A stretch of 64,000 nt of DNA. Origin: an uncultured Lentisphaerota bacterium (GTDB lineage Bacteria; Verrucomicrobiota; Lentisphaeria; Oligosphaerales; CAITYL01). Position numbers and translations under genes: made by a program. The stretch spans positions 7,084 through 71,083 of the forward strand of contig CAITYL010000398.1 of NCBI GenBank assembly GCA_903896595.1, in the 5' to 3' direction. Positions 1 to 64,000 of this stretch are shown here, piece after piece. Numbering within the stretch: position 1 is the stretch's first letter; every line of letters begins with the position of its first letter. The notes beneath the pieces were generated by a model. That model ran no database searches and was not told the DNA's origin. It saw only the letters and a list, made by a program, of their open reading frames with translations.

Positions 1-106
1 TGGATCGGGAGGTGGTAATAGTCTTTGCGGCCGATGGCACAGTGATTCTGAATCAGGCGAGAAACCGAAAAGAGGTATCGGGAACCCACAGGCGAACATG
101 AAAAGG

Positions 107-1432
107 TTACCGCAAAGCAGTCGGTAGGCGCTCACGGGGAAGCTTGTGCTTGTTGACCAGTGCAGACCGAATCGTCCAGTCCGAGACCTGAAAGTGCTCC
201 GTAGCCGCGGCGATAGCGTCCTCTTCGAGGCCTTTTTCGTCGGTGAAAGCATCCAGATCACACCAAGGGCACAGCAGTTCCTGGGCGAACGCACGTTCGC
301 ACTTCTGCATCGCCGTTCCAATGTCAGTAACTGCCAGGAAATGGTCTTGCTCAGAAGCGAACAGAGCACCGGCCATCACACGCGCAAGATGGAAACGCTG
401 ACGCTCGATGCGAGCACTTGGCACGGTGACTTTGGCGCGTCCGTGCTTGTCTTGTCGGTAGCCTCCCTGCAAGACCCCAAGTCCAGAGAAGGGCATCGGT
501 AGCGCTGCACCAAGACATTCGGCAAGCTTGTCATTCGTCAACGGCCCAGACACCTGGCCCAGTTGCTGCCGAACGGCAACCGCCATGCGCGTTCCTCTTT
601 GCCATGGCAGTTCAGAACGCCCATGCCTGACAAGGGGCTTGAGCCAACTGAGATCAATTTCCTGACGGGAATTGCGGAGGAGCTCCACTGCTTCGCCGGC
701 TGCTGAGAGTCCCCCCGGCAGTCGAGGAAGCGCGGCGACAAGCTCATTGATGGCGGCGGGTCCGACGCCACGCCCCAACTCCTCGACACCGCACAACCAA
801 TCGTTTGGGGCCTCGCCTGGGTCGATTCCGGCGGTGGCTTGCAAGCGACACGCGCGCGCCAGTTTCGGATTTGACCTCTCCGCAGCCAGTTCGTCCTGAA
901 GTTCGCGCAAGTCGCGGTCCTGCCCCCGGCAGGCAGACAAACGTTCTCGAACCTGGTCAACCAGACTGTCCACTGCCGCTTCGAAGTCCGCCGCTGGCAC
1001 GTCCAGCGTCGCGTCGGTGAGGTAACGAATCGCGGCCACATCGCAAGTCTCTTCTGCATTGGCCTGTACTTGGATGAACTCGCTGTCGCTTGATATGACG
1101 AGGGGTGGCCAAGCAAAGCCTTCACCGATGGCCGCCAGCGAGTGTGCATACAGCCAATGGTCGTCCCGTCGGGGCGATTCCCAGCGCAAGCGCCACCAGT
1201 TGACGAGCAGCCAGCGGGCAAATGCATACGCCGAAACATTGATCTGTTTGCGAACCGTCAGGGAACTTGCGTCGTAAACCTCGGTGAAGCACGTTCGGGC
1301 GTTTTCAGGTCCTGCGTCGATGCGCAGAGACGCAAGTGTCGCTTCCCGGTCAGGATCACCGTTCCAACCCCCAAGCCAGTCGCAGATATGGAAGTCAATC
1401 GCTCTCATGGGCTTTTGTTCCATGCCCGACAT
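107..1432 (-). CDS. hypothetical protein with degenerate ImmA/IrrE-like C-terminal region
   Basis: 441-aa ORF with balanced, non-shadow composition. C-terminal FHLARVMAGAL ... ERAFAQELLCP mimics the HExxH ... E-x2-A-x-FA-x-ELL-x-P layout of ImmA/IrrE (M78) domains but lacks the catalytic Glu and second His. Overlaps upstream ORF 1405..1884 by 28 nt. Confidence 0.6.
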   Translation of the reverse strand: MSGMEQKPMRAIDFHICDWLGGWNGDPDREATLASLRIDAGPENARTCFTEVYDASSLTVRKQINVSAYAFARWLLVNWWRLRWESPRRDDHWLYAHSLAAIGEGFAWPPLVISSDSEFIQVQANAEETCDVAAIRYLTDATLDVPAADFEAAVDSLVDQVRERLSACRGQDRDLRELQDELAAERSNPKLARACRLQATAGIDPGEAPNDWLCGVEELGRGVGPAAINELVAALPRLPGGLSAAGEAVELLRNSRQEIDLSWLKPLVRHGRSELPWQRGTRMAVAVRQQLGQVSGPLTNDKLAECLGAALPMPFSGLGVLQGGYRQDKHGRAKVTVPSARIERQRFHLARVMAGALFASEQDHFLAVTDIGTAMQKCERAFAQELLCPWCDLDAFTDEKGLEEDAIAAATEHFQVSDWTIRSALVNKHKLPRERLPTALR

Positions 1433-1884
1433 ATTTCTTTATAGAATGGATCGCTTCGCCGGATGGGATAACCGTGGTATGCACTTTTTATGCTACCGCC
1501 GTGTATTGCCTCGAAGACGTTCCCGCCCTCATCCACCACCCAAATTTCCTTGGGGAAGCCATCGGCGTCAGCTGTTTCGCTGACGAGCCCGTGCTCAATG
1601 CCACGGTGGAGAAGACGCCGTGCCTCTGCTTTTTTGAAGATTCCGGCCTCGTCGCACAACGTCTTGTCGGGCCGCGGTGAGGCCGGTGGCGTCAATCCGA
1701 AGTCGCCCGGATTGCGTTTATGCACCGGGTTTCCTTCATACGTTGCACCTGCGAGGAGCGTCCGTTGCGCTTCCGTAAGGGGGGTACGACGAATCGTGCG
1801 CCTTGTCGCACTCCGAAATTGCTGCGCCTTCGTTCCCATCCGAATGAGCCTCAGAACCTGCTGATCGCCAAAGTGCCCGCCCAT
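1405..1884 (-). CDS. small basic hypothetical protein, upstream partner of 107..1432
   Basis: 159-aa ORF; alternative start at M16 (ATG 1839) with GAGG about 11 nt upstream. Motifs YEGNPVHKRNPGDFGL and C-terminal AYHGYP. No family recognised from memory. Lies in a visibly lower-GC stretch. Confidence 0.5.
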   Translation of the reverse strand: MGGHFGDQQVLRLIRMGTKAQQFRSATRRTIRRTPLTEAQRTLLAGATYEGNPVHKRNPGDFGLTPPASPRPDKTLCDEAGIFKKAEARRLLHRGIEHGLVSETADADGFPKEIWVVDEGGNVFEAIHGGSIKSAYHGYPIRRSDPFYKEICRAWNKSP

Positions 1885-2053
1885 GCCTCAGAGCAGAGCG
1901 GTCGAGTCTCCGCACTCACTCCAAAGTTAGCCCCATTCGTCTGTTAATCAACCCTGCCACCGTAAAGCAGGCAGCGCTGACGAATTTGATTTGTGCTAAT
2001 ACATCAACCGAAATCAGCCCGTAAAAACTGGTTCTGTTAAGAATCAATGGCGG

Positions 2054-2935
2054 TCACGGCCGGGGCACCTGCCGACGGAATTCCTTGGGCGACAGGCCGA
2101 TGGCCTGCTTAAACCGCCGGGAAAAATGAAACGGGTCGTGAAACCCCAACTCCGCGGCAATCTGATACACCGGATCGTCGTTCTCCATCAGCCGCCGGCA
2201 CGCCCGCCGCAACACCTCGCCCGCCCGATACTGTCCCGGCGTCTTGCCGGTCAAATGCAGAAAGCGTTCCCGAAACGACGAGTAGGACATGTTCAGCTCC
2301 GCGGCCAGGCCGGTCAGCGCCGGCGAGGTCAGGGTGCCCCCGGCCAGCCGCTTGCAGACGGTCTCGCGCCAGACCAGGGTCTCCGCCGTCTGCCGGCCGG
2401 CCGCCTCGGCCTGCAAGGCTTCGGCCAGCAACTGTTGCAGACGGCACAGGCGCACCAGCGGGGTCTCCGCCGGGGTGCCGGCGGCCGGCTGGACGATGGC
2501 GGCAAACCGCCCGAGCCAGTAATCCACCGGCTCCAGCAACAGCAACCGGCTCTGCGCCCCGGGATAGCCCTGGGTCTGCCAGGTGTCGAACAACGGCCCG
2601 CCAAACCACATAAAAAACTCGCTCCAGCGGCTGCCGGGCCGGGGACCATAACTTTGGTTAACCCCCGGGCGGGTCCACATCAGAGTCCCCTTGCGCAAGA
2701 CCGTTTTCACCCCGGTGTCGTCCACATAGTCCGCCTCCCCTTCCAGTGTGTAAACCAGCAGGTTGTGCGGCGTGGGCCGGAAAAAATCCGGCGGCGGCGC
2801 ATGGGCATGGGTGGCCTGACTGCCCCATTTCGTGCCGGCATACAGAATCTGGCCCAAGGAACAAACCACCGGTTGCAAGGCATGAACGGTGACCGGCCCC
2901 GGCGTGCTGAAATACAGGTTGGCATCGTGATTCAT
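2054..2935 (-). CDS. AraC/XylS family transcriptional regulator
   Basis: C-terminal double helix-turn-helix typical of the family: LAAELNMSYSSFRERFLHLTGKTPGQY ... IAAELGFHDPFHFSRRFKQAIGLSPKEFR. N-terminal cupin-like sensor part. Confidence 0.85.
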   Translation of the reverse strand: MNHDANLYFSTPGPVTVHALQPVVCSLGQILYAGTKWGSQATHAHAPPPDFFRPTPHNLLVYTLEGEADYVDDTGVKTVLRKGTLMWTRPGVNQSYGPRPGSRWSEFFMWFGGPLFDTWQTQGYPGAQSRLLLLEPVDYWLGRFAAIVQPAAGTPAETPLVRLCRLQQLLAEALQAEAAGRQTAETLVWRETVCKRLAGGTLTSPALTGLAAELNMSYSSFRERFLHLTGKTPGQYRAGEVLRRACRRLMENDDPVYQIAAELGFHDPFHFSRRFKQAIGLSPKEFRRQVPRP

Positions 2936-2979
2936 GTCATAAAATACATTAAATCTGTCATAATGGCCATTCCAAGCTT

Positions 2980-3021
2980 GGAAATAAATGTTATCTTCTC
3001 GTCATGGTATACATTTATTCC
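2980..3021. promoter_or_regulatory. inverted repeat in AT-rich divergent promoter region (candidate operator)
   Basis: ggaaataaatgt (2980-2991) and acatttattcc (3011-3021) are reverse complements apart from one extra a. They sit between the divergent AraC gene and the isomerase-like gene in the only AT-rich stretch here. Confidence 0.3.
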
Positions 3022-3047
3022 CCAACATAGGAGCACGCCGCCGCAGC

Positions 3048-3992
3048 ATGGCCAAACAACACTACGAAGCCAAAAACGAGCGCATTCGGGCCGCCTTCCA
3101 GGAGCTCCGAAAAACCCATCCTGAGCGGACGAAGCGGCGCCTGGCGCTGTCCTGGAGCAACTGGGGCTTCGGCCGGGAGCCACTGGCGGACTCCGCGGCA
3201 CGCCTCCAGGCGGCCGGCATCCGACATATCGAACTGCATGGCAACCATTACGGGCCGGACCTGGGTTACCGCCCGGCCGAAACCCTGAAGATCCTGGGCG
3301 ACCATGGTCTGGCGGTGGCCGGCGTTTGCGGCATGTTTTCGGCGGACAACGATCTCTCCAGCAACCGGGCCGGCCACCGGCAGGCCGCCCTTGATTATAT
3401 CCGGCGCGAACTCGACTTCACCGCCGCGGTGGGCGGCAGCTATCTGCTGGTGGTGCCGGGCGCGGTCGGCCGACCGGCCAAGTACGATGATGCCGAGTTT
3501 GACCGCAGTGTGGAAACGCTCCAACTGGTGGCTGACCGCTTCGTTGAGCGCGGCATCCAGGCGGCGGTCGAGCCGATCCGCGCCGCCGAGGTCAGTTTCT
3601 GCCATACCATTGCCGACGCCAGGCGCTATCTTGACGCCGTCAACCATCCCGGCATCCAACATATCAATGGCGACGTCTATCACATGCAGGTCGGCGAGGC
3701 CCATATACCTTCGGCCCTGCTGGAGGCTGGCGACCGCCTGGTCAACCTGCACCTGGCCGACAGCAACCGCTGCGCCTTGGGCGACGGCGCGCTGGACCTC
3801 GACACCCTCATCATGGCGCTGTATCTGCTGGGCTTCAACCGGGACGGCTGTTACGCCACTCCCGAACCGCTCGGCCCCGGCGGCGACCCCTACCCCGCCA
3901 TGCACGGCAAGCCGAACCCGGCGGTGCTCGACCGCCTGGTGCAACAAACCGCCACCTATTTCCGCGAACGCGAAAACGCCATCCTGGCCTGA
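3048..3992 (+). CDS. sugar phosphate isomerase/epimerase (xylose isomerase-like TIM barrel)
   Basis: Motif pattern of the AP-endonuclease-2/xylose-isomerase-like barrel: IRHIELHG, YLLVVPGAVG, AAVEPI, NLHLADSNR. Start moved from the track start (2988) to ATG 3048; AGGAG at 3029-3033. Confidence 0.8.
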   Translation: MAKQHYEAKNERIRAAFQELRKTHPERTKRRLALSWSNWGFGREPLADSAARLQAAGIRHIELHGNHYGPDLGYRPAETLKILGDHGLAVAGVCGMFSADNDLSSNRAGHRQAALDYIRRELDFTAAVGGSYLLVVPGAVGRPAKYDDAEFDRSVETLQLVADRFVERGIQAAVEPIRAAEVSFCHTIADARRYLDAVNHPGIQHINGDVYHMQVGEAHIPSALLEAGDRLVNLHLADSNRCALGDGALDLDTLIMALYLLGFNRDGCYATPEPLGPGGDPYPAMHGKPNPAVLDRLVQQTATYFRERENAILA

Positions 3993-4006
3993 TCGAGTTT
4001 CGATTA

Positions 4007-4208
4007 TGTTGGGAACCCCCTTTTAAGGAAAGGCGGTTCCCAAACCCTCCGTCAAACCTGTTTGTACCTTTTGCGGATTCCGCAGGCCGCCCATGTGCGG
4101 CAGGCCATGATTGGGACATGTGGGGCGGCCTGCGGAATCCGCAAAATGAAACAAAAGTTTTGGGAAGGGGTTTGGGGAGCACCCTTTTCCAAAAGGGTGG
4201 CCCCAACA
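4007..4208. repeat. ~200-bp palindromic MITE-like intergenic element, copy 1
   Basis: Termini tgttgggaaccccc ... ggccccaaca are inverted. The inner 21-22-bp perfect stem is ttgcggattccgcaggccgcc(c) 4071-4092 with (g)ggcggcctgcggaatccgcaa 4123-4144. Near-identical copy at 29468..29653. Confidence 0.85.
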
Positions 4209-4225
4209 AATTTGAGGTATTGCGA

Positions 4226-5806
4226 ATGAGCAAGTTAGGACAGGTTAATACCACGGACATAGCGGCGGCGATCCGGCTGGGGTGCCGGACCATGCAGAGC
4301 ATGTTCAACCGGGATGACCACGACATCCCGTTCTTCAACACCTGGGTGCGGCCAGATCCCGTCATGCAGTTCAGCGCCGCCCACAGTGAGTCGCACACTC
4401 CGGGCCGGCATCTGAATGCGCTGCTGAACGCGGAGGACGCCGCCGGCATTGAGATTGATGAAACGGCCATTGAAAAGCATCGGCGGGCCGCCTTTTTTTC
4501 CTATGGCGGCCCCGTGCCGCTGCCGCTCAACCGCCAGGTCATCGACGGGCCGCTGGTCAACTTCTGTCCGCACAATATTCGGGAAGGCTTTCACGCCCTC
4601 TATGTTTTGGTCAAATACCGGGGGGACGCACAGGCCCGCGACCTGGCGGAGCGGAGCATTGCGGCCATCTTTGAGTTCTGGACGCCCGCCGGCGGCTGGA
4701 ACCAGACACGGCTCCGCGAACTCGGCCTGAACTATCAGGAATGCCAGGGGTTCATCCATGGCGAGGCGCGGATGCTCGGGCCGCTGGTCAAGTATTACCG
4801 CGCCACCGGTTCCGCCCGGGCGCTGGAACTGGCGCTGTTGCTGAAAGAGAAGGCGATCACAGAATGCTTCCTGCCGGACGGCGAGTATGCCGAAGAACGG
4901 TTCATCACCCGGCACGCCCATTCCGTCACCTGTGTCATGTCCTCGCTGGCGCAGCTCGCCGACCTGCTGGACGACGCCTCCCTGTTGCTGCGGGTGAAGG
5001 CGTTCTATGACCAGGGGCTGTGGCAGCTCCGCGACGCCATCGGCTGGTCGCCGGAGTCCGTGGGGCAGCGGGACAGCGACCACGGCGAAGGCAACAACAC
5101 GGGCGACATCGTCGAGACGGCACTGATTCTCGGGCGCTGGGGCTGGCCGAACTACTACCAGGATGCCGAGCGGATTCTCCGGTGCCACCTGCTGCCGTCG
5201 CAACTGCAGGATGTTTCTTTCATCCAAGCTCCGCCCAACCCAAAGGGGGAAGACGGCTTGCGCGAGGTGGCCGACCGGCACCTGGGCGCCTTCGGGTTCC
5301 CCGCGCCGTACGGGCACGAGTCCGTCGGTCCGGGCCGCGGCGGCGCGGTGTCGTTCAACCTGGACATTGTCGGCGGGGTCGTTGGTTCCTTGTGCGAGGC
5401 GTATCGGGAAGCCGCCGTCAGCCGGCCGGCCGGGCACTGGGTCAATCTGTTGTTTGACCGCGAGACGGCCGGCCTCCGCGTGTACTCGCCGTATACGCAT
5501 GACGCCCTCACGATTGAGGTTCGCAAAGCCGCGCCATTGTGGGTGCGCCTGCCGGCATGGACCGATTTCAGCACCGTAACGATTGAGGGAACAGAAGAAC
5601 CGCCGCGCCGGATCAACGGCTACCTCTTCTTCGCCCAGCCGACGGTGGGGAAACCAATTCGCATCCGCTTCCCGCTGAACGAGCAACAACTGACACTTTC
5701 CGGAGCGGTGCATATCCAGCCGATCCGCGTTCACCTGCGGGGCGACGCCGTCGTGGCCATGGACAATTTCGGCGCCGACCTTACCTTCTTTGATGCTTAC
5801 GCCTAA
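4226..5806 (+). CDS. hypothetical protein, possibly an alpha/alpha-toroid glycan-active enzyme
   Basis: 527-aa product from ATG 4226 (GAGGT at 4214-4218). The track start 4118 runs through the palindromic repeat. Helix-rich sequence with HAHS ... EGNNTGDIVETALILG ... ERILRCHLLPSQ. Family not recognised with certainty. Confidence 0.7.
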   Translation: MSKLGQVNTTDIAAAIRLGCRTMQSMFNRDDHDIPFFNTWVRPDPVMQFSAAHSESHTPGRHLNALLNAEDAAGIEIDETAIEKHRRAAFFSYGGPVPLPLNRQVIDGPLVNFCPHNIREGFHALYVLVKYRGDAQARDLAERSIAAIFEFWTPAGGWNQTRLRELGLNYQECQGFIHGEARMLGPLVKYYRATGSARALELALLLKEKAITECFLPDGEYAEERFITRHAHSVTCVMSSLAQLADLLDDASLLLRVKAFYDQGLWQLRDAIGWSPESVGQRDSDHGEGNNTGDIVETALILGRWGWPNYYQDAERILRCHLLPSQLQDVSFIQAPPNPKGEDGLREVADRHLGAFGFPAPYGHESVGPGRGGAVSFNLDIVGGVVGSLCEAYREAAVSRPAGHWVNLLFDRETAGLRVYSPYTHDALTIEVRKAAPLWVRLPAWTDFSTVTIEGTEEPPRRINGYLFFAQPTVGKPIRIRFPLNEQQLTLSGAVHIQPIRVHLRGDAVVAMDNFGADLTFFDAYA

Positions 5807-5870
5807 CCGCCGCGCCCCTTGTGGTCTTCTGTTCAAAGTAGTAAAAAACCAGCAACCCCCAATTCGCCCT

Positions 5871-6542
5871 ATGAACAATCCCCCGCCGCCGTCGCTGGCC
5901 GTCTTCAGCCACTGGCAAGGAAAAAGCTGGAACGCCCTGGGCGACAGCATTACCGAGTTTGACCAGTACCAGCCCAGGGTCCAGGCGGTGCTTGGTTTCA
6001 AACGGGTTGCCAATTACGGAAAAATCGCCACGGAGATCTGCGACGGCAAAAGCCCCCAGTCGTCGGACCAGGCCCTCTACGGCTTGCCGATGAGCATCCG
6101 TTATGCCGAGATGGACACGGCCGCCGACCTGGTGACGGTGTTTGGCGGCACCAACGATTTCGGCCACAACGAACCGCTGGGCACCCTCTCCGACACCACG
6201 CGCGCCACCTTTTACGGGGCGCTCAAGGTCATGCTGGAAGGCATCATCACGGCCAACCCGGCGGCCCGGGTGGCCATTTTCACGCCGCTGCAGCGGACCT
6301 TTGCCGGCGATCCCGGAGTGACCGGCATGACCAACGCCCTGGGCCTGCAACTGGTTGATTACGCCAACGCGATCCTGGAAGTGGCGGCCAGCTATTCGGT
6401 GCCCGTGCTGGACCTCTACCGGACAGCCGGCATTTCGCCGCAAAATGCAGCCTGTTTTCTGGCCGACGGCATTCACCCCAACGCTGCCGGTTATGAACGC
6501 ATCGCAAGACAAATGGCCCAGTTTCTAAACCGCATCGCCTAG
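5871..6542 (+). CDS. SGNH/GDSL family hydrolase
   Basis: Block I GDSITE, block III GGTNDFG, block V DGIHPNAAGY. Start set to ATG 5871, after the previous stop at 5806. Confidence 0.85.
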   Translation: MNNPPPPSLAVFSHWQGKSWNALGDSITEFDQYQPRVQAVLGFKRVANYGKIATEICDGKSPQSSDQALYGLPMSIRYAEMDTAADLVTVFGGTNDFGHNEPLGTLSDTTRATFYGALKVMLEGIITANPAARVAIFTPLQRTFAGDPGVTGMTNALGLQLVDYANAILEVAASYSVPVLDLYRTAGISPQNAACFLADGIHPNAAGYERIARQMAQFLNRIA

Positions 6543-6561
6543 TACCTCATAAAGCTTAAAT

Positions 6562-6753
6562 ATTCACCACGAAGGCACGAAGGACGCGAAGTTTGATCGA
6601 AGAGTTTCGAAGAAAATTCAAGTATAAAAAGCGATCTCACATTTCGCACGGTTTGAAACATTCTGACTACTGGCTACTGAATTCTGGCTACTTTTGCAAT
6701 TTCCTCAAGCCTCTTCGATTTATCTTCGTGCTCTTCGTGTCTTCGTGGTGAAT
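6562..6753. repeat. triplet-unit hairpin element (arms attcaccacgaaggcacgaaggacgcgaag / cttcgtgctcttcgtgtcttcgtggtgaat)
   Basis: 30-nt arms at 6562-6591 and 6724-6753 are reverse complements with 4 mismatches, 3 of them G-T. Each arm is three tandem 8-nt units (cacgaagg-like). A further pairing is tcgaagag 6597-6604 with ctcttcga 6711-6718. Confidence 0.85.
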
Positions 6754-6785
6754 CAGAACGTCTTACTGTTACAAGGAACCATGTC

Positions 6786-9167
6786 ATGAGCATCAAACCT
6801 GTCCCCGCACCCGCAACCGCCTTCGCCTTGGGCGGCGAGATTGGCCGCCGGCTCGCGGCGGTGACCCAGCAGTGGCTGCTGCCGGCGCCGTTCGCCAATC
6901 CCGGCCTGCTGGAAATGTTCCGCTACCGGGACCGGCAACCCTACGCCAACCAGGTGCCGTGGGCGGGCGAGTTCGCCGGCAAATACCTGACCCATGCCGT
7001 GCAGATCCTGCGCCTCACCGGCGACCCGCAGTTGCGGGACCACCTGGCTTGGTTCGTCTCGGAACTGGTCAGCCTCCAGGCCGAGGACGGCTACCTCGGC
7101 CCCTGGCCCCAGGCGTGGCGTCTGCGTTCGGGCGCGCCCAATTGTTCCGACCTGGTTTGGGACGCCTGGGGCCATTACCACGCCATGCTCGGCCTGCTGT
7201 TCTGGCACCAGTACAGCGGCGATGCCAACGCCCTGGCCTGCGCCCGGCGCATTGGCGACCTCTTCTGCAACCGTTTCCTTGGCAACACCGGCGAAACCCT
7301 GCACGGCACCGGCTGCCAGGAAATGAACCTGGCGCCGGTCCATTCCCTGGCTTGGCTGCACCGCCTCACCGGCGAGCCACGCTATTTGGAGCTGGCGCGG
7401 CAGATCACCGGCGAGTTCGCCATCCCCCCCGCCGGCGACTACCTGCGCGCCGGCCTGGCCAATACCCCCTTTTGGCAGACGCCGAAACCGCGCTGGGAAA
7501 GCCTGCACCCCATCCAGGGGCTGGCCGAGCTCTGGCGGACCACGGGCGACGACCAATACCGCCGCGCTTTCACCAGCCTGTGGCAAAGCATGCGCGACGG
7601 CGACCGCCACAACAACGGCGGTTTCACCTCGGGCGAACAGGCCACCGGCAATCCCTACGACCGCGGCGCCATCGAGACCTGCTGCACCGTCGCCTGGTCG
7701 GCCATGAGCGTGGACATGCTGGAACTCAGCGGCGACTCGCGGGTCGCCGACGAACTGGAGTTGAGCCTGTTCAACTCCGGCCTCGGCCTGATCTCGCCCT
7801 CGGGGCGCTGGGTGACCTACAACACGCCCATGAACGGCGAACGGCAGGCCAGCGCGCACACCATCGTCTTCCAGTCCCGCGCCGGCACCCCGGAACTCAA
7901 CTGCTGCTCGGTCAACGGCCCGCGCATGCTGGGACTGCTCGCCGAATGGGCGGTGCGCGCCCGTGACGGCGGCATCGACCTCAATTACTACGGTCCTGGC
8001 CAAATCACCGTCACCACCCCGGGCGGCGCGCGGTTGCGGCTCGACCAGGAAACCGATTATCCCCGCACCTCCGGTGTCCACCTCCGCCTCGACTTAACCG
8101 CACCGGAAACATTTCCGCTACGGTTGCGCATTCCCGCCTGGTCGCGAGAAACCCGGGCCCGGCTCAACGGCCACAAGCTCGCCCAACCGGTTCCCGGCCA
8201 GTACATGGAACTCAAACGGACCTGGCAGGCTGGCGATCAGGTCGAACTGGATTTCGACTTTACCCCGCACCGCTGGGTCAATGAGAGCATGCTGACGATT
8301 GCCGACGACTGGATCACCCGGTGGCGACTGTTCGGCCTGGTCCCGCGGCGCGCCGGGGAAATGGACACCAATCTGCGGCCGGCACTCCAAATGGCGCCCG
8401 CGCTGGAAAGCCTCACGGAGATGCCGAACCGGCTGGAGATCAACGGCCAGACTTATGACGCGGTGACCGCCGAAAGCACCCATGGCATCCTGAACGGCAA
8501 GGCCGTTTTCCCGGAGTTTCAGGGGCTGCCACCGTCCCTGGTCGGGTTCACCGAACTCACCGTTGCCGGCGCCCAAACGCTTACCGTAAATTTTGGTCCC
8601 GACTGGTGGATCAGCTGGTACGTCAACGGCGAACGCGTTTTTGACGGCACCGGCATCGGGTCGTTCGACGACCGGCCGTGCCTGGTCCGGCTGCCCCTGC
8701 GCGCCGGCCGCAACGTGATCGCCTTCCAAATGGGCGGCGGCACCTCCCGCCACTGCTGGCTGAGCCTGGCCCGGGGCCGCCTCGCGGGCGAGCCGCCCAG
8801 TGCCTGCCCGCCCCACCAGCCGGTCTCCGTCTACCGCGGCCCCATCCTGCTGGCCTACGACCCGCGGTTCAATCCCGGCCGCGACTGTCCCGCCGCGCCC
8901 CCGCCGTTGCCGGCCGCCGTTCCGGAACTGACGCCGTGCGAGTGGCCGCAATGGCTCAAACCATGGCTGCTCTTCCGCACCGCTGCGGCGGACGGCGGCG
9001 CGGTCACGCTCTGCGACTTCGCCAGTGCCGGCCAGGCCGGCGGCCAGCCCTACACCAGCTGGCTGCCCGTGGCCGTGCCCAAGGCCGGCCCCCTCCACAG
9101 CGACTCCCCGTTCGCCACCGACATCAGCAGGCCAAACCACGCCGTTGGTCCGCCACCATCGCCATGA
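6786..9167 (+). CDS. GH127-like (DUF1680) beta-L-arabinofuranosidase family protein with extra C-terminal beta-sandwich domain
   Basis: ETCCTVAW and PELNCCSVNGPR resemble the Glu/Cys zinc site and Cys-Cys catalytic region of HypBA1-type GH127 enzymes (from memory). Also GEFAGKYLTHAVQ and WESLHPIQGLAELW. The last ~230 aa form an additional domain. Confidence 0.8.
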   Translation: MSIKPVPAPATAFALGGEIGRRLAAVTQQWLLPAPFANPGLLEMFRYRDRQPYANQVPWAGEFAGKYLTHAVQILRLTGDPQLRDHLAWFVSELVSLQAEDGYLGPWPQAWRLRSGAPNCSDLVWDAWGHYHAMLGLLFWHQYSGDANALACARRIGDLFCNRFLGNTGETLHGTGCQEMNLAPVHSLAWLHRLTGEPRYLELARQITGEFAIPPAGDYLRAGLANTPFWQTPKPRWESLHPIQGLAELWRTTGDDQYRRAFTSLWQSMRDGDRHNNGGFTSGEQATGNPYDRGAIETCCTVAWSAMSVDMLELSGDSRVADELELSLFNSGLGLISPSGRWVTYNTPMNGERQASAHTIVFQSRAGTPELNCCSVNGPRMLGLLAEWAVRARDGGIDLNYYGPGQITVTTPGGARLRLDQETDYPRTSGVHLRLDLTAPETFPLRLRIPAWSRETRARLNGHKLAQPVPGQYMELKRTWQAGDQVELDFDFTPHRWVNESMLTIADDWITRWRLFGLVPRRAGEMDTNLRPALQMAPALESLTEMPNRLEINGQTYDAVTAESTHGILNGKAVFPEFQGLPPSLVGFTELTVAGAQTLTVNFGPDWWISWYVNGERVFDGTGIGSFDDRPCLVRLPLRAGRNVIAFQMGGGTSRHCWLSLARGRLAGEPPSACPPHQPVSVYRGPILLAYDPRFNPGRDCPAAPPPLPAAVPELTPCEWPQWLKPWLLFRTAAADGGAVTLCDFASAGQAGGQPYTSWLPVAVPKAGPLHSDSPFATDISRPNHAVGPPPSP

Positions 9168-9546
9168 CATCTTCGTATTCGCGGCAAACCAGGGAAAAAA
9201 AGGCGGCGGTCTGCTCGGAATCGTTCTTGCACAGGAACCGGCCCCGAAGAGCTTCGAACGCCAAGATGGGATCGGCTTGGTTCAGCACCACCAGATCCAC
9301 TTTTTCCACGCCGGGAAGCTGGTCGCAAAGGTCCGTGTAAAACCGGAGAAATTCATCGGCGGCGGGCGGCCGGTCAAACAAGACCGCCACGTCCAGATCG
9401 CTGCCGGACTGCATCCACCCGTCCCTGGCCGAGCCAAACACGGTGGCGGCGACTACTCGGGGAGCCGCCGCCAAATAACTTTCCAGGCGCGCCAAATCCA
9501 CCGCCGTCCCGGAACGCGGGGTGGTTGTCTCAGCCTTGGCGTTCAT
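9124..9546 (-). CDS. mntA: MntA-type minimal nucleotidyltransferase (antitoxin of HEPN/MNT module)
   Basis: VFGSARDG ... SDLDVAV nucleotidyltransferase motif (GS-x10-DxD). Start chosen at ATG 9546 (track start 9585 is also possible). Overlaps hepT by 17 nt and the convergent GH127 gene by 44 nt. Confidence 0.75.
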   Translation of the reverse strand: MNAKAETTTPRSGTAVDLARLESYLAAAPRVVAATVFGSARDGWMQSGSDLDVAVLFDRPPAADEFLRFYTDLCDQLPGVEKVDLVVLNQADPILAFEALRGRFLCKNDSEQTAAFFSLVCREYEDVMAMVADQRRGLAC

Positions 9547-9946
9547 GCGGCTCAACCTCGCGGGTAAAATGGTCGAAATCGTCAAGGCATTGGTTGACGA
9601 CCATCACCAGGATGTCCGTGTCAATTTGTTCATAGCGATGCACGATCAAATTCCTGAACTTGATCATGTTGCGGTAGCGTTCGGCATCGACCAAAACATG
9701 CAAATCCTGCAACTGCCGCAACGAGGCGAACGAGTCGGTGGAAACCGGCCGATTCTCCAAACAGATAATGCGGTTGGCAACATCGATCATGGCTTCAATG
9801 CAAACTTGCAACGTGCGCTCAATCCCGCTGCGCAGGAAGAAGTCATTTTCAAGCGTCGCCCGGGTCAGCGGCGCCAACCCCCGCAAGCGTGACACATGCT
9901 GCCCGATCAGATCCAGTTTGCGGGCCACCACGCCATTGTATTTCAT
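9530..9946 (-). CDS. hepT: HepT-type HEPN (DUF86) toxin
   Basis: R-x4-H HEPN motif in FRNLIVHRY and DUF86-like length. Start set to ATG 9946 (MKYNGVVARK, GGGGG about 8 nt upstream). The track N-terminal extension to 10201 is low-complexity. Confidence 0.75.
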   Translation of the reverse strand: MKYNGVVARKLDLIGQHVSRLRGLAPLTRATLENDFFLRSGIERTLQVCIEAMIDVANRIICLENRPVSTDSFASLRQLQDLHVLVDAERYRNMIKFRNLIVHRYEQIDTDILVMVVNQCLDDFDHFTREVEPHERQG

Positions 9947-10158
9947 AACCATTGCCCCCGATCTTTTACAAATACTATATAACTCAAGAACCCGGTGGTG
10001 TCCAACCTCGAATGGTATTAAAAAGTACGGCGTTTCCCCACAGCCGGGAGCCGCCCGGCCCGGGCGGAATGTTGGCGTCATTCCGATGCCGCCCTCCGGA
10101 ATGGGGCTACCCCCATCCATCCTCAGACACGTCGGACATGTCCGACAGGTCGGAAGCG

Positions 10159-12234
10159 TCAGAGGACGCCAGTTGCCCGGGCAAGGCGCAGCAGCGCGCA
10201 ACTATGGGCGGGCACTTCCAGCGCCAGGGTGCCGGCGGCGCGGCTGTGGAAGCGGCCCGTCCACACGTCATGCACATCCACGGCCGCGTCAGGGGCAAAA
10301 CCAGCCTGGGATAAAGTCACTTGCAGCACCGTTGCGGAGTCCGCAAAATTGAACAGGCCCAGCACCTCGGCCGGGGCGGCCGGCGCGCGGCCCTTGCGCC
10401 AGCCCGCCCAGACGGCGGGAAACTCGCGCTCGAAAAAATCCAGGGGCCGGGTGTCGAACGAATCCCGCTCGGCCACCAGCCAGCGCGACCATTTTTCCCG
10501 TTCCGGGGCCAGGGTGGCAAAGCGGTCGCTGAGCAGGATCAGGCCGCCGGTCAGCCACAGGGCGGCGGTCCACAGGCGCACCTCGTTATCGGTCAGTGAG
10601 TTGTGGTCGGCGCGCACCAGATGCACATCGGGGTCGTTGAGCCACAGGCGCCCGTGCATGTAGCGGCGGTTGATGATGTTGCGGCAGACATTGGGCAGAC
10701 ACGGCGCCTCCTTGGGCAACGGCTGCCGGTCCGGTTTCCAATAGGGGGTGATGTCGGTGCCGATGCGTTCGCCATCAACGATGCCGACCGCCGGCCCCAG
10801 CAGGGTGGTGCCGCCCAGGATGAAGCGCTCGCCGCCAAAGCCGTCCCGGATCGCCTGCAACCCGCGCCGGCAGGCCTGGGCGCGGGTCGCCTTGGGATCC
10901 CCATAAACCCCGTCCTTGACCGCGCATTCGTACATCAGGAAATCGAGTTTGACGTAGTCATAGCCCCAGGCGGCCAGAGTGGCGAACAGCGAACGCAGCC
11001 ACGCCTGGGCCTCCGGCCGAGTACAGTCCAGCACCGCGACGCGCGAGCCCCGCCACTCGGTCGTCCAGGCGGTTTCGCCGGCCGGCGTCCGGACCATCCA
11101 GTCGGGGTGCGCGGCATAGAGGTGCGAGCGTTCCTCCACCATGAACGGCGCCAGCCACAGCCCCGGCTTGCAACCGGCCGCGCGGATGTCGCGGGCCAGC
11201 GTTTCCGGGCCGTTCGGGAACGAGGGGCTGGGCTCCAGCCAGTCGCCCAGGGCGCGCTGGAATCCGTCGTCGATCTGCACGTACTCCAGCGGCAGCTCCG
11301 CCCGGCGTTCCCGGATCAGGCGCAGGTTCTCCTGCACATCGGCGTCAGTGATCTTCTCGAAGTAGTAATACCAGCTGCACCAGCCGCTTGGAGTATGGTT
11401 CCAAATGCGGGCGTGCATCCGGGCGCCCCAGAGCGTGGCAAACTCCTCCAGCAAGCCGTAACCGTCGGAACCGGCCAGGAGCGCCAGGGTTTCCGAGGCG
11501 ACCGTCTCGCCCGGATCGACGCGGATGCCGTCCGCATAGGCATAGGCGGCAAAGCGGGTAACGCCCGCGTCATCCAGTTCCACGGCGAGACGCGTCACCT
11601 GGTCGGCGGAAGTGATGAACCCGGCCAGCAGGGACGCCCCCGACACGCGGTCGTTGAGCACCACGGCATACTCGGCGGAAAAACGGTTGGGGGTGATGCT
11701 GTCATACGCCGCCGGTGCGGAGACCGCAAACGGCAAGTAACCGGGATCCAAGTCAAAATCGCATTCGCCATAACGCACCGTGCCAGCGGCGGCGGCAGCC
11801 GTCCAGCCTTCGCGGTAGAGCCGCAGGCGCGGTCCGGGAACGGCCAGAAAATCATCCGCCGCCCCGCCGGGCGCCCGCTGCTGCTGGAAGCGGAACCCGC
11901 CGAAACGGATGGCCGCGCCACTGGCGTTCTCGATCCGGGCCTGGAGTTCATGGTGCCGCCGGCCATGTCCGGCCGGCCTGAGGGAGAACCGGACACCAAT
12001 ACCCGCCATGGTTGCCGTGCCCGCGCCGTCGGGGGCGACGGCCCACCGGTCCGGTTCCCGCCACTGTCCGTCGATCTCGACCGCCAGGCGGAGATCGGTG
12101 AAGAGCCGCTCCACGGGCCGTGCTTCACTCGCAACGGCAGGCACGGGCCAGCCCACCCGCAGGCCGCTGCCGCCATTTTTCCAAGCCGTGCCCGTCGAAT
12201 TGGTTTTGTTCTCGGAAATAGCCATGCGGATCAT
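10159..12234 (-). CDS. GH36 alpha-galactosidase (Thermotoga GalA-like)
   Basis: GWCSWYYYF ... EYVQIDDGFQRALGDW ... GLWLAPF ... YVKLDFL closely parallels TmGalA-type GH36 motifs. Start ATG 12234 forms an ATGA overlap with the upstream stop at 12231-12233. Confidence 0.85.
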   Translation of the reverse strand: MIRMAISENKTNSTGTAWKNGGSGLRVGWPVPAVASEARPVERLFTDLRLAVEIDGQWREPDRWAVAPDGAGTATMAGIGVRFSLRPAGHGRRHHELQARIENASGAAIRFGGFRFQQQRAPGGAADDFLAVPGPRLRLYREGWTAAAAAGTVRYGECDFDLDPGYLPFAVSAPAAYDSITPNRFSAEYAVVLNDRVSGASLLAGFITSADQVTRLAVELDDAGVTRFAAYAYADGIRVDPGETVASETLALLAGSDGYGLLEEFATLWGARMHARIWNHTPSGWCSWYYYFEKITDADVQENLRLIRERRAELPLEYVQIDDGFQRALGDWLEPSPSFPNGPETLARDIRAAGCKPGLWLAPFMVEERSHLYAAHPDWMVRTPAGETAWTTEWRGSRVAVLDCTRPEAQAWLRSLFATLAAWGYDYVKLDFLMYECAVKDGVYGDPKATRAQACRRGLQAIRDGFGGERFILGGTTLLGPAVGIVDGERIGTDITPYWKPDRQPLPKEAPCLPNVCRNIINRRYMHGRLWLNDPDVHLVRADHNSLTDNEVRLWTAALWLTGGLILLSDRFATLAPEREKWSRWLVAERDSFDTRPLDFFEREFPAVWAGWRKGRAPAAPAEVLGLFNFADSATVLQVTLSQAGFAPDAAVDVHDVWTGRFHSRAAGTLALEVPAHSCALLRLARATGVL

Positions 12235-14438
12235 TGCACCCTGTGATTTATCATCTCCGCGTCCTGAGCTTGACGGGCGGTTGTGAAGGACAATTCCCAC
12301 GTGACGCGACAGCTCTTCCGGCTCGTGATGTCGACGGTCAGAAGATGGCCGTTGACGGACGCCACAGCCGGCGGGCAGCCGGCGGGCAGCGAAAGCGCCG
12401 CAAATATGTAGCCATCCGGCAAGTAGACAGAGAAGCGGTAGGCGTCGCCCGCCACGACTTCCGACTGGCCGGAGAGACGATTCGTCTTCCCGTTCCAGGC
12501 CAACGAGACCAGATCGATGGCGCCTTGAGTGATGTGCCGCGAGGTGGAGATCACTTGCGGGTGGCTTTCAACCGGGGTGATGCGAAGCACGGCGGAATCC
12601 ATCGGGGGAACCTCGATGGTCAGCACGTCGCCATGGACACCGAGAAATTGGCCGTCCCAAAAACTGTAGACGGCATGACACCGGCCGTGGCGCGTGTCGA
12701 TCTGCAAGTCGGCGTCCAAGCTTAAAGTAAGCGTCAGCAGCTCGTCCTTGGGGTTGAGCACGTCGATGACGTTCCACGTTCCAAACGGCTTGCAAACCGC
12801 GAGGTTGGTCAGCGCATAGTCGTTACCCCGAACTTTCGGCTGGACGTCCACCGGGTGGATGTCGGCGACCGGCATCAGCCGTTTGAGCAGGTCGATCCTG
12901 GCCTCGTCCAGCTCCGGAAGGGCATCGCCAAGGGTCACCGGCAGTCCGGCCAAGCCGTAGAAAGAGACCCGGGAACGGGCCTGGGCAAGGGTGTTGAATT
13001 CGCGGCGCAGAACCAGATTGTCGGCATCGGCGTAGAACACCACGTTGTGCCAGGGATAGAAGTGCAAGACACGGTCGACCGAGTTGGCGATGAACTCCTC
13101 CCAGCCGAAGATATCGCCGCCGATTCTGGCCATGTCGAAGAGATCCATGGCGAAAGTGATGTCGCGTTCGGTGGCGCCGGCGCAGGAGAGCAGAAAGAAG
13201 TCCGGCCCCACGGTGGCTCTCGCCGCTTGGACGAGCTGCCGCATGGCCGCATCCGTGGAGAGCTTGGGATTATGGAACTGCGCATGAAAGGCGTCGCCCA
13301 TGTCGAAGGTGGCGGGCAGGCAATCCCACTTGATGGCTTGATAACCCCAATCGCGGATCTGCCTGAAGACGGCCGGAATGTAGGTGCCGGCCACGTCCGG
13401 GTGGCTGGGGTCAACCCAGAACTGACCGCACCATTCCGGCTTTTGCGCGAGAATCCAGTCGGGATGCTTGTGCAGGAGATGGTTGCGCTGCCCGTCATTG
13501 GTCGCGCCGACCCAAAGGGCCGGAATGAGACCCAGTTTCCCGATCTCTTGGGCGACAAAGTCCAGCCCATGGGGATAGGCATCCTTCCGTGGGGTGAAAG
13601 TATCGACCCCCGTCTCGCCGAGCCCGGTGAAGTCGCTATGGTTCCATTCCCAATCGACCCAGAGGCAGAGCCGGTCGGTGTATTGGCCAAAAGTTGCGGC
13701 GAGGAGCCGGGCATTCTCCAGCACCCGTTGTTCACACGCTTTGAACTGCACGGCATACCAGGTCATCCAGCCGACCGGCGGGGTGGTGAAGCCGTGACTC
13801 TTGTTGATGGGGGCGTACGGGATGTTGAACTTGCGCCGGTAGAACTCCTCATGGATTTTAAACGAGAAGTTGCGTCCGTAGTCGAGGCCGCTGGCGAAGA
13901 CGAAGCGGTAAGTTGCCGCCTTCCAATCATAGAAAACCGTGAATTGATCGGTTGCCTTGAATTCGAGGGCACGGTCGGAGAGGCGGTCGAAGAGAGCATG
14001 GTCATGGCGTGAAAAGGCAGGGCCGCAGGCCGTGCGCAAATGGGGGTCGTCAGTGGTCATCCGGATGCCCCAGGTGGCGTGTTCGGGGTCTTCGCCCCAG
14101 TGGATGTCGCCATCGATATGGACAATGGCCCGCGCAAAGGTGCGCAGGTGCAGCGAACCGGAGTCGATGGTGAAGTGCAGTTCGACACTCGGCACCGCGG
14201 CGGGGCCGTCCGAATAGAGGACGCTTAACGACTGGCTGCCAAGCTGAACCGGCCGTTTGAATTCGATTTTCCCATAGTCCCCAAGCGCAATCGCCTCGCC
14301 CTGATAGCTGCGAACCGACGGCCTGGCGTCCGTGATGAACGGCCGCGCCTCCGCGTCCCCGGCGGCCGCATAGGAACAGGAGAAGCCATGCCGTTGTTCA
14401 TCGTACTCGACGGAATAGTTTTTAAAGTTAAGATACAT
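12231..14438 (-). CDS. clan GH-D (GH27/GH36-like) alpha-galactosidase family protein
   Basis: PPVGWMTWYAVQF ... LWVDWEW ... GLIPALWV ... WGYQAIKWDC is a melibiase-type barrel pattern. Start set to ATG 14438 (AGAGG upstream) rather than 14534. Confidence 0.75.
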   Translation of the reverse strand: MYLNFKNYSVEYDEQRHGFSCSYAAAGDAEARPFITDARPSVRSYQGEAIALGDYGKIEFKRPVQLGSQSLSVLYSDGPAAVPSVELHFTIDSGSLHLRTFARAIVHIDGDIHWGEDPEHATWGIRMTTDDPHLRTACGPAFSRHDHALFDRLSDRALEFKATDQFTVFYDWKAATYRFVFASGLDYGRNFSFKIHEEFYRRKFNIPYAPINKSHGFTTPPVGWMTWYAVQFKACEQRVLENARLLAATFGQYTDRLCLWVDWEWNHSDFTGLGETGVDTFTPRKDAYPHGLDFVAQEIGKLGLIPALWVGATNDGQRNHLLHKHPDWILAQKPEWCGQFWVDPSHPDVAGTYIPAVFRQIRDWGYQAIKWDCLPATFDMGDAFHAQFHNPKLSTDAAMRQLVQAARATVGPDFFLLSCAGATERDITFAMDLFDMARIGGDIFGWEEFIANSVDRVLHFYPWHNVVFYADADNLVLRREFNTLAQARSRVSFYGLAGLPVTLGDALPELDEARIDLLKRLMPVADIHPVDVQPKVRGNDYALTNLAVCKPFGTWNVIDVLNPKDELLTLTLSLDADLQIDTRHGRCHAVYSFWDGQFLGVHGDVLTIEVPPMDSAVLRITPVESHPQVISTSRHITQGAIDLVSLAWNGKTNRLSGQSEVVAGDAYRFSVYLPDGYIFAALSLPAGCPPAVASVNGHLLTVDITSRKSCRVTWELSFTTARQAQDAEMINHRVQ

Positions 14439-14568
14439 GTGAGCCTCTTGCAAAACTCCGATTACCGGTTCAATGCCCATCCGAGCCGCGAACGAAGCGA
14501 CCGCAGGGAGCGAAAGTGACCGGTCAAAAAGCATCCACTTTTCTTAGTTCCGTCATGATTTTTATTTT

Positions 14569-14662
14569 CCCGCAGAGGCGCGGAGGCGCAGAGAAACAGC
14601 CAAGTCAAATTTTGCCATGATGCCTGACCTGATTTTTCTCCGCGCCTCTGCGCCTCTGCGGG
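14569..14662. repeat. triplet-unit hairpin element (cccgcagaggcgcggaggcgcagagaaa / tttctccgcgcctctgcgcctctgcggg)
   Basis: 28-nt arms at 14569-14596 and 14635-14662 are complementary at 26 of 28 positions, with a 38-nt loop. Arms are three cgc(a/g)gag(g/a) units. Confidence 0.85.
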
Positions 14663-14728
14663 AGATAATTCGTAACTGAAGGTCGAATGCTGAAGGATGG
14701 CAACCGTGGGTTTTGCAAGAGCCTCATG

Positions 14729-17029
14729 TTATTCGGATCGGAAACGGTGCGTGCCGGCGGTTTTTATTTCCAGGCGAAAATAGTCCGGCTCAGCGAGGTC
14801 GTATTGGGCTGGTGCAATCTCTTTTCCGTCAACAAAAACCTTGGGGGAGCCTTGCCGTTTCGGCAGAAAGACGTTGGCGTTGCACCCTCTCGGGATCAAG
14901 AGGGTTTCCTCGAAAACGCCATCTTTGATGCTCATCGACACGGCAATCAATCCGTGGGGTGAAGGCACCACCGCTTTCGCAAACGCCAGTCCGCCCAGTT
15001 GCGGCCGCACTTCAAAAAGCGCAAAACCCGGCAACACCGGCTTAATTCCAACGACTTCCGCTGGCAGTGACAGCGCGGGACCGGCTGTCCAGCCATGACA
15101 GTGACTTCGATAGTTGTAGGCATCCCATTTTTTCTTCTCGGCAAAAGGCGTTTCGCCTATTTCCGGCAGGGCTTCCCAAAAGCTGTCGCTGCCGCAATCC
15201 AGCATGGGTTGCCAGCGGGCTTTGATAAACGCCAACGCCTCCGTTGCCTTGCCCGCGCGAAACATCGTTTCAGTCAGGTCAAACGAGGCCAGGCTGTTGG
15301 TCATGGTGCCCGGATCATCATGTGGCGGCGGTAGCTTGGTGAGCGCGCGCTTTGTTTGAGCCGCCTGCGCCCGGTATTTCTCCCCCAATGATTTTTTTCC
15401 GGTGAGGTCGGCGGTTTCCGCAGCCGCCGCCATCGCGCGCTTAAATAACGCATTGAACTCAGGGTCTTTTCCCGCCTTGCCGTTAAGCGTGTAAAACCAG
15501 CCATGGCCTTTCTCATCCGGAATACGGATCAACCCGTCCGCCGGATCGCGCTTGGAGATTAGCCATGCCGCGGCTTGGTTGATCGGCGTGCTCAGCTCTT
15601 TGATGAAGGTGTGGTCGCCGGTGTGGCGATAATAATCTTGCAGCGCAATGATCCACCAGGCGACGTAATCCCACAGGATGGACGTGCCCTCTCCGAGGGC
15701 GGATCCGATTCCGCCATCGCTGGACTGGGATGCGGCGGCTCCCCGCCAACAGTATTTAAAGAGTTCCGCGTCACCGAATAAATAATAGTTCACAAGTGCT
15801 TCAAGTCGGGTGTCGCCGACCCACATGAAGCGGTCGCGCTTGATGCCGTCAAGGTAATACTCCTGCATGCACAGGTGCAGGGTTTTTCTCGCGGCTTGCC
15901 AAATCGCGTTCAGGCTACGGTCCGAGCAAGAAAAATAGCCCAGATAGTTCACGGGATAGGACGAGGTCTTGACCGACACATCCGACAGCTCGACCTTGCT
16001 CTCACAGTCAAAAAACTCAATCTTGACAAAGCGAAAGCCCTGCCGGACGATACTCTCCATCTCGCGGGTGCCAGGCGCGACGTCATAGTCTTCGGTGATC
16101 ATCCGGGTCAGCAGCGCGGTCCGCGGCGGCAAGTGCAGGCATTCGGAAAGGGTCTCGCCGTAATGAAGCCGGACGCGTGAAAAACCGTCAGACGCAATCC
16201 GCAGGCGGAGGTAACCCGCGATTTCCCCGCCGAAATCGAGGATCACCTGCGGGCCGCCGGCCATCTCCGGCGCCCGAATTTTCGCACCTTTGCTTTTGCC
16301 TGGGCTCAACAAGGCCTTCGCGTTGACCATTGAACCGTTCCCGTTAAAGGTTTCGGCAATTTTAACGGGGTGCAGCACGTTTTTCGGGAACATCTCCAGG
16401 TTGGCCTGATAGTCCGGGCCGATAATGTCCTCGATTTCGGCCGGAACGGAAAAACCCGTTCTTTTCAGGCTGTAAAACGGGGTTCCGGGCGCGCACTTGG
16501 GAATCGGGCCCGGGAAAAACGGGCTGCCGGTCAGGTACGGAATGATTTTCGTCGGGTCGCTGCCGGGACGGCCTTTCCATTGCTCGGCCCCGATGGTCGC
16601 GTTGGGCAGTTCACTGGCATGTGCCCATGCGGAGTCGTCAAAATCGACCTCCCGCCAGCCCCACCGCTCCTCGGCCAGCGTCTTCCATGTTGCGTCTGAC
16701 ACCACGCTCAGCGTGTTGCCGCTTTCCATTGACACGCTCAATTCTACGGCCAAACCTCGGTGGCCGGCGTGATTAAACCCGATGACGGCAACACTATTTT
16801 CTCCATTGACCAGGAACGGCGTCACATCATAGTCGCGGGTGTTGCACCATTCATCAAGCGAGACGACAAAACGTCCGTTAAAAAATAGCGTGTAACCGGT
16901 GTCGCAAAAAATGCGCAGAATCGCTTGCTTGAGTTCTCCCTTAATCTGGAAATTTTTCCTAAAGCAGTTTTCAATTTTTCCGGGGCCCCAAATGCATTTA
17001 GGGGCAAGGACAATGTTTTTGCTTTTCAT
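14729..17029 (-). CDS. GH78-like alpha-L-rhamnosidase family protein
   Basis: The N-terminal region fits the rhamnosidase N-domain pattern (FRKNFQIKGELKQAILRIFCDTGYTLFFNGRF ... YDVTPFLVNGENSV). Six-hairpin part has DRFMWVGDTRLEAL and HCHGWTAGP. Confidence 0.65.
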   Translation of the reverse strand: MKSKNIVLAPKCIWGPGKIENCFRKNFQIKGELKQAILRIFCDTGYTLFFNGRFVVSLDEWCNTRDYDVTPFLVNGENSVAVIGFNHAGHRGLAVELSVSMESGNTLSVVSDATWKTLAEERWGWREVDFDDSAWAHASELPNATIGAEQWKGRPGSDPTKIIPYLTGSPFFPGPIPKCAPGTPFYSLKRTGFSVPAEIEDIIGPDYQANLEMFPKNVLHPVKIAETFNGNGSMVNAKALLSPGKSKGAKIRAPEMAGGPQVILDFGGEIAGYLRLRIASDGFSRVRLHYGETLSECLHLPPRTALLTRMITEDYDVAPGTREMESIVRQGFRFVKIEFFDCESKVELSDVSVKTSSYPVNYLGYFSCSDRSLNAIWQAARKTLHLCMQEYYLDGIKRDRFMWVGDTRLEALVNYYLFGDAELFKYCWRGAAASQSSDGGIGSALGEGTSILWDYVAWWIIALQDYYRHTGDHTFIKELSTPINQAAAWLISKRDPADGLIRIPDEKGHGWFYTLNGKAGKDPEFNALFKRAMAAAAETADLTGKKSLGEKYRAQAAQTKRALTKLPPPHDDPGTMTNSLASFDLTETMFRAGKATEALAFIKARWQPMLDCGSDSFWEALPEIGETPFAEKKKWDAYNYRSHCHGWTAGPALSLPAEVVGIKPVLPGFALFEVRPQLGGLAFAKAVVPSPHGLIAVSMSIKDGVFEETLLIPRGCNANVFLPKRQGSPKVFVDGKEIAPAQYDLAEPDYFRLEIKTAGTHRFRSE

Positions 17030-17219
17030 TTCGATCTAATCTTTAGTTTAAAAAGCTTTGCATTCAACGCGCTGAAGGCGCATCCGCATCGTAGCCAGGG
17101 GCAACGCCCCTGGAATTGGATAGTGACCGATTCAAGGCTGAAGACCTTGCTCATCGTGCATGGTTACACAATCCATCGGGGTTGAATGGTTCATGCTGTA
17201 TGCGTCCAAATGACCTAGG

Positions 17220-20200
17220 TCACGGTGTCAGAAAACGCAGACGGAAGCCCAGCGGGCCGTAGTCGGTCTCGACTTTCACCAGCAGCCGGTTGACTCCGGC
17301 ATTCAGGGACGCTTTCGCCCGAATGTCGCGTTCATGGGTCGGAGCCAGCACCTGCGACGCCGGGTCGCGATTATACGTATGTTGATGGTCGCCGACCAGC
17401 CGTTTGCCGTTCAGCCAGATCTGGATGCCGTTGTAAGTGAACGCCTGCACGTCCAGTGTCCGGGCTTGGTCAACGGTAAATTCGGTCCAGACATACCCCG
17501 CGACATATTGCACCGGGGCGGCATCGAGGCCGGGCACGCCGGGCAGCAGCAGCGCCGTGCCAAGGTCGACCGTATCCATTGGCGACGACAAGGCTTTCCA
17601 TGCCACCGGGATTGTGCCCTTTTCCCAGTACGCCTGATCGTCTTCGGGGAACACCGCCTGGAAGCTGTCGCCAACCGTGGGCGTCACCCCGGTTTCGCCG
17701 CCACGCGCCGCCAGGAAGTCCGTTGTGAACCCCGCGCACTTGGGCCGGCCGCCGCCGTTGGGGAACGGGCCGCAGACCAGCCAGTTCTTCAGCCATTGAT
17801 TGACCGCCAGCGCCGGAACTTGTTCTGTCGGCGGCGCCGTGCGGAGAGCGGGAACCAGCGGTTTGCCGTTGCCATCGAGGAACCGCAGCGCGAATTCATA
17901 GCCGCCGACATCCTGTTCGATTTTCACCAACAACAGGTTCCAGCCTTTTTTCAGAGTGACCGGGTATTTTTCGTTGTCCGGGGTGCATCCACGGTAAACG
18001 CGTTTGGCGGCGACCAACTGGTGATTCAACCAGATTTTGTAGCCATCGTCGCTGCCAATGGTCAGCGTGGCGCTCCGGTCTTGGTCACTCTCGAGGTAAC
18101 ACGCGGCATACCCGAAGAGATATTGCAAGGCGCCGTCCAGGCCAGGGAATTCCGGATGGACAAACGCTTCCGCCAAGTTGACGACATTTTGATCGGAGCC
18201 ATAGACCTTCCAGGCAACGTCAATGCTGCCATCGTCCCAGTAGGATTGCTCGTCCTTCTTGAAGGCGACCTTTTCACCGCCACCGGGGGCAGGGGAAATT
18301 ACCGCTTCGCCCCCCGATTGGGCCAGCCAATCATGATTGAAATTGGCCTCGTCCTTGCCGTTGCGCCCGCCGTAATTGGGAAACGGCCCGTAAACCAGCC
18401 AACGCCGGATGAACCCGTCAGGGCTGACCGGGGCGAGCCGGGAATAGTCTTTGACCCCGGTTTGCGGTTTGGCTGCGGGGGTCGGAGCAGCGACGGCAGT
18501 CCTGGCCGAAACACCCCGGCCATCAGTGCCGGGAATAAACTCGACTTGGCCGGCGCCGACATCCCATTTCAGTTGCGGCAGGTAGTCCCAACCGGCCTTG
18601 TCCAAAAACGTTTTTTCCAGGTTGACGTCACGCCGGTACGTCTTGCCGTCAAGGGTGAAATAGATGGTGTAAACGCCGGGCGCGTTGAGCAGCAGCCAGG
18701 ACTTGCCTGCGGCATCCCCCTTGACCCCGGCCGGCGCGGACGTTTTTGAGACGGCGAAAACGTTGACGCCCGCTACCGGTGTCCCGTTTTTCAAGACCTG
18801 CACCAGCAGTTCCGGCGGGCGCATGATGGCCGGTTGCGGCATCGGTGAAAAGGCGCGGCGATAGGCTTGGATCACTGATGTCGGGGTGGCGACGGGGCGC
18901 GTCGGATCAAAGAAATTGACCTGATCCGCGGAAAAACTGCACGGAGCCATCTTCTCGGCGCGCATGCCGCCCGCGCCGGAAACACTCGGCCATGCGATGG
19001 GAACGGTAATCCCGTACGATTTGCCGCCGGTGGCGTTGAGCTTGGCCTGGATCAGATCGCCCCACGGCCCCATGGTGGACGGACTGCCCATGCAGAACAA
19101 GGCGCCGTTGTCCAAGGTAAAGGTAAACGGCATCACGCCGGCACACCCGGCCTTGAAGTAAGATTTAACCGTGCGCTCCAGCCACTTGCCCATGATGCGT
19201 TCCGCCGCTTTGGCCTGTCCGGCATCGGGGGACCCCATCGTCCGGCCGAGATCGCCGTTCATGAATTCACCCAGGATGACAGGTTTGGGATCGGCGGCGG
19301 AAACGGCCGTCCATTCTTTTAGGCGCTCGCTTCCCAGATCATAATCGTGGAAATCGGCCACCGGTATCCGCTTGTCCCAGGCGGCGGCGTGGCTGTGATT
19401 GGTAATTAGCAGGTGCGGTGCGGTTTCCTCGCTCCACTGCCGGAATTTCAGGATTGGCGCGGCGGTTTCAGCGCTGAGACTTTCGTTTTCCAGCGACCAG
19501 AGCAGCATGCTGGGCTGGTTGCGATGGGCCTTGAGAATGGTCCGGTAATACTCTTCGCAGTTGGCCAGCCAGACGGGGTCGTCGTAACAGGTTTCGCCGG
19601 TGATGTCCGGCGGTGCGAAAATTTGCCACCACGGGCCTTCGCCCTCCACCAGGATGCCGCTCCAGTTGTAGGGCTCGACCATGGCATCGGTAAAGGCGAA
19701 CCGGTGCAGCCGGACCGTGTTGATATAGGCCTCCTTGCGGAACGGGTTGGCGTGGGCCTGCGTCCAGCGATTCATCTTGGACACGTTCCGTTCGCTGCCC
19801 ATGACGGAATCGCCCTGGATCGGCATTTTTTTGCCGTTCAGGAAAAAGTCGCGCTTGCCAAGGGTCAGTTCGCGGAAGGCAAACGGGGTGAATGTTTCGC
19901 TTTGAAGCGGCGCGGCGGCAACGGTGCTTTTCAAGACGTAGCTGTTTCCGGGGTCACCGTAGTCCCCGCCAATCCCCCACAACAACGGATGTTCCCACGA
20001 CGCTTGGATCGTGACGGTCTGGTGCTCGCTTGGCCGCAGGCGGACAGTTTCCACCGGCAACGCCAGCACCGGGCTGCCTTCACGGGTGACGGTCTGCGTC
20101 AGGGTGGCGTTCAAGACGTTTTTCGTGTCGTTGACCAACGTGGCTTGCACCGTCACGCGGTGCTCCGTCAGCGAGGTCCGGACATAGACATCCTCAATCC

Positions 20201-22505
20201 GCAACGCCGGTTTGGCGATCAGTTGAACATCACCGCCGATCTGCAGGGTATAGACATGCTGGTCGAAAATCGGATAGAGATTGCCGAACAGCGTGTTATG
20301 CCCGCCCAGTTTCGTGCCGCGCGCGGTTTTCCGGTTGGATTCCACCAACGCCAGCAGATGATTGACCTGACCGGGCACGAGATAATCGGTCACGTCAATC
20401 TCGAACGGGATCAGCCCGCCGCCATGCCGGCCGCAGAACCGGCCGTTGATGAAGATGTCGCCGTAAACCATCAGTTCCTCGAACCGGAGCACCACCCGGT
20501 TGCCGCGCCAGTCGGCGGGAACGGTGAAATCGGTCTTAAACCAGGCACGCTGGATGCAGCCGGCCGACCAATAGGCAAAAACCGACTCCAGCCATTGTTC
20601 GTCGCTGATCTTGGCCCAGTTGAAAAAGGCGATCGGACTGGTATTCGGAATGGTGACCGGCGTCCACTGCTCCGGTAGCTTGTCCGCGTTTTCCGCCGGC
20701 GCAAAATCCCATCGGCCGTTCAATAATAGTGTTTCCGGCGCGGTCAGGGGCCGGCCCAATACCGCGCTCTTGTCGGGGGCAACGGCAAACGGCGCGAAGC
20801 GTACGGTTGTCTGAGGCTTTTTCGCAAACGTTTCCGCCAGATTCAGAAATTCCGCGCCATTGCCGGCAAACGTCAACAACAGGATTTCCGGCTTGCCAGT
20901 AAACACGGTCACTGGCGCGGCCAGCCGTTTTTGGCCTTCCGCCAAATAGGTTGCGGCGATCTCCGCATTGAAAATCGCCTCCCGTCCGGCGGCGCATTCC
21001 GCATTGGCGGTTTTCAATACGTGCCGCGCCCGCCGCTGCCATTGTTCCACTTGCGGCTTAAGTTCGCGGGCCAATACCTGGTCGCACTCGGCGATGTACT
21101 GCCGCCATTCCCGCGCCAGCCTGCCGCCCTCCTGTTGGAACGCGACGGTATTTGCCACCGGCTTGGCCACATACGCCTTGACCTTTGCCGCCAACGTTTC
21201 GCCCTGCGCCCGCAATGCCTGCAAATTGACGGTGCCGCCCGCTTGCTTGACAAAGTCGCTGCCGGAAAAAATCTTCATCGCCAGTAACAGCCGTTCCAGT
21301 GAACTGACTGGATACCGCTGTTCCGGACGCGTCAGCATGCTGGCCCAAGCGTCGCCGAACCCCCTGCCCGGCGGCGCGGTGAATTGGTCCGATGCACGCA
21401 AACGTTCCGCTTCCCAGGCCGTTTCGTCCAACAAGAGCACACGACTGACAAAACCTCCGGATTTGGCGCAAGACACCGTCAGGCGCGAACCGGCCTTAAG
21501 CACAACCGGTTGCTCGCTGTAAACCCAGCCGGTGAAAACCGGACTGTCGTCCGCCTCGCGTCCCGCGCCAACCACCATGCGCGGGCTGATCGCCATGGTC
21601 AGCGGATGGCCGTCCAGTTCAAAACGGTAGCGCGACTCGGGTAGCAAAAACGTATAGCCGCCAAGCATCGAATCGCCTTCATTACCGCTACGGTCGGAAG
21701 CGCGAAGCTGAACCATGACACGATAGCTTCCGGGGTTGACCGTCAGCGGAATTTCAAGCGTGCCGCTCACCGGCAGCGCCTGCCCCCCCCAGACCATTTT
21801 CTCCAGCGGCAGCCGGACCTGAATCCCGGAAACTTCGGCCCCGGCAACGCTATCTTCGTCCTTGACCGGGGCGGTGAAATTATCGATGTTCAGCACCCCG
21901 CAATTGCCCTTGTCGCGGTTGGCGGTCAACACTAGCCGGCCGTTCTGGTCGGGGCCGTCGTAACGGCAGCGATAGGTCAGGGTCTTCCAGCCGGCGGGTA
22001 GCGACAGCAGGTCAAATTTCTGCTCGCCGTAGGACGTGCCGTCGGCACCGGCCAGGGCCAGCGTCAGATTGGCCATCGCGGGCTGACTGTCACCGGCCAC
22101 TTTAAACGACACACCATAATCAGAGCCCTGTTTCAGCGGAAATTCTGGCGACGCGAGTCCCAGCCGGTCGCTGGAATTATAGGTAAACATCCGCAAGTAG
22201 CTTTTACCTTCGGCCGGAACCAGGGCGGCGCGCTCATCGCCGACGGTTTTACCGCCGGCCTCGACATAGCTGACCGAGGTCCAGGCATTGGCCGGCGCTG
22301 GCGTGGCCGTCCAGCCGTTGACCGGGTTTCCGGCCACGACATTGAGCTGCGGTGTCGCCTGGTGGGGCGCTTCAAAACCGGGATCCGTGAGATGGCAGGC
22401 CAACGACACCTCTTCCGCACCGACTGCCGAAATGAAACCGGCGGCCAACACCCCCAGCGAGAAGGCGATTTTTCCCAGACAGACAAGCATTCTCATGGCC
22501 ATCAA
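17220..22505 (-). CDS. giant secreted GH2-family glycoside hydrolase with duplicated C-terminal beta-sandwich domains
   Basis: Signal peptide MRMLVCLGKIAFSLGVLAAGFISAVGA. GH2 sugar-binding pattern LLLNGRWDF ... VVLRFEELMVYGDIFINGRFCGRHGGGLIPFEIDVTDYL. Acid/base region LLWSLENE. Two tandem ~200-aa C-terminal repeats (W-x-V-x-GPFPN ... IWLN ... LLVK ... RF). Confidence 0.85.
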   Translation of the reverse strand: MMAMRMLVCLGKIAFSLGVLAAGFISAVGAEEVSLACHLTDPGFEAPHQATPQLNVVAGNPVNGWTATPAPANAWTSVSYVEAGGKTVGDERAALVPAEGKSYLRMFTYNSSDRLGLASPEFPLKQGSDYGVSFKVAGDSQPAMANLTLALAGADGTSYGEQKFDLLSLPAGWKTLTYRCRYDGPDQNGRLVLTANRDKGNCGVLNIDNFTAPVKDEDSVAGAEVSGIQVRLPLEKMVWGGQALPVSGTLEIPLTVNPGSYRVMVQLRASDRSGNEGDSMLGGYTFLLPESRYRFELDGHPLTMAISPRMVVGAGREADDSPVFTGWVYSEQPVVLKAGSRLTVSCAKSGGFVSRVLLLDETAWEAERLRASDQFTAPPGRGFGDAWASMLTRPEQRYPVSSLERLLLAMKIFSGSDFVKQAGGTVNLQALRAQGETLAAKVKAYVAKPVANTVAFQQEGGRLAREWRQYIAECDQVLARELKPQVEQWQRRARHVLKTANAECAAGREAIFNAEIAATYLAEGQKRLAAPVTVFTGKPEILLLTFAGNGAEFLNLAETFAKKPQTTVRFAPFAVAPDKSAVLGRPLTAPETLLLNGRWDFAPAENADKLPEQWTPVTIPNTSPIAFFNWAKISDEQWLESVFAYWSAGCIQRAWFKTDFTVPADWRGNRVVLRFEELMVYGDIFINGRFCGRHGGGLIPFEIDVTDYLVPGQVNHLLALVESNRKTARGTKLGGHNTLFGNLYPIFDQHVYTLQIGGDVQLIAKPALRIEDVYVRTSLTEHRVTVQATLVNDTKNVLNATLTQTVTREGSPVLALPVETVRLRPSEHQTVTIQASWEHPLLWGIGGDYGDPGNSYVLKSTVAAAPLQSETFTPFAFRELTLGKRDFFLNGKKMPIQGDSVMGSERNVSKMNRWTQAHANPFRKEAYINTVRLHRFAFTDAMVEPYNWSGILVEGEGPWWQIFAPPDITGETCYDDPVWLANCEEYYRTILKAHRNQPSMLLWSLENESLSAETAAPILKFRQWSEETAPHLLITNHSHAAAWDKRIPVADFHDYDLGSERLKEWTAVSAADPKPVILGEFMNGDLGRTMGSPDAGQAKAAERIMGKWLERTVKSYFKAGCAGVMPFTFTLDNGALFCMGSPSTMGPWGDLIQAKLNATGGKSYGITVPIAWPSVSGAGGMRAEKMAPCSFSADQVNFFDPTRPVATPTSVIQAYRRAFSPMPQPAIMRPPELLVQVLKNGTPVAGVNVFAVSKTSAPAGVKGDAAGKSWLLLNAPGVYTIYFTLDGKTYRRDVNLEKTFLDKAGWDYLPQLKWDVGAGQVEFIPGTDGRGVSARTAVAAPTPAAKPQTGVKDYSRLAPVSPDGFIRRWLVYGPFPNYGGRNGKDEANFNHDWLAQSGGEAVISPAPGGGEKVAFKKDEQSYWDDGSIDVAWKVYGSDQNVVNLAEAFVHPEFPGLDGALQYLFGYAACYLESDQDRSATLTIGSDDGYKIWLNHQLVAAKRVYRGCTPDNEKYPVTLKKGWNLLLVKIEQDVGGYEFALRFLDGNGKPLVPALRTAPPTEQVPALAVNQWLKNWLVCGPFPNGGGRPKCAGFTTDFLAARGGETGVTPTVGDSFQAVFPEDDQAYWEKGTIPVAWKALSSPMDTVDLGTALLLPGVPGLDAAPVQYVAGYVWTEFTVDQARTLDVQAFTYNGIQIWLNGKRLVGDHQHTYNRDPASQVLAPTHERDIRAKASLNAGVNRLLVKVETDYGPLGFRLRFLTP

Positions 22506-22550
22506 TCCCTTACTGGTGAGACTCTTGCAAAACCATCGACAAAGAACTTA

Positions 22551-22611
22551 AACAGGAGAAATCAGGAGAGAACGGAGAACAACTTCTCTGTGGCCTCTGC
22601 TGCCTCCTGTT
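22551..22611. repeat. imperfect triplet-unit hairpin (aacaggagaaatcaggagagaacggagaa / ttctctgtggcctctgctgcctcctgtt)
   Basis: The outer 8 bp and inner 7-8 bp pair perfectly, the middle is imperfect, and the loop is 4 nt. Lies 46 nt upstream of the GH2 start on the minus strand. Confidence 0.55.
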
Positions 22612-22693
22612 CAAAATCCAGAACATCCGGTTCCTTCCGAGCCCGGAACGTTAGTGACGGGTCAACGGTAACCGTTCCGGAAAAGCTGGCATG

Positions 22694-22717
22694 AAAAAGC
22701 GGCAAAGGAATTGCCGC
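22694..22717 (-). terminator. rho-independent terminator after the pseudopilin-like gene
   Basis: On the minus strand: gcggcaa-ttcct-ttgccgc (7-bp perfect stem, 5-nt loop) followed directly by ttttt. Confidence 0.6.
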
Positions 22718-22759
22718 ACTCCAAAAACGGGTTCACACTTCAAATTGATTTCAAAATTA

Positions 22760-22842
22760 ACCGCAAAGATCGCAGAGATCGCAAAGATAAAACAATCTAA
22801 AAATACGCCATTACTCTTTGTGTTCTTTGCGTTCTTTGTGGT
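22760..22842. repeat. triplet-unit hairpin element (accgcaaagatcgcagagatcgcaaagat / ctctttgtgttctttgcgttctttgtggt)
   Basis: 29-nt arms with a 25-nt loop. Mismatches are mostly G-T or T-T. Units are cgca(a/g)aga(t). Confidence 0.8.
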
Positions 22843-22875
22843 AAAATAAAAAATCAAGTTGAACTTTAATTGGAA

Positions 22876-23514
22876 TTAGTAGCTGATGCAATAGGGGCCA
22901 CTGTCCCAACTCCAGAGGGTTCCGTATTTGAGCCAGGTGAAATGCCCGTCCTGGAAGAGGAAGTTGCTGCCGCCCATGTGCCGGGCCGAGAAAAGGCCGG
23001 GGAGATCGGCATTGTTGCAGAACCCGCTGTTCATGTACCAATTCCGGGTGTCCCCCATGCGGGCCGTGTTACCCGGATGCTGCTCGGAAGACAGTTTGTG
23101 AAAATAGTAAGGGACACTGCCATATTTCATCCAACAATAGCTGGGGGTTCCGGTGTAATTGATGTTGATGCCGTAATTGTATTCATCAGCAGGCCGGGCC
23201 GGACAGACGAACAGGCCCTTGGCGTAGCGGAAATCCTCCCAGGAGGTGGAATTGGCGTCGTCGTCGGGCGTCAGGCCGAAGTAGGGGGCGAGAAAGTACG
23301 GCCAGTCCCAGTCGGCAGGGGAACCGCTCGGCACTAGGTCGTCGTAGTCACCCGCATACATCACGAAAGCCGTATGGAACTGCTTGAGCTGGGCGACGCA
23401 TTTGATGGACTTGGCCCGCTCCCGCGCCGACCCCAGCGCCGGCAGCAGCATGCTAGCCAGGATGGCAATGATGGCGATCACCACCAAAAGTTCGATGAGA
23501 GTGAAGCGTTTCAT
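22876..23514 (-). CDS. prepilin-type N-terminal cleavage/methylation domain protein, H-X9-DG (DUF1559-like)
   Basis: [27 protein letters not shown] from ATG 23514. C-terminal H-MGGSNFLFQ-DG is exactly H-X9-DG. Confidence 0.9.
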   Translation of the reverse strand: MKRFTLIELLVVIAIIAILASMLLPALGSARERAKSIKCVAQLKQFHTAFVMYAGDYDDLVPSGSPADWDWPYFLAPYFGLTPDDDANSTSWEDFRYAKGLFVCPARPADEYNYGININYTGTPSYCWMKYGSVPYYFHKLSSEQHPGNTARMGDTRNWYMNSGFCNNADLPGLFSARHMGGSNFLFQDGHFTWLKYGTLWSWDSGPYCISY

Positions 23515-23565
23515 GGTGGATGCCCTTGGGGGGGGACGTTTTGGGACACGGGCCAAGGCAAGGGA

Positions 23566-23793
23566 GCAATGGGACCTATAGGACATCTGGGACCTAGGGG
23601 GGCACTAACCTGAATTATTCACGACCCAAATGATGACGTCCATTGTAGCAAAGCGATTGCATCGCGCTCTTCGAGTTGCCACATCCCGATTGGGCGGGCT
23701 ACAAGCCCTTTGCTACACTCATGAATAATCCAGGCTAACGCCCCGGCCGTGGTTTCATCCTGTGCCCCATCGGTCCCATTGGTCCTATAGGTC
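23566..23793. repeat. long nested inverted-repeat structure in the PEP-CTERM/pseudopilin intergenic region
   Basis: Outer arms gggacctataggacatctgggacctaggggggcac (23570-23604) and gtgccccatcggtcccattggtcctataggtc (23762-23793). Inner pairs are attattca/tgaataat and tgtagcaaag/ctttgctaca, plus small hairpins gcgat-tgc-atcgc and gggct-aca-agccc. Confidence 0.75.
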
Positions 23794-23802
23794 TTCGGTT
23801 GG

Positions 23803-24564
23803 TCAGCGCCGCCGCCGGTGCCACAGCCCCGCCGCGCCCAGTGCCAGCAGAGCCAGCGCCGCCGGTTCGGGAATGGTGGTGAACTGCGCCACGAAAACAC
23901 TGTCCGAAGTCGGGGGCGTACCATTCCACGATGCTTGCTTTTTCAGAGTGCCATCGCTCATTACGGCATAGGCGCCCCCCGGAGTCCAATTCGAATCAGC
24001 GCTTTGGTACGTAACATCAAGCCCGCCACTGGCCCGGGACGAACTGAGGATCGCCACTTCAAAATAATACTGCGTGTTCCCGGCCAACACGGGCTGAGAG
24101 GGCGCAGACAGGCCGCTGAACATCCAACTGCCACCATCCGCGCCTTCCCAATGATTGTTCCATCCCCAGGAGACATAAGTCGTCCCCTCTTTGGTCAACA
24201 GCAGGGAGCTGCGATCCGTGGAGGTGTACAGCTTGAATTGCAGGGCATAGAGATTGCCGGTGTCAGCTTCATCATGGGGCCCTTGCAGGTTGATGGCAAA
24301 CGCGGTCAGGGCAATGGGCGCGCCACTGCTGTCAGGCGTGGTAAAGGTCTGGCCAACCGCTTTGACATAGGGTGCGGCCGGCAACTGATTCTGCGCCTGA
24401 ATCCAATTCCCATATCCCCAGCTAGAGACGCCAGCATCAAATGCCCCCAGCGTGAACACCGCCGCCTGCGTGGTGGCCGCCGCCAGAAAGAGCATTCCCC
24501 CCGCGATCACGACCGCTTCTTTTTTCATAACTTGTATCAAGTTCATACTGTTACCCTTTTTCAT
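23803..24564 (-). CDS. PEP-CTERM sorting domain protein (secreted)
   Basis: C-terminus IPEPAALALLALGAAGLWHRRRR (PEP motif + TM + Arg cluster). N-terminal signal peptide. True start may be ATG 24546 or 24528. Confidence 0.85.
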   Translation of the reverse strand: MKKGNSMNLIQVMKKEAVVIAGGMLFLAAATTQAAVFTLGAFDAGVSSWGYGNWIQAQNQLPAAPYVKAVGQTFTTPDSSGAPIALTAFAINLQGPHDEADTGNLYALQFKLYTSTDRSSLLLTKEGTTYVSWGWNNHWEGADGGSWMFSGLSAPSQPVLAGNTQYYFEVAILSSSRASGGLDVTYQSADSNWTPGGAYAVMSDGTLKKQASWNGTPPTSDSVFVAQFTTIPEPAALALLALGAAGLWHRRRR

Positions 24565-24693
24565 AATTGATTGGACACTGTCTTCGCTACTGGCAAAAAA
24601 ATGATTGCATTTAAAAGTCGATGAAGCTGCCTCCTTTCTGTATTGCGAACGGTTGCGTATTTAAAGTTTGCCTACCTCTCAACCTGTTTTATC

Positions 24694-25683
24694 TCAGGCA
24701 CTTTCCCGCACCAGCAGACGGGTTGGCAAGACCAGTTGCTCCGGCGCGCGGTTGCGATCTTCGACCTGGCGCAACACCAAATCCACGATCGCCCCGCCCG
24801 TGGCGGTGATGCCGACATCAATGGTGGTCAACGGCGGATAGTACACCCCGCCCAACTGCGTGCCGTCCATGCCGATCACCGCCATGTCCTCCGGAATGGA
24901 GAGCCCCTGTTTCCGCAGGCCGTAAATAACCCCGGTGGCCATATAATCGGAATACACGATCAGGGCGGAGGGACGATTCGCGGCCCGGGCGATACGCCAC
25001 CCGACTTCCTTGCCGCAGTCAAGCGTGACTCCGCAATCATAAGTCACGGCGGCCACCTGGTGTTTTTGACAGGCCTGGGCAAAGGCAATCATTTTGTAAT
25101 CGCGAGTGGGTTTCGCTTCCTGCCGCACAAACCCGACGCCACGGTGACCGCGAGCCTTGAGGTGGGCCACCGCCTCATCAAAACCCGCCTGACAATCGTG
25201 GGTCAGCGTGGAGACGTCTGAATAATCGCATTCCTGCAAAACCACGGGGAAACGCTCTTTTTTGAAATACTCGTAGTATTCATTGCCAGGCCGCACAACG
25301 TCGGTGAGCATGAGGATGCCTTCCACCCGCCGTTCCAACAGCATTTCCAGGCATTGCAGTTCCTTCTCCGGGTTCCATTGAGTGACCGACACCAGCACGT
25401 GATACCCCCGCGCCTCGGCGGCCACCATCTCGGCGGCCACCATCTCGGAAACGTAGGGCGATTGAAAATCGCCGCAAACCAGTCCCAACGTCCGGGTTTT
25501 GCCGCTGTTCAGGGCACGGGCGGAGAAGGAGGGGCGGTAATTCAGGTCGTGGGCGACCTTTTCCACCAGCCGCCGGGTGGTGTCCGAGACCGCCACCGCC
25601 GTGGTTTTCCGGTTCAGCACCCGTGACACGGTGGACTTGGCGACCCCGCTGCGGCGCGCGATATCGGTAATGGTAACCGCCAT
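24694..25683 (-). CDS. LacI family transcriptional regulator
   Basis: From ATG 25683: MAVTITDIARRSGVAKSTVSRVLN ... YRPSFSARAL HTH, followed by a periplasmic-binding-protein-like core. Confidence 0.9.
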   Translation of the reverse strand: MAVTITDIARRSGVAKSTVSRVLNRKTTAVAVSDTTRRLVEKVAHDLNYRPSFSARALNSGKTRTLGLVCGDFQSPYVSEMVAAEMVAAEARGYHVLVSVTQWNPEKELQCLEMLLERRVEGILMLTDVVRPGNEYYEYFKKERFPVVLQECDYSDVSTLTHDCQAGFDEAVAHLKARGHRGVGFVRQEAKPTRDYKMIAFAQACQKHQVAAVTYDCGVTLDCGKEVGWRIARAANRPSALIVYSDYMATGVIYGLRKQGLSIPEDMAVIGMDGTQLGGVYYPPLTTIDVGITATGGAIVDLVLRQVEDRNRAPEQLVLPTRLLVRESA

Positions 25684-25761
25684 GCTTTGCCTTTTTTTTA
25701 CTGGAACCGATAGCCTGCAACCAGTTCCAATGGCATTATAGCCAGGTTTCAGCAAAACACA

Positions 25762-25874
25762 AATCCGCGGAACCGTGGACGCATGTTCGCGGATTCCGGC
25801 AGGCCGTCTTGAGCAGCAGGCCACGAGTGGGACAGTAGGAACGGCCGGCGGAATCCGCAAAAGGGGGTTCCCAA
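25762..25874. repeat. collapsed/degenerate copy of the palindromic MITE-like element
   Basis: gcggattccggcaggccg (25789-25806) and cggccggcggaatccgc (25842-25858) match the inner stem of the 4007 and 29468 elements. It ends with gggggttcccaa (25863-25874), which is the element terminus. An extra 8-bp inverted repeat is aatccgcg/cgcggatt. Confidence 0.65.
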
Positions 25875-25875
25875 G

Positions 25876-26226
25876 CTAGTCGCCGTCGTCCACTTCCAGC
25901 CAGTCCACGTAGACCTGCTGGCCGCGGCGGAGTTCCGTGTGCCCGGAACCGCAGGCGGTACAGCGAAAATCGGCCGGCCGCGGTGCGAACTCCGCACCGC
26001 AGTCCAGGCAGGCGGCGGCGGCGGGCTCGGGCTCGATCAGCAATTCGGCGGTGCCCCAGTTGGCGGTTTCGGCAATAATTTCCAAACACCCGCGCAACGC
26101 CTCGATTTCGACGCCGGCCAGCGTGCCCACCCGCACGGCCAGGCGGAGCAACCGCCGGCCGGCGGCCTTGGCCAGTTCGGCCTCCACCAGTTCCGCCACC
26201 CCGGTTGCCAGGCTCATTTCATGCAT
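25876..26226 (-). CDS. hypA: hydrogenase nickel-incorporation protein HypA/HybF
   Basis: MHEMSLA N-terminus (Ni site MHE) and C-terminal zinc finger CLDCG ... CTACGS. 116 aa. Confidence 0.85.
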   Translation of the reverse strand: MHEMSLATGVAELVEAELAKAAGRRLLRLAVRVGTLAGVEIEALRGCLEIIAETANWGTAELLIEPEPAAAACLDCGAEFAPRPADFRCTACGSGHTELRRGQQVYVDWLEVDDGD

Positions 26227-26262
26227 AAAGCACCACTCCCCGCACCCGGTAACCTTGATTTT

Positions 26263-26347
26263 TTCACCGCGAAAGAACGCAGAGAGCGCGAAAGAAAAAT
26301 CTGTACACGTATTTCTTTCGCGATCTTTTGCGTTCTTTCGTGGTGAA
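26263..26347. repeat. triplet-unit hairpin element (ttcaccgcgaaagaacgcagagagcgcgaaagaaa / tttctttcgcgatcttttgcgttctttcgtggtgaa)
   Basis: ~35-nt arms with one bulge and a few G-T pairs; 14-nt loop aatctgtacacgta. Shares the ttcacc(a/g)cgaa terminus with 6562..6753 and 39698. Confidence 0.85.
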
Positions 26348-26358
26348 TCGGATCATTT

Positions 26359-27402
26359 TTACTTATTTTTGCATTGCTTCAGCCAGCCCATGAAATCGGG
26401 GGTGATGGCGGGCGACCATACCCCGCAATCGAGGACACACGCGGTCACCAAGGCGGCCGGAGTGACATCAAAGGCCGGGTTCCAGACCGCCGTCCGCGGC
26501 AGACACCAGCGAAGTACCTTGGAACCGCAGGCGACCCCGAGCACTTCGTCGGCGGCGCGCTGTTCGACGGGAATGCCGCGCCCATCAGGACACGCCGGAT
26601 CCACCGTGGTCCGCGGTGCGGCGACCAGGAACGGCACGCGATGATGATTGGCCAGCACGGCCAGGCCGTAGGTTCCGACCTTGTTGGCGACATCGCCATT
26701 GGCGGCGATACGGTCCGCGCCCACCACCACCCGGTGGACGCGGCCGGACGCCATCAGGGCGGCGGCCATGTTGTCGCACACCACGGTATGCGGAATGCCG
26801 GCGCGGGCCAGTTCCCAGGCGGTCAGGCGCGCGCCTTGCAGCAGCGGCCGGGTCTCGTCCACGAACACGTGGGCCACCCGCCCCTGCTCAAAACCGCGCC
26901 GGATAATCCCCAACGCCGTGCCGATGCCGGCGGTCGCCAGAGCGCCGGCATTGCAGTGGGTCAGAATGGTTTCGCCCTGCCCCAACAACGCCACGCCGTG
27001 CCGGGCAATGGCTTCGCACAACTCCACATCTTCGTCAAAGATGGTTTCCGCGGCGTCCACTACCGCCATCCGGTCCAGTTTGGGGGGATGGCCGGCGGCC
27101 AGCAGCAACCGGTCCACCGCCACCATCAGATTGACAGCGGTCGGCCGGGCAACGCGCAACCGCTCGGCGGCGGCGCGCCAGGCCGTGGCGGTCTCACCGG
27201 CGGCGGCCAGCCGGGCCAGGGCCAAGGCGGCCGCCACCCCGATCAGCGGCGCGCCACGGACGGCCAGGCCACGGATCAGTTCAATCATCTGGTCCACGTC
27301 ACGGCATTCCACCCAGACTTCTTTGCGCGGCAATTGCCGCTGGTCCAGCACCAGCAACCGGCCGCCCTCCTGGCGCAGGGCTTGGGAAATCAGATCCCGC
27401 AT
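26359..27402 (-). CDS. mtnA: S-methyl-5-thioribose-1-phosphate isomerase
   Basis: eIF-2B/MtnA family pattern from ATG 27402: LLVLDQRQLP, AVRGAPLIGVAAA, RPTAVNL, THCNAGALAT, VDETRPLLQGARLTAWEL, VGADRIAANGDVANKVGTY. Confidence 0.9.
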   Translation of the reverse strand: MRDLISQALRQEGGRLLVLDQRQLPRKEVWVECRDVDQMIELIRGLAVRGAPLIGVAAALALARLAAAGETATAWRAAAERLRVARPTAVNLMVAVDRLLLAAGHPPKLDRMAVVDAAETIFDEDVELCEAIARHGVALLGQGETILTHCNAGALATAGIGTALGIIRRGFEQGRVAHVFVDETRPLLQGARLTAWELARAGIPHTVVCDNMAAALMASGRVHRVVVGADRIAANGDVANKVGTYGLAVLANHHRVPFLVAAPRTTVDPACPDGRGIPVEQRAADEVLGVACGSKVLRWCLPRTAVWNPAFDVTPAALVTACVLDCGVWSPAITPDFMGWLKQCKNK

Positions 27403-27860
27403 GAGGCGAACTCCGTCTGCCGCAGAGCCTCGTACGCGACGATGCTGACGGCGTTGGCCAGGTTGTGACTGCGGGCATGACGCCCCGGCATGGGAATGGT
27501 GAACAGACGGTCGGCGTAGCGCGGGTAAAACGCGGGCGGCAGGCCGCTGGACTCGTTGCCGAAGACCAGAAAGTCGTCGGGCGCAAAGCGGAGGTCGTAA
27601 AGACCGGCAGTGCCCTTGGTGCTGGCAAACCACAGGCGGCCGGGCTGGGCCGTGCCGAGGAACGCGTCCCAGTCGTCATGGATTTGAAGATCTAGATATT
27701 GCCAGTAGTCAAGGCCGGCCCGGCGCACACTGGCTTCATCGGTCTGGAAGCCCAAGGGCCGTACCAGATGAAGCCGGCAGTCCGTACAGACACAGAGGCG
27801 GCCGATGGTGCCCGTATTCTGCGGGATTTCCGGGGCGATGAGGACAATATTAAACGGCAT
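27390..27860 (-). CDS. trmL: tRNA (cytidine/uridine-2'-O)-methyltransferase TrmL (SpoU family)
   Basis: MPFNIVLIAPEIPQNTGTIGRLC ... FGNESSGLP ... SHNLANAVSIVAYEALRQ; 156 aa. Overlaps mtnA by 13 nt. Confidence 0.85.
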   Translation of the reverse strand: MPFNIVLIAPEIPQNTGTIGRLCVCTDCRLHLVRPLGFQTDEASVRRAGLDYWQYLDLQIHDDWDAFLGTAQPGRLWFASTKGTAGLYDLRFAPDDFLVFGNESSGLPPAFYPRYADRLFTIPMPGRHARSHNLANAVSIVAYEALRQTEFASCGI

Positions 27861-27942
27861 GCTGGATTGCGACCGAGATGGTTAATTGATTAATTTCAGA
27901 ACCTTCAATTTTCCGTACTTCCGTTTTTCCGTGTCATGCCGC

Positions 27943-29322
27943 TTATGCATTCATCTGTAGTCGCTCGCGCCAGGCGGCCAGTTGGCGGTTGACCTGGGCG
28001 GGAGCGGTGCCGCCAATGAGGTCGCGGGCGGCAACGCTACGCCGGGGATCAAATAGTTGCAGGCATTCCGCGGTAGCGGCGGGCATGACGGTCTGCATGA
28101 GTTCCAGGGGGGCCTGGTCAAGCGGCACCTGACGCTCGCGGCACAGGGCAACAAAGCGGCCGACCTGGTGGTGGGCGTCACGGAACGGCACGCCCTGCCG
28201 CACCAGCCACTCGGCCAGATCGGTGGCCATCAAGGCGGGGTCGGCGGCCATGGCGGCCATGCGCTCCTCACGCGGCTTGGCGCCGTCGAGCATGGGGGCC
28301 AGGGCGGCGAGAATGAGCTTGACGGTGTCGATGGCGTCAAAGAGCCCTTCCTTGTCTTCTTGCAGGTCGCGGTTATAGGTCAGCGGCAAGCCTTTAAGCA
28401 GGGTGAGCATGGCCATGAGGTGACCATAAACCCGGCCAGTCTTGCCCCGGACCAGCTCGGCCACGTCCGGATTTTTCTTTTGCGGCATCAGGCTGGAGCC
28501 GGTGCAAAAGGCATCGTCCAATTCGATGAAGGCGAATTCCTGGGAGCACCACAGCACCAGATCCTCGCCCAGGCGCGACGTGTGCATGGCAATAATGGCG
28601 AGGGCGGCAAGAAATTCGACGCTGTAATCACGGTCGGCCACGGCGTCCATGCTGTTGGCCAGCACGCCGTCAAATTCCAGTTCACGGGCCACCAGCTCAC
28701 GGTCCAGCGGCAGCGTGCAACCGGCAATGGCGCCGGCGCCAAGGGGCAGCCAGTTGAGACGGCGGCGGCAATCGGCCAGCCGTCCGGCGTCGCGCCCCAG
28801 CATCTCCACATAGGCCAGCAGGTGATGGGCAAACAGCACCGGCTGCGCGTGCTGCAAATGGGTGAATCCAGGCATGACCACCTCGGCATGACGGCTGCCC
28901 AGGCCGACCAGGGCGCGCTGAAGATCACGAATGGCGTCCGTCATGGCGTCCGCCTCGGCGCGCAGGTAAAGCCGCTCATCGGTGGCCACCTGGTCGTTGC
29001 GGCTGCGGCCGGTATGGACCCGGGCGCCGGCGGGGCCGAGGGCGGCGATGAGGGCCGACTCAATGTTCATGTGGATATCTTCGAGTTCGGTCTTGAACTC
29101 GAACTCGCCACGGTCTATGCGGCCGCGGATGACCTCCAGCTCGGCCGTGATCGCCGCGGCGTCGGCGGCCGGGATGATGCCGGCCGCCGCCAGCATCTTG
29201 ACATGCGCCTGACTGCCCCGGATATCGTGGGCATACAACCGCTGGTCATAGGAGATCGACTCCGTGAACCGCCGCACCACCTGATCGGTTTCGCGGCTGA
29301 AACGTCCGCCCCATAAAGCCAT
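27943..29322 (-). CDS. argH: argininosuccinate lyase
   Basis: From ATG 29322: MALWGGRFS. Fumarate-lyase signature GSSLMPQKKNPD. Also TGRSRNDQV and TLPLDRE. Confidence 0.95.
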   Translation of the reverse strand: MALWGGRFSRETDQVVRRFTESISYDQRLYAHDIRGSQAHVKMLAAAGIIPAADAAAITAELEVIRGRIDRGEFEFKTELEDIHMNIESALIAALGPAGARVHTGRSRNDQVATDERLYLRAEADAMTDAIRDLQRALVGLGSRHAEVVMPGFTHLQHAQPVLFAHHLLAYVEMLGRDAGRLADCRRRLNWLPLGAGAIAGCTLPLDRELVARELEFDGVLANSMDAVADRDYSVEFLAALAIIAMHTSRLGEDLVLWCSQEFAFIELDDAFCTGSSLMPQKKNPDVAELVRGKTGRVYGHLMAMLTLLKGLPLTYNRDLQEDKEGLFDAIDTVKLILAALAPMLDGAKPREERMAAMAADPALMATDLAEWLVRQGVPFRDAHHQVGRFVALCRERQVPLDQAPLELMQTVMPAATAECLQLFDPRRSVAARDLIGGTAPAQVNRQLAAWRERLQMNA

Positions 29323-29467
29323 GATAGCATCCTCGTCGCAGAGGGTCTCGCCCAATTCAAGAACCCATCCGGGCAGCCCCGGCACAGGCAAAAGGAAATA
29401 TACCCGTGCCGGACCAGCTTTGCGTCACCGGACGATTCCCCGGATGGATGACCGTTTTGTTGGACAA

Positions 29468-29653
29468 TGTTGGGAACCCCCTTTTGAGGAAAGGCGGTTC
29501 CCAAACCCTCCGTCAAACCTGGTTGTGCCTTTTGCGGATTGCGCAGGCCGCCCCTGTCGTCCCAATCATGACCTGTCGCGCGAAAGCTGCCTGCGCAATC
29601 CGCAAAAAACAAAAGTTTTGGGAAGGGGGTAGGAAAACCCTTTTTCGGGGTGT
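29468..29653. repeat. palindromic MITE-like intergenic element, copy 2
   Basis: The left arm is almost identical to 4007..4090. The inner stem is ttgcggattgcgcaggc 29532-29548 with gcctgcgcaatccgcaa 29589-29605. The central segment is the reverse complement of that in copy 1. Confidence 0.85.
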
Positions 29654-29655
29654 CA

Positions 29656-29946
29656 TTACGTTCTCTGCTGAAGTGTCCTGAGCGCCTCCGTAAATGACTC
29701 ACACAGGTCATATAGACATGCTTGATCTTTGCCAAAATCTCTATCAAGCAATCCACCCATTCCGCCAAGAGGAACTTGCTCGAGAAGTTTGATGGCTGCG
29801 CGGTGATTCCCCCATTCGCGAAATTCTTTGATCGGTCTTTCAAATGTTTGGTCCCAACATGCCACACTGTGTTCATGTAGAAATCGAAGGAGTGCATCGA
29901 TTCGATCAAGTAGCCGTCTGACATCTGGATTAGTTGATGCGTCCAT
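29656..29946 (-). CDS. small hypothetical protein
   Basis: 96-aa ORF in a lower-GC islet. Protein-like helical composition with GGMGGLLDRDFG. No family recognised. Confidence 0.5.
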   Translation of the reverse strand: MDASTNPDVRRLLDRIDALLRFLHEHSVACWDQTFERPIKEFREWGNHRAAIKLLEQVPLGGMGGLLDRDFGKDQACLYDLCESFTEALRTLQQRT

Positions 29947-29997
29947 ATTTTCCCCCTTCGCCGGACCGAAAATTATCCATTGCCCCCGTGCGGAATG

Positions 29998-30579
29998 TTA
30001 CTTGCGCCCCTCAACAAGCCGGTACTGGGTGATGACCTCTTGCCCAGCGAAAAACAAAGGAGAAAGAGAGTGACGTTGCTCGCCTAAATCGTTTTCCGCC
30101 GCGTTGGCAGTGAATACACCCCCATCCGTAAGCGCATAAAAAATAGTCTCGCCATTCTTTGGCAACGGAACCTCCTTTGCCGTGGTCATCTGCGGCTGAA
30201 ACTTGGCCACCAAATTGACCATAGCTTGAGCTGCTTTGCGGATACTCTCGTGACCGATTCCGCCAATTGAACCTCCTCCACTGCTAAAATAGATGCTGGC
30301 ACTGCCATCAGAGAGTGCAATCACCGTGGCCGCCCCCTCCGGGAAACCTATCTCCATGAGTACCCCCCATGGCTGATTGGATGCAGCAGGAGCACTCAGA
30401 CCAAATGCCGTTCGAGAACCATGCAAAGCAGCATCACGCATATCGCGATACACGTTAGGCCGTGCATGCTTCAGAGCGGGCTGGTTTGGTGGTGGTAATT
30501 GGGTAGCGCGATTACGAAAGATAAGCCATAATCCAACTACACCGATGATGAGAACCAAAAGAAGAAAAGTTGATTTCAC
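29998..30579 (-). CDS. membrane-anchored hypothetical protein
   Basis: 193-aa ORF with an N-terminal TM helix (FLLLVLIIGVVGLWLIF) followed by a globular part (GSASIYFSSGGGSIGGIGH). Lower GC than the flanks. Confidence 0.55.
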   Translation of the reverse strand: MKSTFLLLVLIIGVVGLWLIFRNRATQLPPPNQPALKHARPNVYRDMRDAALHGSRTAFGLSAPAASNQPWGVLMEIGFPEGAATVIALSDGSASIYFSSGGGSIGGIGHESIRKAAQAMVNLVAKFQPQMTTAKEVPLPKNGETIFYALTDGGVFTANAAENDLGEQRHSLSPLFFAGQEVITQYRLVEGRK

Positions 30580-30878
30580 GCGCTGTGCCTTGACTCGTCT
30601 ACGCTATGAGAGCGTCCAATCACAATAATTGTTACCGTACCCGAAACCGTTGTTGCCACCCGCTTGGGGCTGACTATATCACCGGCCGGGAAAGCCGGCA
30701 ATGGTTCAGGATCTACGGAACAATGCCGAAGTCGTCGCCCACGCCAACCCCATGAATTATTATTTACAATCAACTATACTGCAATACAATAAATCACTTC
30801 TATTATGTGCGGCGGATTCACGCATCACGTCTTCACGCATCACGCCTCCCTTCCTGCCGCACCGGTTATATTCCCCGC

Positions 30879-31661
30879 ATGGTCCCCCCGTTCGCCATTT
30901 ACGATTGTCATGCGCATTTGGCCGATGCCCGGATTCTGCGCGAGTCCGCCGCGATTCTGGACCGCAGCCGGGCGCACGGGCTGCGCGGCGTGCTGGCCAC
31001 CGCGGCCCGCCACGACGAATGGCCGGCCATCATCGCCCTGACCCGCGAGCCCGGCGTTCTGGGCGCCCTCGGCCTGCATCCGTTTTTTCCGGAGGCGTGG
31101 GCCGACGCCCTGGCCGGCGAACTCCGCAACCATCTGCTGGCCGAACCGCGCCTGCGGGCCGTCGGCGAGATCGGCCTGGATTGCTGGTCGGGCCGGGACA
31201 CCCTCGACCGCCAGCTCGTCATGCTGGAGGCCCAGCTCGCGGTGGCGGGCGAACTCCGCAAACCGGTGGTGTTGCACAACCGCCGGAGCTGGAACGAGTT
31301 CTTCGCCCTGTGGCGCCGCCTTCACCAGCCGCCGCCCGGCGGGGTGCTCCACCACTTCACCGGTTCCCGCGAGATCGCCCGCCAAGCCCTTGACCTGGGG
31401 CTTCACCTGTCCTTTTGCGGCCCGCTGACCTGGCCCGGGGCCCGACGCTTGAAAGAGGTCGCCGGCTGGGCGCCGCTGGACCGCGTGCTCACCGAAACCG
31501 ACACGCCCGACCTGCCGGCCGAGCCGTTCCGCGGCGGCCTCAGCGAACCGTGGCACGCCGGCGCGGTGGTGGTGGAGCTGGCCCGGCTCAAACAACAGCC
31601 GCCGGAGACCGTGGCCGCCGCCGTGGCCGCCAATTTTTGCCGCCTGTTCGGCGCCGACTGA
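30879..31661 (+). CDS. TatD family metal-dependent hydrolase
   Basis: From ATG 30879: AIYDCHAHL metal site, GEIGLD, VLHNRRS, LHHFTGS, TETDTPD. Confidence 0.85.
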   Translation: MVPPFAIYDCHAHLADARILRESAAILDRSRAHGLRGVLATAARHDEWPAIIALTREPGVLGALGLHPFFPEAWADALAGELRNHLLAEPRLRAVGEIGLDCWSGRDTLDRQLVMLEAQLAVAGELRKPVVLHNRRSWNEFFALWRRLHQPPPGGVLHHFTGSREIARQALDLGLHLSFCGPLTWPGARRLKEVAGWAPLDRVLTETDTPDLPAEPFRGGLSEPWHAGAVVVELARLKQQPPETVAAAVAANFCRLFGAD

Positions 31662-31685
31662 CGCCCGTTCGGCAACATGGCGCGC

Positions 31686-34600
31686 TTAATTGAACAGGAA
31701 ATTCAAATCATCTTCCGTGAGCTCGCCAGTGCGCGCGGGAACGCCCGACATGACCTCGTGAATCAGGGCGCGTTTGCGTTCCTGGAGCTGGAGGATTTTC
31801 TCCTCGATCGTGCCGCGCACCACCAGCTTGACCGACGTCACCTGGCGCAACTGCCCGATACGGTGGGCGCGGTCGGTGGCCTGGTCCTCGACCATCGGAT
31901 TCCACCACTGGTCATAGTGGATCACGGTATCGGCGCCGGTAAGATTGAGGCCCGTGCCACCCGCCTTGAGGCTGAGCAGGAACACCGGGACGCCACCCTC
32001 GCGATTGAAGCGGTCCACCCGTGCCTGACGGTCCTTGGTGGCGCCATCCAGATATTCGTAAGGGATGCCGTTCTTCTCCAACCATGGCACAATCAACTTG
32101 AGCAGCGAGGTAAACTGACTGAACAGAATCACCCGGTGCCCCGAGTCAATGGATTCGAGCAGGATTTCCTGCATCAGTTCCGTTTTTGACGATGGCGGGG
32201 TGGCGCCGACGCCGGCCAGCAGTTCCTGGGGAAGCAGGAGCGGGTGGCAGCACACCTGACGCAACCGGGTAAGCAGGGCCAGGACCTGGAAGCGCTTCTT
32301 GCGCCAGCCTTCGACCTTGGCCTGACGCACCAACTCACGCCCCGCGGTCAGGAACGAATTATAGAGCCGGCTCTGACTGTGGTCCATTTCACAATACAGC
32401 ACCTGTTCGATCTTGGGCGGCAGTTCCTGGCAGACATCCGCCTTGCGCCGGCGCAGGATGAAGGGGCGCACCCGCGCGGCCAAATGCCGCCGGGCCAGCG
32501 TCCCCGCCTCGCCGTCCGTGTCTTCATAGCGGTGGCTGAAATTCTGATGGCTGCTCAGAAACCCCGGCATCAGGAAGTCGAACAGTGACCAAACCTCCAG
32601 CAACCCGTTCTCAATCGGCGTGCCGGTGAGGATGATGCGGTGGGACGCCTGCAGTTCTTTGCAGGTTTGGGCGTTGGCCGTCTGGAAGTTCTTGATATGC
32701 TGCGCCTCGTCCAGGATGACCATGTCGAACGGCTGTTCGCGGTAGTGCCGGATGTCGCGTCGCAACAGCGCGTAAGAGGTGATGATCAGGTCCTGATGAG
32801 GCAGGTCGGCGAACGCCTCGGCGCGCTGACTGCCGTGCAGGATCATGCATTTCAGCTCGGGGGTGAATCGGTTCGCCTCGTTGCGCCAGTTTTCCAACAG
32901 GCTGGTCGGACAGACCACCAGCGAGGGCGTCTTAGCGGCGCCGCTGCGCTTGCGCCAGGCCAGCAACGCCAGCGCCTGCAGGGTCTTGCCCAGTCCCATC
33001 TCGTCGGCCAGGATGCCGTGGAACCCGCAGTCCTGCAACATGCCCAGCCAGGCCACGCCTTCCTTTTGGTACCCGCGCAGGATACGTTCCAATTCCGCGC
33101 TCAGCAGCCCCTCGGCCGGTTCGACCCGTTCCCGCAAGCGGCGGCACATGTTGATCCAGTTGGTCTGGAAGCCGGCGGCGGTCTCGCCCAGCAGTCCTTG
33201 CACGGCGGGGCCGGCAAACGTGGGGAAACGCCATTTGGTGCCGTCGCGCGACAAGGTGTCGGCGTCCAGCAACCGCAACAGGTCACGCACACTTTCGGGC
33301 ACGTGTACCAGCGTCCCGCCCCCCAAGATCATGGTGGAGCGGTGGTGGCGGATCGCCTCGAGAATGCTTTCCCAAGGCACGTCCTGGCCGTCCACGGTGG
33401 TCACCCGGCATTCCAATTCAAACCAGGAAATCGTTTCGGTGGCAGGCCGAATATGCGCTTCGGCGACCCCCGCCGAGGCACGCACGCGGAGAAACTCGGG
33501 GGTCATGAAACGGTGCCAAGACGCCGGCAGGCCTTCAAACCCGGAACGGCAGAAATCCCAAATTTTCTCGACGTCTTCCAGAAACCACTCATTGCCGGCG
33601 GCAGTCAGGCGCGGCAGAAACCCGGCTTGGCGCAACCGTTCTTCGGCGGCGGTTTCCGCCGCGGGATCCCGGCTGACCAAATGACGAAGCTGTCCAGAGC
33701 CGGACGCACCCGGATCGAAACGGAATCCGGCATAGCCAAACTCCAGACGCCCAGTCACGCCACCGTCACGCCAGTCAAAATAGGCCACCGGTTCGCAGGG
33801 AACGGGCCGCACCGCGATCACCTCGCCCGCCTGTGCCGCCACGTCACGCACCAGCACGCCGCAGGTGTCGCGCGCCCCCGCCGCCAGCAAACGTTCCAGT
33901 TCCATGGCCGGCATATCCTCGGCTTCACCCCGGAGAATAAAGCGAAAGCAGGCGCCTTCGACTTGGGCAGGCAGCCACCAAAAATGTTCATTCAACCCCA
34001 GCCACCAGCCCGTGCGCCCCGCCAGGATATGCGTTTCCGTTGCCGGCAGCACGCCGATGCCCGGCGCTTCCAACAGCGGACGTACCCGCACCATCTCCGG
34101 CGTCAGCCGGCTCACTTCCAAAACGGGCTGAATGCGTTCCGGATGCAATTCCAAGCGTTGCTCACCCAGAAAAAGGTCCGGAAAGCCGACCAAGCCGTGC
34201 AGAAATTCAGCCAGTTCCAAGACTCCCATCTCCAAGCCCCCCTTCACGGGGTTGGCATTGGCCGAGAGATAGCGCATGATCTGCCGTTCGCGCGGCGAGA
34301 AATCATTCCACACCATGCCGCCCGCGGCACTCCCATTCTCCACCAGGTGCCGGATATTGGCCGCCGCATAGGCACGTCCCTTGACGTGCAGGGTCACTTC
34401 AAACAAGGCCACGGACCAGCGCCGGTCGGCCACCAGGCCGTCCCGCAGGATGCGCAGGACCAAGTGGGGCGGTTGTTCCGCATGGGGAAATAAATGGCGC
34501 ACCGACGTGGCCTGAAACATGGCCGTGGTACTGTCCGGCGTCGCCGCCGCCCGCGCCAGCGGGCTCTCCTTGACGGCGGGTTGCGCGTCCGTCTTCAGGG

Positions 34601-34931
34601 TGCCCGCCGTGGCGGCACCGGTGGGCCACCAGCCCTCCCAGCCGCCCGGGGCGTCCGGATCTTGCTGAAAAAATGCCAGTAACGCCGCTACGGAATGGGC
34701 ACACCAGCCCCGGGGTCGGCCGCATGAACAGGACGGCGCCGCCGCTTCCTTGACAAAGGAAATCTGGCTACGCTCAAAACGTCCCCGCTCGTTGGCCACC
34801 ATGCCCTGCAAGATCTTGGCATTCGGTCGGCGCAACTCCAGCACGGCTCCGGTACGAAAGAGCTTGAGCCCCTCCTCATACACGGCCCGGCCGGAAAAAC
34901 CCGTGATCCAACGTTCAAATTCCGACTGCAT
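31686..34931 (-). CDS. SWIM zinc finger-SNF2 family helicase
   Basis: N-terminal SWIM CSCGRPRGWCAH. SNF2 motifs ADEMGLGKT, DEAQHIKN, LTGTPIEN. Helicase C FLLSLKAGGTGLNLTGADTVIHYDQWWNP ... DRAHRIGQ. Confidence 0.9.
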   Translation of the reverse strand: MQSEFERWITGFSGRAVYEEGLKLFRTGAVLELRRPNAKILQGMVANERGRFERSQISFVKEAAAPSCSCGRPRGWCAHSVAALLAFFQQDPDAPGGWEGWWPTGAATAGTLKTDAQPAVKESPLARAAATPDSTTAMFQATSVRHLFPHAEQPPHLVLRILRDGLVADRRWSVALFEVTLHVKGRAYAAANIRHLVENGSAAGGMVWNDFSPRERQIMRYLSANANPVKGGLEMGVLELAEFLHGLVGFPDLFLGEQRLELHPERIQPVLEVSRLTPEMVRVRPLLEAPGIGVLPATETHILAGRTGWWLGLNEHFWWLPAQVEGACFRFILRGEAEDMPAMELERLLAAGARDTCGVLVRDVAAQAGEVIAVRPVPCEPVAYFDWRDGGVTGRLEFGYAGFRFDPGASGSGQLRHLVSRDPAAETAAEERLRQAGFLPRLTAAGNEWFLEDVEKIWDFCRSGFEGLPASWHRFMTPEFLRVRASAGVAEAHIRPATETISWFELECRVTTVDGQDVPWESILEAIRHHRSTMILGGGTLVHVPESVRDLLRLLDADTLSRDGTKWRFPTFAGPAVQGLLGETAAGFQTNWINMCRRLRERVEPAEGLLSAELERILRGYQKEGVAWLGMLQDCGFHGILADEMGLGKTLQALALLAWRKRSGAAKTPSLVVCPTSLLENWRNEANRFTPELKCMILHGSQRAEAFADLPHQDLIITSYALLRRDIRHYREQPFDMVILDEAQHIKNFQTANAQTCKELQASHRIILTGTPIENGLLEVWSLFDFLMPGFLSSHQNFSHRYEDTDGEAGTLARRHLAARVRPFILRRRKADVCQELPPKIEQVLYCEMDHSQSRLYNSFLTAGRELVRQAKVEGWRKKRFQVLALLTRLRQVCCHPLLLPQELLAGVGATPPSSKTELMQEILLESIDSGHRVILFSQFTSLLKLIVPWLEKNGIPYEYLDGATKDRQARVDRFNREGGVPVFLLSLKAGGTGLNLTGADTVIHYDQWWNPMVEDQATDRAHRIGQLRQVTSVKLVVRGTIEEKILQLQERKRALIHEVMSGVPARTGELTEDDLNFLFN

Positions 34932-35000
34932 GAGTTCCCATTCACCGTAAAGTTGGATTCGTGCGTCTCGCGCGATACCCGCCCCACCCCCGCTCCGAAT

Positions 35001-35366
35001 CTACTTGACAACCGGTGGTGGAACCGCCTTCAACAAGCCACCCGTGGCGCCCACCGTGGGCCACCAGCCCTCCCAACCGTCCGGCGCCACCGGTTCCAGC
35101 TGGATAAACGCCAGCAAAGCCGCGATGGAGTGAACACACCAGCCTCGCGGCCGGCCGCACGAACAGGAGGGCGCGGCCGTTTCTTTCATAAACGAAATTT
35201 GGCTGCGCTCAAAACGACCGCCTTCGTTGGCTACTAGGCACTGCACAATCTTGGGATTGGGACGGCTTAGTTCCAGCACGGCTCCCGCGCGAAAAAGCTT
35301 CAGTCCCTCCTCGTACACGATGCGTCCGGAAAAACCCGTGATCCAGCGTTCAAATTCGGATTGCAT
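35001..35366 (-). CDS. stand-alone SWIM-domain protein, paralog of the SNF2 helicase N-terminus
   Basis: 121 aa from ATG 35366 (MQSEFERWITGFSGR...). Roughly 85% identical by eye to residues 1-105 of 31686..34931, including CSCGRPRGWCVH. Confidence 0.7.
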   Translation of the reverse strand: MQSEFERWITGFSGRIVYEEGLKLFRAGAVLELSRPNPKIVQCLVANEGGRFERSQISFMKETAAPSCSCGRPRGWCVHSIAALLAFIQLEPVAPDGWEGWWPTVGATGGLLKAVPPPVVK

Positions 35367-35401
35367 GTTTTTTCCTTCAGCGTTAGTCGGTCCGTCAGCC
35401 T

Positions 35402-36454
35402 TCACGTTGTCACCTCCGCCACCACAGCGGCGGCTTCCCGCAACACCCGCTCCGTATCATCCCATCCCAAGCAGGCATCCGTCACCGATAATCCCGCCTG
35501 GGGCTTGCCCCCGGCGGGAATTTCCTGACGCCCACCCAGCAAATGGCTCTCCAACATGAAACCGCGAATGACCTCCGCGCCACCACGAACTTGCGCCAGC
35601 ACGTCTTGCAACACCACAATCTGGCGTTGCGGATCTTTGCCGGAATTCGCGTGACTGCAGTCCACAATCAGATTGGGGTCCACCCCCATTTTACTCAACA
35701 GCTCCTGCGCCAAGACGATATGCTCTGAGGTGTAGTTGGGCCCCTCATACCCGCCGCGCAAGACCAGATGCCCAAAACGATTGCCACGCGTGCGGAAAGT
35801 GGCCACCCGCCCGTCACCGGTCACCCCAATGAAGGTGTGGGGCGAAGCCGCCGTGCGAATGGCGTCCACCGCCACCTTCATGCTGCCGTCCGTGGTGTTT
35901 TTGAACCCGATCGGCATGGACAACCCGCTGGCCATCTGCCGATGCGTCTGGCTCTCGGTGGTCCGGGCGCCAATGGCCGCCCACGACACTAAGTCCGTAA
36001 AGTACTGGGGCACCACCGGCTCCAAAATTTCCGCCCCGGCCGGAACGCCGAGTTCATTGATATCCAAGAGAATGCGCCTGGCCAGCCGCAGCCCGGCTTC
36101 GATGTCGCAGGTGTCATTCATGGCGGGGTCATAGATCAACCCCTTCCAGCCCAACGTGGTGCGCGGCTTCTCGAAATAAACCCGCATCACCACCAGCAAC
36201 TGCCGCTCCAATTCACGGGCCAGCCGGCGCAGCCGGGTGGCGTATTCAACCGCATCCTCGCGGCTGTGAATCGAGCAGGGCCCGACAATGGCGATCAGCC
36301 GGCGGTCGCGCTGGCTCAGAATATTCTCCAGCCCTGCCCGCGCCATCACCACCGTATCGGCCGCCCGCGCGGTCAACGGCAATTCGGTCTTGATCGCGTC
36401 TGGAGGCGTTAACGGCGCGAACCGCTCGATTCTTAAATTGTCTGTGCGTACCAT
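35402..36454 (-). CDS. aroG: class I (AroG/F/H-type) 3-deoxy-7-phosphoheptulonate (DAHP) synthase
   Basis: Collinear with E. coli AroG from memory: GPCSIH, VMRVYFEKPRTT.GWKGLI.DP, GARTTESQ.HR, GFKN.TDG, DCSHANS. Start set to ATG 36454 (MVRTDNLRIERF). Isozyme specificity unknown. Confidence 0.9.
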   Translation of the reverse strand: MVRTDNLRIERFAPLTPPDAIKTELPLTARAADTVVMARAGLENILSQRDRRLIAIVGPCSIHSREDAVEYATRLRRLARELERQLLVVMRVYFEKPRTTLGWKGLIYDPAMNDTCDIEAGLRLARRILLDINELGVPAGAEILEPVVPQYFTDLVSWAAIGARTTESQTHRQMASGLSMPIGFKNTTDGSMKVAVDAIRTAASPHTFIGVTGDGRVATFRTRGNRFGHLVLRGGYEGPNYTSEHIVLAQELLSKMGVDPNLIVDCSHANSGKDPQRQIVVLQDVLAQVRGGAEVIRGFMLESHLLGGRQEIPAGGKPQAGLSVTDACLGWDDTERVLREAAAVVAEVTT

Positions 36455-36512
36455 CCGTGATCTTTCTTCCCCAACCCGACCACAACTCAAACCGTGAAAT
36501 TAACCGCCGCCC

Positions 36513-36584
36513 AACCCCTCAACCCCTCAACCCCTCAACCCCTCAACCCCTCAACCCCTCAACCCCTCAACCCCTCAACCCCTA
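36513..36584. repeat. 8-nt tandem repeat (aacccctc)x8 plus one degenerate unit; G-rich (gaggggtt)n on the minus strand
   Basis: Eight perfect units at 36513-36576 and aaccccta at 36577-36584. Lies 5 nt after the stop of 36589..37347 and 59 nt upstream of the DAHP synthase ATG. Confidence 0.95.
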
Positions 36585-36588
36585 CCCC

Positions 36589-37347
36589 TCAGAACGACAC
36601 CTTCACATCCCCCGTCATGCGGATCGGCGGCGGAATCAGCTTGAGCCCGGCCGGCGTCGCCCAGTCCCGCTCCCAGCTTCGCAGCAACAACGGCCCGGTC
36701 GGCGGCCCCCAAGGGTTGAGATCCACCAGCAACAGACGCTTGTCCGAGGTCAGATAGACATCGGCCACCAAGGTGTCCGCCGGCCACCCGGACGCCAGGC
36801 GCGCGGCAAACTCCAAGCCGCGCTCCCAAATCTCTCCAGTCCGCCCCGCCAGTCGGCGAAAATGACGTTCCAGGCAGTACTGGCTCATTGCGGCCAATTG
36901 CCGCCGGTGAATAAACAGCCGAAATTCGCGGGCCCGGTCCATGCGCCGAAAAGGGCGCACCACCAACCGGGTGGAATGCCCCTCACTCAACGCCGTCCGC
37001 ACCTGTGGACTGGTTGCCAGCAACCGCCAAGCGGTGGAGGCGGTAAAAATCCCGCGTCGCGCCTGGTACAGCGGACTGTCGGTCGGGGCGCACACATCCG
37101 CGTTCACCACACAGGCCCCGGTGAAGGCGCCCATCCCCTGTCGCAACGCCTCCACTCCCGTTCGCGCCGCGGCCGAAACGTCGTCTCCAGCCAGCAACGC
37201 CTGAATGGTGTCTGCTGACAGGGGAATGAAAACGCTGGGAAAGGTCACGTTCCCCAACGAGGCATACCACGATGAAATAGGAAAAAAATGCGGTTCCACG
37301 CTAATGCCACCCACCCAACAATCCAAAAAACCGACTCGCATGCACAA
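36589..37347 (-). CDS. CDC123/D123-like ATP-grasp family protein
   Basis: ISSWYASLGNVTFPSVFIPL, REFRLFIHRRQLAAMSQYC and VADVYLTSDKRLLLVDLNPWGPPTGPLLLRSWERDW parallel the eukaryotic Cdc123 blocks (SWY..f, EWRCFV...L.aISQ, DVYi...kv.LIDfNPf...TDpLLFsW.EL) as I recall them. Confidence 0.6.
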   Translation of the reverse strand: MCMRVGFLDCWVGGISVEPHFFPISSWYASLGNVTFPSVFIPLSADTIQALLAGDDVSAAARTGVEALRQGMGAFTGACVVNADVCAPTDSPLYQARRGIFTASTAWRLLATSPQVRTALSEGHSTRLVVRPFRRMDRAREFRLFIHRRQLAAMSQYCLERHFRRLAGRTGEIWERGLEFAARLASGWPADTLVADVYLTSDKRLLLVDLNPWGPPTGPLLLRSWERDWATPAGLKLIPPPIRMTGDVKVSF

Positions 37348-37487
37348 ACCAGGACAACCCGGTAAAAATCAGACCCTTACCATACTCCATTGATTATGTG
37401 TTTACCAGTGGCACTTGCCTTTTTCATGGACCGTGGCATGGTTACGCGCTGCCAGTGCCAAACCTACACGGCAGTTTTCACCCCCCT

Positions 37488-37573
37488 GCCCGGGTGGCGG
37501 AATGGCAGACGCTACGGACTTAAAATCCGTTGATCGCAAGGTCGTGCGGGTTCGACTCCCGCCCCGGGCACCA
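37488..37573 (+). tRNA. tRNA-Leu (anticodon UAA)
   Basis: Acceptor gcccggg/cccgggc. Anticodon stem-loop acgga-cttaaaa-tccgt (UAA). Long variable arm. T arm gcggg-ttcgact-cccgc. Encoded CCA at 37571-37573. Confidence 0.9.
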
Positions 37574-37918
37574 GCTTAACATACACAAAACAAGCATATT
37601 AGGGCACAAGAATCCGGCCATTCCGCTTTTTGGCAACTGGACTATTTGGGGGTATTTTTAGGTATGTGTAGGTAAAATAGAGGGTACATAAAGGGTACAA
37701 CCTTGAAAACACCTCAGCGGTGAACTGTATTTTAAGCTCAATGGACAGCGCCCTGGCATGCCATTGTAGCCGATTGATCTCGGGCATGGCGCTACAATGG
37801 CCAGTACAACAACCGACTGCCGCTGCCCCCAGTCTCTTGACGGCCAAACCCTCGGCGCTATGCTAGACCCGCCCGGCCGTTGTTCATGTAGCCGCGCCGG
37901 CACCGGGGCTCACAACAA

Positions 37919-38170
37919 GTGCCCATAATCGTTAAAATTGTCTCCGGCGGTCTGATCGGCGCCAACTGGGGTTGGCTTGATGCCGCCACGCACTGCCGTC
38001 TCCCCCAGGGCGGCCGGTGCCGCCCAAATTACCGGCTAACTGGGAACGACACTATCCCCGCCAGATACGAGCCACGGGAGGCACCATCCAAGGACTCCCC
38101 ACCCCACCCCGGCTCAAACGTGGTGGACTCGGACGCGACCGTCATCCTTCGGCACGGCGGACGCCTTCCA
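37919..38170 (+). pseudogene. eroded fragment of a SLOG/putative molybdenum-carrier (YpsA-like) gene
   Basis: KIVSGGLIGANWGWLDAA ... GGRCRP ... IPARY ... NVVDSDATVIL follows the family order (SGGQTGaDRaaLDaA, GGWCPkGR, iP.rY, NV.DSDgTLi), but key residues are replaced and the C-terminal half is missing. Confidence 0.4.
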
Positions 38171-38456
38171 GCTCAGCCGTGCCTGGGGCCAGGGCCTCCT
38201 CCCCGTCGCCGCCGCCTCCGTGCGAACTCCGCAAACGTGGTTCCGCGATGGCTGGGACGGACTCAGTGCCGAAGGCTTCACCGCCGACGGCCGCCTGCTG
38301 CTCTCGAATCTGCGCGCCGCGCCAACCACCTTTACCCTGACCGCCGCCGCGCCCGCTTGGGAAATCCAGGCGGTGGACGGCACTTCCCGCCTCACTGCCG
38401 CCCACCAACTCACCCTCAACCCCTGTGAACTGGCACTGGCCAAGGAATTAGTCTGA
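38163..38456 (+). pseudogene. possible C-terminal remnant of a glycoside hydrolase beta-sandwich
   Basis: The open frame reads ...WFRDGWDGLSAEGFTADGRLLLSNLRAAPTTFTLTAAAPAWEIQAVDG ... LTLNPCELALAKEL, like the C-terminal ends of the hydrolases in this window. No credible N-terminus. Confidence 0.25.
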
Positions 38457-38516
38457 CTTGTCCGACTGGTCTGACTTGTCCGACAACCCCCAACCACTCA
38501 CCAGCGTTCAAATCAC

Positions 38517-38711
38517 TTGGAGCTTCCCATGCCCCCTGACACCACCCCCCAGCAACCGCGCCGTACCTTGGCAAAACTCGCCCGCCAAGAACCGGTGACC
38601 ATCCTCGTGGTTGGCGACTCCAACAGCGTCGTCGGCCAACTCGCCTTCTTCCGTGAACTCGCCCCCCATTTCAACGTCCCCAAATACTTCTGCTGGGAAG
38701 AAGTGGAATAA
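38517..38711 (+). pseudogene. N-terminal fragment of an SGNH hydrolase
   Basis: The 64-aa ORF contains [11 protein letters not shown] (block I GDS) and then terminates. Blocks III and V are absent. Confidence 0.35.
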
Positions 38712-38715
38712 CGCC

Positions 38716-39672
38716 ATGCCAACCGCCCCAACCGCCACTCCCGCCACCCGCCGTCGCCAGCTTTACCGCTTGCTTGGCGACTTGCCGTCGCGCCGCCGGC
38801 CCATTCGCATCTTGGAACGCCGTTCGCACGGTTCCATGGATGGGTATGAAGTCGAATATATCCTGTTTGAGTTCAACGGAAGAGAACCCGTCCCGGCTTA
38901 TTACATCCGCCCGGCCGGACGGGATGGCGAACCACTCCCGGCCGTCCTTTACAACCACTGGCATGGCGGCGACTATCCGCTGGGCAAGAACGGCTTCATT
39001 CACGGCTTTGCCGGACATCCCGGCCTGCGTCCGTGGGCGGCGGAATTGGCGATGCAAGGTATTGCGGGGTTGTGCATCGACCACTGGTGCTTTGGCGAGC
39101 GCCCCAGCCGCCAGCGTGGCGAGAGCGCCGTGGCCAAGGAAATGTTATGGCGCGGGCAGACGCTCTGGGGACACATGCTCTACGACAGCCTGCGGGCGCT
39201 GGATTGGCTCGCCGCGCAACCCAATATCGATGCCACCCGGCTGGGCACCATAGGCATGTCCATGGGCAGCACCATGGCCTGGTGGCTGGCCGCGCTTGAT
39301 CCCCGGGTCGCCGTCTGCGTGGACCTCTGTTGCCTCACCGAGTTTAACGCCCTGATCCGCGCCGGCCACGTGGATTATCATAGCCTTTACTATTACGTCC
39401 CCGGCCTGCTCAAGCAGTTCACCACCGGCCACATCAATGCCCTGATCGCACCGCGCCCGCACCTCAGCCTCGCCGGCAACCTGGATGAATTAACCCCGCC
39501 CGACGGCCTTGACCAGCTTGATGGCGAACTCCGCACCGTTTACGCTGCTGCGGGCGCGCCGGACAACTGGAAGCTGTTTCGCCAGGAGATAGGCCACTGC
39601 GAAACCCCGGACATGCGCCAGGAAATCCTCGCCTTCCTCCGCCAGCATCTTGCCCAACCCCAGCCGCGCTAA
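38716..39672 (+). CDS. alpha/beta hydrolase (dienelactone hydrolase / acetyl-xylan-esterase-like)
   Basis: From ATG 38716. Nucleophile elbow GMSMGS. Overall pattern is AXE1/DLH-like (NHWHGG ... [20 protein letters not shown]). Confidence 0.75.
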
Positions 39673-39697
39673 AACCTTGTAAAACTTAAAACGTCGG

Positions 39698-39778
39698 ATT
39701 CACCACGAAGACAAATCGAAACGATGTTTTTGGTGCTCATTTTTTGACCGCGGATTACGCGGATTAACGCGGATAAAA
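39698..39778. repeat. degenerate triplet-unit arms (attcaccacgaagaca ... gtttttggtg; ccgcggattacgcggattaacgcggataaaa)
   Basis: The 39698-39740 segment is a collapsed version of the attcaccacgaag hairpin, followed by ctcatttttt. The 39748-39778 segment is a lone three-unit arm (cgcggatta) with no partner nearby. Confidence 0.6.
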
Positions 39779-39794
39779 CAACTGACGATAGACG

Positions 39795-39894
39795 CCGTTT
39801 TCAAAAGTCCAGATCACGTTGCCACCGTTGTGGAGTGCGGCCATGCCTTTGTTATGGAAAAACGTCGTTTCTTTTGAAAACGGTTATTAAGGAG
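39795..39894 (+). promoter_or_regulatory. 13-bp perfect inverted repeat plus strong Shine-Dalgarno upstream of the GH63-like gene
   Basis: ccgttttcaaaag (39795-39807) and cttttgaaaacgg (39871-39883) are separated by 63 nt. AAGGAG lies at 39889-39894. A 15-codon ORF, ATG 39843 to TAA 39888-39890, lies mostly inside the hairpin. Confidence 0.45.
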
Positions 39895-40094
39895 AAAATT
39901 TCATATATCGAAATCAGCCCACCATCATTTATGAATCGGTTGATCCCTGCGAAGTTCGCAACGGTTTCACCCGCGCCAGCCTGTATGAAGCGCTAGATGC
40001 GCGTTTCGAGTTCGGCGACGAGGTCACGCGGCAGTTCTTCCATGGCACCTATTGGCGCACGGTTCTTCCAAAAACTCGTGAGCCGAAAGGCGAG

Positions 40095-41342
40095 TTGACC
40101 CGGCGCTGGATGACGCCTGACTCCAAGTATCACGGACAGCATCCCTACGGCGCTCAGTATATCTGGGATACCCTGTTCATGCTCGAACCGCTCTGCCTGC
40201 TTCCCGGGCAGACCGAGGTTGTCCGAGAGGTGCTGCGCAACTTCTGGGAGTTCCAAGATGCCTGGGATGCCATCGTCCCGGAACACGCTCGCGGTATGAT
40301 CCAACATGGCTTCCACCCCGATGCCTTTCTGCCCACCGCCTGCAAAGGCAACAGTTGCAGCCCTTGGCTGGCCTGGGGCGTGGAGCGGATTTACAACCAC
40401 ACTGGCGATGAAACCATGGCGCATGAAGCGTTGCCGCACCTGGAACGCTACCACGACTGGTACTGGCGCGAGCGCGACCTCGATGGCATCGGCCTCATCG
40501 CCCCCGGCGCCTATGGCACCGACCAGGTGCAAGCGATGCGCGACGACTCCGGCTACGATTTTGCCGCTGACATGGACGCGCTGGCCTACATCCAGCATCC
40601 GCGTTTCCCAGAGCGCGGCGCGGCGTACGGCAATCTCTACGGCGTCACCAATACCGCCTACGTCGTCCACGCCGAACGCTGCCTCCAGCGGCTGGCGGCA
40701 AAACTGGGAGACCACGCCATGGCCGCCCGTCGCGACAGCCACCTTCAAAAAGCCGTGGCGGCAGCCCGGGAGAGAATGTGGAATGAGGAGACCGGCATGT
40801 TCCATACCCTCCGCCGCGACGGTGGCAAAGTCCCAACCTTGACCATCGGTGCGTTCATGATGCTTCTGGCGCAAGTTCCAACCCCGGCGCAGGCGGAGCG
40901 CATTCTCGGAAATTTGCGAACGCCGAATTGGCTGACCCCGCTGCCGATGCCCACCGTTGGCCGCGGCGATCCCAAATGGGAGCCCGCCACCATTGGCATG
41001 TTGCCAAACCCGCCCGTGCGGCTGGACCACCTCGGCCAGGCCTACAACATGTGGCGCGGCGACGTCTGGCCACCGTGCAATTACCAAGTCGCCATGGGTG
41101 CAGCGGCGTACGGTGCCACCGATCTTGCGGCCCGCATCTGCGATGCCACGGTGATGAACGCCATTCAGTGGGACGACGTCAACGAGCGCTACTGTTGCGA
41201 TACCGGCCGCCCGCTCGGCCCCTCGGACTACGGCATGTCCGCCTGCGTGTTGAGCATGGTCTATGACGGCCTGCCCCAGCGCTATGGCGCAACCAATACA
41301 TTCACCACGAAGCCACAAAGATCAGGACAGCGTTTCTCATGA
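40095..41342 (+). CDS. GH63/trehalase-like six-hairpin glycoside hydrolase
   Basis: YIWDTLFMLEP, SPWLAWGVERIY and NMWRGDVWPPCNY fit GH63/MGH-like (alpha/alpha)6 enzymes. The frame is open from 39891 with no ATG/GTG/TTG before 40095, so the true N-terminus is uncertain. The antisense 441-aa ORF was rejected. Confidence 0.75.
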   Translation: MTRRWMTPDSKYHGQHPYGAQYIWDTLFMLEPLCLLPGQTEVVREVLRNFWEFQDAWDAIVPEHARGMIQHGFHPDAFLPTACKGNSCSPWLAWGVERIYNHTGDETMAHEALPHLERYHDWYWRERDLDGIGLIAPGAYGTDQVQAMRDDSGYDFAADMDALAYIQHPRFPERGAAYGNLYGVTNTAYVVHAERCLQRLAAKLGDHAMAARRDSHLQKAVAAARERMWNEETGMFHTLRRDGGKVPTLTIGAFMMLLAQVPTPAQAERILGNLRTPNWLTPLPMPTVGRGDPKWEPATIGMLPNPPVRLDHLGQAYNMWRGDVWPPCNYQVAMGAAAYGATDLAARICDATVMNAIQWDDVNERYCCDTGRPLGPSDYGMSACVLSMVYDGLPQRYGATNTFTTKPQRSGQRFS

Positions 41343-41617
41343 GCAATATCAACATGATTAAAAAACTTGCGTCCAGTTCTGCCTTATTGATTGGGGGTAC
41401 CGTATTTGCCGGTGCTGAGACTGGCGACTCTTCATCGTCGATCAGTTGGAAAAAGAGCATTCAAGTCGAGATGAACGCGCAATTTCTCTACCTGCACCGA
41501 CAATCCGTCAACGCTCTATTTGTTGATGGTCACGTTCGTTGGCTCGACGAATACAAAAACAGTATACCCAACGAAGTCAGTCCAGGGCCAAGCAGAGGCT
41601 TTTGGTTGGGCGAGTAA
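41339..41617 (+). CDS. small secreted protein carrying only the C-terminal H-X9-DG motif (possible DUF1559 remnant)
   Basis: 92 aa. Signal-like MIKKLASSSALLIGGTVFAGA. H-RQSVNALFV-DG motif followed by HVRWL. Lacks the prepilin N-terminal helix. ATGA overlap with the upstream stop. Low GC. Confidence 0.45.
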   Translation: MSNINMIKKLASSSALLIGGTVFAGAETGDSSSSISWKKSIQVEMNAQFLYLHRQSVNALFVDGHVRWLDEYKNSIPNEVSPGPSRGFWLGE

Positions 41618-41687
41618 GGTTGCACAGAAACAACGCCGACGACGTTGGAAATGGTGCCGTGGCGCTCGGAAATGTAACAAAGTAGAA

Positions 41688-42833
41688 TTAGGAAGCGCCA
41701 GCGCCGGGCACCGGCCCCACGGAGTCGCCGGGCACCCAGTGGAAGGGCAGGCGCGCCGTTGCCGGCGGGTGGGTCCCGGGGTTGGCGATCTCCGCAAACA
41801 GCAGTTCCATCGCCCGCCGCCCCAGCTCGTGCGGATCCCACGCGGTCCCCCCGATGCGGGTGGCCAAGCCGCTAAACGCGGTGCGCAAGCCAATTTGGTG
41901 CGCCCCCACCACTGAAAGGTCCCGGGGCACCGCCACCCCCAGTTCCTGCAAGCCGAAAATCAGCGGAATGGCGTCGTCATCACCTGAGCACAAAACCGCC
42001 GTCGGGCGCTCCGGCAGCGCCAGCACCCGCCGCGCGTTGGCCACGTCCGCGTAACTAAATGGCGCGCCGGGCCGGGTCGCCGCCAACGTTTCCGCCGGCG
42101 GCACGTCATCCCGCCAAGCGATCAGCGGCGCAACCCCCAGGCTGGCGCAAACCTCCAAATACGCCCGATAATAGAGGGCGCCAACCCCATACCAGCCGGG
42201 CGTCGGTTCCTGCTGAACAACGGTGGACGTGAACAGGGCAATGCGCCGGTGCCCGAGCGCCCGTAGCTCTGAAATCGCCAACTGAATGTGTCCGGCATAA
42301 TCCGGCGCCACCGACGGCAGTTCCGCGCTGATCCGGTGATCAATCTGCATCACGGGCAACCCCTGCCCGCGCAAGGAACGCAATTTTGCTAAATTGGTCG
42401 TGCCATCCCGCTCCAGCGCCGGATAAAGCAGCAGTCCGTCCACCTGCCGCTCCACCGCCATCTCCAAATGCCTGGCTTCGTCTTCAACGCTGTCCCCATG
42501 GTAATAGACGACCAGCGAGCAGCCATTGGCCTCCGTAACATCCTGCATGCTGACCAGCAGGCTGGGCAGCACGTGCCGCAAGCTGTTACGCACTAGAAAC
42601 GCAACGAGAAAGGATCGGCGCTGCACCAGGCTGAGCCCGGTGATATTGCGGCGATAATTCATTTCACGGGCAACCCGGAGAATCCGCTCGTGCTTCTCCG
42701 GGGTCAGTTTGATCGTGCATTCCCGTCCGGAAAGCGCGGCATAGACGGCGCCGCGCGAGACCCCGGCGCGGGCGGCGACTTCATGCTGGGAGGGGCCGCG
42801 CAAGCGGCTTTGGGGCATGGGTTTATCGGTCAT
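41688..42833 (-). CDS. LacI family transcriptional regulator
   Basis: PSQHEVAARAGVSRGAVYAALSG ... YRRNITGLSL HTH plus a sugar-binding core. 381 aa. Confidence 0.85.
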   Translation of the reverse strand: MTDKPMPQSRLRGPSQHEVAARAGVSRGAVYAALSGRECTIKLTPEKHERILRVAREMNYRRNITGLSLVQRRSFLVAFLVRNSLRHVLPSLLVSMQDVTEANGCSLVVYYHGDSVEDEARHLEMAVERQVDGLLLYPALERDGTTNLAKLRSLRGQGLPVMQIDHRISAELPSVAPDYAGHIQLAISELRALGHRRIALFTSTVVQQEPTPGWYGVGALYYRAYLEVCASLGVAPLIAWRDDVPPAETLAATRPGAPFSYADVANARRVLALPERPTAVLCSGDDDAIPLIFGLQELGVAVPRDLSVVGAHQIGLRTAFSGLATRIGGTAWDPHELGRRAMELLFAEIANPGTHPPATARLPFHWVPGDSVGPVPGAGAS

Positions 42834-42869
42834 GGATACCTGGATTTTTGGGAATATACCGCATTCAGG

Positions 42870-44435
42870 CTAGCAACCGACAAAATGCAGGGTGTGACCA
42901 GCGGGGTCGTGGCGCGTCTGCCACAGGAGCTTTTTGCTCCACGGACGTTTGGGACGCCGGTCGAAGAACACCAGCCACCCTTCGGTCGCGCCACAACTAT
43001 CGCAATACGCCGCAAGCTGCAACATCCCCTCTTCCTTCGACTTCGGCCCTTCCCAGAGTTTCAACTCCACCGGATAGCGCTGCCCGGCGTAGATCACGCA
43101 CACATCCAGCCGCCGCCGGCCGAGCGAGTACTCGCGAATGAGCTGCCCGCCACCATTGATCACCCGTTGCAGGAACGCCATCATGATCAAGTGCGGTGCC
43201 GCCTCCTTATACTGGTACATCTCCACCCACACCTCATTATTCTCGCGCCAGAAGGTTTGAAACGCCTTGAGCAGCCCGGTCATGTCCAGCCCGTCCGCCG
43301 TGGCCCATGGTGGGTTCTCCACGCGGGTTTGGAAGGCCACTTGACTGTCATAGGAAAGGGTGCGGGCAATCACCTCGGCATAGATCGGATTAGCCGGACT
43401 GAGCACGCCTTTTTCTTGCCGCAACAGCCCCAAGTCCAAGGTATACTGCGTGTCGTCGTTCATCAACCCCGCTGCGGAAAATTCCTGACCGAGCATCACC
43501 GGCTCCACCACCCGCCGCACCCGCTCCTCCTTAAGCCGCTCGTAGAGGCTATCGAGATGCGTGTCGCGGCGGCGCAGCAGATTTTCCGCTGCCAGGTTCA
43601 TCAATTCGGCCGTGACCGGCTTCGTGAGATCGCGGGCCAAAATCTCTTCTACGCATTCCCGGGCAATGGCGTTGACCAGCCATGGCTGGCCACCGGTCCA
43701 ATGACTGGCGCGGTCTACGGCTTCCGGCGTAAACGGCTGGCCGGTTTCGGCGGTGTGCTGGGCATAGAGGATGCCGATCTCGTCACGCGTAAAATTCTTC
43801 AGAGTCAATGACTTGGTAATGATGTTAAACGGGCTGGCCGAGCCCAGCGTGTCGCCGTCGGGCCGGATTTTGGCTTTGTAATCGCGGATGTCGCGCATGC
43901 CGACCAGCGCGATGGAACTGGGAAACGGCGCATCGGCGCGATTGATAAAACCATCCCGGAGCTGGCGCAGGAACGTGATCAAGGTCTGGTTGGACAAGCA
44001 ATCCGCCTCGTCGAAGAGGAGCACCAGCGGCTTACCGAGCGCACGGCAAAAGCCGCCTAAAGCCACCTTCACGGCCATGTTGAGACCGCCGCCAAGCGAG
44101 TCCTGCGGAAACGGTGGCCAGCTCCGTTTCCATGACGCATCCGACACCGCGCTGGCGAGGCAATTCAGAATAGCCGGGATTCCCTTTTCCGGCTCGCTCA
44201 AACCTTGCACGCTTTCCAGCGAACAATAAAGCGCGACCCGTTCGCCAACTGAATTAATCTCGGTGGCCAAGGCCTTGAGCAACGTCGTCTTGCCCGCCTG
44301 GCGTGCGGCGTGGATGACAAAATAGTTCCGTCCTTGGATCAGCGCCGCCAGTTCCGGGCAGCGCGCCAGCGCAGGCAACAGGTAGTGTTCCCCGGGAATA
44401 CAGGGGCCAGCGATATTAAAGGTGCGTTTCATCAT
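42870..44435 (-). CDS. AAA-ATPase-like protein with C-terminal PD-(D/E)XK-type nuclease-like domain
   Basis: Walker A AARQAGKTTLL and Walker B LLFDEAD. C-terminal RRLDVCVIYAGQRYPVELKLW (D ... ExK). The architecture recalls the PF09820/PF08011-type predicted ATPases. Confidence 0.75.
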   Translation of the reverse strand: MMKRTFNIAGPCIPGEHYLLPALARCPELAALIQGRNYFVIHAARQAGKTTLLKALATEINSVGERVALYCSLESVQGLSEPEKGIPAILNCLASAVSDASWKRSWPPFPQDSLGGGLNMAVKVALGGFCRALGKPLVLLFDEADCLSNQTLITFLRQLRDGFINRADAPFPSSIALVGMRDIRDYKAKIRPDGDTLGSASPFNIITKSLTLKNFTRDEIGILYAQHTAETGQPFTPEAVDRASHWTGGQPWLVNAIARECVEEILARDLTKPVTAELMNLAAENLLRRRDTHLDSLYERLKEERVRRVVEPVMLGQEFSAAGLMNDDTQYTLDLGLLRQEKGVLSPANPIYAEVIARTLSYDSQVAFQTRVENPPWATADGLDMTGLLKAFQTFWRENNEVWVEMYQYKEAAPHLIMMAFLQRVINGGGQLIREYSLGRRRLDVCVIYAGQRYPVELKLWEGPKSKEEGMLQLAAYCDSCGATEGWLVFFDRRPKRPWSKKLLWQTRHDPAGHTLHFVGC

Positions 44436-44530
44436 GAGGGAAATGTACCACCGGCGTGGGGCTTTACTATGCTGGGGGGGGGTGGATTTTCGCTTGCCGT
44501 TTTTCGTTTGAAAAAAGTTTGCGCGCGCGC

Positions 44531-44559
44531 TTGACGAACGCCAAAATACGTGCTAAAGT
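44531..44559 (+). promoter_or_regulatory. sigma70-like promoter candidate for the plus-strand glycan operon
   Basis: TTGACG (44531-44536), 17-nt spacer, TAAAGT (44554-44559) preceded by TGc (extended -10). About 80 nt upstream of ATG 44640. Confidence 0.35.
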
Positions 44560-44639
44560 TTCCTCTTAATATCACGAGATATGCACAGGCCAATACGCTC
44601 ACCCCGGCTAAGCGAGCACACGGCGGCAGTTCCCTGGGC

Positions 44640-45320
44640 ATGCGCAACAACATGATCGCCTTCAAACGCCCCTTCACGCTGATCGAACTCTTGGTGGTGA
44701 TCGCGATCATCGCGATTCTGGCCAGTTTGCTGTTGCCCGCTTTGGGCAAGGCCAAGGACAAGGCCAATGCACTTGCCTGCGGGAATAATCTGAAGCAACT
44801 GGGGGTGGCATTTACCTTGTATGCAAATGATTTCAATGAACGTTTCGTGCCAACCTATGATGGTAATTGGCCCCAAGCATGGCCGGTTCTCATCGACAAC
44901 TATATGCCGGTGGCAGGGTTCACCGCGGGTCAACCGGCCAAGGCAACCAGCTTGACCTGCTCGGGCATCGCCAGCCATCGTGCCGACTACGACTTCGGCA
45001 GCACCGGAAAAAAATACGCCTGCGACTACGGCAAAAACTGGTACGCCGGCAATACGGCCGACGGCACGTGGTGTTCGTTCTTGCGCGAGTCCGCATACCC
45101 GTCCGAGCACCTTTATGCCTGGGATGCGCTTTGGCTCTCCGTTGGCCCGTGGAACGCCTTAAACAATGGCGGCATGGGCGAGGCGGATATTTTCACCTAT
45201 CCGCATGGCGGGCGGCTCAACCAACTATTCGTTGATGGCGCGGTCGCCGTGTCTACCTTGCGCTACCGGTTGACTGCCGACACCAACTACCGCGCCTATT
45301 TTGGCCGCGACCTCCCCTGA
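44640..45320 (+). CDS. prepilin-type N-terminal cleavage/methylation domain protein, H-X9-DG (DUF1559-like)
   Basis: [36 protein letters not shown]-terminal [12 protein letters not shown]. Confidence 0.9.
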
Positions 45321-45463
45321 TGGTGACCGCCCGCGTTTTCTCCAACACTTAACCAAAGGAGGTGCCCCCGATCGTCATCATCACCGTCCCCATCTCCGGT
45401 GTTCCTGTTGACCACCGGTGTCCACCGTCCCGAGTCTCATCAAAATAATAGGGAATTCATCTC

Positions 45464-46264
45464 ATGAACAAGACATCATTCAGTGTCATCCTGTTGGCGC
45501 TCATCGTAACGTCAGTCAAGGCTGGAGTTTTCAGCGACGACTTCAGCTCCTACGCCAACGTCAATATTCCCGGTGCCACAACAGGAACCGCTCCCCAAAT
45601 CACCTCGGGAACCAACGGTTGGAAAGGAATCAACTGGAAAGACTTCAGTGATACCGGTTGGGGTCCTTCTGGTTGGGCTAACAATGGGATCTTGAATTTG
45701 GCGGCGGGGAATGCTGGCGTTTACGCCGCATATAACACCACCAGCGGCCCGCTCACCGCCGGTTCCAGCGCCAGCATTGACATCATTTATAGCGCGAGCG
45801 GTGACTACAGTGCCCGCGGCCTCGTCTTAAACCTGACCGAAACCACGGCATCCAAGAATTTCTATTTCGTCGGGATTAACCGGAATGAAACCACCGGCAA
45901 AGCCGAGCTGTCGGTTCTGGAAGCCAACGGCATGACGGCCAACGGCGATTATGGCCCCACCATGACTGGCTGGACCACAAAACTGCTGGATCATGTAAAT
46001 ACTGGCCTCACGTGGGATGGGACTAACCCGACCATCAATCTCGAGGCGACCTTGACGGCGGCCGGTAAGATCAATATTGCCTTTGGCAGCTACAGCACCA
46101 GTGTGGACGACTCGGCCAGTCCGGTCGCCATGGGTGGGTACGCCGGCGTGTCGATGTCTCAGTGGGACAGTTATAAATTGGACAACTTTGCCGTGGTTCC
46201 GGAGCCGGCTTCGCTCGGCCTCTTGTTAATGGGCGCGGTTGGCCTGTTACGCCGTCGCCGCTAA
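45464..46264 (+). CDS. PEP-CTERM sorting domain protein with lectin/LamG-like ectodomain
   Basis: Signal peptide MNKTSFSVILLALIVTSVKA. FSDDFSSY ... beta-rich Thr/Gly/Asn-rich domain. C-terminus VPEPASLGLLLMGAVGLLRRRR. Confidence 0.85.
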   Translation: MNKTSFSVILLALIVTSVKAGVFSDDFSSYANVNIPGATTGTAPQITSGTNGWKGINWKDFSDTGWGPSGWANNGILNLAAGNAGVYAAYNTTSGPLTAGSSASIDIIYSASGDYSARGLVLNLTETTASKNFYFVGINRNETTGKAELSVLEANGMTANGDYGPTMTGWTTKLLDHVNTGLTWDGTNPTINLEATLTAAGKINIAFGSYSTSVDDSASPVAMGGYAGVSMSQWDSYKLDNFAVVPEPASLGLLLMGAVGLLRRRR

Positions 46265-46270
46265 TCAGTC

Positions 46271-49200
46271 ATGTCCCATTCCCGTTGTTACGCCATGATC
46301 CGCTGCTTGGCCGTGGTCGCGCTGGTGGGCGCAACCGTCCACGCGGCGGATCCCGGCCACCCCTTCCCCGGCGACCGCCGCGCCGTCTTTCCCTGTCCGC
46401 GCCTGCCGGCGTCGCCGATCTTGGACGGTCAGCGTGACACGGTGTACGACCGCGACGGGTTCACCTTTCGCGGGTTTATGACGATTGGTGAGCGCCAGCT
46501 CGCCAGCGAAAACAGCCGCACGACGCTCGGCTGGGACGACCACGCGCTCTATGTCTTCATTGAATGCCCGTTGACGGACGGACGCCGGCCGTTGAGTGCC
46601 GCCCCGCAGCGTGACGGCAATCTCTGGGAGGGCGAGGATGTGGAATTGTTTCTCGACCCGGGCCCGACCCGCCAGCGCTACTTCCAACTGGCCGCCGATC
46701 CGTTAGGCAACCGTTTTGACCGGCGCACCGATCAAGCCGACTGGTCCTCCGAGCAATGGCAGGTGGCCTGCGCCACCACCGCCCGTGACTGGACGGCCGA
46801 AATTCGCATCCCGTGGACGATGTTGGAGATGGGGAAACCACAAGCGGGAGCGGAGCTTGGATTCAATGTTGGGCGCACGCACCGTAGCGTGCTTAAGGTT
46901 CCGATGATCGCCACGTTGCCGCTGGTGCAGATTGGCAGTTCGGCATTCCATGATGTCAACGGGTACGCCCTCCTGCGACTGACAACCGAGAGGGAAGCCC
47001 AAGGGCTGACCGTGGATTTTTCGCCCTTGATCCATGCGGTGAGCGTCAAGCCGCGTCAAGTAACGGTGCGCGGCGGCGGCGGGGCGACCCGCGCGGCGGT
47101 GCAGGCGACGACGCCATCCGGAACCGAACTCGCGTGCGGTGGCGCGACCTTGCCCACCGGCCAGTCAACGGCCGTGCCGTTCACCCTGCCATTGGATGCC
47201 GCTGAGATTCGCCTGGAACTGGTTTCCGCCGACGGCGGCCCCCTGGTGCGCAGCCCCGCTTATCCCACCGGACTGGCCCCCGTGGCGGAATTGCGGCGGC
47301 AGTTGGCGCAGTTGCTGACCAATGGGCAGGAGCTGGCGGCCTCCGGTAAACAGGCCGTCGCGGCAGATGCCGCCGCCTTGCAAGCATTGACACTCAGCAG
47401 CCAAGAAGCGCAAAAACAAACGGTGACGGCCAACGCCAACGTGCCGGCCGACGGTGGTGCCGCGCTGGCCACCACTTTGCGCGAAAAAGTCATACAGGCG
47501 GCACCAACAGTGGCTCGCCTCGCAGCGGTGGCCCAGGGGCACCCCGGAACCGCCTTGGCGGTGGAGAATGCCATGCGCAAAATCCGCCCCGGCGACCTGC
47601 CAACGTGGGCCGTTGCCCCCGCCATTCATTTGGCGGCCGCCCGTGGAGAACATGAGACCGCGCAACTGTTGCTTGAACGCCTGGAGGGAGAGTCACCCCT
47701 GACCATCCAAGCGGTCACCAGTGCCAACCTCCGCCCAGAGAAAACAACGCTTCCCGCCAACGGGGCAACGATTCCCGCCCCCGAGGTGCGCTGGGTCGAA
47801 AACGTGTTGGTCGACATGGCGGCGGGTAACTGGCGCACCCGCTTTTACGAGCAAAAACGGGAATGGCCGGAAATCCTGCGTCCGCCCCCGTTCCCGGCGG
47901 TTTCCGGTGGCCAACGCCTGGCCCTTTGGCTCACGTGGCGCGTCCCCACGGCCACGCCCGCCGGTGACTACGCCGGCACGGTCGAAATCGCTTTGTCAGG
48001 CACGAAAAAGCCCGTATCCATACCTGTTCGGCTACGCGTTCACGATTTCACTCTCGCCCCCGAAAAACGCAACCTGCAAACGAGCATCTGGCTCGGATCT
48101 CATGACCTCACCCGCTGGTACGGCGGCGACCTGTCCTGGGAGGAATTCCAGCCCTGGCTCGACCTGTTGGCGGACTACCGACTGACCCCCGCCATGGGTG
48201 CCGTAATTGAAGGCGCTTATAACCTCAAGGGAGGCGGCATCAAACTGTTCATGGATCAATCGACCAGCGTGCTGTCCGCCGATTTCTCGATCATGGATCA
48301 ATACGCCGATTTCCATGTCCGGCGCGGGCTCGGGCCGATTATCCTGACCGGGAGCTGCCACTCCGCTTGGCTGTTCGCTGAGTTGCCGCTGTTTGATCGC
48401 AAAACCGGGGAACGGCTTAAACGTCCCGCCGATAACCGTGGCGCAGCCGATCGCTTGGCCGAGCAATTTTGCCGCCTCGCCTATGACCATTACCGGAAGC
48501 GCGGCCAGGACAAGCTGTTTGTCATGTATCCGGCTGATGAGCCGAGTGATCACAAACTCGTCCAACCGCTTAAGGATTTCGTCGCCGCCTGTCGGCGTGG
48601 CTGGCCGGGGTTACCGATGATCTCCGCCGGCACCGCGCCGGACACGCATCCGGAACTGGTCGGGGTCATTGATCGCTGGTGCCCCCTCACCGACCGTTAC
48701 CAACGCGAGCTCGCCGCCACCCGGCGAACCCACGGTGATCAAGTGTGGTGGTACAGCACCTGGGCGCCGTTGTTGCCCAGCCCCAACATCCTGCTTGCCC
48801 AACCGGGACTTGACCACCGCATGCTTTTTTGGCAAGCCTTCCAAAACCAGGTAGACGGCTACCTGTTTTGGGGCACCGTGGTCTGGCCTGCCACCTTCCC
48901 CCATTGGTACCCCGAAACCCGCCCGGACGATCCGCAGTATGGCCAAGCTCCCCCCCTTGGTTGGCCCACAACCCGCTGGAACGACCGCGGGGCCAACGGC
49001 GACGGTTATCTTGTTTACCCCGGCCCCGCTAAACAACCGTGGCCCGGCGTGCGGCTCAGCCTGATGCGCGACGGCGTGGAAGATTGGGAGTATCTGACCA
49101 TCCTCAATCGCCGCCTGGCAGCGGCGGCCAACGCCACCGGTAAAGTCGCCCCAGCCGTGCTGGCGGCGGCAAAGAAAGCGTTGGATCTGAGCGACGTTAG

Positions 49201-49309
49201 CCGCTCCCTCAGCGACTACGAACGTGACCCCGCGAAACTGGAAGAAAAACGCGCCGCCATCGCCGCTGCCATTGTGCAGCTTCCACCGGCGGCAGATGAA
49301 ATCAAGTAA
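46271..49309 (+). CDS. secreted CBM9-like + DUF4091 (GH123-like) glycoside hydrolase candidate
   Basis: Signal peptide. N-terminal ILDGQRD ... WDDHALYVFIEC ... EGEDVELFLDPG ... YFQLAADPLGN fits the CBM9 pattern. C-terminal WWYSTW ... DGYLFWGTVVW ... GDGYLVYPGP ... LMRDGVEDWEYL fits the DUF4091 pattern. Start may be ATG 46295. Confidence 0.7.
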   Translation: MSHSRCYAMIRCLAVVALVGATVHAADPGHPFPGDRRAVFPCPRLPASPILDGQRDTVYDRDGFTFRGFMTIGERQLASENSRTTLGWDDHALYVFIECPLTDGRRPLSAAPQRDGNLWEGEDVELFLDPGPTRQRYFQLAADPLGNRFDRRTDQADWSSEQWQVACATTARDWTAEIRIPWTMLEMGKPQAGAELGFNVGRTHRSVLKVPMIATLPLVQIGSSAFHDVNGYALLRLTTEREAQGLTVDFSPLIHAVSVKPRQVTVRGGGGATRAAVQATTPSGTELACGGATLPTGQSTAVPFTLPLDAAEIRLELVSADGGPLVRSPAYPTGLAPVAELRRQLAQLLTNGQELAASGKQAVAADAAALQALTLSSQEAQKQTVTANANVPADGGAALATTLREKVIQAAPTVARLAAVAQGHPGTALAVENAMRKIRPGDLPTWAVAPAIHLAAARGEHETAQLLLERLEGESPLTIQAVTSANLRPEKTTLPANGATIPAPEVRWVENVLVDMAAGNWRTRFYEQKREWPEILRPPPFPAVSGGQRLALWLTWRVPTATPAGDYAGTVEIALSGTKKPVSIPVRLRVHDFTLAPEKRNLQTSIWLGSHDLTRWYGGDLSWEEFQPWLDLLADYRLTPAMGAVIEGAYNLKGGGIKLFMDQSTSVLSADFSIMDQYADFHVRRGLGPIILTGSCHSAWLFAELPLFDRKTGERLKRPADNRGAADRLAEQFCRLAYDHYRKRGQDKLFVMYPADEPSDHKLVQPLKDFVAACRRGWPGLPMISAGTAPDTHPELVGVIDRWCPLTDRYQRELAATRRTHGDQVWWYSTWAPLLPSPNILLAQPGLDHRMLFWQAFQNQVDGYLFWGTVVWPATFPHWYPETRPDDPQYGQAPPLGWPTTRWNDRGANGDGYLVYPGPAKQPWPGVRLSLMRDGVEDWEYLTILNRRLAAAANATGKVAPAVLAAAKKALDLSDVSRSLSDYERDPAKLEEKRAAIAAAIVQLPPAADEIK

Positions 49310-49319
49310 AAATGCCACC

Positions 49320-51773
49320 ATGAACACGAAGAAAATAAGATCAATGTATAACCGATTGCTCGTATCATTTCTAGTGCTGCTTTTCTGTGTCGGCTGCGCG
49401 GGGCAGACCGAAACCAAAATAAGGACACTCGCCACCACTCATCGATCCGTCGCCATCGCCAGCAACGGCACCCCGCAAGTACCGATCGTGCTGGTTGAGC
49501 ATCCCACTGCGGCGGAACAGCAAGCTGCGGAGGAATTGCGGGACTATTTGAAGAAGATCACCGGTGGCACATTCCCGATCATCGCGGAGTCCGCCTACAC
49601 CTCTGGCAACTCGATCCAGGTGGGCAACACCGCCAAGGCCCGGGCCAAGGGCATTGATGGCGCGGCGTTCGCGGCCGAGCAGTGGCAGGTAAAAGTCACC
49701 GGTGGCAACCTCTATTTGAACGGCGGCCGCCCCGGCGGGACGCTCTATGCCGTTTATCACTTCCTGGAAGAGCAATGCGGCGTGCGCTGGTGGGGACCGG
49801 GGGAAGAAACGTGCCCCGTCAATGCCAATCTTGACCTTGCGGAAAGCGCGACCGCCGGAAAGCCGACAATCCCGATTCGCGACATCTATTGGTGGGATCC
49901 CGTCACCGCCGCCCACAACCGCCTCAATGTATATGCCGGCAAAGCGCTGATCAGCGGGAACGGGGAATCGATCACCTATGCCATGGCCGCCGTCAAGGAC
50001 GACCTCGGCAATAATGTCCATTGCAATGGCACCTACATCAACCCCGACAGCTACTTTGCCGCACATCCCGAATGGTTTTCCGCAGACGAGAGCGGAACGC
50101 GCCAGAACAACGGGCAACTCTGCCTGACCAATCCCGCCATGCGCCGGCAATACCTGGCCAATCTCTTGGCCAACATCGCCAAGTGCAAAAAAACGGCGGC
50201 AAAAGCTGGCACCCCCGCACCTAAGTTTTACGACGTGTCGCAAAACGACAATGAGCGCTACTGCCGGTGCGCGGCCTGCACGGCCATCGCCCAGGCCGAG
50301 GGGGCGCAGTCGGGGCCGATTCTCGACTTCGCCAACTGGCTGGCCGATCAGGTTGCCGCCAAACATCCCGAAGTCACCCTCTCCGTTCTCGCCTACATGT
50401 ATTCCGAAGAACCCCCCGCGACCTTGAAGCCGCGGAATAATCTGGCCATCCGGCTCTGCGATACCGTGAGTAACTACCTCCAGCCCATCACCCACCCCGA
50501 TAACGCCGTGTTCAAACGAAAGCTTGACCTTTGGTCGGACAAAGCGGGAACGGCCGGCATCCATATTTGGAAATATGCCAAAACCTATGATTTCTTCGGC
50601 TCGTTCCCCACCCCCAACCTGCGGGCCATGCACGAGGATTTTGCCTATTACGCCAAGCATCAGGTGAAGTCAATTGTGGCCGAACATGAGTACGCGCCGA
50701 CCACCGACATGTGGGTCTACAAAAATTGGCTGATCGCCAAGCTGATGGAAAACCCGGCGGTCGATTTTGATGCCTTGCAGGCCAAGTTTTGCAACGGTTA
50801 CTTCGGCGCGGGCGGCGCTCAACTGATCGCCTATCTCAAGCTGATGGAAACGCACGCCTTAGCCACCCGCTCTTCCTGTCACTGGCAAACCGCCCCCGAG
50901 CACGTGCCACATCTGAATCAAGCCTTCTATGACCAGGCACAGAAATGCTTTGACGCTGCCTTGGCGGCGGCAATCGATAATGCCACGGCGGTGCGCCGCA
51001 TTAAACTGGCCCGCCTGCCGCTCGACCGTTCCCAAGTCCGGCTGATCAGCCTTGGCCTGGTCAAAGGCGACAAGGCCACCCTTGCTGCCCGTTACCGCGC
51101 CGCCTGGCATGAACAGGTCGAGCAATACGCAGGCAAGGCCAACTGGCCGCAGGCGAAGTTCCAAGCCGATGCCGACTGTGACCGGCAAACGCAAAGTGCA
51201 ACCTATGTCCCGCCGCCGGTCGGCGTCCCCGGTGTGAAGCCGGGCGATGTCGTGCTTGACCAGCATGCCGCCGGGAGCCCCCAAAGTTATGCCACCATTG
51301 TCCATGACCCCGAGGCCTCCTCCGGAATCACCACGAAATGGCTACTCCAAGATAAAGAGGCGGGGAAATACGCGATGCCCATGCCACTGGGCCTCTACAG
51401 CAAAAGCGGCAGGATCGACCGGCAAATCGCCGTGCGTGACCTTCCCGGCCCCGGCTATCATTGGTATAAGATTGGCACCGGGCCAATCCACGCCGACAGC
51501 ACCATTTGGGCCACTTGGCTATGGCAGATGGGAGTAAGGGTTTGCGAACTCTACGACAAACACCATCCGACCCAGACCTATGAAGTTTGGGTAAACCTCA
51601 AATTCGAAGGCCCCCGGTTCGGACTTGCCGGCCGGCCCAACGCCGTCTATTTGGAACGTGCCGTGCTGGTAAAGCGCGCTCCAGCCGATGACCGTAAACA
51701 ACCGGCCGGCGGCGAGGCCTCCTCACCGGCAAATCCATTATCCCCCAGCAAACCGGTGCGTAAAGATCCATGA
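49320..51773 (+). CDS. DUF4838-like putative glycoside hydrolase lipoprotein
   Basis: From ATG 49320: MNTKKIRSMYNRLLVSFLVLLFCVGCAG (lipoprotein-like signal). GGTLYAVYHFLEEQCGVRWW is typical of the DUF4838/GH20b-like N-terminus as I recall it. Confidence 0.6.
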   Translation: MNTKKIRSMYNRLLVSFLVLLFCVGCAGQTETKIRTLATTHRSVAIASNGTPQVPIVLVEHPTAAEQQAAEELRDYLKKITGGTFPIIAESAYTSGNSIQVGNTAKARAKGIDGAAFAAEQWQVKVTGGNLYLNGGRPGGTLYAVYHFLEEQCGVRWWGPGEETCPVNANLDLAESATAGKPTIPIRDIYWWDPVTAAHNRLNVYAGKALISGNGESITYAMAAVKDDLGNNVHCNGTYINPDSYFAAHPEWFSADESGTRQNNGQLCLTNPAMRRQYLANLLANIAKCKKTAAKAGTPAPKFYDVSQNDNERYCRCAACTAIAQAEGAQSGPILDFANWLADQVAAKHPEVTLSVLAYMYSEEPPATLKPRNNLAIRLCDTVSNYLQPITHPDNAVFKRKLDLWSDKAGTAGIHIWKYAKTYDFFGSFPTPNLRAMHEDFAYYAKHQVKSIVAEHEYAPTTDMWVYKNWLIAKLMENPAVDFDALQAKFCNGYFGAGGAQLIAYLKLMETHALATRSSCHWQTAPEHVPHLNQAFYDQAQKCFDAALAAAIDNATAVRRIKLARLPLDRSQVRLISLGLVKGDKATLAARYRAAWHEQVEQYAGKANWPQAKFQADADCDRQTQSATYVPPPVGVPGVKPGDVVLDQHAAGSPQSYATIVHDPEASSGITTKWLLQDKEAGKYAMPMPLGLYSKSGRIDRQIAVRDLPGPGYHWYKIGTGPIHADSTIWATWLWQMGVRVCELYDKHHPTQTYEVWVNLKFEGPRFGLAGRPNAVYLERAVLVKRAPADDRKQPAGGEASSPANPLSPSKPVRKDP

Positions 51774-53914
51774 ACCCCATCTATTGGTCACTTCCTGATG
51801 CCCCCGCCTGGTCGGCGCTGCGTGCCGAAGCCGTGGAACTGCTGGGACCGTCCACGGCCGCCACGGGAATCCGCGTTATCGTCACGTCTGCCGGGACAGG
51901 CGCTGCCGCGCCAGCCGGGTTCACCCTGGAGCGCCAGGCCGCGCCGGACGGCGCCGTCGAGTACCGCGTGATCGCGGGAACGCCGGCCGCCGCCGCCCAC
52001 GGGTTCCATCACCTGTTGCGCCTGGCCGGGTTCGGCTTCAGCTTCTTTGCCGACGCCCCGCCGGCGGAGTTCGCACCGCGCTGGCCCGTCACCGGGGATA
52101 GCTATCACGGCATTCCGGATTTCAGCGTGCGCGGCCTGCTGCCCTGGCACAATTTTCTCAATAGCCCAACCGTCTGGAACCCAGAGGATTATCAGCGTTA
52201 TTTGAAGACGATTTGGCGCTGGGGCGGCAACACCGCGCTGTTCCACAACTACGACGAGGAACCGCTGGCGGCATTCCCCGATCCCGTCACCGGCCAATGG
52301 CGCGCCGGCAAACGGATGGACACCACGTTTGACGCGCCATGGGGCGGGGTCAAGGGGATCAAGCTTGACGCGTTCGGCCATGGCACCAGCGCGCTATTTC
52401 CCTTCAATCAGGATGGTGCCTGGGGTGCGCGCAACGCCTTCGCCGCCGATCCCATCGCCGCCGCGCAGGCGGAGTTCGCCGATGCCTCCGCGTTCGGTGC
52501 CAGCCTGGGTTTGAACATCGTGTTCGGCTTCGAACTGCTTGGCGACCCCTCCTGGCCCGGCTACCGCGACCTGCTCGCCGCGCGGCTCCGCCATGTGCTC
52601 GCCGCGTATCCATCGCTCGGCACGCTCTGCCTCTGGGAGCAGGAAGGACACGGGGTGCGCGGGTGGCTGGATGGTGCCTGCTCGGCGGGCCTCGCCAGCT
52701 TGGAGGAAACGTTCGGTAACGCCTTCGATGGCTTGAAAACCTCTTCGCCCGCACGCTATCGCGAGGGCTTGCGACTGGCGGCCCTCTTTGGGATGGCCTA
52801 TGAAATCGTCCGCGAAATTCGTCCGAATATCCGCATCGCCTTCGCGGGCTGGGGCGGCGACCGCTGGATGCGCTGGGGTGATTACTGGCCGGGCCTGCAT
52901 CGCATCCTGCCGCCGGATGCCATCCTCGCGCAACTCGACAACATCATGCCGCACAGCGCCGACCGTGTGGCCAGCGTCCCCGCCGAGCTCGCCCGTGAAC
53001 GGGAGCTGTGGTCCATTCCCTGGGTCGAGTCCGATGGCGGCGGCGGTGCCCACGCCAGCCAATGGCACCCGCAGGAGGCCGTGGCGCAACAGGCCAAGCT
53101 CGCCCAGTCGGCCCACGCCCTGGGCTATCAGGGACTGCTCGGCATCCACTGGCAAACCGCCGGTTGCGAAGTCAACGCCATGCACCTGGTGCAGGCCGCG
53201 GGTTGGCGGGCCGCCAGCTCCATGCCCGAGTTCTATGCGGCATACGCCCAAACCTTTTTCACCCGCAGCAGCGTTGCCATCGAGGTCGCTGCCATTCTCG
53301 CGGAACTTGAAGCGCTCGGCCCCTCCTGGACCGGGAACGGACAGCAGACCGAATGCTCTCTTTTTGAGTGGGACTCCATGCCCCGCCTCTCGCCCGAGGG
53401 CACCATTCCAAACGCTTTGGCCAAGCTTGAAGAACCGCTGTGGGCGGCGCGGGCGGCGATGTTCGCCACCCCCGAGGTGGAGGTCCGCATCATCTGCCAT
53501 TTCGACAACCTGCTCTTCCGTTGCGCCACCCAAAAACTGCCGGCGGATGCCTTGCCGCGCCTGGCCACCTTACGCCAGCGCTTCGCCGCCCTCGGTTTGC
53601 GGACTCCGCACGCCCGGCGCCTGCTGGCAACCGTGGATTTTGTACTGGCGTTCGAGGCCATCAAGCGCCAACTGGAACCGCGCGGTGAACTGGCCCGCCG
53701 CCACGCCTTGCTGACGCAAATGACCACCCTCGGACTTCCCCCCGACCCGGGCTGGCAGGCGGATTACAACCGGCGGCGACAGACCGTGGCGGCACTTTGG
53801 CCCGCCCTGTTTGCCGCGCAACAAGCGCGCCTCGACACCGTGGGCGACTACGGTAATCTCGCCAATCTCAACCTCAAAGCCTGGCAAGCGTGGCACCTTT
53901 TTGCTGAGGCCTAA
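51770..53914 (+). CDS. hypothetical TIM-barrel glycoside-hydrolase-like protein
   Basis: ATGA overlap with the upstream gene. IPDFSVRGLLPWHNF ... YLKTIWRWGGNTALFHNY resembles the start of GH20/GH67/GH115-type barrels. Family unresolved. Confidence 0.55.
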   Translation: MNPIYWSLPDAPAWSALRAEAVELLGPSTAATGIRVIVTSAGTGAAAPAGFTLERQAAPDGAVEYRVIAGTPAAAAHGFHHLLRLAGFGFSFFADAPPAEFAPRWPVTGDSYHGIPDFSVRGLLPWHNFLNSPTVWNPEDYQRYLKTIWRWGGNTALFHNYDEEPLAAFPDPVTGQWRAGKRMDTTFDAPWGGVKGIKLDAFGHGTSALFPFNQDGAWGARNAFAADPIAAAQAEFADASAFGASLGLNIVFGFELLGDPSWPGYRDLLAARLRHVLAAYPSLGTLCLWEQEGHGVRGWLDGACSAGLASLEETFGNAFDGLKTSSPARYREGLRLAALFGMAYEIVREIRPNIRIAFAGWGGDRWMRWGDYWPGLHRILPPDAILAQLDNIMPHSADRVASVPAELARERELWSIPWVESDGGGGAHASQWHPQEAVAQQAKLAQSAHALGYQGLLGIHWQTAGCEVNAMHLVQAAGWRAASSMPEFYAAYAQTFFTRSSVAIEVAAILAELEALGPSWTGNGQQTECSLFEWDSMPRLSPEGTIPNALAKLEEPLWAARAAMFATPEVEVRIICHFDNLLFRCATQKLPADALPRLATLRQRFAALGLRTPHARRLLATVDFVLAFEAIKRQLEPRGELARRHALLTQMTTLGLPPDPGWQADYNRRRQTVAALWPALFAAQQARLDTVGDYGNLANLNLKAWQAWHLFAEA

Positions 53915-53990
53915 ATCCCCCACCGCAACTTAACCCGGCCTAGCCGGAACCCAAACATCCTGCGTTAGGATAAAAAGTTAACTTTTTCAC

Positions 53991-54094
53991 AACCGCAGAG
54001 TGACGAATATTGAGGTCCGAATAACGAAGGAAATCAACTGAAAAACAGCAACGACCTCAAGATTCTGCGGTTCAACATTCGGCAATCTGCGGTT
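53991..54094. repeat. structured lower-GC spacer with alternative pairings
   Basis: aaccgcaga (53991-53999) can pair with tctgcggtt (54064-54072), or, over its first 8 nt, with the second ctgcggtt (54087-94). Other pairs are ttgaggtc/gacctcaa (54010-17/54053-60) and ccgaat/attcgg (54017-22/54077-82). Confidence 0.5.
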
Positions 54095-54124
54095 TAATTA
54101 AATTTTCACCCTAGGACTAACCCC

Positions 54125-55204
54125 ATGACTCCCCGTGATAATTTCCTCCAGGCCATGCGGCGGCAAAACCCGGCGTGGACGCCGTTCGAGTTCAGCCTGT
54201 CCACCGGCTACCGCCCCATTCTGGAGCGGGAACTGGGGCCGGGGCTGGACTTGGCCACGCACTTCCACTTCGCCACGCGCTGGCTCGGGCCGACCACCGG
54301 CACGACGCGGGCGACGCCGGATTGGCGGGCGCTTTATTATCGCGACCTTGAACTGCCGCCGGAAACCGTGATCGACCCCGAGTGGGGCGTCGCCCGCGTC
54401 TATCATGCGGCCACCGACGACGAGCGGATGTTCGCGCCGCTGCGCGAGATCGAGACGGAAGCTGATTTGGACGCCTATCCCTGGCCGGACGATGTGGCCT
54501 CGCCGCACCGTTACGCCGGGGTCGCCGAGCAAGTGCGGCGTCAGCAAGACCAAGGCTTCGCCACGGTGGTCGGCGGGCTCAATTTTTTTGAGGAACCGTG
54601 GGCGCGCACCGGCTTCGAGAAAATGATGCTCGGCATGGCGGGCGATGAGCCGTGGGCGCGGAAGCTATTTATGAAGCACGCCGCCGACCAGGTCGGCATC
54701 GCGGAACAAGTGGCTCGCACCGGGGCGGATGTGCTGTACTCCAGCAGCGACGTCGCCACCCAACTCGCGCCGCTGCTCAGCCCCGGTATGTGGCGCGACT
54801 GGCTGTTCCCCATGATGCGCGACGCCATTGCCGCCGCCAAGCGGATCAAGCCCGACCTGCTGGTCTTCTATCACAGTTGCGGCAATGTTGAGCCGCTGAT
54901 CCCCGGCTTCATTGAAGCGGGCGTGGACATTCTCAACCCGCTCCAACCGGAAGCAATGGATATTTTCGCCATCAAGCAACGCTTTGGCGAGCGCCTTTCC
55001 TTCTGGGGCGGCATCGGCACCCAAAGTCTCCTGCCCCACGGCACCCCGCAACAGGTGCGCGACACCGTGCGCCGCACCATTGACGCCATGAGCGCCAACG
55101 GCGGTGGCTATCTCTGTTCTCCCGCTCACATGATTCGCCCGGAAGTGCCGTGGGCGAATGTCATGGCGTTCAGCGAAACCGTTCAGGAGCTGGGGCACCC
55201 ATGA
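54125..55204 (+). CDS. uroporphyrinogen decarboxylase (URO-D) family protein, MtaA/CmuA-like
   Basis: C-terminal half FYHSCGNVEPLIPGFIEAGVDILNPLQPEAMD ... FWGGIGTQSLLPHGTPQQVRDTV ... GGGYLCSPAH is the classic URO-D-family layout. Confidence 0.75.
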   Translation: MTPRDNFLQAMRRQNPAWTPFEFSLSTGYRPILERELGPGLDLATHFHFATRWLGPTTGTTRATPDWRALYYRDLELPPETVIDPEWGVARVYHAATDDERMFAPLREIETEADLDAYPWPDDVASPHRYAGVAEQVRRQQDQGFATVVGGLNFFEEPWARTGFEKMMLGMAGDEPWARKLFMKHAADQVGIAEQVARTGADVLYSSSDVATQLAPLLSPGMWRDWLFPMMRDAIAAAKRIKPDLLVFYHSCGNVEPLIPGFIEAGVDILNPLQPEAMDIFAIKQRFGERLSFWGGIGTQSLLPHGTPQQVRDTVRRTIDAMSANGGGYLCSPAHMIRPEVPWANVMAFSETVQELGHP

Positions 55205-56355
55205 GGACTACTCCTGAGACCCGAATCAAGGACGCCGCCGCCGGTTTCAAGGCCGAACTTGATGCCCACCCGGAGTGCCGCGCCGATCTCCGCGCCGAGG
55301 CAGCCCTAGCCGGCATCCCCCACCCGCATGCGGTGTTCGGCCTGGGCCGGTTCCCCGACCTCGATCAAGGCGAGGGCAAGCCTGCCCCACCCGCCCCGCC
55401 CAAAGCGCCGGAAGAACGGTTGCTCGACTACCTGAAAGCCGCCGCCGCTCCCGTGGCCATGCTCAACCCCATTTCGCCGGTGCGCGGTTTGGGCAAAGGG
55501 CCAGGCACGCTGGCCGCCTCCTTCGGCATCCGTCTCAATCCCGAACTGGGCTTCACACCGGATGGCAACCGCCCGCTGGCCGATGTCCTCCGCGAAGGGC
55601 TCCCCTGCCCGGAGACCAGCGGCGTCTTCCCGGAGATGCGCGAAGACATCGAAGTCACCAAGACATTCACACCGCCCTGGCTGAAACTGGCGTTGCCGGA
55701 CATGCAGGGGCCGTTCAACCTCGCCCACATGATCTTGGGCAGTGAAGCGTTCCTCGCGCCGCTCACCGAGCCGGACGAGTGGAAAGCCTTCATGACTCTG
55801 GTCACGGATTTCTTCATTGCCACGCATCAGACCTTGACCCGCTGGATCGGCCCGGAACGCCTCTGCACCCTGCCCTTCCATTACCACCGCATTGCGGAAT
55901 GCAGCGTGAATTTGATTTCGCGCGACTTCTATCTGGAGCACGTGTTGGAGTATGACCACCGCGTTGCCACGCACTTCGGCAAGGTCGCCATCCATCCCTG
56001 CAGCGGCCCGCACGTCTTCCACGCCACGCTGGAGAATCTGCCGGACATCGTCTACACCGAGGCGGGCAACATAATCAACCCGATGACCGCCGGCTCGATC
56101 AAAGTGGACGCAGCGCTCGCCGCCATTGGCTCGCGGCCGATCATGCTAAGCGTCGGCGAAGAGTTACCGGCGGGCGGCGAGGAAGCGGTCATGCGCCGCT
56201 GGCTCGGCGTCGCCGCCCGCAATCCACGGGTCATGTGCGCCGGCTTTTGCGGCTTGGGCTGGAAAAAAGCCGACGAGCCGGCCATGCGCGAACTGCATCA
56301 GCGGATGAACGCGTATTACGAGCAGTGTTTCGAGCGCCGGATCGATTTTGGATAA
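55201..56355 (+). CDS. divergent URO-D-family-like protein
   Basis: ATGA overlap with the upstream gene. DMQGPFNLAHMILGSEAFL and AIHPCSGPH resemble the URO-D-family GPFT.A and H.CG blocks. Otherwise divergent. Confidence 0.5.
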   Translation: MRTTPETRIKDAAAGFKAELDAHPECRADLRAEAALAGIPHPHAVFGLGRFPDLDQGEGKPAPPAPPKAPEERLLDYLKAAAAPVAMLNPISPVRGLGKGPGTLAASFGIRLNPELGFTPDGNRPLADVLREGLPCPETSGVFPEMREDIEVTKTFTPPWLKLALPDMQGPFNLAHMILGSEAFLAPLTEPDEWKAFMTLVTDFFIATHQTLTRWIGPERLCTLPFHYHRIAECSVNLISRDFYLEHVLEYDHRVATHFGKVAIHPCSGPHVFHATLENLPDIVYTEAGNIINPMTAGSIKVDAALAAIGSRPIMLSVGEELPAGGEEAVMRRWLGVAARNPRVMCAGFCGLGWKKADEPAMRELHQRMNAYYEQCFERRIDFG

Positions 56356-56368
56356 GGAAAGAAACATC

Positions 56369-58816
56369 ATGCAGACAAGTAAAAACCGCATCATCGGAAC
56401 GCCCGCGGCGACCGACCTGAACTTCGACGGCCCCACGCCGGTCGCCCCGCACGGGCTCGGCGGGATGACCCGCGACCGGTTCGGCAACGGGCGCCTGTTC
56501 GCCACGGTCGGAGCGCACGGCGGACTGCTCAGCGTCAGTTATTGGGGAGAACAGCACCTTGGGGGATCGGGATTCTTCCAAGCGGATCCCGGCACCGCCT
56601 GGATCAAGCTCTTCCGAATGCACATCATGATCGGCGGCAAGCGGTATTATCTGCTCTTGAACAACACCCGGCTCTATCCCTTCGGCTACCGGAGCGAGTG
56701 CGAGATCGAAGGCGTGAAGATCGAGCATGAACTGCTGCTGCTGCCCGACGCCATCGTGCAGCGGGCGAAAGTGGTGCGCAACCCGCGCAAGTTCACCGTT
56801 CAGCTTGAGGTGTTGCACCATGAAGACTGCACCGCCATCGGGGCAGCCAACCGGACCTGGGCGGATTTTGCCTTCGACAAGCAACGCAACGCGCTCGTGA
56901 CCTGTTGCCGCGACGAGAACCCGAATGTCTATCGCGGCGGCGACACCCTGGCGCAACGGGGAATGCCAGCCCTCGGGTTCGAGGTGCATGACGCCCCAAA
57001 GGCCGAGACCTGGATCGCCATCGGCAGCGCCCTCGCGATCACCGCAAAGCGTGGTTACCACGAACGGAGCAAACATTATCTGGTGAGCAAGCCGGCCACC
57101 GATGCCTCGCTGGCGTTCTACATGGTGTTCGGCTCCACGAAAGCCGGCTTCGACAAACGGCTCAAGCAGTTGCCCAAAACCGTCCACGCCGAATGCACGG
57201 AGCTGGTGGCCAGCTACGAGCGGCGGCTGAAAACCCGGCCGCAGGTGGATGTCGGCAACGCGGCGCTGAACTCGTTTTTCATGCAGCAGCCGGAAATAAT
57301 CCACGCCATGGAATTGCCGGACCGTCCGGGCGCCGTGCGCGGCACGCTGGCCGGCTACTTTGTCTGGGGCTGGGACGGCATGACGCCGATGATCCCCTGC
57401 GCCCTGGCCAACGCCCCGGAGACCACGGCGGCGGTCCTGCGTTTCTGGCAGGAGGTTTGCCATCCGCAAATCGGCATTCCGTTGCAGTTGACCACTGCTT
57501 TCGAAGCCCGGCTGAACAACGCCTTTCCCGCCCAGTGCCAATACATCGGCGGCCTTTACCACTATGTCGCCACCACCGGCGACCTCAGCCTCGCGAAAGC
57601 GGTGCTCCCGACCTGCGAGTTCATTCTCGATCAATGCCGGAAGGCGGTGGTGAAGGAGACCGGCCTGGTGGCCGGGACCGCGCTCTGGCCGGACTTCCCG
57701 GAGGCAATGGACGAAGATGGCAATGACATCAGCTCGCTCAATAATTCGTTGATGTATCAAGGCCTGCGTGCCATGGAATACGTCTATGCGGCGCTGGGCC
57801 GAACGAAAGACTCCGTCGCGTGCGGCGCGTGGGCAAAACGCCTGCGGACGAGCTTCGTGAAATACCTCTACGATGAGAAAAAGGGCTATTTCATCTCCTC
57901 CTGCGCGGCGAAGACCCTCAAGCCGCGCAAGCATTATGTCTGCCAGGCGATTTTCTGGATCACGCCATTTGCCCGCGAACTGGTCTCCCATGCGCCGGAC
58001 CGGATCGCCGCCTTCATGGACAAGCACCTGCGCTCGGCCAAGTGCCTGCTTTCCATGCCGCGCTGGGACACCGCCTGGATGGCCGACGGCAATCAACTCG
58101 GCGCCAGTTATCCCACCGCGGACTACTTCTACGTCAACGTCCACAAAATGATCGGCGACGCCACGGGGCTGGAAGCCTGGCTGGGCGATGTGGAATGGTT
58201 CTGGCGGCGGCACACCGCCCCCGAGTCGTTCACTCCCGAGGCGGAGAATGAACATGAAGTGGGCGCGGACAACCAGGGTTGCAAGCAGCTCCAAGCCTGC
58301 TCGACCTGGTATGCCAGTCTCACCATGGGCCTCGCGGGGATGGACTTCGATCACGAGGGAATCACCTTCACTCCGTGGGGTGATCGCGCCCTGACTATTG
58401 GCAACCTGAAACTCCGTGGCGTCACCATTGACCTGAAAATCAGCGGCAGCGGAACCCACATCGGCTCGCTCAAGCTCAATGGTAAACCGTTACCCGCCGG
58501 CTCCCGCAAAATCGCCTGGGCCGCGCTGAAAGGAAAGTCGACCAGGATCGCGCTGGTCCGGTCGAAGAAAGTGCCGAAGCATCCGGTCATCGTCCGTGCG
58601 GACGGGCTCCGGGTCACCGGCGTCGAAACCCGCCCCAACAGCCTCACGGCTCAAATCCACGGCGAGATCTCCGGGGAGGTGGTGGTGGCATCCGCAAAAC
58701 CACCGCGGGTCTTGATCAATGGCCGGGCGCACAAACTCCCGTTTGATCGGGCTTCCAAAACCGTGACCCTCCCGATCCCCGCTCGGAGCGGCGTCGCCAT
58801 CACGATCCGCTTTTAA
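56369..58816 (+). CDS. six-hairpin glycosidase (GDE_C / glycogen-debranching-like fold)
   Basis: From ATG 56369 (AAGGA upstream). LAGYFVWGWDGMTPMIPCALANAPETTAAVLRFW matches the aGyPwF..WGRDt ... iL.f pattern of the GDE_C six-hairpin domain. The antisense 742-aa ORF was rejected. Confidence 0.65.
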   Translation: MQTSKNRIIGTPAATDLNFDGPTPVAPHGLGGMTRDRFGNGRLFATVGAHGGLLSVSYWGEQHLGGSGFFQADPGTAWIKLFRMHIMIGGKRYYLLLNNTRLYPFGYRSECEIEGVKIEHELLLLPDAIVQRAKVVRNPRKFTVQLEVLHHEDCTAIGAANRTWADFAFDKQRNALVTCCRDENPNVYRGGDTLAQRGMPALGFEVHDAPKAETWIAIGSALAITAKRGYHERSKHYLVSKPATDASLAFYMVFGSTKAGFDKRLKQLPKTVHAECTELVASYERRLKTRPQVDVGNAALNSFFMQQPEIIHAMELPDRPGAVRGTLAGYFVWGWDGMTPMIPCALANAPETTAAVLRFWQEVCHPQIGIPLQLTTAFEARLNNAFPAQCQYIGGLYHYVATTGDLSLAKAVLPTCEFILDQCRKAVVKETGLVAGTALWPDFPEAMDEDGNDISSLNNSLMYQGLRAMEYVYAALGRTKDSVACGAWAKRLRTSFVKYLYDEKKGYFISSCAAKTLKPRKHYVCQAIFWITPFARELVSHAPDRIAAFMDKHLRSAKCLLSMPRWDTAWMADGNQLGASYPTADYFYVNVHKMIGDATGLEAWLGDVEWFWRRHTAPESFTPEAENEHEVGADNQGCKQLQACSTWYASLTMGLAGMDFDHEGITFTPWGDRALTIGNLKLRGVTIDLKISGSGTHIGSLKLNGKPLPAGSRKIAWAALKGKSTRIALVRSKKVPKHPVIVRADGLRVTGVETRPNSLTAQIHGEISGEVVVASAKPPRVLINGRAHKLPFDRASKTVTLPIPARSGVAITIRF

Positions 58817-58868
58817 CACGGAATAATCGTAATCTCAACCAAACCATCCATCAAAAATAAACAACCCC

Positions 58869-61070
58869 ATGAACAAACGCAGTCTCTATCAGTCCTTCGG
58901 CTACGGCGTGAAGGAACCGTCCATCCAGAATCCCGAACTCGCCATGGAGGGGCTGCGCGAACTGGCGCACCAGGGCTATGACCTGGTCCGCGTCTTTCTG
59001 CGCGGCAGCAACTTCGAGTGGCGTTCGCCGGAATATGTGTCGCTGATCGCGAAGATGACCGCGGAAGCGCACCGGCTCGGGATGAAAATCGCCATCGACT
59101 GCGAACCGCACACCCAGATCGCCGGGCGCGAGATGGGGAAGGAATTCCCCGCTGGCATGGGACGCCGGATGTATCGTGCCGCCACGCAGCTGGCCGCCGG
59201 ACGGTTCGCGATCACGTTTCCAAGCCGGCATGGGGCGCAACCCAATCCCCGGTTGGAGGCGGCCTTTGTCCGGCAGGGCGACACCGTGACCAAGCTCCCG
59301 ACGCTGGCGTTCGGCGTCAATTTCGAAGAGGAGTTTTATGACACCGGGTTCGCCGAGCGGTATGTCGATTACACGCCGGGGCGCGGCCCGATCCAGGCGC
59401 GGCATTACTTTCACCTGCATGGACGGCTTCCATCGCCTGCCGAGGGGGAATTGATCGTCTACGTCAGCTTTGAAGATGAAAAACTGATCGATTTCTGGTC
59501 CGCCGCGACCCGCGAGTTCTACGTGAGCGTGGTGGAGTGCTACAAAGCGATTCCGCTGGACGGGATCAGTTGGGACGAGCCCGCCGCCGAGGTCGGCTGG
59601 GAATGTTACCGCTGGGGCGATGCCAGCGCGGCGGCGTTCGCCCGCGTCAACGGCTACGACCTGCGTGATAAACTCTACCTGCTCGACGAACCGCAGATCA
59701 CGCCGGAAGCGGTGAAGGTGAAGCTCGACTACTACCGCACGCTCAACGAGGGGGTTTTCCAGGCGCAGAAGCACGTCTGCGACATGGCCAGGGCCAAGTG
59801 CGGGACCGGGGCAATTCTCGGCACGCATCACACGTGGGTGGGCGAAGGCGGCATCGGGGATTTTCGCGCGGGGGCCGTCGATTATTTCCGGCTCAACGAA
59901 AACATGGACGCGGGCTACACCGACGGCGTTTGGTGGTTCGATGGCTGCATTGATTATATCTATGCCCTCGGCTCCAGCCTGGGGCGGCTCACGCCCTCAG
60001 GTTGCACGGAGATCAACACCTGGCACTGGAAACCGACCATCGCCGCCACCGAGCACGCCGCCCGGTTGATGGCCCTGATGCGGATCAACTGGTTCAACAT
60101 CTGGATCGGCGACATGTCCGACACCGCGAAGTATCCGGAGCATTACAGCTATGACGTCTGCACGGACGCGATGCGGAAACTCAAAGGCTTCCTCGCGGAA
60201 TTGGAACCGTGCCGCCCAGTCGTGGATGTCGCCATCTGGCACGGTTGGGAAGGGGTCATGGCGACGAACAGCCAGGAGTGGACCTTCGGCCTGAAGAACT
60301 TCCAACTCTTCGGCAGCGAGGCACTGGCCCGCCGGAGCATTGCCTTTGATTTCGTCGACAGCGAGTTGCTGAAAGACGCCCGGATCGAGAACGGCCAACT
60401 CGTCACCCGGCTGGAACGCTACCGAGTGCTCGTCATGCCCTACGCCATGGTGATGCCGGAAAAAGTCTGGGCGACCTGCCTGGCGTTCGCCGCTGCCGGC
60501 GGCAAGGTGATCTTCATCGGCCCGCCACCCGCCCTGACGGTCGAAGGCCGGGAGATCGGTGCGGAGTTCGCTGCCAGCGCCGGGATCCAGCCATTGTCGT
60601 TTGCCACCTTCAAGCAATCCGTCACCAGCCGCTGCCAATTGAGCCTGAATGGCCCGCACCGCTGGGATGTGAACGTGCCGCTCGACCTCACCGACGGCGT
60701 GCTGATCCCGAACCGGGAGCAGGAGCCAAGCGGCGTAAAAAATCAGGCCGGAACGTTCTTCTACCTCAGCGAACTCGTGCCGCGCGGCGAGCTGGCGGAC
60801 ATGCTGGAAACGCTGGTGCCACCCGCCGTGACCTGCCATTCCAAAAGCATTGAATGGCGCCTCTACCGGCAAGCCGATGGCACGCAAAAATTGATGCTCA
60901 TCGCCACGAAATTCCGCCGCATGAGCGGACTGATTCGCTGGGCCGGACACGAAATCGAAATCCAAGACGGGCTACAGGCGATGGCGACCGTTGGTTCCGA
61001 CGGCAAGTTGGCAATTCACGGAGACGAATTGGAATGCGCGTCTCCGACGGTGACGGGTTCGTCCGCCTGA
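58869..61070 (+). CDS. hypothetical glycoside hydrolase-like protein (GH42/GH35-like barrel + flavodoxin-like domain?)
   Basis: 733-aa ORF with protein-like composition. GYDLVRVFL ... KIAIDCEPH at the N-terminus and RVLVMPYAMVMPEKVW ... GGKVIFIGPPP later. Family not recognised. Confidence 0.5.
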   Translation: MNKRSLYQSFGYGVKEPSIQNPELAMEGLRELAHQGYDLVRVFLRGSNFEWRSPEYVSLIAKMTAEAHRLGMKIAIDCEPHTQIAGREMGKEFPAGMGRRMYRAATQLAAGRFAITFPSRHGAQPNPRLEAAFVRQGDTVTKLPTLAFGVNFEEEFYDTGFAERYVDYTPGRGPIQARHYFHLHGRLPSPAEGELIVYVSFEDEKLIDFWSAATREFYVSVVECYKAIPLDGISWDEPAAEVGWECYRWGDASAAAFARVNGYDLRDKLYLLDEPQITPEAVKVKLDYYRTLNEGVFQAQKHVCDMARAKCGTGAILGTHHTWVGEGGIGDFRAGAVDYFRLNENMDAGYTDGVWWFDGCIDYIYALGSSLGRLTPSGCTEINTWHWKPTIAATEHAARLMALMRINWFNIWIGDMSDTAKYPEHYSYDVCTDAMRKLKGFLAELEPCRPVVDVAIWHGWEGVMATNSQEWTFGLKNFQLFGSEALARRSIAFDFVDSELLKDARIENGQLVTRLERYRVLVMPYAMVMPEKVWATCLAFAAAGGKVIFIGPPPALTVEGREIGAEFAASAGIQPLSFATFKQSVTSRCQLSLNGPHRWDVNVPLDLTDGVLIPNREQEPSGVKNQAGTFFYLSELVPRGELADMLETLVPPAVTCHSKSIEWRLYRQADGTQKLMLIATKFRRMSGLIRWAGHEIEIQDGLQAMATVGSDGKLAIHGDELECASPTVTGSSA

Positions 61071-61143
61071 GGCCGGGCGGCTCCCGGTTATGGAAAAACC
61101 ACCTTTAAAGGCTAACCGGAAAATAATAGTGAAAGGAATCGCC

Positions 61144-62400
61144 ATGAATTCACGGGAACGCGTACTTGCCGCTTTGAACCACCAACAGCCGGATACCGTG
61201 CCGATCGATTTCGGAGCCACGGCGGTCACCGGCCTGCACGCCAGTTGCGTCGCCGCCCTGCGCGCGCATTACGGGCTGGAGCGGCGCCCGGTGAAAATTC
61301 ACGAGCCGTATCAGATGCTGGGCTGGCTCGAGGAGGATCTCAAACAGGCCATCGGCGTCGACGTGGAGGGGGTCGTGCCGCCCAACACGCTGTTCGGCTT
61401 CCCCCTGACAGACTGGAAGGAATGGCGCGCGCCCTGGGGCCAGGAGCTGCTGGTGCCCGGGGCCTTCAACACCACCACCGATGCCGGCGGCAACGTCTTC
61501 CTGTATCCCGAGGGCGATGTCACCGCCCGGCCCAGCGGCCTGTTGCCGGCCGACGGCTATTTCTTCGACACCTTGATCCGTCAGGAACCGATTGACGAGG
61601 ACGCGCTCAACCCCGAAAACAATCTCGAGGAGTTCGGCCCGGTCACGCCCGCCGCGCTGGCCTATTTCACCGCCGAAACCAAGCGGGCCGCCGCCACCGG
61701 ACGGGCGGTCATTGCCACCTTTGGCGGTACCGGGCTCGGCGACATCGCCCTGGTGCCGGCGCCGTTCCTCAAGAACCCCAAGGGCATCCGTGACATCGCC
61801 GAGTGGTACATCTCCACGGCGGCCCGCCAGGCCTACGTCCACGCCATTTTTGCGCGGCAGACGGCCATCGCCCTGGGCAACCTCGCCAAGCTCCACGCCG
61901 CCGTGGGCAACAGCGTTGATGCGGTGTTCATCTGCGGCACCGACTTTGGCACCCAGTGCGGCACCTTCTGTTCGCCCGCCACCTTCCGCGAACTGTACCT
62001 GCCCTATTACCGCCAGCTCAACGCCTGGATTCACCAGCACACGACCTGGAAGTCCTTCAAGCATTCCTGCGGCGCGGTCGCCAATTTCATGGACGGCTTT
62101 GTGGAGGCGGGTTTCGACATCATCAATCCCGTGCAGTGTTCTGCCACTGGCATGGAGGCTGCCGGTCTCAAGGCGCGCTTCGGTGCCAAACTGACCTTCT
62201 GGGGCGGCGGCGTGGACACCCAACAAGTACTGCCGTTCGGCACCCCGGCCCAAGTGCGCGAGCAGGTCCAAGAACGTTGCCGCATTTTCGGTGCCGGTGG
62301 CGGCTTTGTCTTTGACGCCATTCACAATGTCCAGGCCAAAACTCCGGTCGCCAACATGGTCGCCATGCTCGACGCGGTGCGTGATTTCAAGGCATCCTAA
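61144..62400 (+). CDS. uroporphyrinogen decarboxylase (URO-D) family protein
   Basis: From ATG 61144: MNSRERVLAALNHQQPDTVPIDFG ... KHSCGAVANFMDGFVEAGFDIINPVQCSATGME ... FWGGGVDTQQVLPFGTPAQVREQV ... GGGFVFDAIHNV. Confidence 0.75.
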   Translation: MNSRERVLAALNHQQPDTVPIDFGATAVTGLHASCVAALRAHYGLERRPVKIHEPYQMLGWLEEDLKQAIGVDVEGVVPPNTLFGFPLTDWKEWRAPWGQELLVPGAFNTTTDAGGNVFLYPEGDVTARPSGLLPADGYFFDTLIRQEPIDEDALNPENNLEEFGPVTPAALAYFTAETKRAAATGRAVIATFGGTGLGDIALVPAPFLKNPKGIRDIAEWYISTAARQAYVHAIFARQTAIALGNLAKLHAAVGNSVDAVFICGTDFGTQCGTFCSPATFRELYLPYYRQLNAWIHQHTTWKSFKHSCGAVANFMDGFVEAGFDIINPVQCSATGMEAAGLKARFGAKLTFWGGGVDTQQVLPFGTPAQVREQVQERCRIFGAGGGFVFDAIHNVQAKTPVANMVAMLDAVRDFKAS

Positions 62401-62422
62401 CGAATCACTAGGAAATCCAGAT

Positions 62423-63811
62423 ATGAATATTGTTTTTATCGGTGGGGGCTCCTTTCGGACGTTGCCCATTATGCGAGCGGTGCTAGCGGACAGTGACGTG
62501 TTGCGCGGTGGCCGGGTTTGGTTGGTAGACTTCAACTTGGAGCGGGCGGAAACGGTTGGGCGCTTGATCATGCGCACGCCGGAATTTGCCGCCAGTGGTT
62601 GCGAACTCCGCTGGACCAATCAAATTGACCAAGCGCTACCGGGGGCCGACGTGGTTAGCGTCAGCTTCCCCGTGGGCTCCTTGGCGGCCTGCCGGCTGAG
62701 CGAGCAGGCCTGCCTCACCCACGGGCTGTTTGGCTCCGACCAGCTCTCGGTCAGCGGCGCGTTCCGCGCCGTGACCGGCGGCACGATCATCTGGGACATC
62801 GCCCAGCGCATGGAAAAGCACTGCCCCCAGGCGTGGCTGGTCGACTTCGCCAATCCGGTGGCGGTCTACAGCGGCATGGTCAACAACCACACCACGATCA
62901 AAGCCTTGGGCGTTTGCGGCGGCTTCACCAATCACCGCTGGGATCTGATGCGCCTGCTCTTCGACAAAGATGAGTTCAGTGACGAATTCAACGTCGTCGC
63001 GGCGGGGATTAATCACCTTAGCTTTATCCTGCGCGGCACGTATCGCGGCGAAGACATCTACAAGCTGCTTGATGCCAAGTTAGCCGACCCGAACTGGGAA
63101 CCGTGCCGCATTCCCCACATGCCCCGAGGCGAACCCAGCATTCGCCATGGCCTCGCCAAGCTCGCCGAGTTGCGCCGCCGCTTCGGCCCGATTATTTTCT
63201 CCACCGAGGGTGACGGCATGACGCACATCTTCTTTGAGGAGATGCGCAACGCGACGTTGAAAACGGCGGAGACTTGGGATCTGCCCCGCATCCGGACTTG
63301 GGAAGCGGAGATCGCAACCGCACGGCGGCAACAGGACAGCGATTTCCGCGCCCACCTCGACCGTGATCTGGACGCGGCGTTTTGGGCCCAAGACAGCCTG
63401 CAAAACCCGTGGTTCGCTCCCAGTCACGACTCAACCGCACTGGTCATCAAGGCGTTGGGTGGCCAACGCCAATGGCTGGCGGCGAGTTTCCCCAATCGCG
63501 GCGCGGTCAAGGGTTTCCCGGAACGCACGGTGCTGGAGTACTCGATGCACCTCGATCAGGATGGAATCCACCCCGATCCCGATCTCGAAGTTCCAGATTG
63601 CTACTACGGGCTGATCAGTGCCCTCGCCACCCACCAGACGTTGCTGGGCGATGCCATTGCGACCCGTGACCCCAAGCTGTTCGCCGCCGCGCTTTTCACC
63701 TATCCAATTCAACAAAACACCCGTGAAACCAAGGCGTTGTGGCGCGAACTCCTTGCCATTCACGCCAGCGAAATGCCCGCCAAATTCCAAAAAGCAAAAG
63801 AGTATTTTTGA
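62423..63811 (+). CDS. GH4 family NAD(+)/Mn(2+)-dependent glycosidase
   Basis: From ATG 62423: MNIVFIGGGSFRTLPIMRAVL (Rossmann N-terminus of GH4), AWLVDFANPVAV, LGVCGG, AAGINHLSF. Confidence 0.8.
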   Translation: MNIVFIGGGSFRTLPIMRAVLADSDVLRGGRVWLVDFNLERAETVGRLIMRTPEFAASGCELRWTNQIDQALPGADVVSVSFPVGSLAACRLSEQACLTHGLFGSDQLSVSGAFRAVTGGTIIWDIAQRMEKHCPQAWLVDFANPVAVYSGMVNNHTTIKALGVCGGFTNHRWDLMRLLFDKDEFSDEFNVVAAGINHLSFILRGTYRGEDIYKLLDAKLADPNWEPCRIPHMPRGEPSIRHGLAKLAELRRRFGPIIFSTEGDGMTHIFFEEMRNATLKTAETWDLPRIRTWEAEIATARRQQDSDFRAHLDRDLDAAFWAQDSLQNPWFAPSHDSTALVIKALGGQRQWLAASFPNRGAVKGFPERTVLEYSMHLDQDGIHPDPDLEVPDCYYGLISALATHQTLLGDAIATRDPKLFAAALFTYPIQQNTRETKALWRELLAIHASEMPAKFQKAKEYF

Positions 63812-63828
63812 TCTAGCAGGAATCCCCC

Positions 63829-64000
63829 ATGACCGCCGCTGATCCCCATGCCATTGAGCACGAAATGGCGCCCGAGCTACAGGCCTTTTACGCCAATCGT
63901 CCTCTGATGTGGCGCAATATCTTGTGGTTCTCCATCCTCAACGTCGGCTGGAGCGTCTGCTTCACCATCATCTATCCGTTGATCACCCTGCGCATGAACT
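63829..64000 (+). CDS. membrane protein, 5' partial (possible sugar transporter)
   Basis: ATG 63829, 17 nt after the GH4 stop. MTAADPHAIEHEMAPELQAFYANRPLMWRNILWFSILNVGWSVCFTIIYPLITLRMN has a hydrophobic helix. Truncated by the window edge. Confidence 0.45.
   Translation, partial: MTAADPHAIEHEMAPELQAFYANRPLMWRNILWFSILNVGWSVCFTIIYPLITLRMN

Follow-up and report, generated by a model that had tools for sequence, protein, structure and literature searches.

Two palindromic elements and a remnant

The stretch of DNA analysed here (64,000 nucleotides from an uncultured Lentisphaerota bacterium; hereafter the window) carries two look-alike palindromic elements, at 4007-4208 (copy 1) and 29468-29653 (copy 2), where a preliminary description had placed them, together with a third, fragmentary copy on the minus strand at 25786-25874. 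Two test patterns each gave exactly two matches in the window and none in 100 shuffles. The left arms, which had been called near-identical, indeed agree at 53 of 54 nt between copies 1 and 2, and a 21-nt block of the right arm is identical as well. Each copy had also been described as a long hairpin, and folding confirmed this with strongly negative scores of -115.6 kcal/mol (z = -9.1) for copy 1 and -84.3 kcal/mol (z = -5.3) for copy 2.

Copy 1 lies on the plus strand and begins with the L arm (4007..4068; nhmmer with the family L-arm profile, E = 7.5e-23), within which a terminal REP-like hairpin was located at 4008-4045 (DNA fold -12.8 kcal/mol, z = -4.3). The central hairpin, a type A cassette, follows at 4069..4146 (DNA fold -36.1 kcal/mol, z = -9.3), with a stem formed by 4069-4091 and 4124-4146 and a loop core, caggccatgattgggac, at 4101-4117, which orientation scoring assigned to the 'flop' orientation. 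The R arm (4150..4208; nhmmer with the R profile, E = 4.4e-21) consists of R1, a block at 4150-4170, and R2, a terminal hairpin at 4172-4208, and it corresponds imperfectly to the L arm read in reverse complement, as the L profile matches 4207-4153 on the minus strand (E = 1.5e-4); a repeat search likewise returned inverted arms of 93 nt that are 73% complementary. To the left, cctgatcgagtttcgattatg (3985..4006, plus strand) weakly resembles, by eye, the consensus GCATGACCGTTTTGTCGGATGATG of an outer repeat, FL, and is tentatively taken as its degenerate form; the stop codon of the upstream gene (TGA, 3990-3992) falls within it. The right end of copy 1 lies 5 nt 5' of the GAGG in front of the ATG at 4226, in agreement with the reported proximity to a Shine-Dalgarno sequence.

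Copy 2, also on the plus strand, truly extends over about 29442-29659, with an outer repeat at its left and a rearranged right end. The outer repeat FL, ggatggatgaccgttttgttggacaa, occupies 29442..29467 (fuzzy match to the FL consensus at 29441-29463 with 4 errors, the rest read from the sequence), and is followed by the L arm at 29468..29529 (nhmmer E = 1e-22; 98% identity with the family consensus). The type A cassette spans 29530..29607 (DNA fold -25.7 kcal/mol, z = -6.0); its stem pairs 29530-29551 with 29586-29607 and contains a single C/T mismatch in the inner part (CCGC vs GCTG), and its loop core, gtcccaatcatgacctg, at 29559-29575 was scored as 'flip'. The short right end (29608..29659) comprises R1 (29608-29628) and a rearranged segment (29629-29659) ending ...aaaaccctttttcggggtgtcattac, and the R profile matches 29612-29646 only (E = 2.7e-5). 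As described earlier, copy 2 stands upstream of argH, 145 nt from its start (29322, minus strand), and close to a stop codon, 2 nt from the TAA of the ORF 29656..29946. A low-GC island adjoins its right end in the GC profile. Further on, the ORF 29998..30579 has a hydrophobic N-terminus, which by eye suggests a small membrane-anchored protein.

The third copy, found by the repeat search between a lacI-type gene and hypA (25786..25874, minus strand; nhmmer with the A profile, E = 2.6e-13), is decayed. It consists of a type A hairpin (25786-25862) fused to the last 12-16 nt of the reverse-complemented L arm (ggggg ttcccaa, 25863-25874), while the remainder of the L arm and the entire R arm are missing; its fold contains mismatches (z = -4.4).

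At one pair of the central stem, copies 1 and 2 carry opposite bases. In copy 1, gcggattCcgcagg (C at 4080) pairs with cctgcgGaatccgc (G at 4135), whereas in copy 2 a G at 29541 pairs with a C at 29596, that is, a C:G to G:C swap relative to copy 1. Furthermore, reverse complementing the central loop of copy 1, caggccatgattgggac, gives that of copy 2, gtcccaatcatgacctg, a relation which the preliminary description had missed.

A modular repeat family of uncultured Lentisphaeria

We then searched relatives for more copies. As a result, many were found, and a two-copy segmental duplication was thereby excluded. In a scan of a genome collection, a 20-mer from the L arm occurred in at least 44 copies at no fewer than 37 loci; among the matches listed, almost all were in the Lentisphaeria MAG JBAZJM01 and two in CAITSE01. 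Further family copies were found in L039, L047 and L063, and besides JBAZJM01 at least three other assemblies contain the family. It was thus found in a narrow group of uncultured Lentisphaeria, in which it reaches dozens of copies.

Full-length copies measure about 270-350 bp, and the elements overall 160-350 bp. Their modules are arranged in the order outer inverted repeat (about GGGGTGYATGACNGTTTTGTCGG(ATGATG)), L arm, central hairpin cassette, R1, an optional 62-nt insert, R2 hairpin and inverse outer repeat. The cassette is of type A or type B, which are unrelated to each other, and the window copies are short forms carrying cassette A. The L and R2 hairpins are REP-like imperfect palindromes of 36-38 nt in inverted orientation, and folding of the whole element can yield either a single long hairpin or three individual ones. 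Many copies are deletion derivatives, either truncated or internally deleted, with minimal single hairpins of 34-36 nt in L004 and L022. By a crude gene model, 47 of 51 elements lie outside ORFs; the intergenic settings were tandem in 19 cases, divergent in 10 and convergent in 9, the orientation relative to the flanking genes was the same in 10 and opposite in 9, and many copies are situated 1-40 nt from gene ends. The ORFs that run through elements gave no Pfam match, and only 4 translations resembling them were detected among 5.8 billion proteins.

The outer repeat FL was recognised in about 25 cases, on one side of the element or on both. Just outside the outer repeats, 15-32 nt beyond both core ends, direct repeats of at least 9 nt flank 4 of 38 elements, where 0.11 would be expected, and the remaining 34, most full-length copies included, have no clean direct repeats. 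No empty site was recovered. About 340 kb of collected sequence contained neither a parent insertion sequence for the family nor any transposase with matching ends, and the case for mobility thus comes from the repeat structure and the four direct-repeat cases. In the window, nothing that was found went against the earlier remark that it lacks a transposase. Together, the inverted and direct repeats fit a MITE that would have been moved by a DDE transposase.

The region upstream of argH was compared with three orthologues. L045 (98% in ArgH) ends inside the L arm and shares the FL/L junction of copy 2, all that L041 (88%) retains is an FL-like remnant, at a break in synteny, and L042 (82%) has no element upstream of argH; these orthologues yielded neither a timeline for the swap nor a clean empty site. 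A phage origin was rejected, as viral contigs gave no match to the element.

The small length (under ~600 bp) without coding capacity, the many dispersed and mostly intergenic copies, and the long imperfect terminal inverted repeats (the match of the L profile to the R arm at E = 1.5e-4, the 93-nt arms and FL) are features by which MITEs are recognised, and some copies also have direct repeats at their ends. The designation as a MITE-like palindromic element was thus borne out, and the family is very probably of MITE type.

Paired stems and inverted loops

Stem pairing is maintained across the family, as the count of double-sided changes was significant in both cassettes. In cassette A such changes affected 6 of 21 pairs (10 cells), in cassette B 9 of 21 (27 cells), and none of the 500 shuffles reached either value. 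In cassette B, 97.6% of the cells are paired; slid controls gave pairing of 30-48% only. About half of the distinct double changes are of the transversion type without a wobble route (C:G to G:C, U:A to A:U, C:G to A:U and U:A to G:C), and one-nucleotide indels are mirrored on both arms (GGGG/CCCC vs GGG/CCC). G:U was not clearly favoured over other mismatches, with 8 vs 12 cells in cassette A and 10 vs 10 in cassette B. At the position of the flagged swap, L047, another locus in another genome, has the same G:C on both arms, and the swap is thus an inherited subfamily marker and not peculiar to copy 2. At this position, 4 other copies show T:G and 2 show C:A, in both cases uncompensated. A metagenome scan for the G-variant arm returned 17 matches, a single true copy and 16 chance occurrences in coding DNA.

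The loop is found in both orientations, at 19 vs 7 in cassette A and 12 vs 8 in cassette B, where at least three independent flips could be recognised by inspection. The 33-nt loops of L026 and L038 are exact inversions of each other (1 mismatch), with the asymmetric stem base unchanged, and L023 contains two copies, 1.4 kb apart, whose shared 40-nt inner segment runs in opposite directions. At the locus orthologous to copy 1, the window and L018 carry the 'flop' and L039 the 'flip' form, and the inner 34 nt are identical at 28-29 positions after reverse complementing versus 9 in direct comparison. This inversion at a single orthologous locus indicates that strand exchange inside the palindrome occurs. 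Inversion of the whole cassette, or insertion of the centre independently in one orientation or the other, was rejected for cassette B, because the asymmetric stem base keeps its orientation while the loop flips. We also looked for copy-specific complementarity between the variable loop-side segments, as a signature that template switching would leave, with a negative result: register counts were no better within than between copies, and the duplex energy was weaker within copies (-6.4 vs -8.7 kcal/mol, permutation p = 1.0). This is explained by the inner end of the A stem, which has a conserved asymmetry (CGCCCC vs CGAGCG). Both the negative result and the fact that this asymmetry has not been evened out speak against the explanation favoured below.

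The loop orientations were taken from short-read metagenome assemblies, and the fold-back flank of the related contig L063 indicates that artefacts can arise at these elements. By reasoning, an assembly artefact is unlikely to lie behind the flipped loops, since the final k of the assemblers exceeds the stem length (22-26 nt) and the window and L018, two independent assemblies of the copy 1 locus, agree in orientation; the 'flip' of L039 may yet be such an artefact.

In three species, the space between two co-directional genes is taken up by copy 1. At this locus, the arms and stem are ~96% identical (158/164, window vs L018) and the inner spacer ~74%, while third codon positions in the orthologous trio are 77-81% identical. 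The 17-nt loop core is the same at 17 of 17 positions in all three species, 43-44 of the 44 stem bases are unchanged, and the outer flanks are far less conserved than the core. Here, the core evolves at about one fifth of the rate of synonymous sites.

We favour the explanation that the elements form a high-copy, non-coding, modular MITE family in which the arms of the stem template each other, and we assign this reading as a whole a probability of about 0.55. A DDE-type transposase supplied in trans would have spread the copies, and the two arms of the perfect 18-26-bp stem would template or recombine with each other, either through template switching at a hairpin or cruciform or through conversion between arms. 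Arm-to-arm exchange would flip the loop, and a mutation in one arm would be either reverted to the original or turned into a matched double change. Template switching is indeed a documented source of one-step compensatory changes and of loop inversions (PMC8794818). The C:G to G:C swap may accordingly have arisen by arm templating in a progenitor and then been inherited by a small subfamily (copy 2 and L047), although for templating as the source of the swap we would put the odds slightly below even. Templating alone predicts near-neutral change in the stem, yet nearly all of its bases are unchanged in the orthologous trio while third positions are 77-81% identical; the conserved arms and stem of old, immobile copies would need an additional force, which could be gene conversion from other copies or host use.

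The pairing had been proposed to be maintained by selection or by templated repair; the maintenance itself was confirmed, and these data do not tell the two causes apart. The stem of cassette B, in which invariant blocks stand beside a hypervariable yet paired patch, looks more like selection on a recognised structure. We regard it as doubtful, with the odds well against it, that the core (arms, stem and 17-nt loop core) is actively maintained while the outer transposon ends decay. If this were true, the flip-flop of the loop would signal frequent extrusion of a hairpin or cruciform in vivo, and the family could be a Lentisphaeria analogue of the long-lived REPIN-RAYT partnership on a different, TSD-forming chassis; alternatively, the repeat would be copied or repaired via a hairpin intermediate and would constitute a natural template-switch measuring system with many replicates.

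Alternative readings and known repeat systems

The strongest of the alternatives, which we nevertheless consider unlikely, is a REPIN-like element whose hairpins (terminal, central or both) would be recognised as folded single-stranded DNA by a Y1/HUH transposase (RAYT or IS200/IS605-like), so that foldable copies alone would propagate and double changes would gather by selection among copies instead of templated repair. Two inverted REP palindromes (L at 4008-4045 and R2 at 4172-4207) indeed form a hairpin unit as in REPINs, for which the same alternative folds and common compensatory changes have been described (PMC3116915). The single-hairpin derivatives and the sharing of the swap by a subfamily also agree with such an origin, the invariant stem blocks next to the paired hypervariable patch fit recognition of a structure, and the persistence with high conservation at an orthologous locus resembles reports on REPINs. 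However, REPINs are expected to have no outer inverted repeats and no target duplication, and the family has both FL, with terminal inverted repeats of ~25 nt, and direct repeats of at least 9 nt (4/38), which are unexpected for Y1-type transposition. Moreover, no conserved GTAG-like 5' tetranucleotide was found at the hairpins, whose left junctions (at the slash) read ...ATG/TTGGG or ...GG/TTGGG, and tblastn with two approximate queries gave no significant match to a Y1 transposase in the ~340 kb, which is a small part of any genome. The ORF 29998..30579 was considered as a RAYT beside copy 2 and rejected, with only E = 1.8 in tblastn and no Pfam match. Selection among copies also cannot explain the conservation of a copy that has been fixed at one locus since before the split of the three species.

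Somewhat less probable still is a host-level structure in which purifying selection would preserve pairing and sequence alike. As RNA, it would be an intercistronic or 3' hairpin with an effect on mRNA stability, termination or translation; as DNA, it would be bound by a nucleoid protein or topoisomerase. The slow evolution of arms, stem and loop core (~96% vs 77-81% at third positions; 17/17 in three species), the location of copy 1 between two co-directional genes in all three, and the many copies within 1-40 nt of gene ends speak for such a function. In contrast, the elements show no orientation bias with respect to transcription (10 vs 9), the loop core is conserved in both orientations, which counts against an RNA function that depends on the loop sequence, and many copies are truncated or internally deleted. 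The lack of a clear preference for G:U (8 vs 12 and 10 vs 10, as above) is likewise unfavourable, and the appearance of constraint could come from concerted evolution within a set of more than 50 copies. Promoter-like or terminator-like signals were absent, with no consensus sites in the elements, and a sigma-54-like motif (TGGCA...) in the B loops was dismissed by eye for misfits in spacing and in the -12 box. At the gathering score, the sole Rfam match in the window was a tRNA at 37488; a permissive search returned only generic hairpin matches far below threshold, namely M23 at 21 bits (41 required) and microRNA models at 18-36 bits (60-100 required), so no known RNA family is represented. 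Integron attC sites were rejected as well, as the copies are single, dispersed among unrelated housekeeping genes and in all orientations, with no array seen.

Finally, a chance resemblance or segmental duplication, with the swap a coincidence or sequencing error, would be conceivable from the window alone, with its just two full copies and one swapped pair, but has practically no chance in view of at least 44 further copies in other genomes, pattern matches expected 0 times by chance, covariation beyond all 500 shuffles in both cassettes and the identical swap in an independent assembly.

We next compared the family with known systems. Bacterial MITEs include Correia/NEMIS of Neisseria, ERIC/IRU of enterobacteria, RUP of pneumococcus and Nezha of cyanobacteria. 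Like these, the Lentisphaeria elements are short, non-coding, high-copy and intergenic, with terminal inverted repeats, a long hairpin, deletion derivatives and, in some copies, short direct repeats at the ends. They differ from them in a core of three nested palindromes whose centre is filled by either of two unrelated, interchangeable cassettes, in outer repeats that decay around a conserved inner core, and in a central loop that occurs in both orientations. The BIMEs of E. coli are tandem arrays of REP units and share with the family the mosaic of palindromic units in alternating orientation, the variable linker modules and the several architectural classes, whereas the Lentisphaeria element is a bounded unit with a fixed module order and defined ends.

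As in REPINs (Bertels and Rainey 2011, PMC3116915), two inverted REP-like hairpins fold into one long hairpin or a 'clover', compensatory changes are common, single-hairpin remnants occur and copies persist at orthologous sites. Unlike REPINs, the family has direct repeats and outer terminal inverted repeats without a GTAG-type motif, a separate 22-26-bp hairpin sits within its far longer spacer (120-190 nt), and no RAYT was found in the ~340 kb.

Parvovirus AAV ITRs occur as flip and flop forms that arise by hairpin-primed replication of linear genome ends. The two forms likewise differ by an inverted asymmetric interior with a perfectly paired stem; the likeness is of outcome alone, since nothing here points to a linear or hairpin-primed intermediate. 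Quasi-palindrome correction is described by the Ripley model. Matched multi-base or transversion changes on both arms are also typical of template-switch mutations (Monttinen and Loytynoja 2022, PMC8794818), and exact loop inversions between perfect inverted repeats that recur independently in relatives are shared with template switching and with the reported small inversions of plastid hairpins. Those cases are unique loci (rRNA, microRNA, plastid spacers) with mostly short loops, whereas the substrate in Lentisphaeria is a dispersed family with 33-40-nt loops and many parallel replicates per genome.

The family is a new one, very probably of the MITE type, and its flip-flop loop is unusual. 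Compensatory changes in REPINs and loop inversions by template switching have been described elsewhere, and current ideas are not overturned; with this analysis, Lentisphaeria, an uncultured lineage that has received little study, gains a documented repeat family. The origin of compensatory changes is still argued for RNA stems (PMC8794818). Here, dozens of parallel copies of two long hairpins exist in one genome, with at least one locus kept across three species, and loop inversions, matched double substitutions and matched indels can be read directly, which provides a natural data set on selection versus templated mutation. The conserved core against the decaying outer ends also raises the question of domestication. 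In practical terms, the elements break metagenome assemblies and are sometimes called as small ORFs (56-112 aa), and annotators should therefore mask the family.

Copies and modular anatomy of the repeat family

The window carries two palindromic elements of about 200 bp on the forward strand, copy 1 at 4007–4208 and copy 2 at 29468–29653, as a preliminary description of this DNA had located them; an arm-derived 29-mer and 21-mer each matched the window exactly twice, versus no match in 100 shuffles. The left arms are nearly identical, as had been claimed (53/54), a 21-nt block of the right arm is identical in both copies, and each copy indeed folds into a long hairpin, at −115.6 kcal/mol for copy 1 (z = −9.1) and −84.3 kcal/mol for copy 2 (z = −5.3) relative to shuffled controls. 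The core of copy 2 was placed correctly, but its real span is ~29442–29659, and a decayed third copy on the reverse strand (25786–25874, between hypA and a lacI-type gene) had been missed. Profile searches of the 64-kb window found no copies beyond these three. The central loop of copy 2 is the reverse complement of the copy 1 loop, a feature that had been overlooked. On its right, where it is truncated, copy 2 adjoins a low-GC island (29600–30800; 0.47–0.55 vs 0.64–0.74 in the flanks past the element). Two small ORFs lacking a Pfam match lie there on the minus strand (29656..29946 and 29998..30579), and this island may be an insertion that cut copy 2.

An alignment of ~50 copies gave a fixed module order. 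The outer repeat FL (~GGGGTGYATGACNGTTTTGTCGG, to which ATGATG is optional) comes first, then the L arm, which starts TTGGGAACCCCCTTTT and forms a separate 38-nt hairpin. These are followed by the central hairpin cassette and block R1, in some copies by a 62-nt insert, then by the R2 hairpin, which ends GGTGGCCCCAA, and by FL again, inverted, at the far end. The central cassette is of two unrelated types, A (TTTTGCGGATTCCGCAGGCCGC-loop-GCGGCCTGCGGAATCCGCAAAA), found in all three window copies, and B (...GCGGAGGGGCGCTTCCGCCACAAGC-loop-GCTTGTGGCGGAAGCGCCCCTCCG...). Since the R arm corresponds to a diverged L arm in reverse complement, the element can fold into a single long hairpin or into three. 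Deletion derivatives are numerous, the smallest being a single hairpin of 34–36 nt, and solitary FL ends also occur. In a relative with 88% ArgH identity (L041), synteny is broken at the site upstream of argH corresponding to copy 2, and only an FL-like GGGCGTATGGCATAATTGTTGG lies there (L041:1940–2510), which is either a solo end from deletion or rearrangement or an FL-like sequence existing without the core.

A search of relatives for further copies, as proposed in the preliminary description, was productive. Scanning species-representative genomes with an L-arm 20-mer matched at least 37 loci; the Lentisphaeria MAG JBAZJM01 accounted for at least 44 copies and, among the matches listed, two loci were in MAG CAITSE01. 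Further copies were present in the metagenome contigs L039, L047 and L063 (ENA and JGI). A contig with the gene downstream of copy 1 begins within the element, as expected if the repeat breaks assemblies. The window organism is itself a member of Lentisphaeria; the closest named species is Oligosphaera ethanolica, with which it shares 72% identity in ArgH. Viral contigs gave no match to the element, and the host range of the family looks narrow. Only 4 among 5.8 billion predicted proteins resemble a read-through translation of the element. Copy 2 (29442–29681) has an ATG within its outer repeat (ATGAC) that shares the reading frame of the L arm, and small ORFs of 56–112 aa have been annotated through family elements by gene callers, such as the 112-aa ORF at L063:4745–5083; these ORFs are almost certainly spurious.

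Probable mobility and genomic setting

Direct repeats of at least 9 nt, lying 15–32 nt beyond both core ends and just outside FL, flank 4 of 38 elements (L009, L014, L015 and L020), versus 0.11 expected from mismatched flank pairs. Together with the terminal inverted repeats, they fit insertion by a DDE-type transposase that duplicates ~9 bp. The proposed inspection for target-site duplications and empty sites gave these candidate duplications, but no empty site was recovered among the loci examined, including the argH-upstream relatives. A clean duplication is absent from most copies, and no transposase was recovered in ~340 kb of sequence examined. The earlier label of a MITE-like element agrees with the structure, except that putative target duplications occur in only ~10% of copies and the parent IS was not found; as far as structure allows, we regard the element as a MITE-type repeat with a probability of about 0.85. 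Its hairpin logic and mosaic structure are like those of REPINs and BIMEs, but the element differs from REPINs in having direct repeats and outer terminal inverted repeats and no GTAG motif. By a crude gene model, the elements are intergenic, frequently 1–40 nt from gene ends, in tandem (19), divergent (10) or convergent (9) settings, and their orientation is unbiased (10 same vs 9 opposite). The literature searched contained nothing on such repeats in Lentisphaerae; the type of element is already known, the family is new, and its flip-flop loop, which is well replicated, is unusual.

Loop inversion and paired changes in the stem

Relative to the L and R arms, the cassette A loop core GTCCCAATCATGGCCTGTCGC is found in either orientation (19 vs 7). 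By inspection, cassette B loops also occur in both (12 vs 8), and within subfamilies the loop has flipped independently at least three times. The loops of L026 and L038 are exact reverse complements but for 1 mismatch in 33 nt; their asymmetric stem base is unturned, and the interior alone is inverted, with breakpoints within the perfect stem. The inner end of the cassette A stem, which is imperfect, turns along with the loop. At locus L023, two copies 1.4 kb apart have an identical 40-nt interior in opposite orientations. The most informative case is the copy 1 locus, which the window shares with two related genomes, L018 (JBAZJM01) and L039 (ERZ27250602); the flanking genes are ~89% identical, and the element measures 198 nt in all three. 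Its loop has one orientation in the window and L018 and the opposite one in L039. The L039 interior matches the others at 28–29/34 positions when reverse-complemented versus 9/34 when read directly, which indicates inversion in place, not re-insertion. The loop orientations come from short-read assemblies, and one contig (L063) has a fold-back flank at such an element; we infer that an assembly artefact is unlikely for the loop itself, since the stems are shorter than the assemblers' final k and the orientation is the same in two independent assemblies. Short inverted repeats with inverted loops between them have been described in rRNA stems (PMC8794818) and plastid spacers. The inversion at the copy 1 locus demonstrates, at the level of genome comparison, that the two arms can template or recombine with each other within the perfect stem.

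The base-pair swap reported between the window copies was also verified: C4080 pairs with G4135 in copy 1, and G29541 with C29596 in copy 2. In cassette B (20 copies), 9/21 stem pairs showed double-sided change (27 cells), and 97.6% of cells were paired, versus 42–48% when partners were slid; the values for cassette A (26 copies) were 6/21 pairs (10 cells) and 97.8% versus 30–45%. None of 500 shuffles reached the observed values in either cassette, so that pairing is indeed kept across the family, as had been argued for the two window copies. At variable positions of cassette B, pairing was 0.84–1.0 within a copy and 0.35–0.53 between copies, and one-nucleotide indels are mirrored across both arms. 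Of the distinct double changes, about half are swaps by transversion, which have no route through a wobble pair. The swaps and mirrored indels, together with the published template-switch model (PMC8794818), are consistent with arm-to-arm events that would mirror a single-arm mutation onto the opposite arm; the resulting variants would spread as subfamilies, presumably by transposition or conversion.

The swap position falls in column 24/81 of the cassette A alignment (C:G 19, U:G 4, C:A 2, G:C 1), and the U:G and C:A variants make it a hot spot for C-to-T change on either strand, left uncompensated. The T:G copies are L023, L033, L035 and L028 and the C:A copies L007 and L011 (motif TTCCGC); the hot spot at 4080/4135 could reflect cytosine methylation or deamination. 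A metagenome scan with the G-variant arm found one additional true copy, L047. It lies at a different locus in a different genome, has G:C on both arms at this position and carries another C:G to G:C swap close by. The swap is common to copy 2 and L047 and is therefore an inherited subfamily marker, not private to copy 2.

In the orthologous trio, identity was 56–57/60 in the L arm, 43–44/44 in both stem halves combined, 55–57/60 in the R arm and 17/17 in the loop core; it was 77–81% at third codon positions of the flanking gene and ~74% in the inner spacer, and the immediate flanks, FL region included, are clearly more diverged than the core. Since arm-to-arm copying within one element preserves pairing, not sequence, an additional force is required, which could be conversion from many paralogous copies or host use. 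This constraint, and the invariant blocks and paired hypervariable patch of the B stem, favour some selection. A REPIN-like alternative is that copies are selected for a hairpin that is recognised in single-stranded DNA form, and compensatory changes in REPINs have been described (PMC3116915); we consider it unlikely as the explanation of the paired changes, and host-level selection on RNA or DNA structure slightly more doubtful still. Against a sequence-specific RNA role stand the lack of orientation bias and a loop conserved in either orientation, and no promoter, terminator or Rfam family fits the element. Arm-to-arm exchange within a MITE-type repeat is the reading that we prefer. The main value of the family is as a natural system for studying how pairing is retained in palindromes.

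An inverted flank and other repeats

In the metagenome contig L063, the right flank (~5047–5178) of a full-length element (L063:4600–5178) is the exact reverse complement of the left flank (~4600–4742), up to the contig end, and the duplicated flank takes in the beginning of the TPP-enzyme gene that lies upstream. This is either a fold-back contig, as an assembly or library artefact at the palindrome, or a genuine duplication in inverted orientation.

A second palindromic family, MITE-like but unrelated to the first, has the ends ATTCACCACGAAG... and 60-nt arms that are 78% complementary; it lies at 6562–6753 and also at 26336, 39698 and 41300 of the window, as well as in the related loci L006, L011, L018 and L038. 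The isolated intergenic palindrome TCCCGCAGAGGCGCGGAGGCGCAGAGAAA (14568–14663) has 29-nt arms, 93% complementary and 38 nt apart. At 23573–23793, 29-nt inverted repeats (GACCTATAGGACATCTGGGACC...) are separated by 163 nt, and their end motif has one more match, in L022. Finally, 23411–23506 and 44672–44767 form a 96-nt inverted repeat (76%). The translation of 44672–44767 (17 residues, by eye) is what we take to be a prepilin-type N-terminal segment, and the 23411–23506 arm would encode the same segment on the minus strand; if the prepilin reading holds, the two are paralogous gene starts, not a mobile repeat.

Follow-up and report, generated by a model that had tools for sequence, protein, structure and literature searches.

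A family of intergenic hairpins with inverted arms of tandem heptamers in Lentisphaerota DNA and in distant bacterial lineages

REP, BIME and REPIN sequences, GTAG- and CGTC-tagged families among them, are palindromes mobilised by RAYT (Y1 HUH) transposases and dispersed as short intergenic elements with no target-site duplications (PMC3733652). They are often nested or mosaic, lie near gene ends and form single-strand hairpins, and the elements described here resemble them in all of these respects. However, REP and REPIN sequences have an unpaired GTAG or CGTC tag at one end of a palindrome of 20-40 nt, whereas the present elements carry no tag (alignment A4) and their TTCACC/GGTGAA termini are paired. 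The REP stem is one helix of 10-15 bp, while the arms here comprise 25-30 nt of three tandem heptamers with mismatched spacers. A further difference from REP is that one element sequence is found here in three phyla. REP repeats typically flank their cognate RAYT gene, but no RAYT gene was seen in the 64 kb of this genome and the short loci that were compared.

Bacterial MITEs (Correia/CREE, ERIC, Nezha and RUP) are likewise non-coding sequences of 70-150 nt with terminal inverted repeats, co-transcribed with their neighbours and present as copies in unrelated loci. The present elements differ from them in lacking a target-site duplication and in that the terminal repeats are the tandem arrays themselves; no candidate for a parent insertion sequence was found in the loci examined. 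Cyanobacteria have short tandem heptamer repeats (STRR). Together with the TAACTGA repeats of Beggiatoaceae, Cyanobacteria and Bacteroidetes (PMC4679880), STRR sequences share with our elements the 7-nt unit, the short intergenic tandem array and a patchy distribution across phyla. The TAACTGA repeats comprise 169 direct sets and one inverted set (PMC4679880). Both kinds are direct arrays, whereas each array of our elements pairs with an inverted copy of itself and has spacers between its units. Integron attC sites, which are recognised as a folded single strand and not by sequence, are similar in that they, too, are imperfect palindromes, contain core boxes of 7 bp and leave some positions deliberately unpaired. 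They have two pairs of RYYYAAC/GTTRRRY boxes, while our elements have three box pairs, and neither the termini (TTCACC) nor the cores (CACGAAG) fit the attC boxes. Unlike attC, our elements lie dispersed among ordinary housekeeping and metabolic genes, in every orientation, and have neither an integrase nor a cassette array in their vicinity. The likeness to Rho-independent terminators lies in the stable stem-loop downstream of genes, but the elements have no U-tract, occupy divergent regions too and can share a locus with a canonical terminator. The family is REP/MITE-like in behaviour and distinct in architecture.

The window, that is, the whole 64-kb stretch of DNA that was analysed, has a GC content of 61%, many glycoside hydrolases and one encoded DUF1559/N-methyl protein. 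Its rhamnosidase showed 72% identity to a protein named as that of a Victivallaceae bacterium and 73% identity to that of a relative of the window organism (L209). Judging by the first of these matches, the organism is probably a Victivallaceae-like member of the Lentisphaerota. A search for relatives with ArgH returned two at 65-67% identity, and neither of these nearest relatives carries the elements. The negative control was also drawn from the ArgH search and consisted of 80 diverse bacterial loci (~1.4 Mb). When relatives were compared on the basis of the rhamnosidase, synteny was not kept, and the only locus with an orthologue (L210) was one with GGGACC-type arms. Gene calls on the contig L001 also placed a HepT-like/nucleotidyltransferase (MNT) toxin-antitoxin pair on the minus strand of the window at 9124-10201.

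The elements and related features of the window are collected in Table 1. Family membership was defined by a TTCACC-type terminus and by arms that each hold at least two to three CRCRRAG cores, spaced at 8-9 nt, with the inverted partner array no more than 220 nt away. The 6562, 14568, 22757 and 26263 elements belong to the family on this definition, and the 22551 element does so under the covariance model R1 only. The remnants at 39699 and 41301 and the hairpin at 53991 fall outside it; the latter, which was not recovered by R1, is a possible distant family member.

Table 1. Hairpin elements, remnants and adjoining features in the window, with the evidence for each, the folding of the interval and the genomic context
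Feature	Position	Strand	Evidence	Folding	Context
CACGAAG-type element	6562..6753	.	Tandem-unit array, terminus, fold	6558-6757: -78.2 kcal/mol, z -7.7	GDSL lipase gene and GH127 gene, both + strand
CGCRGAG-type element	14568..14663	.	3+3 units, 38-nt loop, arms 93% complementary; R1 E 6.5e-5 (14563-14668)	14565-14666: z -8.6	Between two glycoside hydrolase genes, minus strand
Short CAGGAGA/CRGAGA-type element	22551..22611	.	4-nt loop; R1 E 2.2e-5 (22545-22617)	22548-22614: z -5.2	Downstream of canonical terminator, upstream of start of 1761-aa GH2 gene (minus strand)
Canonical intrinsic terminator, GCGGCAATTCCTTTGCCGC then TTTTT	22699..22717	-			Between elements 22551 and 22757
CGCAAAG-type element	22757..22846	.	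3+3 units of 9 nt; R1 E 1.8e-14 (22754-22848)	22755-22846: z -8.9	3' untranslated region of DUF1559 gene (minus strand), upstream of DUF1559 terminator
Hairpin with tandem arms of unrelated 9-nt units (GGGACCTAT)	23563..23793	.		z -4.6	
CGCGAAAG-type element, TTCACC/GGTGAA termini	26263..26347	.	R1 E 2.4e-12 (26260-26350), terminus, fold	26260-26350: z -9.95	hypA and IF-2B family gene, both minus strand
Decayed remnant	39699..39740	.	Exact terminus TTCACCACGAAG kept, weak partner TTGGTG; no R1 match	39695-39745: no significant hairpin, z -0.77, equalled by 39 of 200 shuffles	
Solo left-arm remnant, TTCACCACGAAG-C-CACAAAG	41301..41320	+	Terminus search; no right arm		
Divergent hairpin, AACCGCAGAG/TCTGCGGTT terminus	53991..54094	.		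z -3.6 (+ strand), -5.6 (- strand)	

Folding was performed on a single strand against 200 dinucleotide shuffles per locus, and for the loci at 6558, 14565, 22548, 22755 and 26260 none of the shuffles folded as well as the native sequence. The 12-nt terminus TTCACCRCGAAR, searched with its R variants and at most one mismatch, occurred 7 times in the window against 1.3 expected, a number that none of 100 shuffles reached. Arrays of at least three CRCRRAR units numbered eight in the window and corresponded to both arms of four hairpins, whereas none was present in the 1.4 Mb of control loci. The preliminary description of this DNA had assigned the loci to one family on the grounds of a common architecture and related termini, and the terminus counts, together with the recovery of four window loci by R1, uphold that assignment. 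It had also listed six hairpin loci; five of them fold beyond all shuffles (z -5.2 to -9.95), and the sixth, at 39698, is retained as a remnant only.

The element at 6562 illustrates the arrangement at full length. Its left arm reads TTCAC-CACGAAG-G-CACGAAG-GA-CGCGAAG (6563-6591), and its right arm is the inverse, with three cores at 6724-6747 and a GGTGAA terminus ending at 6752. The loop of ~130 nt contains more inner pairing (GATCGAAGAG/CTCTTCGAT). The contig L001 is identical to this element end to end, and L002 begins within the loop and matches from that point on. In fact, L002 and a third ENA contig, which come from independent metagenome assemblies of the same strain, both begin within this loop (window ~6654), 126-133 nt upstream of the GH127 gene, and assemblers appear to break at the inverted repeat. 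Spurious low-complexity mini-ORFs, which had been anticipated at such elements, did not materialise in the gene calls examined.

The canonical element spans 70-95 nt: a TTCACC terminus is followed by three 7-nt cores and a variable loop, after which these parts recur inverted. The core is CACGAAG, or more generally CRCRRAG, and the cores are separated by spacers of 1-2 nt. Exactly 3+3 cores were present in 76 of the 123 matches listed, which makes this the modal anatomy; across these 123, CACGAAG accounted for more than 90% of the core units and the cores were ~97% Watson-Crick paired. Loop length ranged from 9 to 74 nt among the matches listed and from 4 to ~130 nt in the window, and many copies resembling the one on a Binatia-like contig (L151) contain an inner GTTCGGA...TCCGAAC hairpin inside the loop.

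The spacers follow a different rule from the cores. Among the matches listed they are purine-rich in the sense of the purine arm and have the same length on both arms in 171 of 186 pairs. Their complementarity, in copies that are not independent, is only 0.237 against 0.374 ± 0.029 by chance, with none of 5000 shuffles as low, and the opposed bases are mostly G-T and A-C. At the 22757 element the spacers are mismatched as T opposite T, and the stem of the + strand contains G-T pairs. As single-stranded DNA or RNA, the element folds into three 7-bp helices with symmetric 1x1 or 2x2 internal loops between them. A spacer 'swap' pattern (s1=t2, s2=t1) was statistically enriched and may be inherited from one abundant subfamily.

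We then compared the arms and units of 24 elements that had not been chosen by a search pattern, at the variable R positions. The complementarity of an arm to its own partner was 0.871 versus 0.658 between elements, and none of 2000 permutations reached the observed value, in agreement with the earlier impression that each left arm matches its own right arm best. Neighbouring units of one arm showed an identity of 0.911. Since this likeness within an arm is as high as the complementarity between arms, the pattern is explained by unit duplication or concerted evolution and not by pair-by-pair compensation. Moreover, the spacers are less complementary than chance, and the arms are therefore not simple copies of each other. 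The likeness within an arm indicates that all six units of an element derive from a single one or have been homogenised to it. The preliminary description had suggested that arms are copied within each element, which holds in the form of unit duplication or concerted evolution and fails as simple arm copying. Its other suggestion, that structure is conserved rather than sequence, is contradicted by the CACGAAG heptamer and the TTCACC/GGTGAA terminus, which are kept in sequence in at least three phyla across contigs of 41-71% GC among the matches listed. We conclude that it is the units that evolve in concert, over a conserved core motif.

The distribution of the family was examined with the search pattern TTCACCRCGAA-N45-75-TTCGYGGTGAA, which gave 3 matches in viral contigs and at least 120 in metagenome contigs, with chance matches estimated at ~8. 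The taxonomy of the metagenome matches is based on two contigs: for a soil contig (L151), the closest named relatives of MutL were Candidatus Binatia and 'Deltaproteobacteria' MAGs (73-83% identity), and for a lake contig (L158), EttA matched a Methylococcaceae MAG protein at 100% identity and that of Methylobacter isolates at 97%. The model R1 was built from 59 non-redundant metagenomic elements only, none of them from the window. In the window it returned the intervals given in Table 1 and reached the 6562 element only in part because of its 130-nt loop. In 1.49 Mb of other loci it matched at three places only, namely in a Methylobacter psychrophilus isolate (L213, E 2.8e-11), in a gammaproteobacterial MAG (L078) and in L209. 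Unrelated control DNA of ~1.4 Mb gave no R1 match. From R1 and the contig placements, the family is therefore present in at least Lentisphaerota, a Binatia-like lineage and Gammaproteobacteria, with a patchy distribution. A search restricted to PVC genomes, as had been proposed, would have been too narrow, given that the elements are absent from the relatives found by ArgH and present in Methylobacter and Binatia-like contigs.

A BLAST search of the element against plasmid and phage collections gave no match, although the low-complexity filter may hide matches. Rfam at gathering threshold identified one tRNA in the whole window and nothing at the element loci, and E-value scans of the elements gave only plant miRNA-precursor look-alikes, at no more than 39 bits against cut-offs of at least 80 bits. 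A full-text literature search for the element sequences returned unrelated papers only, and the literature on related descriptions yielded general accounts of REP sequences, heptamer repeats and hairpins and none of this element. The family is apparently undescribed so far, as the preliminary description had supposed.

The copies are intergenic, belong to every orientation class, and can be near-identical at unrelated loci with no target-site duplication. A near-identical 75-nt element, loop and spacers included, was found at six loci (L089, L158, L091, L125, L185 and L090). On either side, the shared element is extended by a further ~25 nt of palindromic flank, and the sequence further out is unrelated. 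A BLAST comparison of flanks revealed only four orthologous pairs among the 123 loci listed, and several single contigs bear two or three copies. Direct repeats of 0, 1, 2, 3 and 4 nt flanked 55, 34, 10, 1 and 4 elements among the matches listed, which is the chance level for T-rich and A-rich flanks. The flanks displayed only T-rich/A-rich and purine/pyrimidine trends, which look like decayed outer units. The flanking genes showed no enrichment: 139 proteins contained 195 Pfam families, none of which occurred in more than four proteins, and no transposase was among the 25 most frequent families listed. In the region downstream of EttA in Methylobacter strains, no clean pair of presence and absence was found, as the region is hypervariable.

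Several side observations concern the Methylobacter-like contigs. There, the CACGAAG hairpin is the core of a composite palindrome of ~135 nt (L089 3-135; L091, L125, L185, L158) with the outer inverted repeat CCATAGACATCAACTTAA, and it is this entire composite that is dispersed. The ettA-downstream region of Methylobacter is crowded with other small palindromes of the CTCCCTCTCCCGCCGGGAGAGGG type (L158 5860-6200 and 8132-9067; L213 11760-12130). In L158, an Rpn-family (Transposase_31) nuclease gene is located ~2 kb away from the CACGAAG element.

Hairpins of the same architecture built from unrelated units are also present in family-carrying DNA. A hairpin-first detector located 22 such tandem-arm hairpins in ~0.9 Mb of family-carrying DNA versus one in the 1.4 Mb control. 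Examples of the units are CACAGAG, CGCAAAG, GTTCAANN, GAGGATN, GAGAGTT, TGGAGTRA, AGCTACG, GGGACCNAT and GGGACCTAT. In 17 of the 22, the 5' arm was richer in purines than the 3' arm (p = 0.017). Two tandem-arm hairpins were found in a Prosthecobacter MAG (L005). The presence of many hairpins with unrelated units in the same DNA means that one sequence-specific mobilising enzyme or transposase is an insufficient explanation.

Other repeats were noted in the same DNA. The loop of the hairpin at 23563-23793 contains a nested palindromic block of ~130 nt (23599-23744) that is absent at the orthologous L210 locus (6006-6172), while the outer GGGACC-unit arms show few differences between the window and L210. 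Within the block lies a GTAG-initiated, REP-like palindrome, TGTAGCAAAGCG...TTTGCTACA (23644-23717), which is an element apart from the family. From these sequences, it looks like one palindromic element inserted into the loop of another. A second, unrelated palindromic family of ~200 nt is represented by two copies (3990-4225 and 29455-29665) with common TTGGGAACCCCCTTTT.AGGAAAGGCGGTTCCCAA and TTTTGCGGATTSCGCAGGCCGCC arms and long near-identical stretches. A near-perfect tandem array, (CAACCCCT) x 10.2 with 94% matches (36512-36591), adjoins the DAHP synthase gene (35402-36490, minus strand) at its start; this direct repeat is STRR-like and lacks an inverted partner. Further solo arrays with no inverted partner are CGCGGATTA x 3 (39749-39774), TTCCGTNN x 3 (27911-27932) and GTCYGACTK x 4 (38451-38484), the last with a unit that is itself palindromic. 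L209 has similar solo arrays, CGCAGATGA x 3 and GCACTTTA x 4.

We put about even confidence in the reading that the elements form a dispersed, mobilised palindromic repeat family with tandem-heptamer arms that is REP/MITE-like in behaviour. The family would have spread by copy-and-paste through a factor acting in trans; with no target duplication and with hairpin ends, this resembles single-strand (HUH/RAYT-type) mobilisation. Once a copy is inserted, its six units would evolve in concert through slippage and intra-element template switching, and this may have given rise to the locus-specific CGCAGAG, CGCAAAG and CGCGAAAG flavours of the window. Within untranslated regions the elements would be passive, as stable interrupted hairpins that may modestly affect mRNA ends, and they are probably not the terminators of this organism. 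Several results argue against a mobile repeat: neither a mobilising gene nor an empty site was found in the window and the loci examined, the window copies have diverged strongly from each other, unlike the near-identical copies that follow a recent burst, and the co-occurring hairpins of unrelated units are not explained by one sequence-specific transposase. The conservation of sequence across phyla could reflect a conserved host factor instead.

Such a factor features in an unlikely alternative, in which the elements are functional structured RNA in untranslated regions (for example a 3'-end stabiliser or processing site) or a single-strand protein-binding array. The interrupted helix would then be the selected feature, and cold-shock proteins would be one candidate binder. 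Cold-shock proteins (CspB) prefer T-rich heptamers of the GTCTTTG/T kind. These resemble the pyrimidine arm, (G)TCTTCGTG / TCTTTGTG, and sequence conservation across phyla fits a universal host protein. The binding of cold-shock proteins to heptamer repeats has been discussed (PMC4679880). The equal spacer lengths and unpaired spacer bases of the matches listed also agree with this alternative, as they produce a regular geometry of 7-bp helices and symmetric loops.

The genomic position of the elements bears on the same question. The median distance among the matches listed was 33 nt to the upstream stop codon, which speaks for an RNA function, and 60 nt to the next start codon. On the minus strand at 22.5-22.9 kb, the order is gene stop, the element at 22760 (the 22757 element of Table 1), the terminator at 22717-22699, the element at 22551 and the start of the next gene; the first of these elements thus precedes the terminator in a 3' untranslated region, as an RNA function would have it. 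However, divergent, promoter-containing regions are occupied at the background rate: the 77 classified elements among the matches listed, as assigned with a crude ORF caller, lay in tandem, convergent and divergent contexts in 48, 17 and 12 cases versus 341, 96 and 90 in the background, and several divergent cases had long ORFs on either side. A test of positional bias relative to gene ends had been proposed at the outset; the 12 divergent cases show that divergent regions are not avoided. From the order at 22.5-22.9 kb and the divergent contexts, the elements therefore lie in untranslated regions and are not the terminators.

Strand tests gave no clear preference for the sense RNA. In the cores, G-U exceeded A-C by 15 to 7 on the sense strand, and the copy in L213 keeps its pairs via sense-strand G-U, both as expected of an RNA; but the excess is not significant, the spacers are symmetric (34 G-U to 32 A-C), and of the four window loci tested, three (22755, 26260 and 53988) form the better fold on the antisense strand. 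In addition, selection on structure alone does not predict like units within an arm.

The likeness of units would fit an origin of each locus in place, with no mobility, which we regard as unlikely. Here, slippage would make the tandem repeats and intrastrand template switching (quasipalindrome correction) the inverted partner. Consistent with such a local mutational by-product, all units of an element share one flavour, many unrelated units occur with one architecture in the same genomes, and solo tandem arms exist at 27911, 38451 and 39749 and in L209. It leaves unexplained, however, the same 12-nt terminus and heptamer in three phyla and the near-identical 75-nt copies at unrelated loci. 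Template switching would also give complementary spacers, while the observed ones are anti-complementary.

A broader proposal is that the CACGAAG elements and the co-occurring hairpins of unrelated units are products or substrates of one machinery that recognises the architecture and has been exchanged between phyla, which we consider distinctly unlikely. If it holds, the machinery might be a single-strand (HUH-type) enzyme recognising interrupted hairpins, or a break-repair or reverse-transcriptase-like activity by which a break acquires short tandem repeats at its two 3' ends. The latter option would directly yield inverted tandem arrays, the purine-rich strand 5' on both strands and no target duplication.

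It is very unlikely that the elements are double-stranded binding-site arrays for a regulator, partition or nucleoid protein (like iterons or MetJ/omega-type sites), with three direct and three inverted sites. The conserved 7-nt core with free spacers, the regular 8-9 bp spacing and the occurrence in divergent regions that contain promoters would suit such arrays. On the other hand, core sequences vary among the loci of one genome, and the genes next to the elements share no function. With loops of anywhere from 4 to ~130 nt, the two half-arrays would have no fixed phasing. Least credible of all is that these stable hairpins near stop codons are unusual intrinsic terminators lacking a U-tract, considering that no U-tract follows the hairpins, that 12 of the 77 classified elements among the matches listed lie between divergent genes as in the background, and that canonical U-tract terminators exist here, one of them directly beside the 22757 element. 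That terminator (22699-22717, minus strand) shows that the organism uses standard terminators, and the view of the preliminary description that the elements are not canonical terminators stands on the same three observations.

Returning to the reading of a mobilised, REP/MITE-like family, the elements, if mobile, would add a distinct architecture of tandem-heptamer arms and mismatched spacers to the few bacterial non-autonomous repeats. It is unusual for them to be conserved over such a range, from Lentisphaerota to Binatia-like bacteria and Methylobacter. In practical terms, they offer a marker for strain typing in poorly studied lineages, cause breaks in assemblies and may also give rise to spurious gene calls in metagenomes. 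The tandem-arm hairpins of unrelated units in element-bearing genomes are the main unexplained observation, and if one machinery does account for both kinds of hairpin, it would represent a new way to generate and spread bacterial repeats. As Methylobacter psychrophilus is cultivable and carries a copy, the family is experimentally testable.

Follow-up and report, generated by a model that had tools for sequence, protein, structure and literature searches.

Two copies of a nested-palindrome repeat of roughly 200 bases lie in the window, the whole stretch of 64,000 nucleotides analysed here, and they carry the same central loop of about 30 nt in opposite orientations, which raises the question of how so short a segment comes to be turned around while its surroundings keep their direction, and of whether the turn reflects a switch, a step in propagation or a mutation. 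The element is laid out as a terminal hairpin A, an asymmetric arm L, a central hairpin, an arm R, an optional module C and a terminal hairpin B, where the loop of the central hairpin is not palindromic and is closed by a perfect stem of 19-25 bp. Copy 1 spans positions 4008-4207 and copy 2 positions 29469-29628, and a third copy is truncated. In the following, the loop orientation found in copy 1 is referred to as M and that found in copy 2 as P. The parts of the three copies are:

4008 to 4044, + strand: copy 1, terminal hairpin module A (GTTGGGAACCCCC-loop-GGCGGTTCCCAA), its own local hairpin in folding
4045 to 4068, + strand: copy 1, left outer arm L (CCCTCCGTCAAACCTGTTTGTACC), asymmetric, sets the orientation of the element
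4069 to 4092, + strand: copy 1, left arm of the inner stem (TTTTGCGGATTCCGCAGGCCGCCC), perfectly palindromic over 24 bp with 4123-4146
4093 to 4122, + strand: copy 1, loop in orientation M, CAGGCCATGATTGGGAC on the arm-forward strand
4123 to 4146, + strand: copy 1, right arm of the inner stem, pairs with 4069-4092
4147 to 4170, + strand: copy 1, right outer arm R (TGAAACAAAAGTTTTGGGAAGGGG)
4171 to 4207, + strand: copy 1, terminal hairpin module B (TTGGGGAGCACCC-loop-GGGTGGCCCCAAC), its own local hairpin in folding
25786 to 25874, - strand: copy 3, truncated, inner hairpin (25786-25862) fused to the first half of module A (25859-25874)
29469 to 29505, + strand: copy 2, terminal hairpin module A
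29506 to 29529, + strand: copy 2, left outer arm L, oriented as in copy 1
29530 to 29551, + strand: copy 2, left arm of the inner stem, in which C>G at 29541 is matched by a compensating G>C at 29596 of the right arm
29552 to 29585, + strand: copy 2, loop in orientation P, GTCCCAATCATGACCTG on the arm-forward strand, reverse complement of the copy 1 core
29586 to 29607, + strand: copy 2, right arm of the inner stem
29608 to 29628, + strand: copy 2, right outer arm R (AACAAAAGTTTTGGGAAGGGG)
29629 to 29652, + strand: copy 2, degenerate remnant at the expected site of module B, of uncertain assignment as the alignment to copy 1 decays here

The opposite orientation of the two loops, which are reverse complements of one another, is most easily followed through their 17-nt core, CAGGYCATGATTGGGAC. 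This core lies on the + strand at 4101-4117 in copy 1 and on the - strand at 29559-29575 in copy 2, and shuffled sequence yielded 0.34 matches to it even with three mismatches permitted. In the partial copy 3, the core is found on the + strand at 25817-25833 with two mismatches, and the loop reads as P when module A is placed on the left; the fusion in this copy looks as if it had been left by a deletion between two CCTTTT repeats. The outer arms, on the other hand, are asymmetric and run in the same direction in copies 1 and 2. Their left sides (3999-4096 and 29460-29557) share 92% identity in direct register and only 74% in reverse-complement register, CCCTCCGTCAAACCT is located on the + strand in both, and both have the right arm AAACAAAAGTTTTGGGAAGGGG in common. 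Scored for arm orientation, copy 1 gave 22/23 forward against 9/9 reverse, and copy 2 gave 22/22 against 8/9. The coordinates and sequences of the oppositely oriented loops are exactly those given in a preliminary description of this DNA, which had also recognised that the flanking arms are collinear and had placed the flip between the inverted arms of the stem. The last of these points can be refined. Because the inner stem, TTTTGCGGATTSCGCAGGCCGC, is perfectly palindromic over 24 bp in copy 1 and over 19 bp in copy 2, the flipped segment may be anything from the loop alone up to the stem, the loop and the second stem arm together, or about 75 nt, and a flip of the loop or of the whole stem-loop-stem unit would leave an identical sequence.

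Folded as single-stranded DNA, copy 1 forms three hairpins (-69.6 kcal/mol, z = -8.8), which are A, a central rod made up of L, the inner hairpin and R (4045-4170), and B. Taken alone, the inner hairpin reaches -36.4 kcal/mol (z = -8.8) in copy 1 and -26.0 kcal/mol (z = -6.1) in copy 2. Units of the element start with GTTGGG and the inner stem starts with TTTTGCGG. The terminal inverted repeats read GTTGGGRMC...GKYCCCAAC, and in many copies they are surrounded by a further outer inverted layer; the flanks often read AT/GTTGGG...CCCAAC/AT, a pattern that may be a target-site duplication or, just as well, an extension of the palindrome. Given the GTTRRRY-like ends, an integron attC site was considered and rejected, since the two ends stand in the opposite order and a purine occupies the seventh position.

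The element belongs to a large family. A search with a pattern built on both stem arms matched at least 40 loci among the matches listed, all of them in one Lentisphaeria MAG (JBAZJM01), as well as 91 stretches in JGI metagenomes, most of which come from the MAG's own assembly (Ga0265297) and the remainder from about ten other assemblies. The family has at least 70 copies in one Lentisphaeria MAG, with more in about ten metagenomes. The organism from which the window derives is related to that of the MAG: positions 3614-9120 are syntenic with the locus L008 at 88-90% identity, and the ArgH protein encoded in the window is 88% identical to a Lentisphaeria MAG protein. The family is a mosaic that includes an optional module C between R and B, minimal hairpins in which A and B are fused, and truncated copies. 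In 11 copies, a second central hairpin (H2), unrelated to the one found in the window (H1), sits between the same L and R arms. An Rfam scan of the window matched only a tRNA, and on the element regions it returned nothing at the gathering threshold and only generic hairpin matches far below it. Literature searches turned up no described Lentisphaerae repeat family, and we are apparently dealing with an undescribed, modular, nested-palindrome family of intergenic repeats from an uncultured Lentisphaeria lineage.

With this many copies at hand, the loop can be followed across the family. Every copy was oriented by its asymmetric arms and its loop was then scored. From 105 distinct H1 hairpins, 91 scorable copies were left after removal of duplicates, and these fall into 58 in state P and 33 in state M (binomial p = 0.011 against 1:1); only three loops were too diverged for the state to be called. 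The preliminary description had suggested such a survey of all genomic copies and had regarded unrelated loops in other copies as an argument against its reading. As the other copies show the same two states rather than unrelated loops, this objection falls away.

These data are short-read assemblies throughout, however, and it is conceivable that de Bruijn assemblers cannot orient a loop within a perfect inverted repeat, in which case the orientation in any given contig would be arbitrary. The k-mers of the hairpin interior are indeed identical in both states, contigs often break inside the element (as at L042), and the contig carrying P0121 has no called gene downstream of the flanking gene. 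Moreover, among the first 40 loci one loop reading was in excess on the + strand of the contigs (33:9), which suggested an assembler effect. This excess is gone in the remaining loci, so that the full set stands at 53:39 (p = 0.17), and assemblies other than Ga0265297 lean the opposite way; the assembler effect was dropped as an explanation, and we keep it as a caveat. Against arbitrary orientation also speaks the length of the perfect repeat, which is only 19-25 bp. The final k-mers usually employed by metagenome assemblers, and the reads themselves, are longer than this.

A further argument comes from the way in which the loop state is passed on. The state is heritable, being stable both at a locus and in daughter copies. 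When loop sequences are compared with their orientation normalised, 64 of 92 copies agree in state with their nearest neighbour, compared to 48.4 ± 5.6 in permutations, of which 8 in 2000 reached 64. The loop state is thus phylogenetically clustered. In addition, five orthologous locus pairs from independent assemblies, with flank identities of 85-99%, agree in their state without exception (chance of agreement about 0.045). One of these pairs is formed by copy 1 and its orthologue at L008, both of which are M. Clustering and agreement across independent assemblies are not what an arbitrary choice by the assembler would produce, and we regard such an artefact as very improbable. Conversely, that none of the five orthologous pairs differs in loop state is not improbable at the rate derived from paralogues. 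No contig pairs covering the same locus with opposite loop states were seen either.

The loci of the two window copies add some detail on their relatives. At the copy 2 locus, the element is absent from a relative at 88% identity (L041), in which the upstream genes are different; in a relative at 98% identity (L042) the end of the contig falls inside module A; and relatives at 82% identity have a 138-nt spacer. A metagenome scan for the unique flank of this locus gave no match. At the copy 1 locus, synteny with a relative (L138) is lost directly after the gene, and no empty site for either window locus was recovered from L041 and L138.

Heritable as it is, the loop state has changed repeatedly. 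At least five clusters of hairpins with ≥90% identity hold both states. The clearest case is that of a P copy at L137, which is a 100% reverse-complement match to M copies at L004, L098 and L133 and has arms nearly identical to theirs. All of these siblings show the same asymmetry at the junctions, with a run of five T at the left junction and one of three A at the right (TTTTT/AAA), and since these junctions are kept in both states, the breakpoints are located within the palindromic stem. At L011, two copies lie 1.3 kb apart on one contig, with 98%-identical hairpins in opposite states and arms that point in the same direction. Across the family, discordant pairs make up a fraction of 0.18 where hairpin identity is ≥95.5%, and of about 0.45-0.48 where it falls below 90%, compared to an equilibrium value of 0.47.

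It could be argued that nothing was inverted at all in these cases, and that the central hairpin, be it H1 or H2, is a small mobile unit that inserts between L and R either way round. As the stem is palindromic, a reversed insertion would resemble a flipped loop. H1 is in fact found without its arms at L025 (position 5062), at L033 (position 3493) and in the window (25786-25862), and these armless hairpins suggest that the central hairpin may be a separately mobile module. The occupation of one position in the same arms by two unrelated hairpins points in the same direction, as does the mosaic make-up of the family, with its optional C module and its A/B fusions. An empty site between L and R, on the other hand, is found in 0 of the 78 distinct L arms that have an R arm within 220 nt: 67 of these enclose H1, 10 enclose H2 and one encloses an internally deleted H2, while for the remaining 25 occurrences of the L arm no R arm was found. 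Independent insertions would also have to reproduce the exact 5T/3A junctions in L137 and its near-identical M siblings, and each of the at least five clusters of mixed state would need a fresh insertion of a matching hairpin. We therefore consider assembly from inserted modules an unlikely origin of the two loop states, and return to inversion of the enclosed segment.

What the inverted segments share is their structure. Flipping depends on this structure and not on the sequence of the loop or of the stem. The unrelated hairpin H2 is flipped in 2 of its 11 copies (L023 and L025), that is, in a ratio of 9:2. At the orthologous locus L026/L056, the terminal GTTGGG...CCCAAC repeats enclose an inversion of the entire element of ~255 nt, module C included, and the loop state relative to the arms is unchanged by this larger inversion. 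Likewise, inverted-repeat arms border the inverted loop segment on either side, with a perfect 19-25-bp stem around every loop. The pairing of the stem is kept even where its bases vary. Positions 11-14 of the right stem arm, which were left free in the search pattern, are paired in 90-92 of 92 copies, position 15 shows 13 double changes from C-G to A-T versus 7 unpaired cases, and the stem of copy 2 contains one compensated exchange of C-G for G-C.

The loop difference is thus probably a structural mutation, an occasional and passive inversion across a perfect stem, in a repeat family that has so far gone undescribed. Several routes could lead to it. A switch of template between the strands during replication could invert the segment enclosed by the stem, and so could recombination of one stem arm with the other within a molecule. 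The product would be no different if another copy, aligned via the palindromic stem, acted as donor in an antiparallel gene conversion. Judged by their sequence products, template switch, recombination and conversion would look the same. Since the stem reads alike on both strands, the event would be scarless, and only the loop would appear turned. The flipped state would then be passed on stably at its locus and to daughter copies, with flips rare enough for the state to be heritable and yet frequent enough for many recurrences within the family. The inversion may take place in a resident copy or while a copy is being made, two possibilities that look alike because no orthologous pair differed; given that 0 of 5 pairs differ, it might even occur only during copying or gene conversion and not at a resident locus. 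That the outcome is as expected from recombination or template switching across the stem had been proposed in the preliminary description, and both the breakpoints within the stem and published precedents (PMC8794818, PMC6824564) are in line with it.

Inversion of the loop, and of the whole element, might also be tied to the propagation of the element itself, if a single-stranded hairpin were copied by fold-back priming and gave rise to daughters in either orientation. We hold this to be quite improbable, but were it the case, the two-state pattern would have been left behind by a way of mobilising bacterial palindromic repeats that has not been described, and not by background mutation.

Finally, the flip could be programmed, either as a switch operated by a site-specific invertase or as a step of a hairpin-primed, rolling-hairpin-like propagation. 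A polymorphism of two states that are both frequent would fit such a system, as would flips in two types of hairpin and at the level of the whole element, and a discordance that saturates at modest divergence. However, no recombinase adjoins any of the window copies, whose neighbours are a sugar-phosphate isomerase/epimerase homologue, ArgH, SpoU, IF-2B-like, HypA, LacI and ORFs without a Pfam match, and a Pfam scan of six ORF translations from the window gave no match to a transposase family. Between closely paired copies, too, no transposase was found, the ORFs there being AraC-like or, as we presume from our own reading of the sequence, SprT-like. An invertase would furthermore have to recognise about 100 dispersed copies and two unrelated stems, and a loop of 30 nt contains no unit of promoter and gene. 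The orientation of the loop is independent of the direction of the flanking gene, which is the same in 36 cases and opposite in 37, and the corresponding numbers for the arms are 40 and 33; both comparisons use gene calls that are still crude, although the gene caller was retrained on called genes. The stability of the loop state between orthologues does not fit a switch that flips to and fro, and the ratios of 58:33 and 9:2 differ from the 1:1 expected of obligatory hairpin transfer.

In the flip/flop of the AAV ITR of parvoviruses, a sequence enclosed by a palindromic stem likewise occurs in two orientations, which in AAV arise via a hairpin intermediate. Parvoviral flip/flop is an obligatory process of linear genome ends and yields the two forms at about 1:1. 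The hairpin studied here, in contrast, is internal to the chromosome, its states are found at 58:33 (p = 0.011) and 9:2, and the state is inherited. Hence a programmed flip of either kind appears extremely improbable to us, and the suggestion in the preliminary description of an invertible-segment switch or of hairpin-processed replication is not supported in view of the missing recombinase, the identical states in 5/5 orthologues, the 36 and 37 gene directions and the ratios other than 1:1. Nothing in these data speaks for a new mechanism of regulation or replication, and no regulatory function is implied.

Closer parallels to a passive inversion exist. In plastid genomes, small inversions known as "minute" or "flip-flop" inversions occur in non-coding hairpins (Kelchner & Wendel 1996; PMC6824564). 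They are recurrent and homoplasious, with A and B forms at each site, and have been explained by recombination or flip-flop at the stem (PMC6824564). As in the present family, perfect stem arms enclose the inverted loop, and the inversion leaves the flanks as they were. The plastid cases concern single-copy loci compared across species, mostly with loops of 5-50 nt and short AT-rich stems, whereas here the two forms are spread over ~100 paralogous bacterial copies with a GC-rich stem of 19-25 bp, and 0 of 5 orthologous pairs are flipped. Template switches that invert hairpin loops have been described in rRNA and miRNA genes (Mönttinen & Löytynoja 2022, PMC8794818; Löytynoja & Goldman 2017, PMC5453318). 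A switch between strands reverses the loop "in place", with the stem preserved or made perfect, in bacterial rRNA as well, and template switching also gives rise to compensatory stem changes of several bases (PMC8794818). Loops turned in place and compensatory changes in the stem are both found in our family. The bacterial loops reported to be inverted by template switching are mostly of 4 nt and at most of 7-8 nt and belong to functional RNAs, compared to ~30 nt in this element, which, unlike the rRNA and miRNA cases, is an intergenic DNA repeat with no evidence of an RNA function.

By analogy to these systems, the observation is best regarded as a new case of a structural mutation of known class, one that stands out for its unusually many copies and its large loop. 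About 100 near-identical hairpins in one genome constitute an unusually rich natural sample of inversions at short inverted repeats in a bacterium. It includes two cores that are unrelated, a loop of 30 nt and a nested inversion of the whole element, and it could be used to estimate the rates and sequence requirements of template switching or of recombination between short inverted repeats. There is also a practical side to it, as flipped loops inflate the apparent divergence of repeat copies and can mislead alignments and the classification of repeat families.

At the same time, the copies document a new modular family of palindromic repeats in the poorly studied Lentisphaeria, which shares features with two kinds of known elements. 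Like the Correia elements of Neisseria and other bacterial MITEs, its members are short and non-coding, have terminal inverted repeats, occur in many intergenic copies and form mosaics of subtypes. Unlike in Correia-type MITEs, the variable feature is the orientation of the core and not a set of end variants. REP, BIME and REPIN elements are mobilised by RAYT transposases (PMC3116915, PMC3733652), and their REP units are defined by a GTAG or CGTC tag (PMC3733652). The present family resembles them as a set of high-copy extragenic palindromes with a 3' location, inverted doublets that form hairpins, compensatory changes and mosaicism, while its units are longer than those of REP and REPIN elements and are nested in three layers. 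A GTAG or CGTC tag is absent from the end of the unit, CGTC being present only inside arm L, and we therefore do not file the element as a REP or REPIN. Flipping of the loop is not mentioned in the REPIN paper (PMC3116915), where neither the word "loop" nor the word "flip" occurs, or in a review of repeats (PMC3184786). The genomic location is shared most clearly: REP-type repeats are mostly found downstream of genes and between convergent genes (PMC3733652), and the copies of the Lentisphaeria family, too, lie mostly 3' of genes, with 12 located between convergent and 2 between divergent genes.

Comparison of one orthologous locus in two assemblies (L026, 6120-6850, and L056, read as its reverse complement), whose flanks are 85-87% identical, showed that the entire element of ~255 nt has been turned round between its terminal GTTGGG...CCCAAC repeats. 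The inverted stretch takes in module C, and the loop state relative to the arms is unchanged. We also observed a second central hairpin, H2 (...CGCGGCGGGGCGCTTCAGCCACAAGC-loop-GCTTGTGGCTGAAGCGCCCCGCCGG...), which is unrelated to the central hairpin H1 and is enclosed by the same L and R arms at the following loci and at 7 more:

L013, 2260-2526: element with H2
L019, 2991-3207: element with H2
L023, 2910-3122: element with H2
L031, 6641-6856: element with H2

The H2 loop is flipped in two of 11 copies, and at L070 (position 2014) H2 carries an internal deletion.

In the hairpin of copy 1 (window 4090-4126), the differences from its orthologue at L008 are concentrated at both loop-stem junctions, where the window reads CCATGTGCGG and ACATGTGGGG and L008 reads TCGCGTGCAA and ACGGCAGGGG at the same places. 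With these junction changes the perfect stem grows from 22 bp in L008 to 24 bp in the window, and a CATGTG direct repeat arises; they look like a multi-base change of the template-switch type. The spacer upstream of argH that contains copy 2 (29323-29997, 675 nt) is entirely different in sequence in L041, the 88% relative, which places copy 2 in a stretch that was remodelled recently. The same spacer holds an uncalled ORF of 96 codons (29656-29946, minus strand), for which no Pfam match was found.

In copy 3 (25786-25874), which is truncated, the inner hairpin runs straight into the first half of module A, the arrangement expected from a deletion between a pair of CCTTTT direct repeats. Its neighbours are:

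25876-26226, minus strand: hypA, on one side
on the other side: a lacI-family gene

At L001 (3952-3987), a minimal hairpin of 36 nt, GTTGGGAACCCCCTTTTCCCAAAGGGTGGCCCCAAC, consists of the left half of A and the right half of B; it represents either the family's basic unit or what a collapse left behind.

Among the first 40 loci (L001-L040, from the first genome scan), 33 of 42 copies have the same loop reading on the contig plus strand, even though the orientation of a contig is expected to be arbitrary. The other loci do not show this unexplained excess, which may reflect sampling.

The window holds other repeats as well. A different palindromic family (6562-6753), with arms of 60 nt that are 78% complementary, is rich in CACGAAG/CTTCGTG motifs and has partial relatives elsewhere in the window (39675-39718 and 41300-41327). 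An isolated strong inverted repeat, TCCCGCAGAGGCGCGGAGGCGCAGAGAAA, occupies 14568-14663 (arms 29 nt, 93% complementary, spacer 38 nt). About 10 units of the tandem octamer CCCCTCAA (36507-36586) lie ~900 nt upstream of a tRNA gene (37488-37570), the sole Rfam match of the window. The 300-nt direct repeat at 34544-34843 and 34979-35278 (74% identity), within a long minus-strand ORF (~31689-35000), is probably an internal protein repeat. Further repeat families may be represented by two distant sites that match in inverted orientation over 96 nt (23411-23506 and 44672-44767, 76%) and by a local inverted repeat with arms of 29 nt (23573-23793).

What the first reader, a model, noticed from the sequence alone, without database searches (positions are those of the whole stretch)
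36513..36584. (GAGGGGTT)8-9 tract on the coding strand 59 nt upstream of the DAHP synthase start: potential G-quadruplex and slippage-prone spacer
There are eight perfect 8-nt units plus one degenerate unit. On the minus strand, which is the sense strand for both flanking genes, it reads GGGG-TTGA repeated. That gives at least eight G4 runs with 4-nt loops, enough for two stacked intramolecular quadruplexes in DNA or in the mRNA leader. It resembles ciliate telomeric repeats (TTGGGG) with two extra bases. The unit length is not a multiple of 3, and the tract lies 5 nt after the CDC123-like stop. Copy-number slippage would therefore change promoter or 5'-UTR spacing for aroG-type DAHP synthase, the entry point to aromatic biosynthesis.
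Basis: partly seen in the sequence, partly recalled or inferred. Interest (0 to 1): 0.55.

Follow-up and report, generated by a model that had tools for sequence, protein, structure and literature searches.

The report
G-rich octamer repeat splitting an operon junction
A real ten-run (GGGGTTGA) repeat grew recently inside a spacer that separates two formerly overlapping genes of a Lentisphaeria-like bacterium, and it is a new example of the quadruplex-prone repeats already described in Xanthomonas and Nostoc rather than a promoter switch.

Summary
The tract is real. On the minus (sense) strand it reads TGA-GGGG-TA-(GGGGTTGA)8-GGGGTTG. That is nine perfect units plus one degenerate unit containing the stop codon of the D123-like gene, giving ten GGGG runs. 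The aroFGH-class DAHP synthase ATG lies 57 nt further on. It is not a promoter element. In array-less relatives the two genes overlap (TGATG or TAATG). One relative has a 77-nt spacer with about three degenerate units. The closest lineage and the window carry perfect arrays. So this is a young, lineage-specific expansion in an intercistronic spacer. Two haplotypes of the species have exactly the same copy number. ViennaRNA's G4 model predicts two four-tier quadruplexes. No promoter, terminator or Rfam family matches. Position and strand fit the G-rich, quadruplex-prone 6-9-nt repeats of Xanthomonas and Nostoc (Rehm 2015). Those sit on or just after stop codons on the coding strand, or just before starts on the other strand. 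The same octamer occurs in about 60 other assemblies from many phyla with that polarity. Verdict: a new member of a known kind. It is probably a tolerated slippage product that broke translational coupling. A regulatory quadruplex role is unproven. Interest is modest.

The parts
36512..36583 (-). Nine perfect AGGGGTTG units (72 nt). The sense strand is G-rich with no C. The + strand is CAACCCCT with no G.
   Evidence: 8 overlapping 16-mers vs 0.05 expected; TRF score 146
36584..36591 (-). Degenerate first unit TGAGGGGT. Its TGA (36589-36591) is the stop codon of the D123-like gene, so the array overlaps the stop.
   Evidence: In relative L093 this unit is a perfect GGGGTTGA directly after TGA.
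36455..36511 (-). 57-nt non-repeat remainder of the lineage-specific spacer: GGCGGCGG, decayed unit-like pieces (GGTTTGAG, TTGTGGTC, GGGTTGGGG) and a purine-rich SD-like GGAAGAAAGA (36461-36470), which ends 6 nt before the ATG.
   Evidence: It is homologous to the 3' part of the 77-nt spacer of relative L094, which has GGAGGAAAGA.
36589..37341 (-). D123/CDC123-like (ATP-grasp family) gene, 250 aa, upstream cistron
   Evidence: Pfam PF07065 E=6.2e-18; 130 homologues, the named ones from Lentisphaeria, Victivallaceae and Kiritimatiellaeota; gene calls
35402..36454 (-). DAHP synthase of the aroFGH class (type I-alpha), 350 aa, downstream cistron. The start ATG at 36452-36454 is the same codon that overlaps the D123 stop in relatives.
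   Evidence: Pfam PF00793 E=1.6e-75; TIGR00034 449.7 bits, NF009395 485 bits; junction alignment

Best explanation
The tract is a simple-sequence repeat of the G-rich, quadruplex-prone 6-9-nt class. It expanded by replication slippage inside a young intercistronic spacer of a D123-like/DAHP-synthase operon in a Lentisphaeria-like bacterium.

Shown:
- Ancestrally the two genes were coupled through a one-base stop/start overlap (TGATG or TAATG).
- In this lineage 133 nt now sit exactly between TGA and (A)TG.
- A sister lineage has a 77-nt version with about three degenerate units.
- The closest lineage and the window have perfect arrays.

Inferred:
- The array has no dedicated switch function. 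It persists because this position and orientation are what selection tolerates: G-rich on the mRNA just after a stop codon and more than 50 nt from the next ribosome-binding site. A G4 at the ribosome-binding site, or a C-rich Rho-loading stretch on the mRNA, would be harmful.
- Its consequences are that stop/start-overlap coupling is lost and the DAHP synthase must initiate from its own SD-like site.
- The operon mRNA and the non-template DNA strand carry a segment able to fold into two four-tier quadruplexes. If these form in vivo, they would act as a passive structural block or insulator at the end of the upstream cistron. That would protect the 3' end or cause modest polarity, rather than act as a variable promoter spacer.
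For: The array is verified and far beyond chance.

Operon junction in relatives:
- 90%-identity D123, five assemblies: GTTCTGATGGTACGC.
- 76%-identity relative, three assemblies: TTTTAATGGTACGC.
- 87% nucleotide-identity JGI contig: also an overlap.
- 88% relative: a 77-nt spacer whose 5' part aligns to the repeat as degenerate units and whose 3' part, with GGAGGAAAGA, aligns to the window's non-repeat part.
- 93% relative: TGA followed directly by at least 3.25 perfect units.

Other evidence:
- No promoter-like or terminator-like site in the spacer, and no Rfam family.
- G4 prediction: the tract goes from -3.2 to -62.4 kcal/mol, and the 256-nt region from -75.6 to -114.6. G4Hunter reaches 2.48.
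- The class is described. Rehm et al. [quoted passage not shown] They are transcribed, next to genes of general metabolism, and were judged unlikely to be phase-variable.
- The same polarity holds for this very octamer elsewhere. An ATG with an ORF of at least 100 aa lies within 30 nt downstream on the C-strand in 15 of 62 arrays, against 1 of 72 on the G-strand. The genes are housekeeping, for example CysRS, an ABC ATPase, trehalase and NAD kinase. Several G-sense arrays abut the end of the upstream ORF as in the window.
Against: No expression, structure-probing or read-level data exist, so both 'tolerated' and 'passive block' are inferences. Perfect unit identity, persistence in two lineages about 7% apart in protein sequence, and an identical copy number in two haplotypes could equally mean the array is maintained by selection. 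Only 64 kb of this genome could be examined and it holds one such array. Genome-wide dispersal, a feature of the described class, is therefore not shown for this organism. The ViennaRNA G4 term is a simple model that ignores competition from duplex DNA, helicases and ribosomes.
Confidence: 0.6

Rival explanations
1. The array is a selected regulatory element. RNA or non-template-strand DNA quadruplexes between the cistrons tune DAHP-synthase output relative to the D123-like protein. Possible routes are RNA-polymerase pausing or R-loop-linked partial termination, protection of the upstream mRNA 3' end, or control of ribosome access. The ten GAGG-containing units could alternatively act as a standby landing pad for 30S subunits.
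For: G4 potential is very strong, with ten runs, enough for two stacked-tetrad units. The units are perfect. The array is present in two diverged lineages. Copy number is identical in two haplotypes. The array sits where coupling was broken, so the downstream gene needs a new mode of initiation. The non-random polarity of such arrays across genomes (PMC4692102) shows that selection acts on them.
Against: Relatives at 76-90% identity manage without any spacer. The 88% relative has only decayed units. Rehm et al. could not identify a regulatory role for the class. The array ends 57 nt from the ATG, outside the region near the ribosome-binding site where, from my recollection of Holder and Hartig 2014, G4s repress translation in E. 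coli. Polarity can be explained by purifying selection alone.
Confidence: 0.22
2. The tract is a contingency locus whose unit number changes rapidly by slippage and thereby changes promoter or 5'-UTR spacing, giving phase-variable DAHP-synthase expression.
For: The unit length is not a multiple of three. The array is long and perfect, the kind of sequence that slips. Repeat content differs between related lineages. Short-read assemblies often break in it.
Against: No promoter-like site is found. The genes form an operon with an overlapping stop and start in relatives. The array lies outside any ORF, so frame is unaffected. All three spanning contigs, including a second haplotype, have the same number of units. 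The neighbouring genes are metabolic, not surface or host-interaction genes. Phase variation was judged unlikely for this class of repeats.
Confidence: 0.07
3. The functional strand is the C-rich + strand. As RNA, (CAACCCCU)n is G-free and unstructured. It would load Rho and stop antisense transcription, or serve as the leader of a small antisense ORF (ATG at 36617, 46 codons).
For: The + strand of the array has 0% G and 62% C over 72 nt and is predicted to be fully unpaired. In other genomes the C-strand is usually the sense strand, immediately 5' of a start codon. An ATG lies 26 nt downstream on the + strand.
Against: The + strand downstream is antisense to a well-supported gene. The ORF is only 46 codons and has no support. 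No + strand promoter is seen nearby.
Confidence: 0.05
4. The tract is an assembly or sequencing artefact.
For: Four contigs end inside it, and one contig (L002) joins different sequence right after TGAGGGGTAGGGG.
Against: An identical full array with both flanks is found in an independent sample and haplotype (L004). A third contig has the same 134-nt gap. A related array occurs in a 93% relative.
Confidence: 0.01

Closest known systems
G-rich quadruplex-forming heptamer SSRs of Xanthomonas (GGGAATC) and Nostoc (GGGGA(C/T)T), Rehm et al. 2015, PLoS One, PMC4692102
   Same: Head-to-tail 6-9-nt units, each carrying a G-run. Four or more units. Intergenic, between co-directional ORFs. [quoted passage not shown] Next to ordinary metabolic genes. 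Unit number and sequence vary between related strains. Function unknown.
   Different: The unit is an octamer (GGGGTTGA) with four-G runs. The host is a PVC-group (Lentisphaeria-like) bacterium. Genome-wide abundance is not shown here. In vitro G4 folding was not tested. Here the birth of the array can be placed at a formerly overlapping stop/start junction.
Cyanobacterial short tandemly repeated repetitive (STRR) heptamers (Calothrix/Nostoc; Mazel et al. 1990, from my own knowledge; cited as ref. 39 in PMC4692102)
   Same: Short tandem units with a G4/C4 core (for example CCCCAGT), dispersed in intergenic DNA, function unknown.
   Different: Heptamers, and a cyanobacterial lineage. No link to stop/start junctions is documented, to my knowledge.
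SSR contingency loci for phase variation (Haemophilus, Neisseria, Campylobacter)
   Same: Slippage-prone tandem repeats whose unit length is not a multiple of three.
   Different: Those repeats lie inside 5' coding regions, or between or next to promoter elements of surface or host-interaction genes, and are heterogeneous within populations. This array is intercistronic, flanks metabolic genes, and is invariant in the contigs available.
REP-type intercistronic stabiliser elements of enterobacterial operons (established knowledge, not tested here)
   Same: A structured, non-coding insert just after the stop codon of an upstream cistron. It could block 3' exonucleases and alter the relative output of operon genes. 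This is the 'works like' analogy.
   Different: REPs are imperfect palindromes forming hairpins. This tract has no hairpin potential (-3.2 kcal/mol without the G4 term) and would need a quadruplex to be structured.
Ciliate telomeric repeats (TTGGGG)n / (TTTTGGGG)n
   Same: G4 runs separated by T-rich loops, with known quadruplex folding.
   Different: This array is internal to a bacterial operon and not at a chromosome end. The unit contains GA. There is no telomerase context. The resemblance is compositional only.

Membership tests
G-rich quadruplex-prone 6-9-nt SSRs (Rehm et al. 2015) | Head-to-tail repeats of a 6-9-nt unit containing a run of at least three G | tested here: met
   Period 8, 10.2 copies, unit GGGGTTGA
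G-rich quadruplex-prone 6-9-nt SSRs (Rehm et al. 2015) | At least four G-runs, so that an intramolecular G4 is possible | tested here: met
   Ten GGGG runs. The canonical G4 regex matches twice. The ViennaRNA gquad model places two four-tier G4s.
G-rich quadruplex-prone 6-9-nt SSRs (Rehm et al. 2015) | [quoted passage not shown] | tested here: met
   The first unit contains the D123 stop codon. The G-rich strand is the coding strand of both genes. The feature is defined.
G-rich quadruplex-prone 6-9-nt SSRs (Rehm et al. 2015) | Unit number and sequence vary between related strains or species at the same locus | tested here: met
   No spacer, a 77-nt spacer with about 3 degenerate units, at least 3.25 perfect units, or 9+1 units
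G-rich quadruplex-prone 6-9-nt SSRs (Rehm et al. 2015) | Many copies dispersed over the same genome (over-representation) | tested here: inconclusive
   Only one array in the 64-kb window. The octamer outside it occurs at about chance level. Dispersal is seen in other genomes, for example 11 loci in one Thermoguttaceae MAG.
G-rich quadruplex-prone 6-9-nt SSRs (Rehm et al. 2015) | K+-dependent G4 folding of the oligonucleotide in vitro (CD spectroscopy) | not testable with these tools
   Only the in-silico prediction is available
SSR phase-variation (contingency) locus | The repeat lies within a 5' coding region, or between or next to promoter elements, so that unit number switches expression | tested here: not met
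   The array is intercistronic and outside ORFs. There is no promoter-like site. The genes overlap in relatives, so they form an operon.
SSR phase-variation (contingency) locus | Heterogeneous unit number within and between closely related populations | tested here: inconclusive
   Three of three spanning contigs are identical, including a second haplotype. No read-level data are available.
Intrinsic (Rho-independent) terminator | G+C-rich hairpin followed by a U-tract | tested here: not met
   None in 36455-36591. The tract has no hairpin potential.
Known RNA families (leaders, riboswitches) upstream of aromatic-pathway genes | Match to an Rfam covariance model | tested here: not met
   No hit at the gathering threshold. 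The only hit is a chance-level one (E=4) inside the aroG coding region.
Telomere-type terminal repeats | Located at the end of a linear replicon | tested here: not met
   The array is internal, flanked on both sides by conserved genes in several contigs

The most novel reading that the evidence does not exclude
(GGGGTTGA)n and its variants may be a functional, orientation-dependent intergenic module shared by Bacteroidota, PVC bacteria and other phyla. With the C-rich strand on the mRNA, it would act as an unstructured, Shine-Dalgarno-independent leader directly before start codons. With the G-rich strand on the mRNA, as in this window, it would act as a quadruplex insulator or all-frame stop trap placed on the stop codon. 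In that second role it would actively uncouple neighbouring cistrons, and in this lineage it would have been recruited to give the first enzyme of aromatic biosynthesis its own expression level.
Probability: 0.15. Interest if true: 0.7.

Novelty: new member of a known kind. Interest (0 to 1): 0.35.

Why it matters
Bacterial mRNAs are generally thought to be depleted of stable quadruplex sequences (my recollection of Guo and Bartel 2016). A ten-run array on the sense strand of a core-metabolism operon is therefore a useful natural test case. The locus offers a rare before-and-after series: an overlapping stop/start, then a short spacer with decayed units, then a perfect array. This shows how such repeats are born and what they do to translational coupling. 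Natural array-less and array-bearing relatives allow a direct comparison of operon expression. The wider observation could help explain why this repeat class exists at all. The identical octamer occurs in about 60 assemblies from many phyla, with strict polarity relative to start and stop codons of housekeeping genes. Its purpose was left open in the 2015 description.

Tried and rejected
- Rfam at gathering threshold on the whole window, and at E up to 10 on 36300-36800, gave only a tRNA-Leu and a chance-level hit.
- The promoter and terminator scan found nothing in the spacer.
- tblastn of the four operon proteins against the 78 repeat-bearing loci found no orthologous locus.
- blastn of the window against those loci showed that the source genome was not among the rows returned.
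- The metagenome scan with the D123 3'-end pattern returned mostly chance matches. Only one was a true relative (L139), and it lacks the array.
- Viral-contig scans for the array and two control octamers gave 0, 1 and 0 hits. They are uninformative as a control for whether GGGGTTGA is special.
- Literature searches for the octamer and its dimer found only primers and unrelated sequences. A search for bacterial intercistronic G4s found nothing relevant.
- Antisense ORFs through the array (253 aa and 87 aa on the + strand) were rejected as coding. The D123 Pfam hit and the codon-position GC support the minus strand.
- I looked for the 57-nt non-repeat part and the odd L002 junction elsewhere in the window and in the loci, in case the insert was a mobile element. 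There were no extra copies.
- A telomere reading was rejected because the array is internal.

Full report
**Observation**

The tract is present as described. Read on the minus strand from 36591 down to 36512, it is TGA GGGG TA (GGGGTTGA)x8 GGGGTTG, followed by GGCGGCGG.
- In the AGGGGTTG register there are nine perfect units at 36512-36583. The 16-mer dimer occurs 8 times against 0.05 expected, and none of 100 shuffles reached that count.
- A tenth, degenerate unit (TGAGGGGT, 36584-36591) contains the stop codon of the upstream gene. That gives ten GGGG runs.
- Tandem Repeats Finder reports 36512-36591, period 8, 10.2 copies, score 146. This is by far the best array in the window.
- It is also the longest and highest-scoring G4Hunter segment (96 nt, maximum 2.48).
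The array overlaps the stop codon rather than starting 5 nt after it. It ends 57 nt before the ATG at 36454.

**Neighbours and organism**

The upstream minus-strand ORF (36589-37341) is a D123/CDC123-family protein (PF07065, E=6e-18). The downstream one (35402-36454) is a DAHP synthase of the aroFGH class (PF00793, E=1.6e-75; TIGR00034, 450 bits). Codon-position GC supports the minus strand as coding. The named homologues of the D123-like protein come from Lentisphaeria, Victivallaceae and Kiritimatiellaeota MAGs. The nearest named one, at 76% identity, is from a Lentisphaeria bacterium. The window therefore comes from a Lentisphaeria-like member of the PVC group.

**Is it an artefact, and does copy number vary?**

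Exact-protein look-ups found several other assemblies of the same species.
- One contig (L004) carries the full array and both flanks, identical to the window. It comes from another sample and from a different haplotype: its sequence departs from the window beyond 38075 and beyond 35746.
- A third contig has the same 134-nt gap between the two genes.
- Four contigs end inside the array.
- One contig (L002) continues with unrelated sequence straight after TGAGGGGTAGGGG and then ends. That is probably an assembly-graph jump, and I could not resolve it.
- The array is therefore real, and no copy-number polymorphism is visible within the species at the level of assemblies.

**What the locus looked like before**

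This is the most informative result.
- In relatives whose D123-like protein is 90% identical (five assemblies) or 76% identical (three assemblies), and in a JGI contig with 87% nucleotide identity, the two genes overlap by one base...GTTCTGATGGTACGC... or ...TTTTAATGGTACGC.... The pair is therefore an operon with the overlapping stop/start arrangement typical of translational coupling.
- In the window, 133 nt sit exactly between TGA and (A)TG.
- A relative at 88% identity (L094) has a 77-nt spacer at the same point. Its 5' part (TTTAGTTGAGTGGCTGTGACAGGTTCAAC) aligns to the repeat as about three degenerate units. Its 3' part, including GGAGGAAAGA shortly before the ATG, is homologous to the window's non-repeat 57 nt, where the motif is GGAAGAAAGA.
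- The closest relative, at 93% identity (L093), has TGA followed directly by at least 3.25 perfect units before its contig ends.
- The tract is therefore a lineage-specific expansion within a young intercistronic spacer. It is not an old regulatory region and not a promoter. No sigma-70-like promoter, intrinsic terminator or Rfam family matches the spacer.

**Structure potential**

With ViennaRNA's quadruplex term switched on:
- The minimum free energy of the tract alone goes from -3.2 to -62.4 kcal/mol, with two four-tier G4s.
- The 256-nt junction region goes from -75.6 to -114.6 kcal/mol.
- Without the G4 term the tract is essentially unstructured.
- The complementary C-rich RNA is predicted to be fully unpaired.

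These are model predictions only.

**The same repeat elsewhere**

- The assemblies are mostly Bacteroidota and Verrucomicrobiota. Planctomycetota, Actinomycetota, Cyanobacteria and others also appear. One Thermoguttaceae MAG has 11 loci.
- None of these loci is orthologous to the window locus.
- Because the unit carries TGA in all three frames, the G-strand is never coding. The C-strand is open in all frames.
- Polarity is strong. An ATG followed by an ORF of at least 100 aa lies within 30 nt downstream on the C-strand in 15 of 62 arrays, against 1 of 72 on the G-strand.
- Those genes are ordinary housekeeping genes with intact N-termini, such as cysteinyl-tRNA synthetase, an ABC ATPase, trehalase, NAD kinase and a FliH-like protein.
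- A smaller group has the window's layout. The G-strand is sense and the upstream ORF ends at the array, for example in an Opitutaceae MAG (L044).
- I could not run a control scan with other octamers on the same collection, and viral contigs were uninformative. Whether this particular octamer is over-represented therefore remains open.

**Comparison with what is known**

Rehm et al. 2015 (PMC4692102) described G-rich, quadruplex-forming heptamer repeats in Xanthomonas and Nostoc.
- The repeats are abundant and mostly intergenic, between co-directional ORFs.
- They are transcribed, and they vary in unit number between related strains.
- They are associated with general-metabolism genes, so phase variation was judged unlikely. 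No function was identified.

The window's tract meets every sequence-level criterion of that class. The exception is genome-wide abundance, which I could not test on 64 kb. It differs in unit (an octamer with four-G runs) and in phylum. No paper in the library contains the dimer in a bacterial context.

**Most likely mechanism**

Shown: the array is a slippage-type repeat that grew in a new spacer at a formerly overlapping stop/start junction, on the coding strand, starting at the stop codon.

Inferred:
- It is a tolerated by-product rather than a switch.
- The two preferred layouts can be explained by purifying selection. A G-rich mRNA segment is harmful at a ribosome-binding site but harmless after a stop codon. 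A C-rich, G-free mRNA segment is harmless or helpful before a start codon, but after a stop codon it would invite Rho.
- Here the consequences are loss of stop/start coupling, initiation of the DAHP synthase from its own purine-rich site, and a possible quadruplex block at the end of the upstream cistron.

**Verdict**

The tract is a new member of a known kind. The attractive part is the evolutionary series at the junction and the cross-phylum polarity of the identical octamer. Interest is modest (0.35).

Noticed in passing
window 6568-6594 vs 6723-6750; 14569-14593 vs 14636-14662; 22762-22788 vs 22815-22842; single arrays at 26313-26340, 30818-30845, 38451-38484, 39749-39774: Intergenic regions of this genome carry many short arrays (three copies of a 7-9-nt unit). 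They often come as inverted pairs around an AT-rich spacer of 40-130 nt, for example CCGCAGAGGCGCGGAGGCGCAGAG ... its reverse complement. These could form long hairpins. Their nature (terminators, REP-like elements or binding sites) is unknown.
   Followed up: partly
L097 2340-2760 (57%-identity relative of the D123-like gene): The region between a 72-codon ORF and the DAHP-synthase gene has a similar architecture. (GAAATTA)3 starts on the stop codon, an inverted partner (TAATTTC-like x3) follows, and a C/A-rich array (CAAAATC x4) runs straight into the ATG. Arrays on stop codons and C-rich arrays before starts seem to be a habit of this clade.
   Followed up: partly
L085, L090, L095, L097 and window 35402-37341: A bacterial D123/CDC123-like (ATP-grasp family) gene is overlapped at its stop codon by the DAHP-synthase start in several Lentisphaeria-like lineages. 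In another lineage it is overlapped by an AMP-binding enzyme gene. This suggests a functional link that nobody seems to have described.
   Followed up: partly
window 34565-34948 and 35000-35383: These two stretches are 77% identical at the DNA level. The small ORF after the DAHP-synthase gene (121-134 aa) is a duplicate of the N-terminal region of the adjacent 1081-aa SNF2-family helicase.
   Followed up: no
L018, L023, L024, L037, L038, L040, L043, L055, L059, L064, L075 (Thermoguttaceae MAG SPRUCE 569): One planctomycete MAG has at least 11 loci with this octamer. At several of them a conserved module precedes the C-rich array on the sense strand. The module is a G-rich array in the opposite orientation (GGGGATGA/GGGGATAA units), then a GC palindrome (GGCGGCCAACGGCCGCC), then the C-rich array, then the ATG. 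This amounts to a dispersed composite element.
   Followed up: partly
L008, L023, L026, L027, L037, L040, L047, L056, L059 and others: In Bacteroidota, Planctomycetota, Verrucomicrobiota and a cyanobacterium, (TCAACCCC)n ends 2-25 nt before the true ATG of housekeeping genes. There is no room for a Shine-Dalgarno sequence, so the array is a G-free repeat used as the immediate 5' leader.
   Followed up: partly
L002 10754-10830 (JGI 3300045718): This contig matches the window perfectly up to TGAGGGGTAGGGG. It then continues with unrelated sequence (GTCCAGGATCAGGAGGTCCCATAAGAG...GGGTTTGGGATTAGAGGTTGG) that is absent from the window, and ends. It is either a structural variant or an assembly jump between G-rich repeats.
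   Followed up: partly
window 38075 and 35746 (L004, L005, L006): Contigs from three samples are 100% identical to the window between these points. They share a different sequence beyond 38075, and L004 also departs beyond 35746 into AT-richer DNA. A second haplotype with breakpoints close to this operon therefore exists.
   Followed up: no
window 38413-38424: One and a half units of the same repeat (CCCTCAACCCCT on the + strand) lie in the intergenic region upstream of the + strand hydrolase gene, next to the GTCCGACTT array. This may be a proto-array in the usual C-strand-sense orientation.
   Followed up: no
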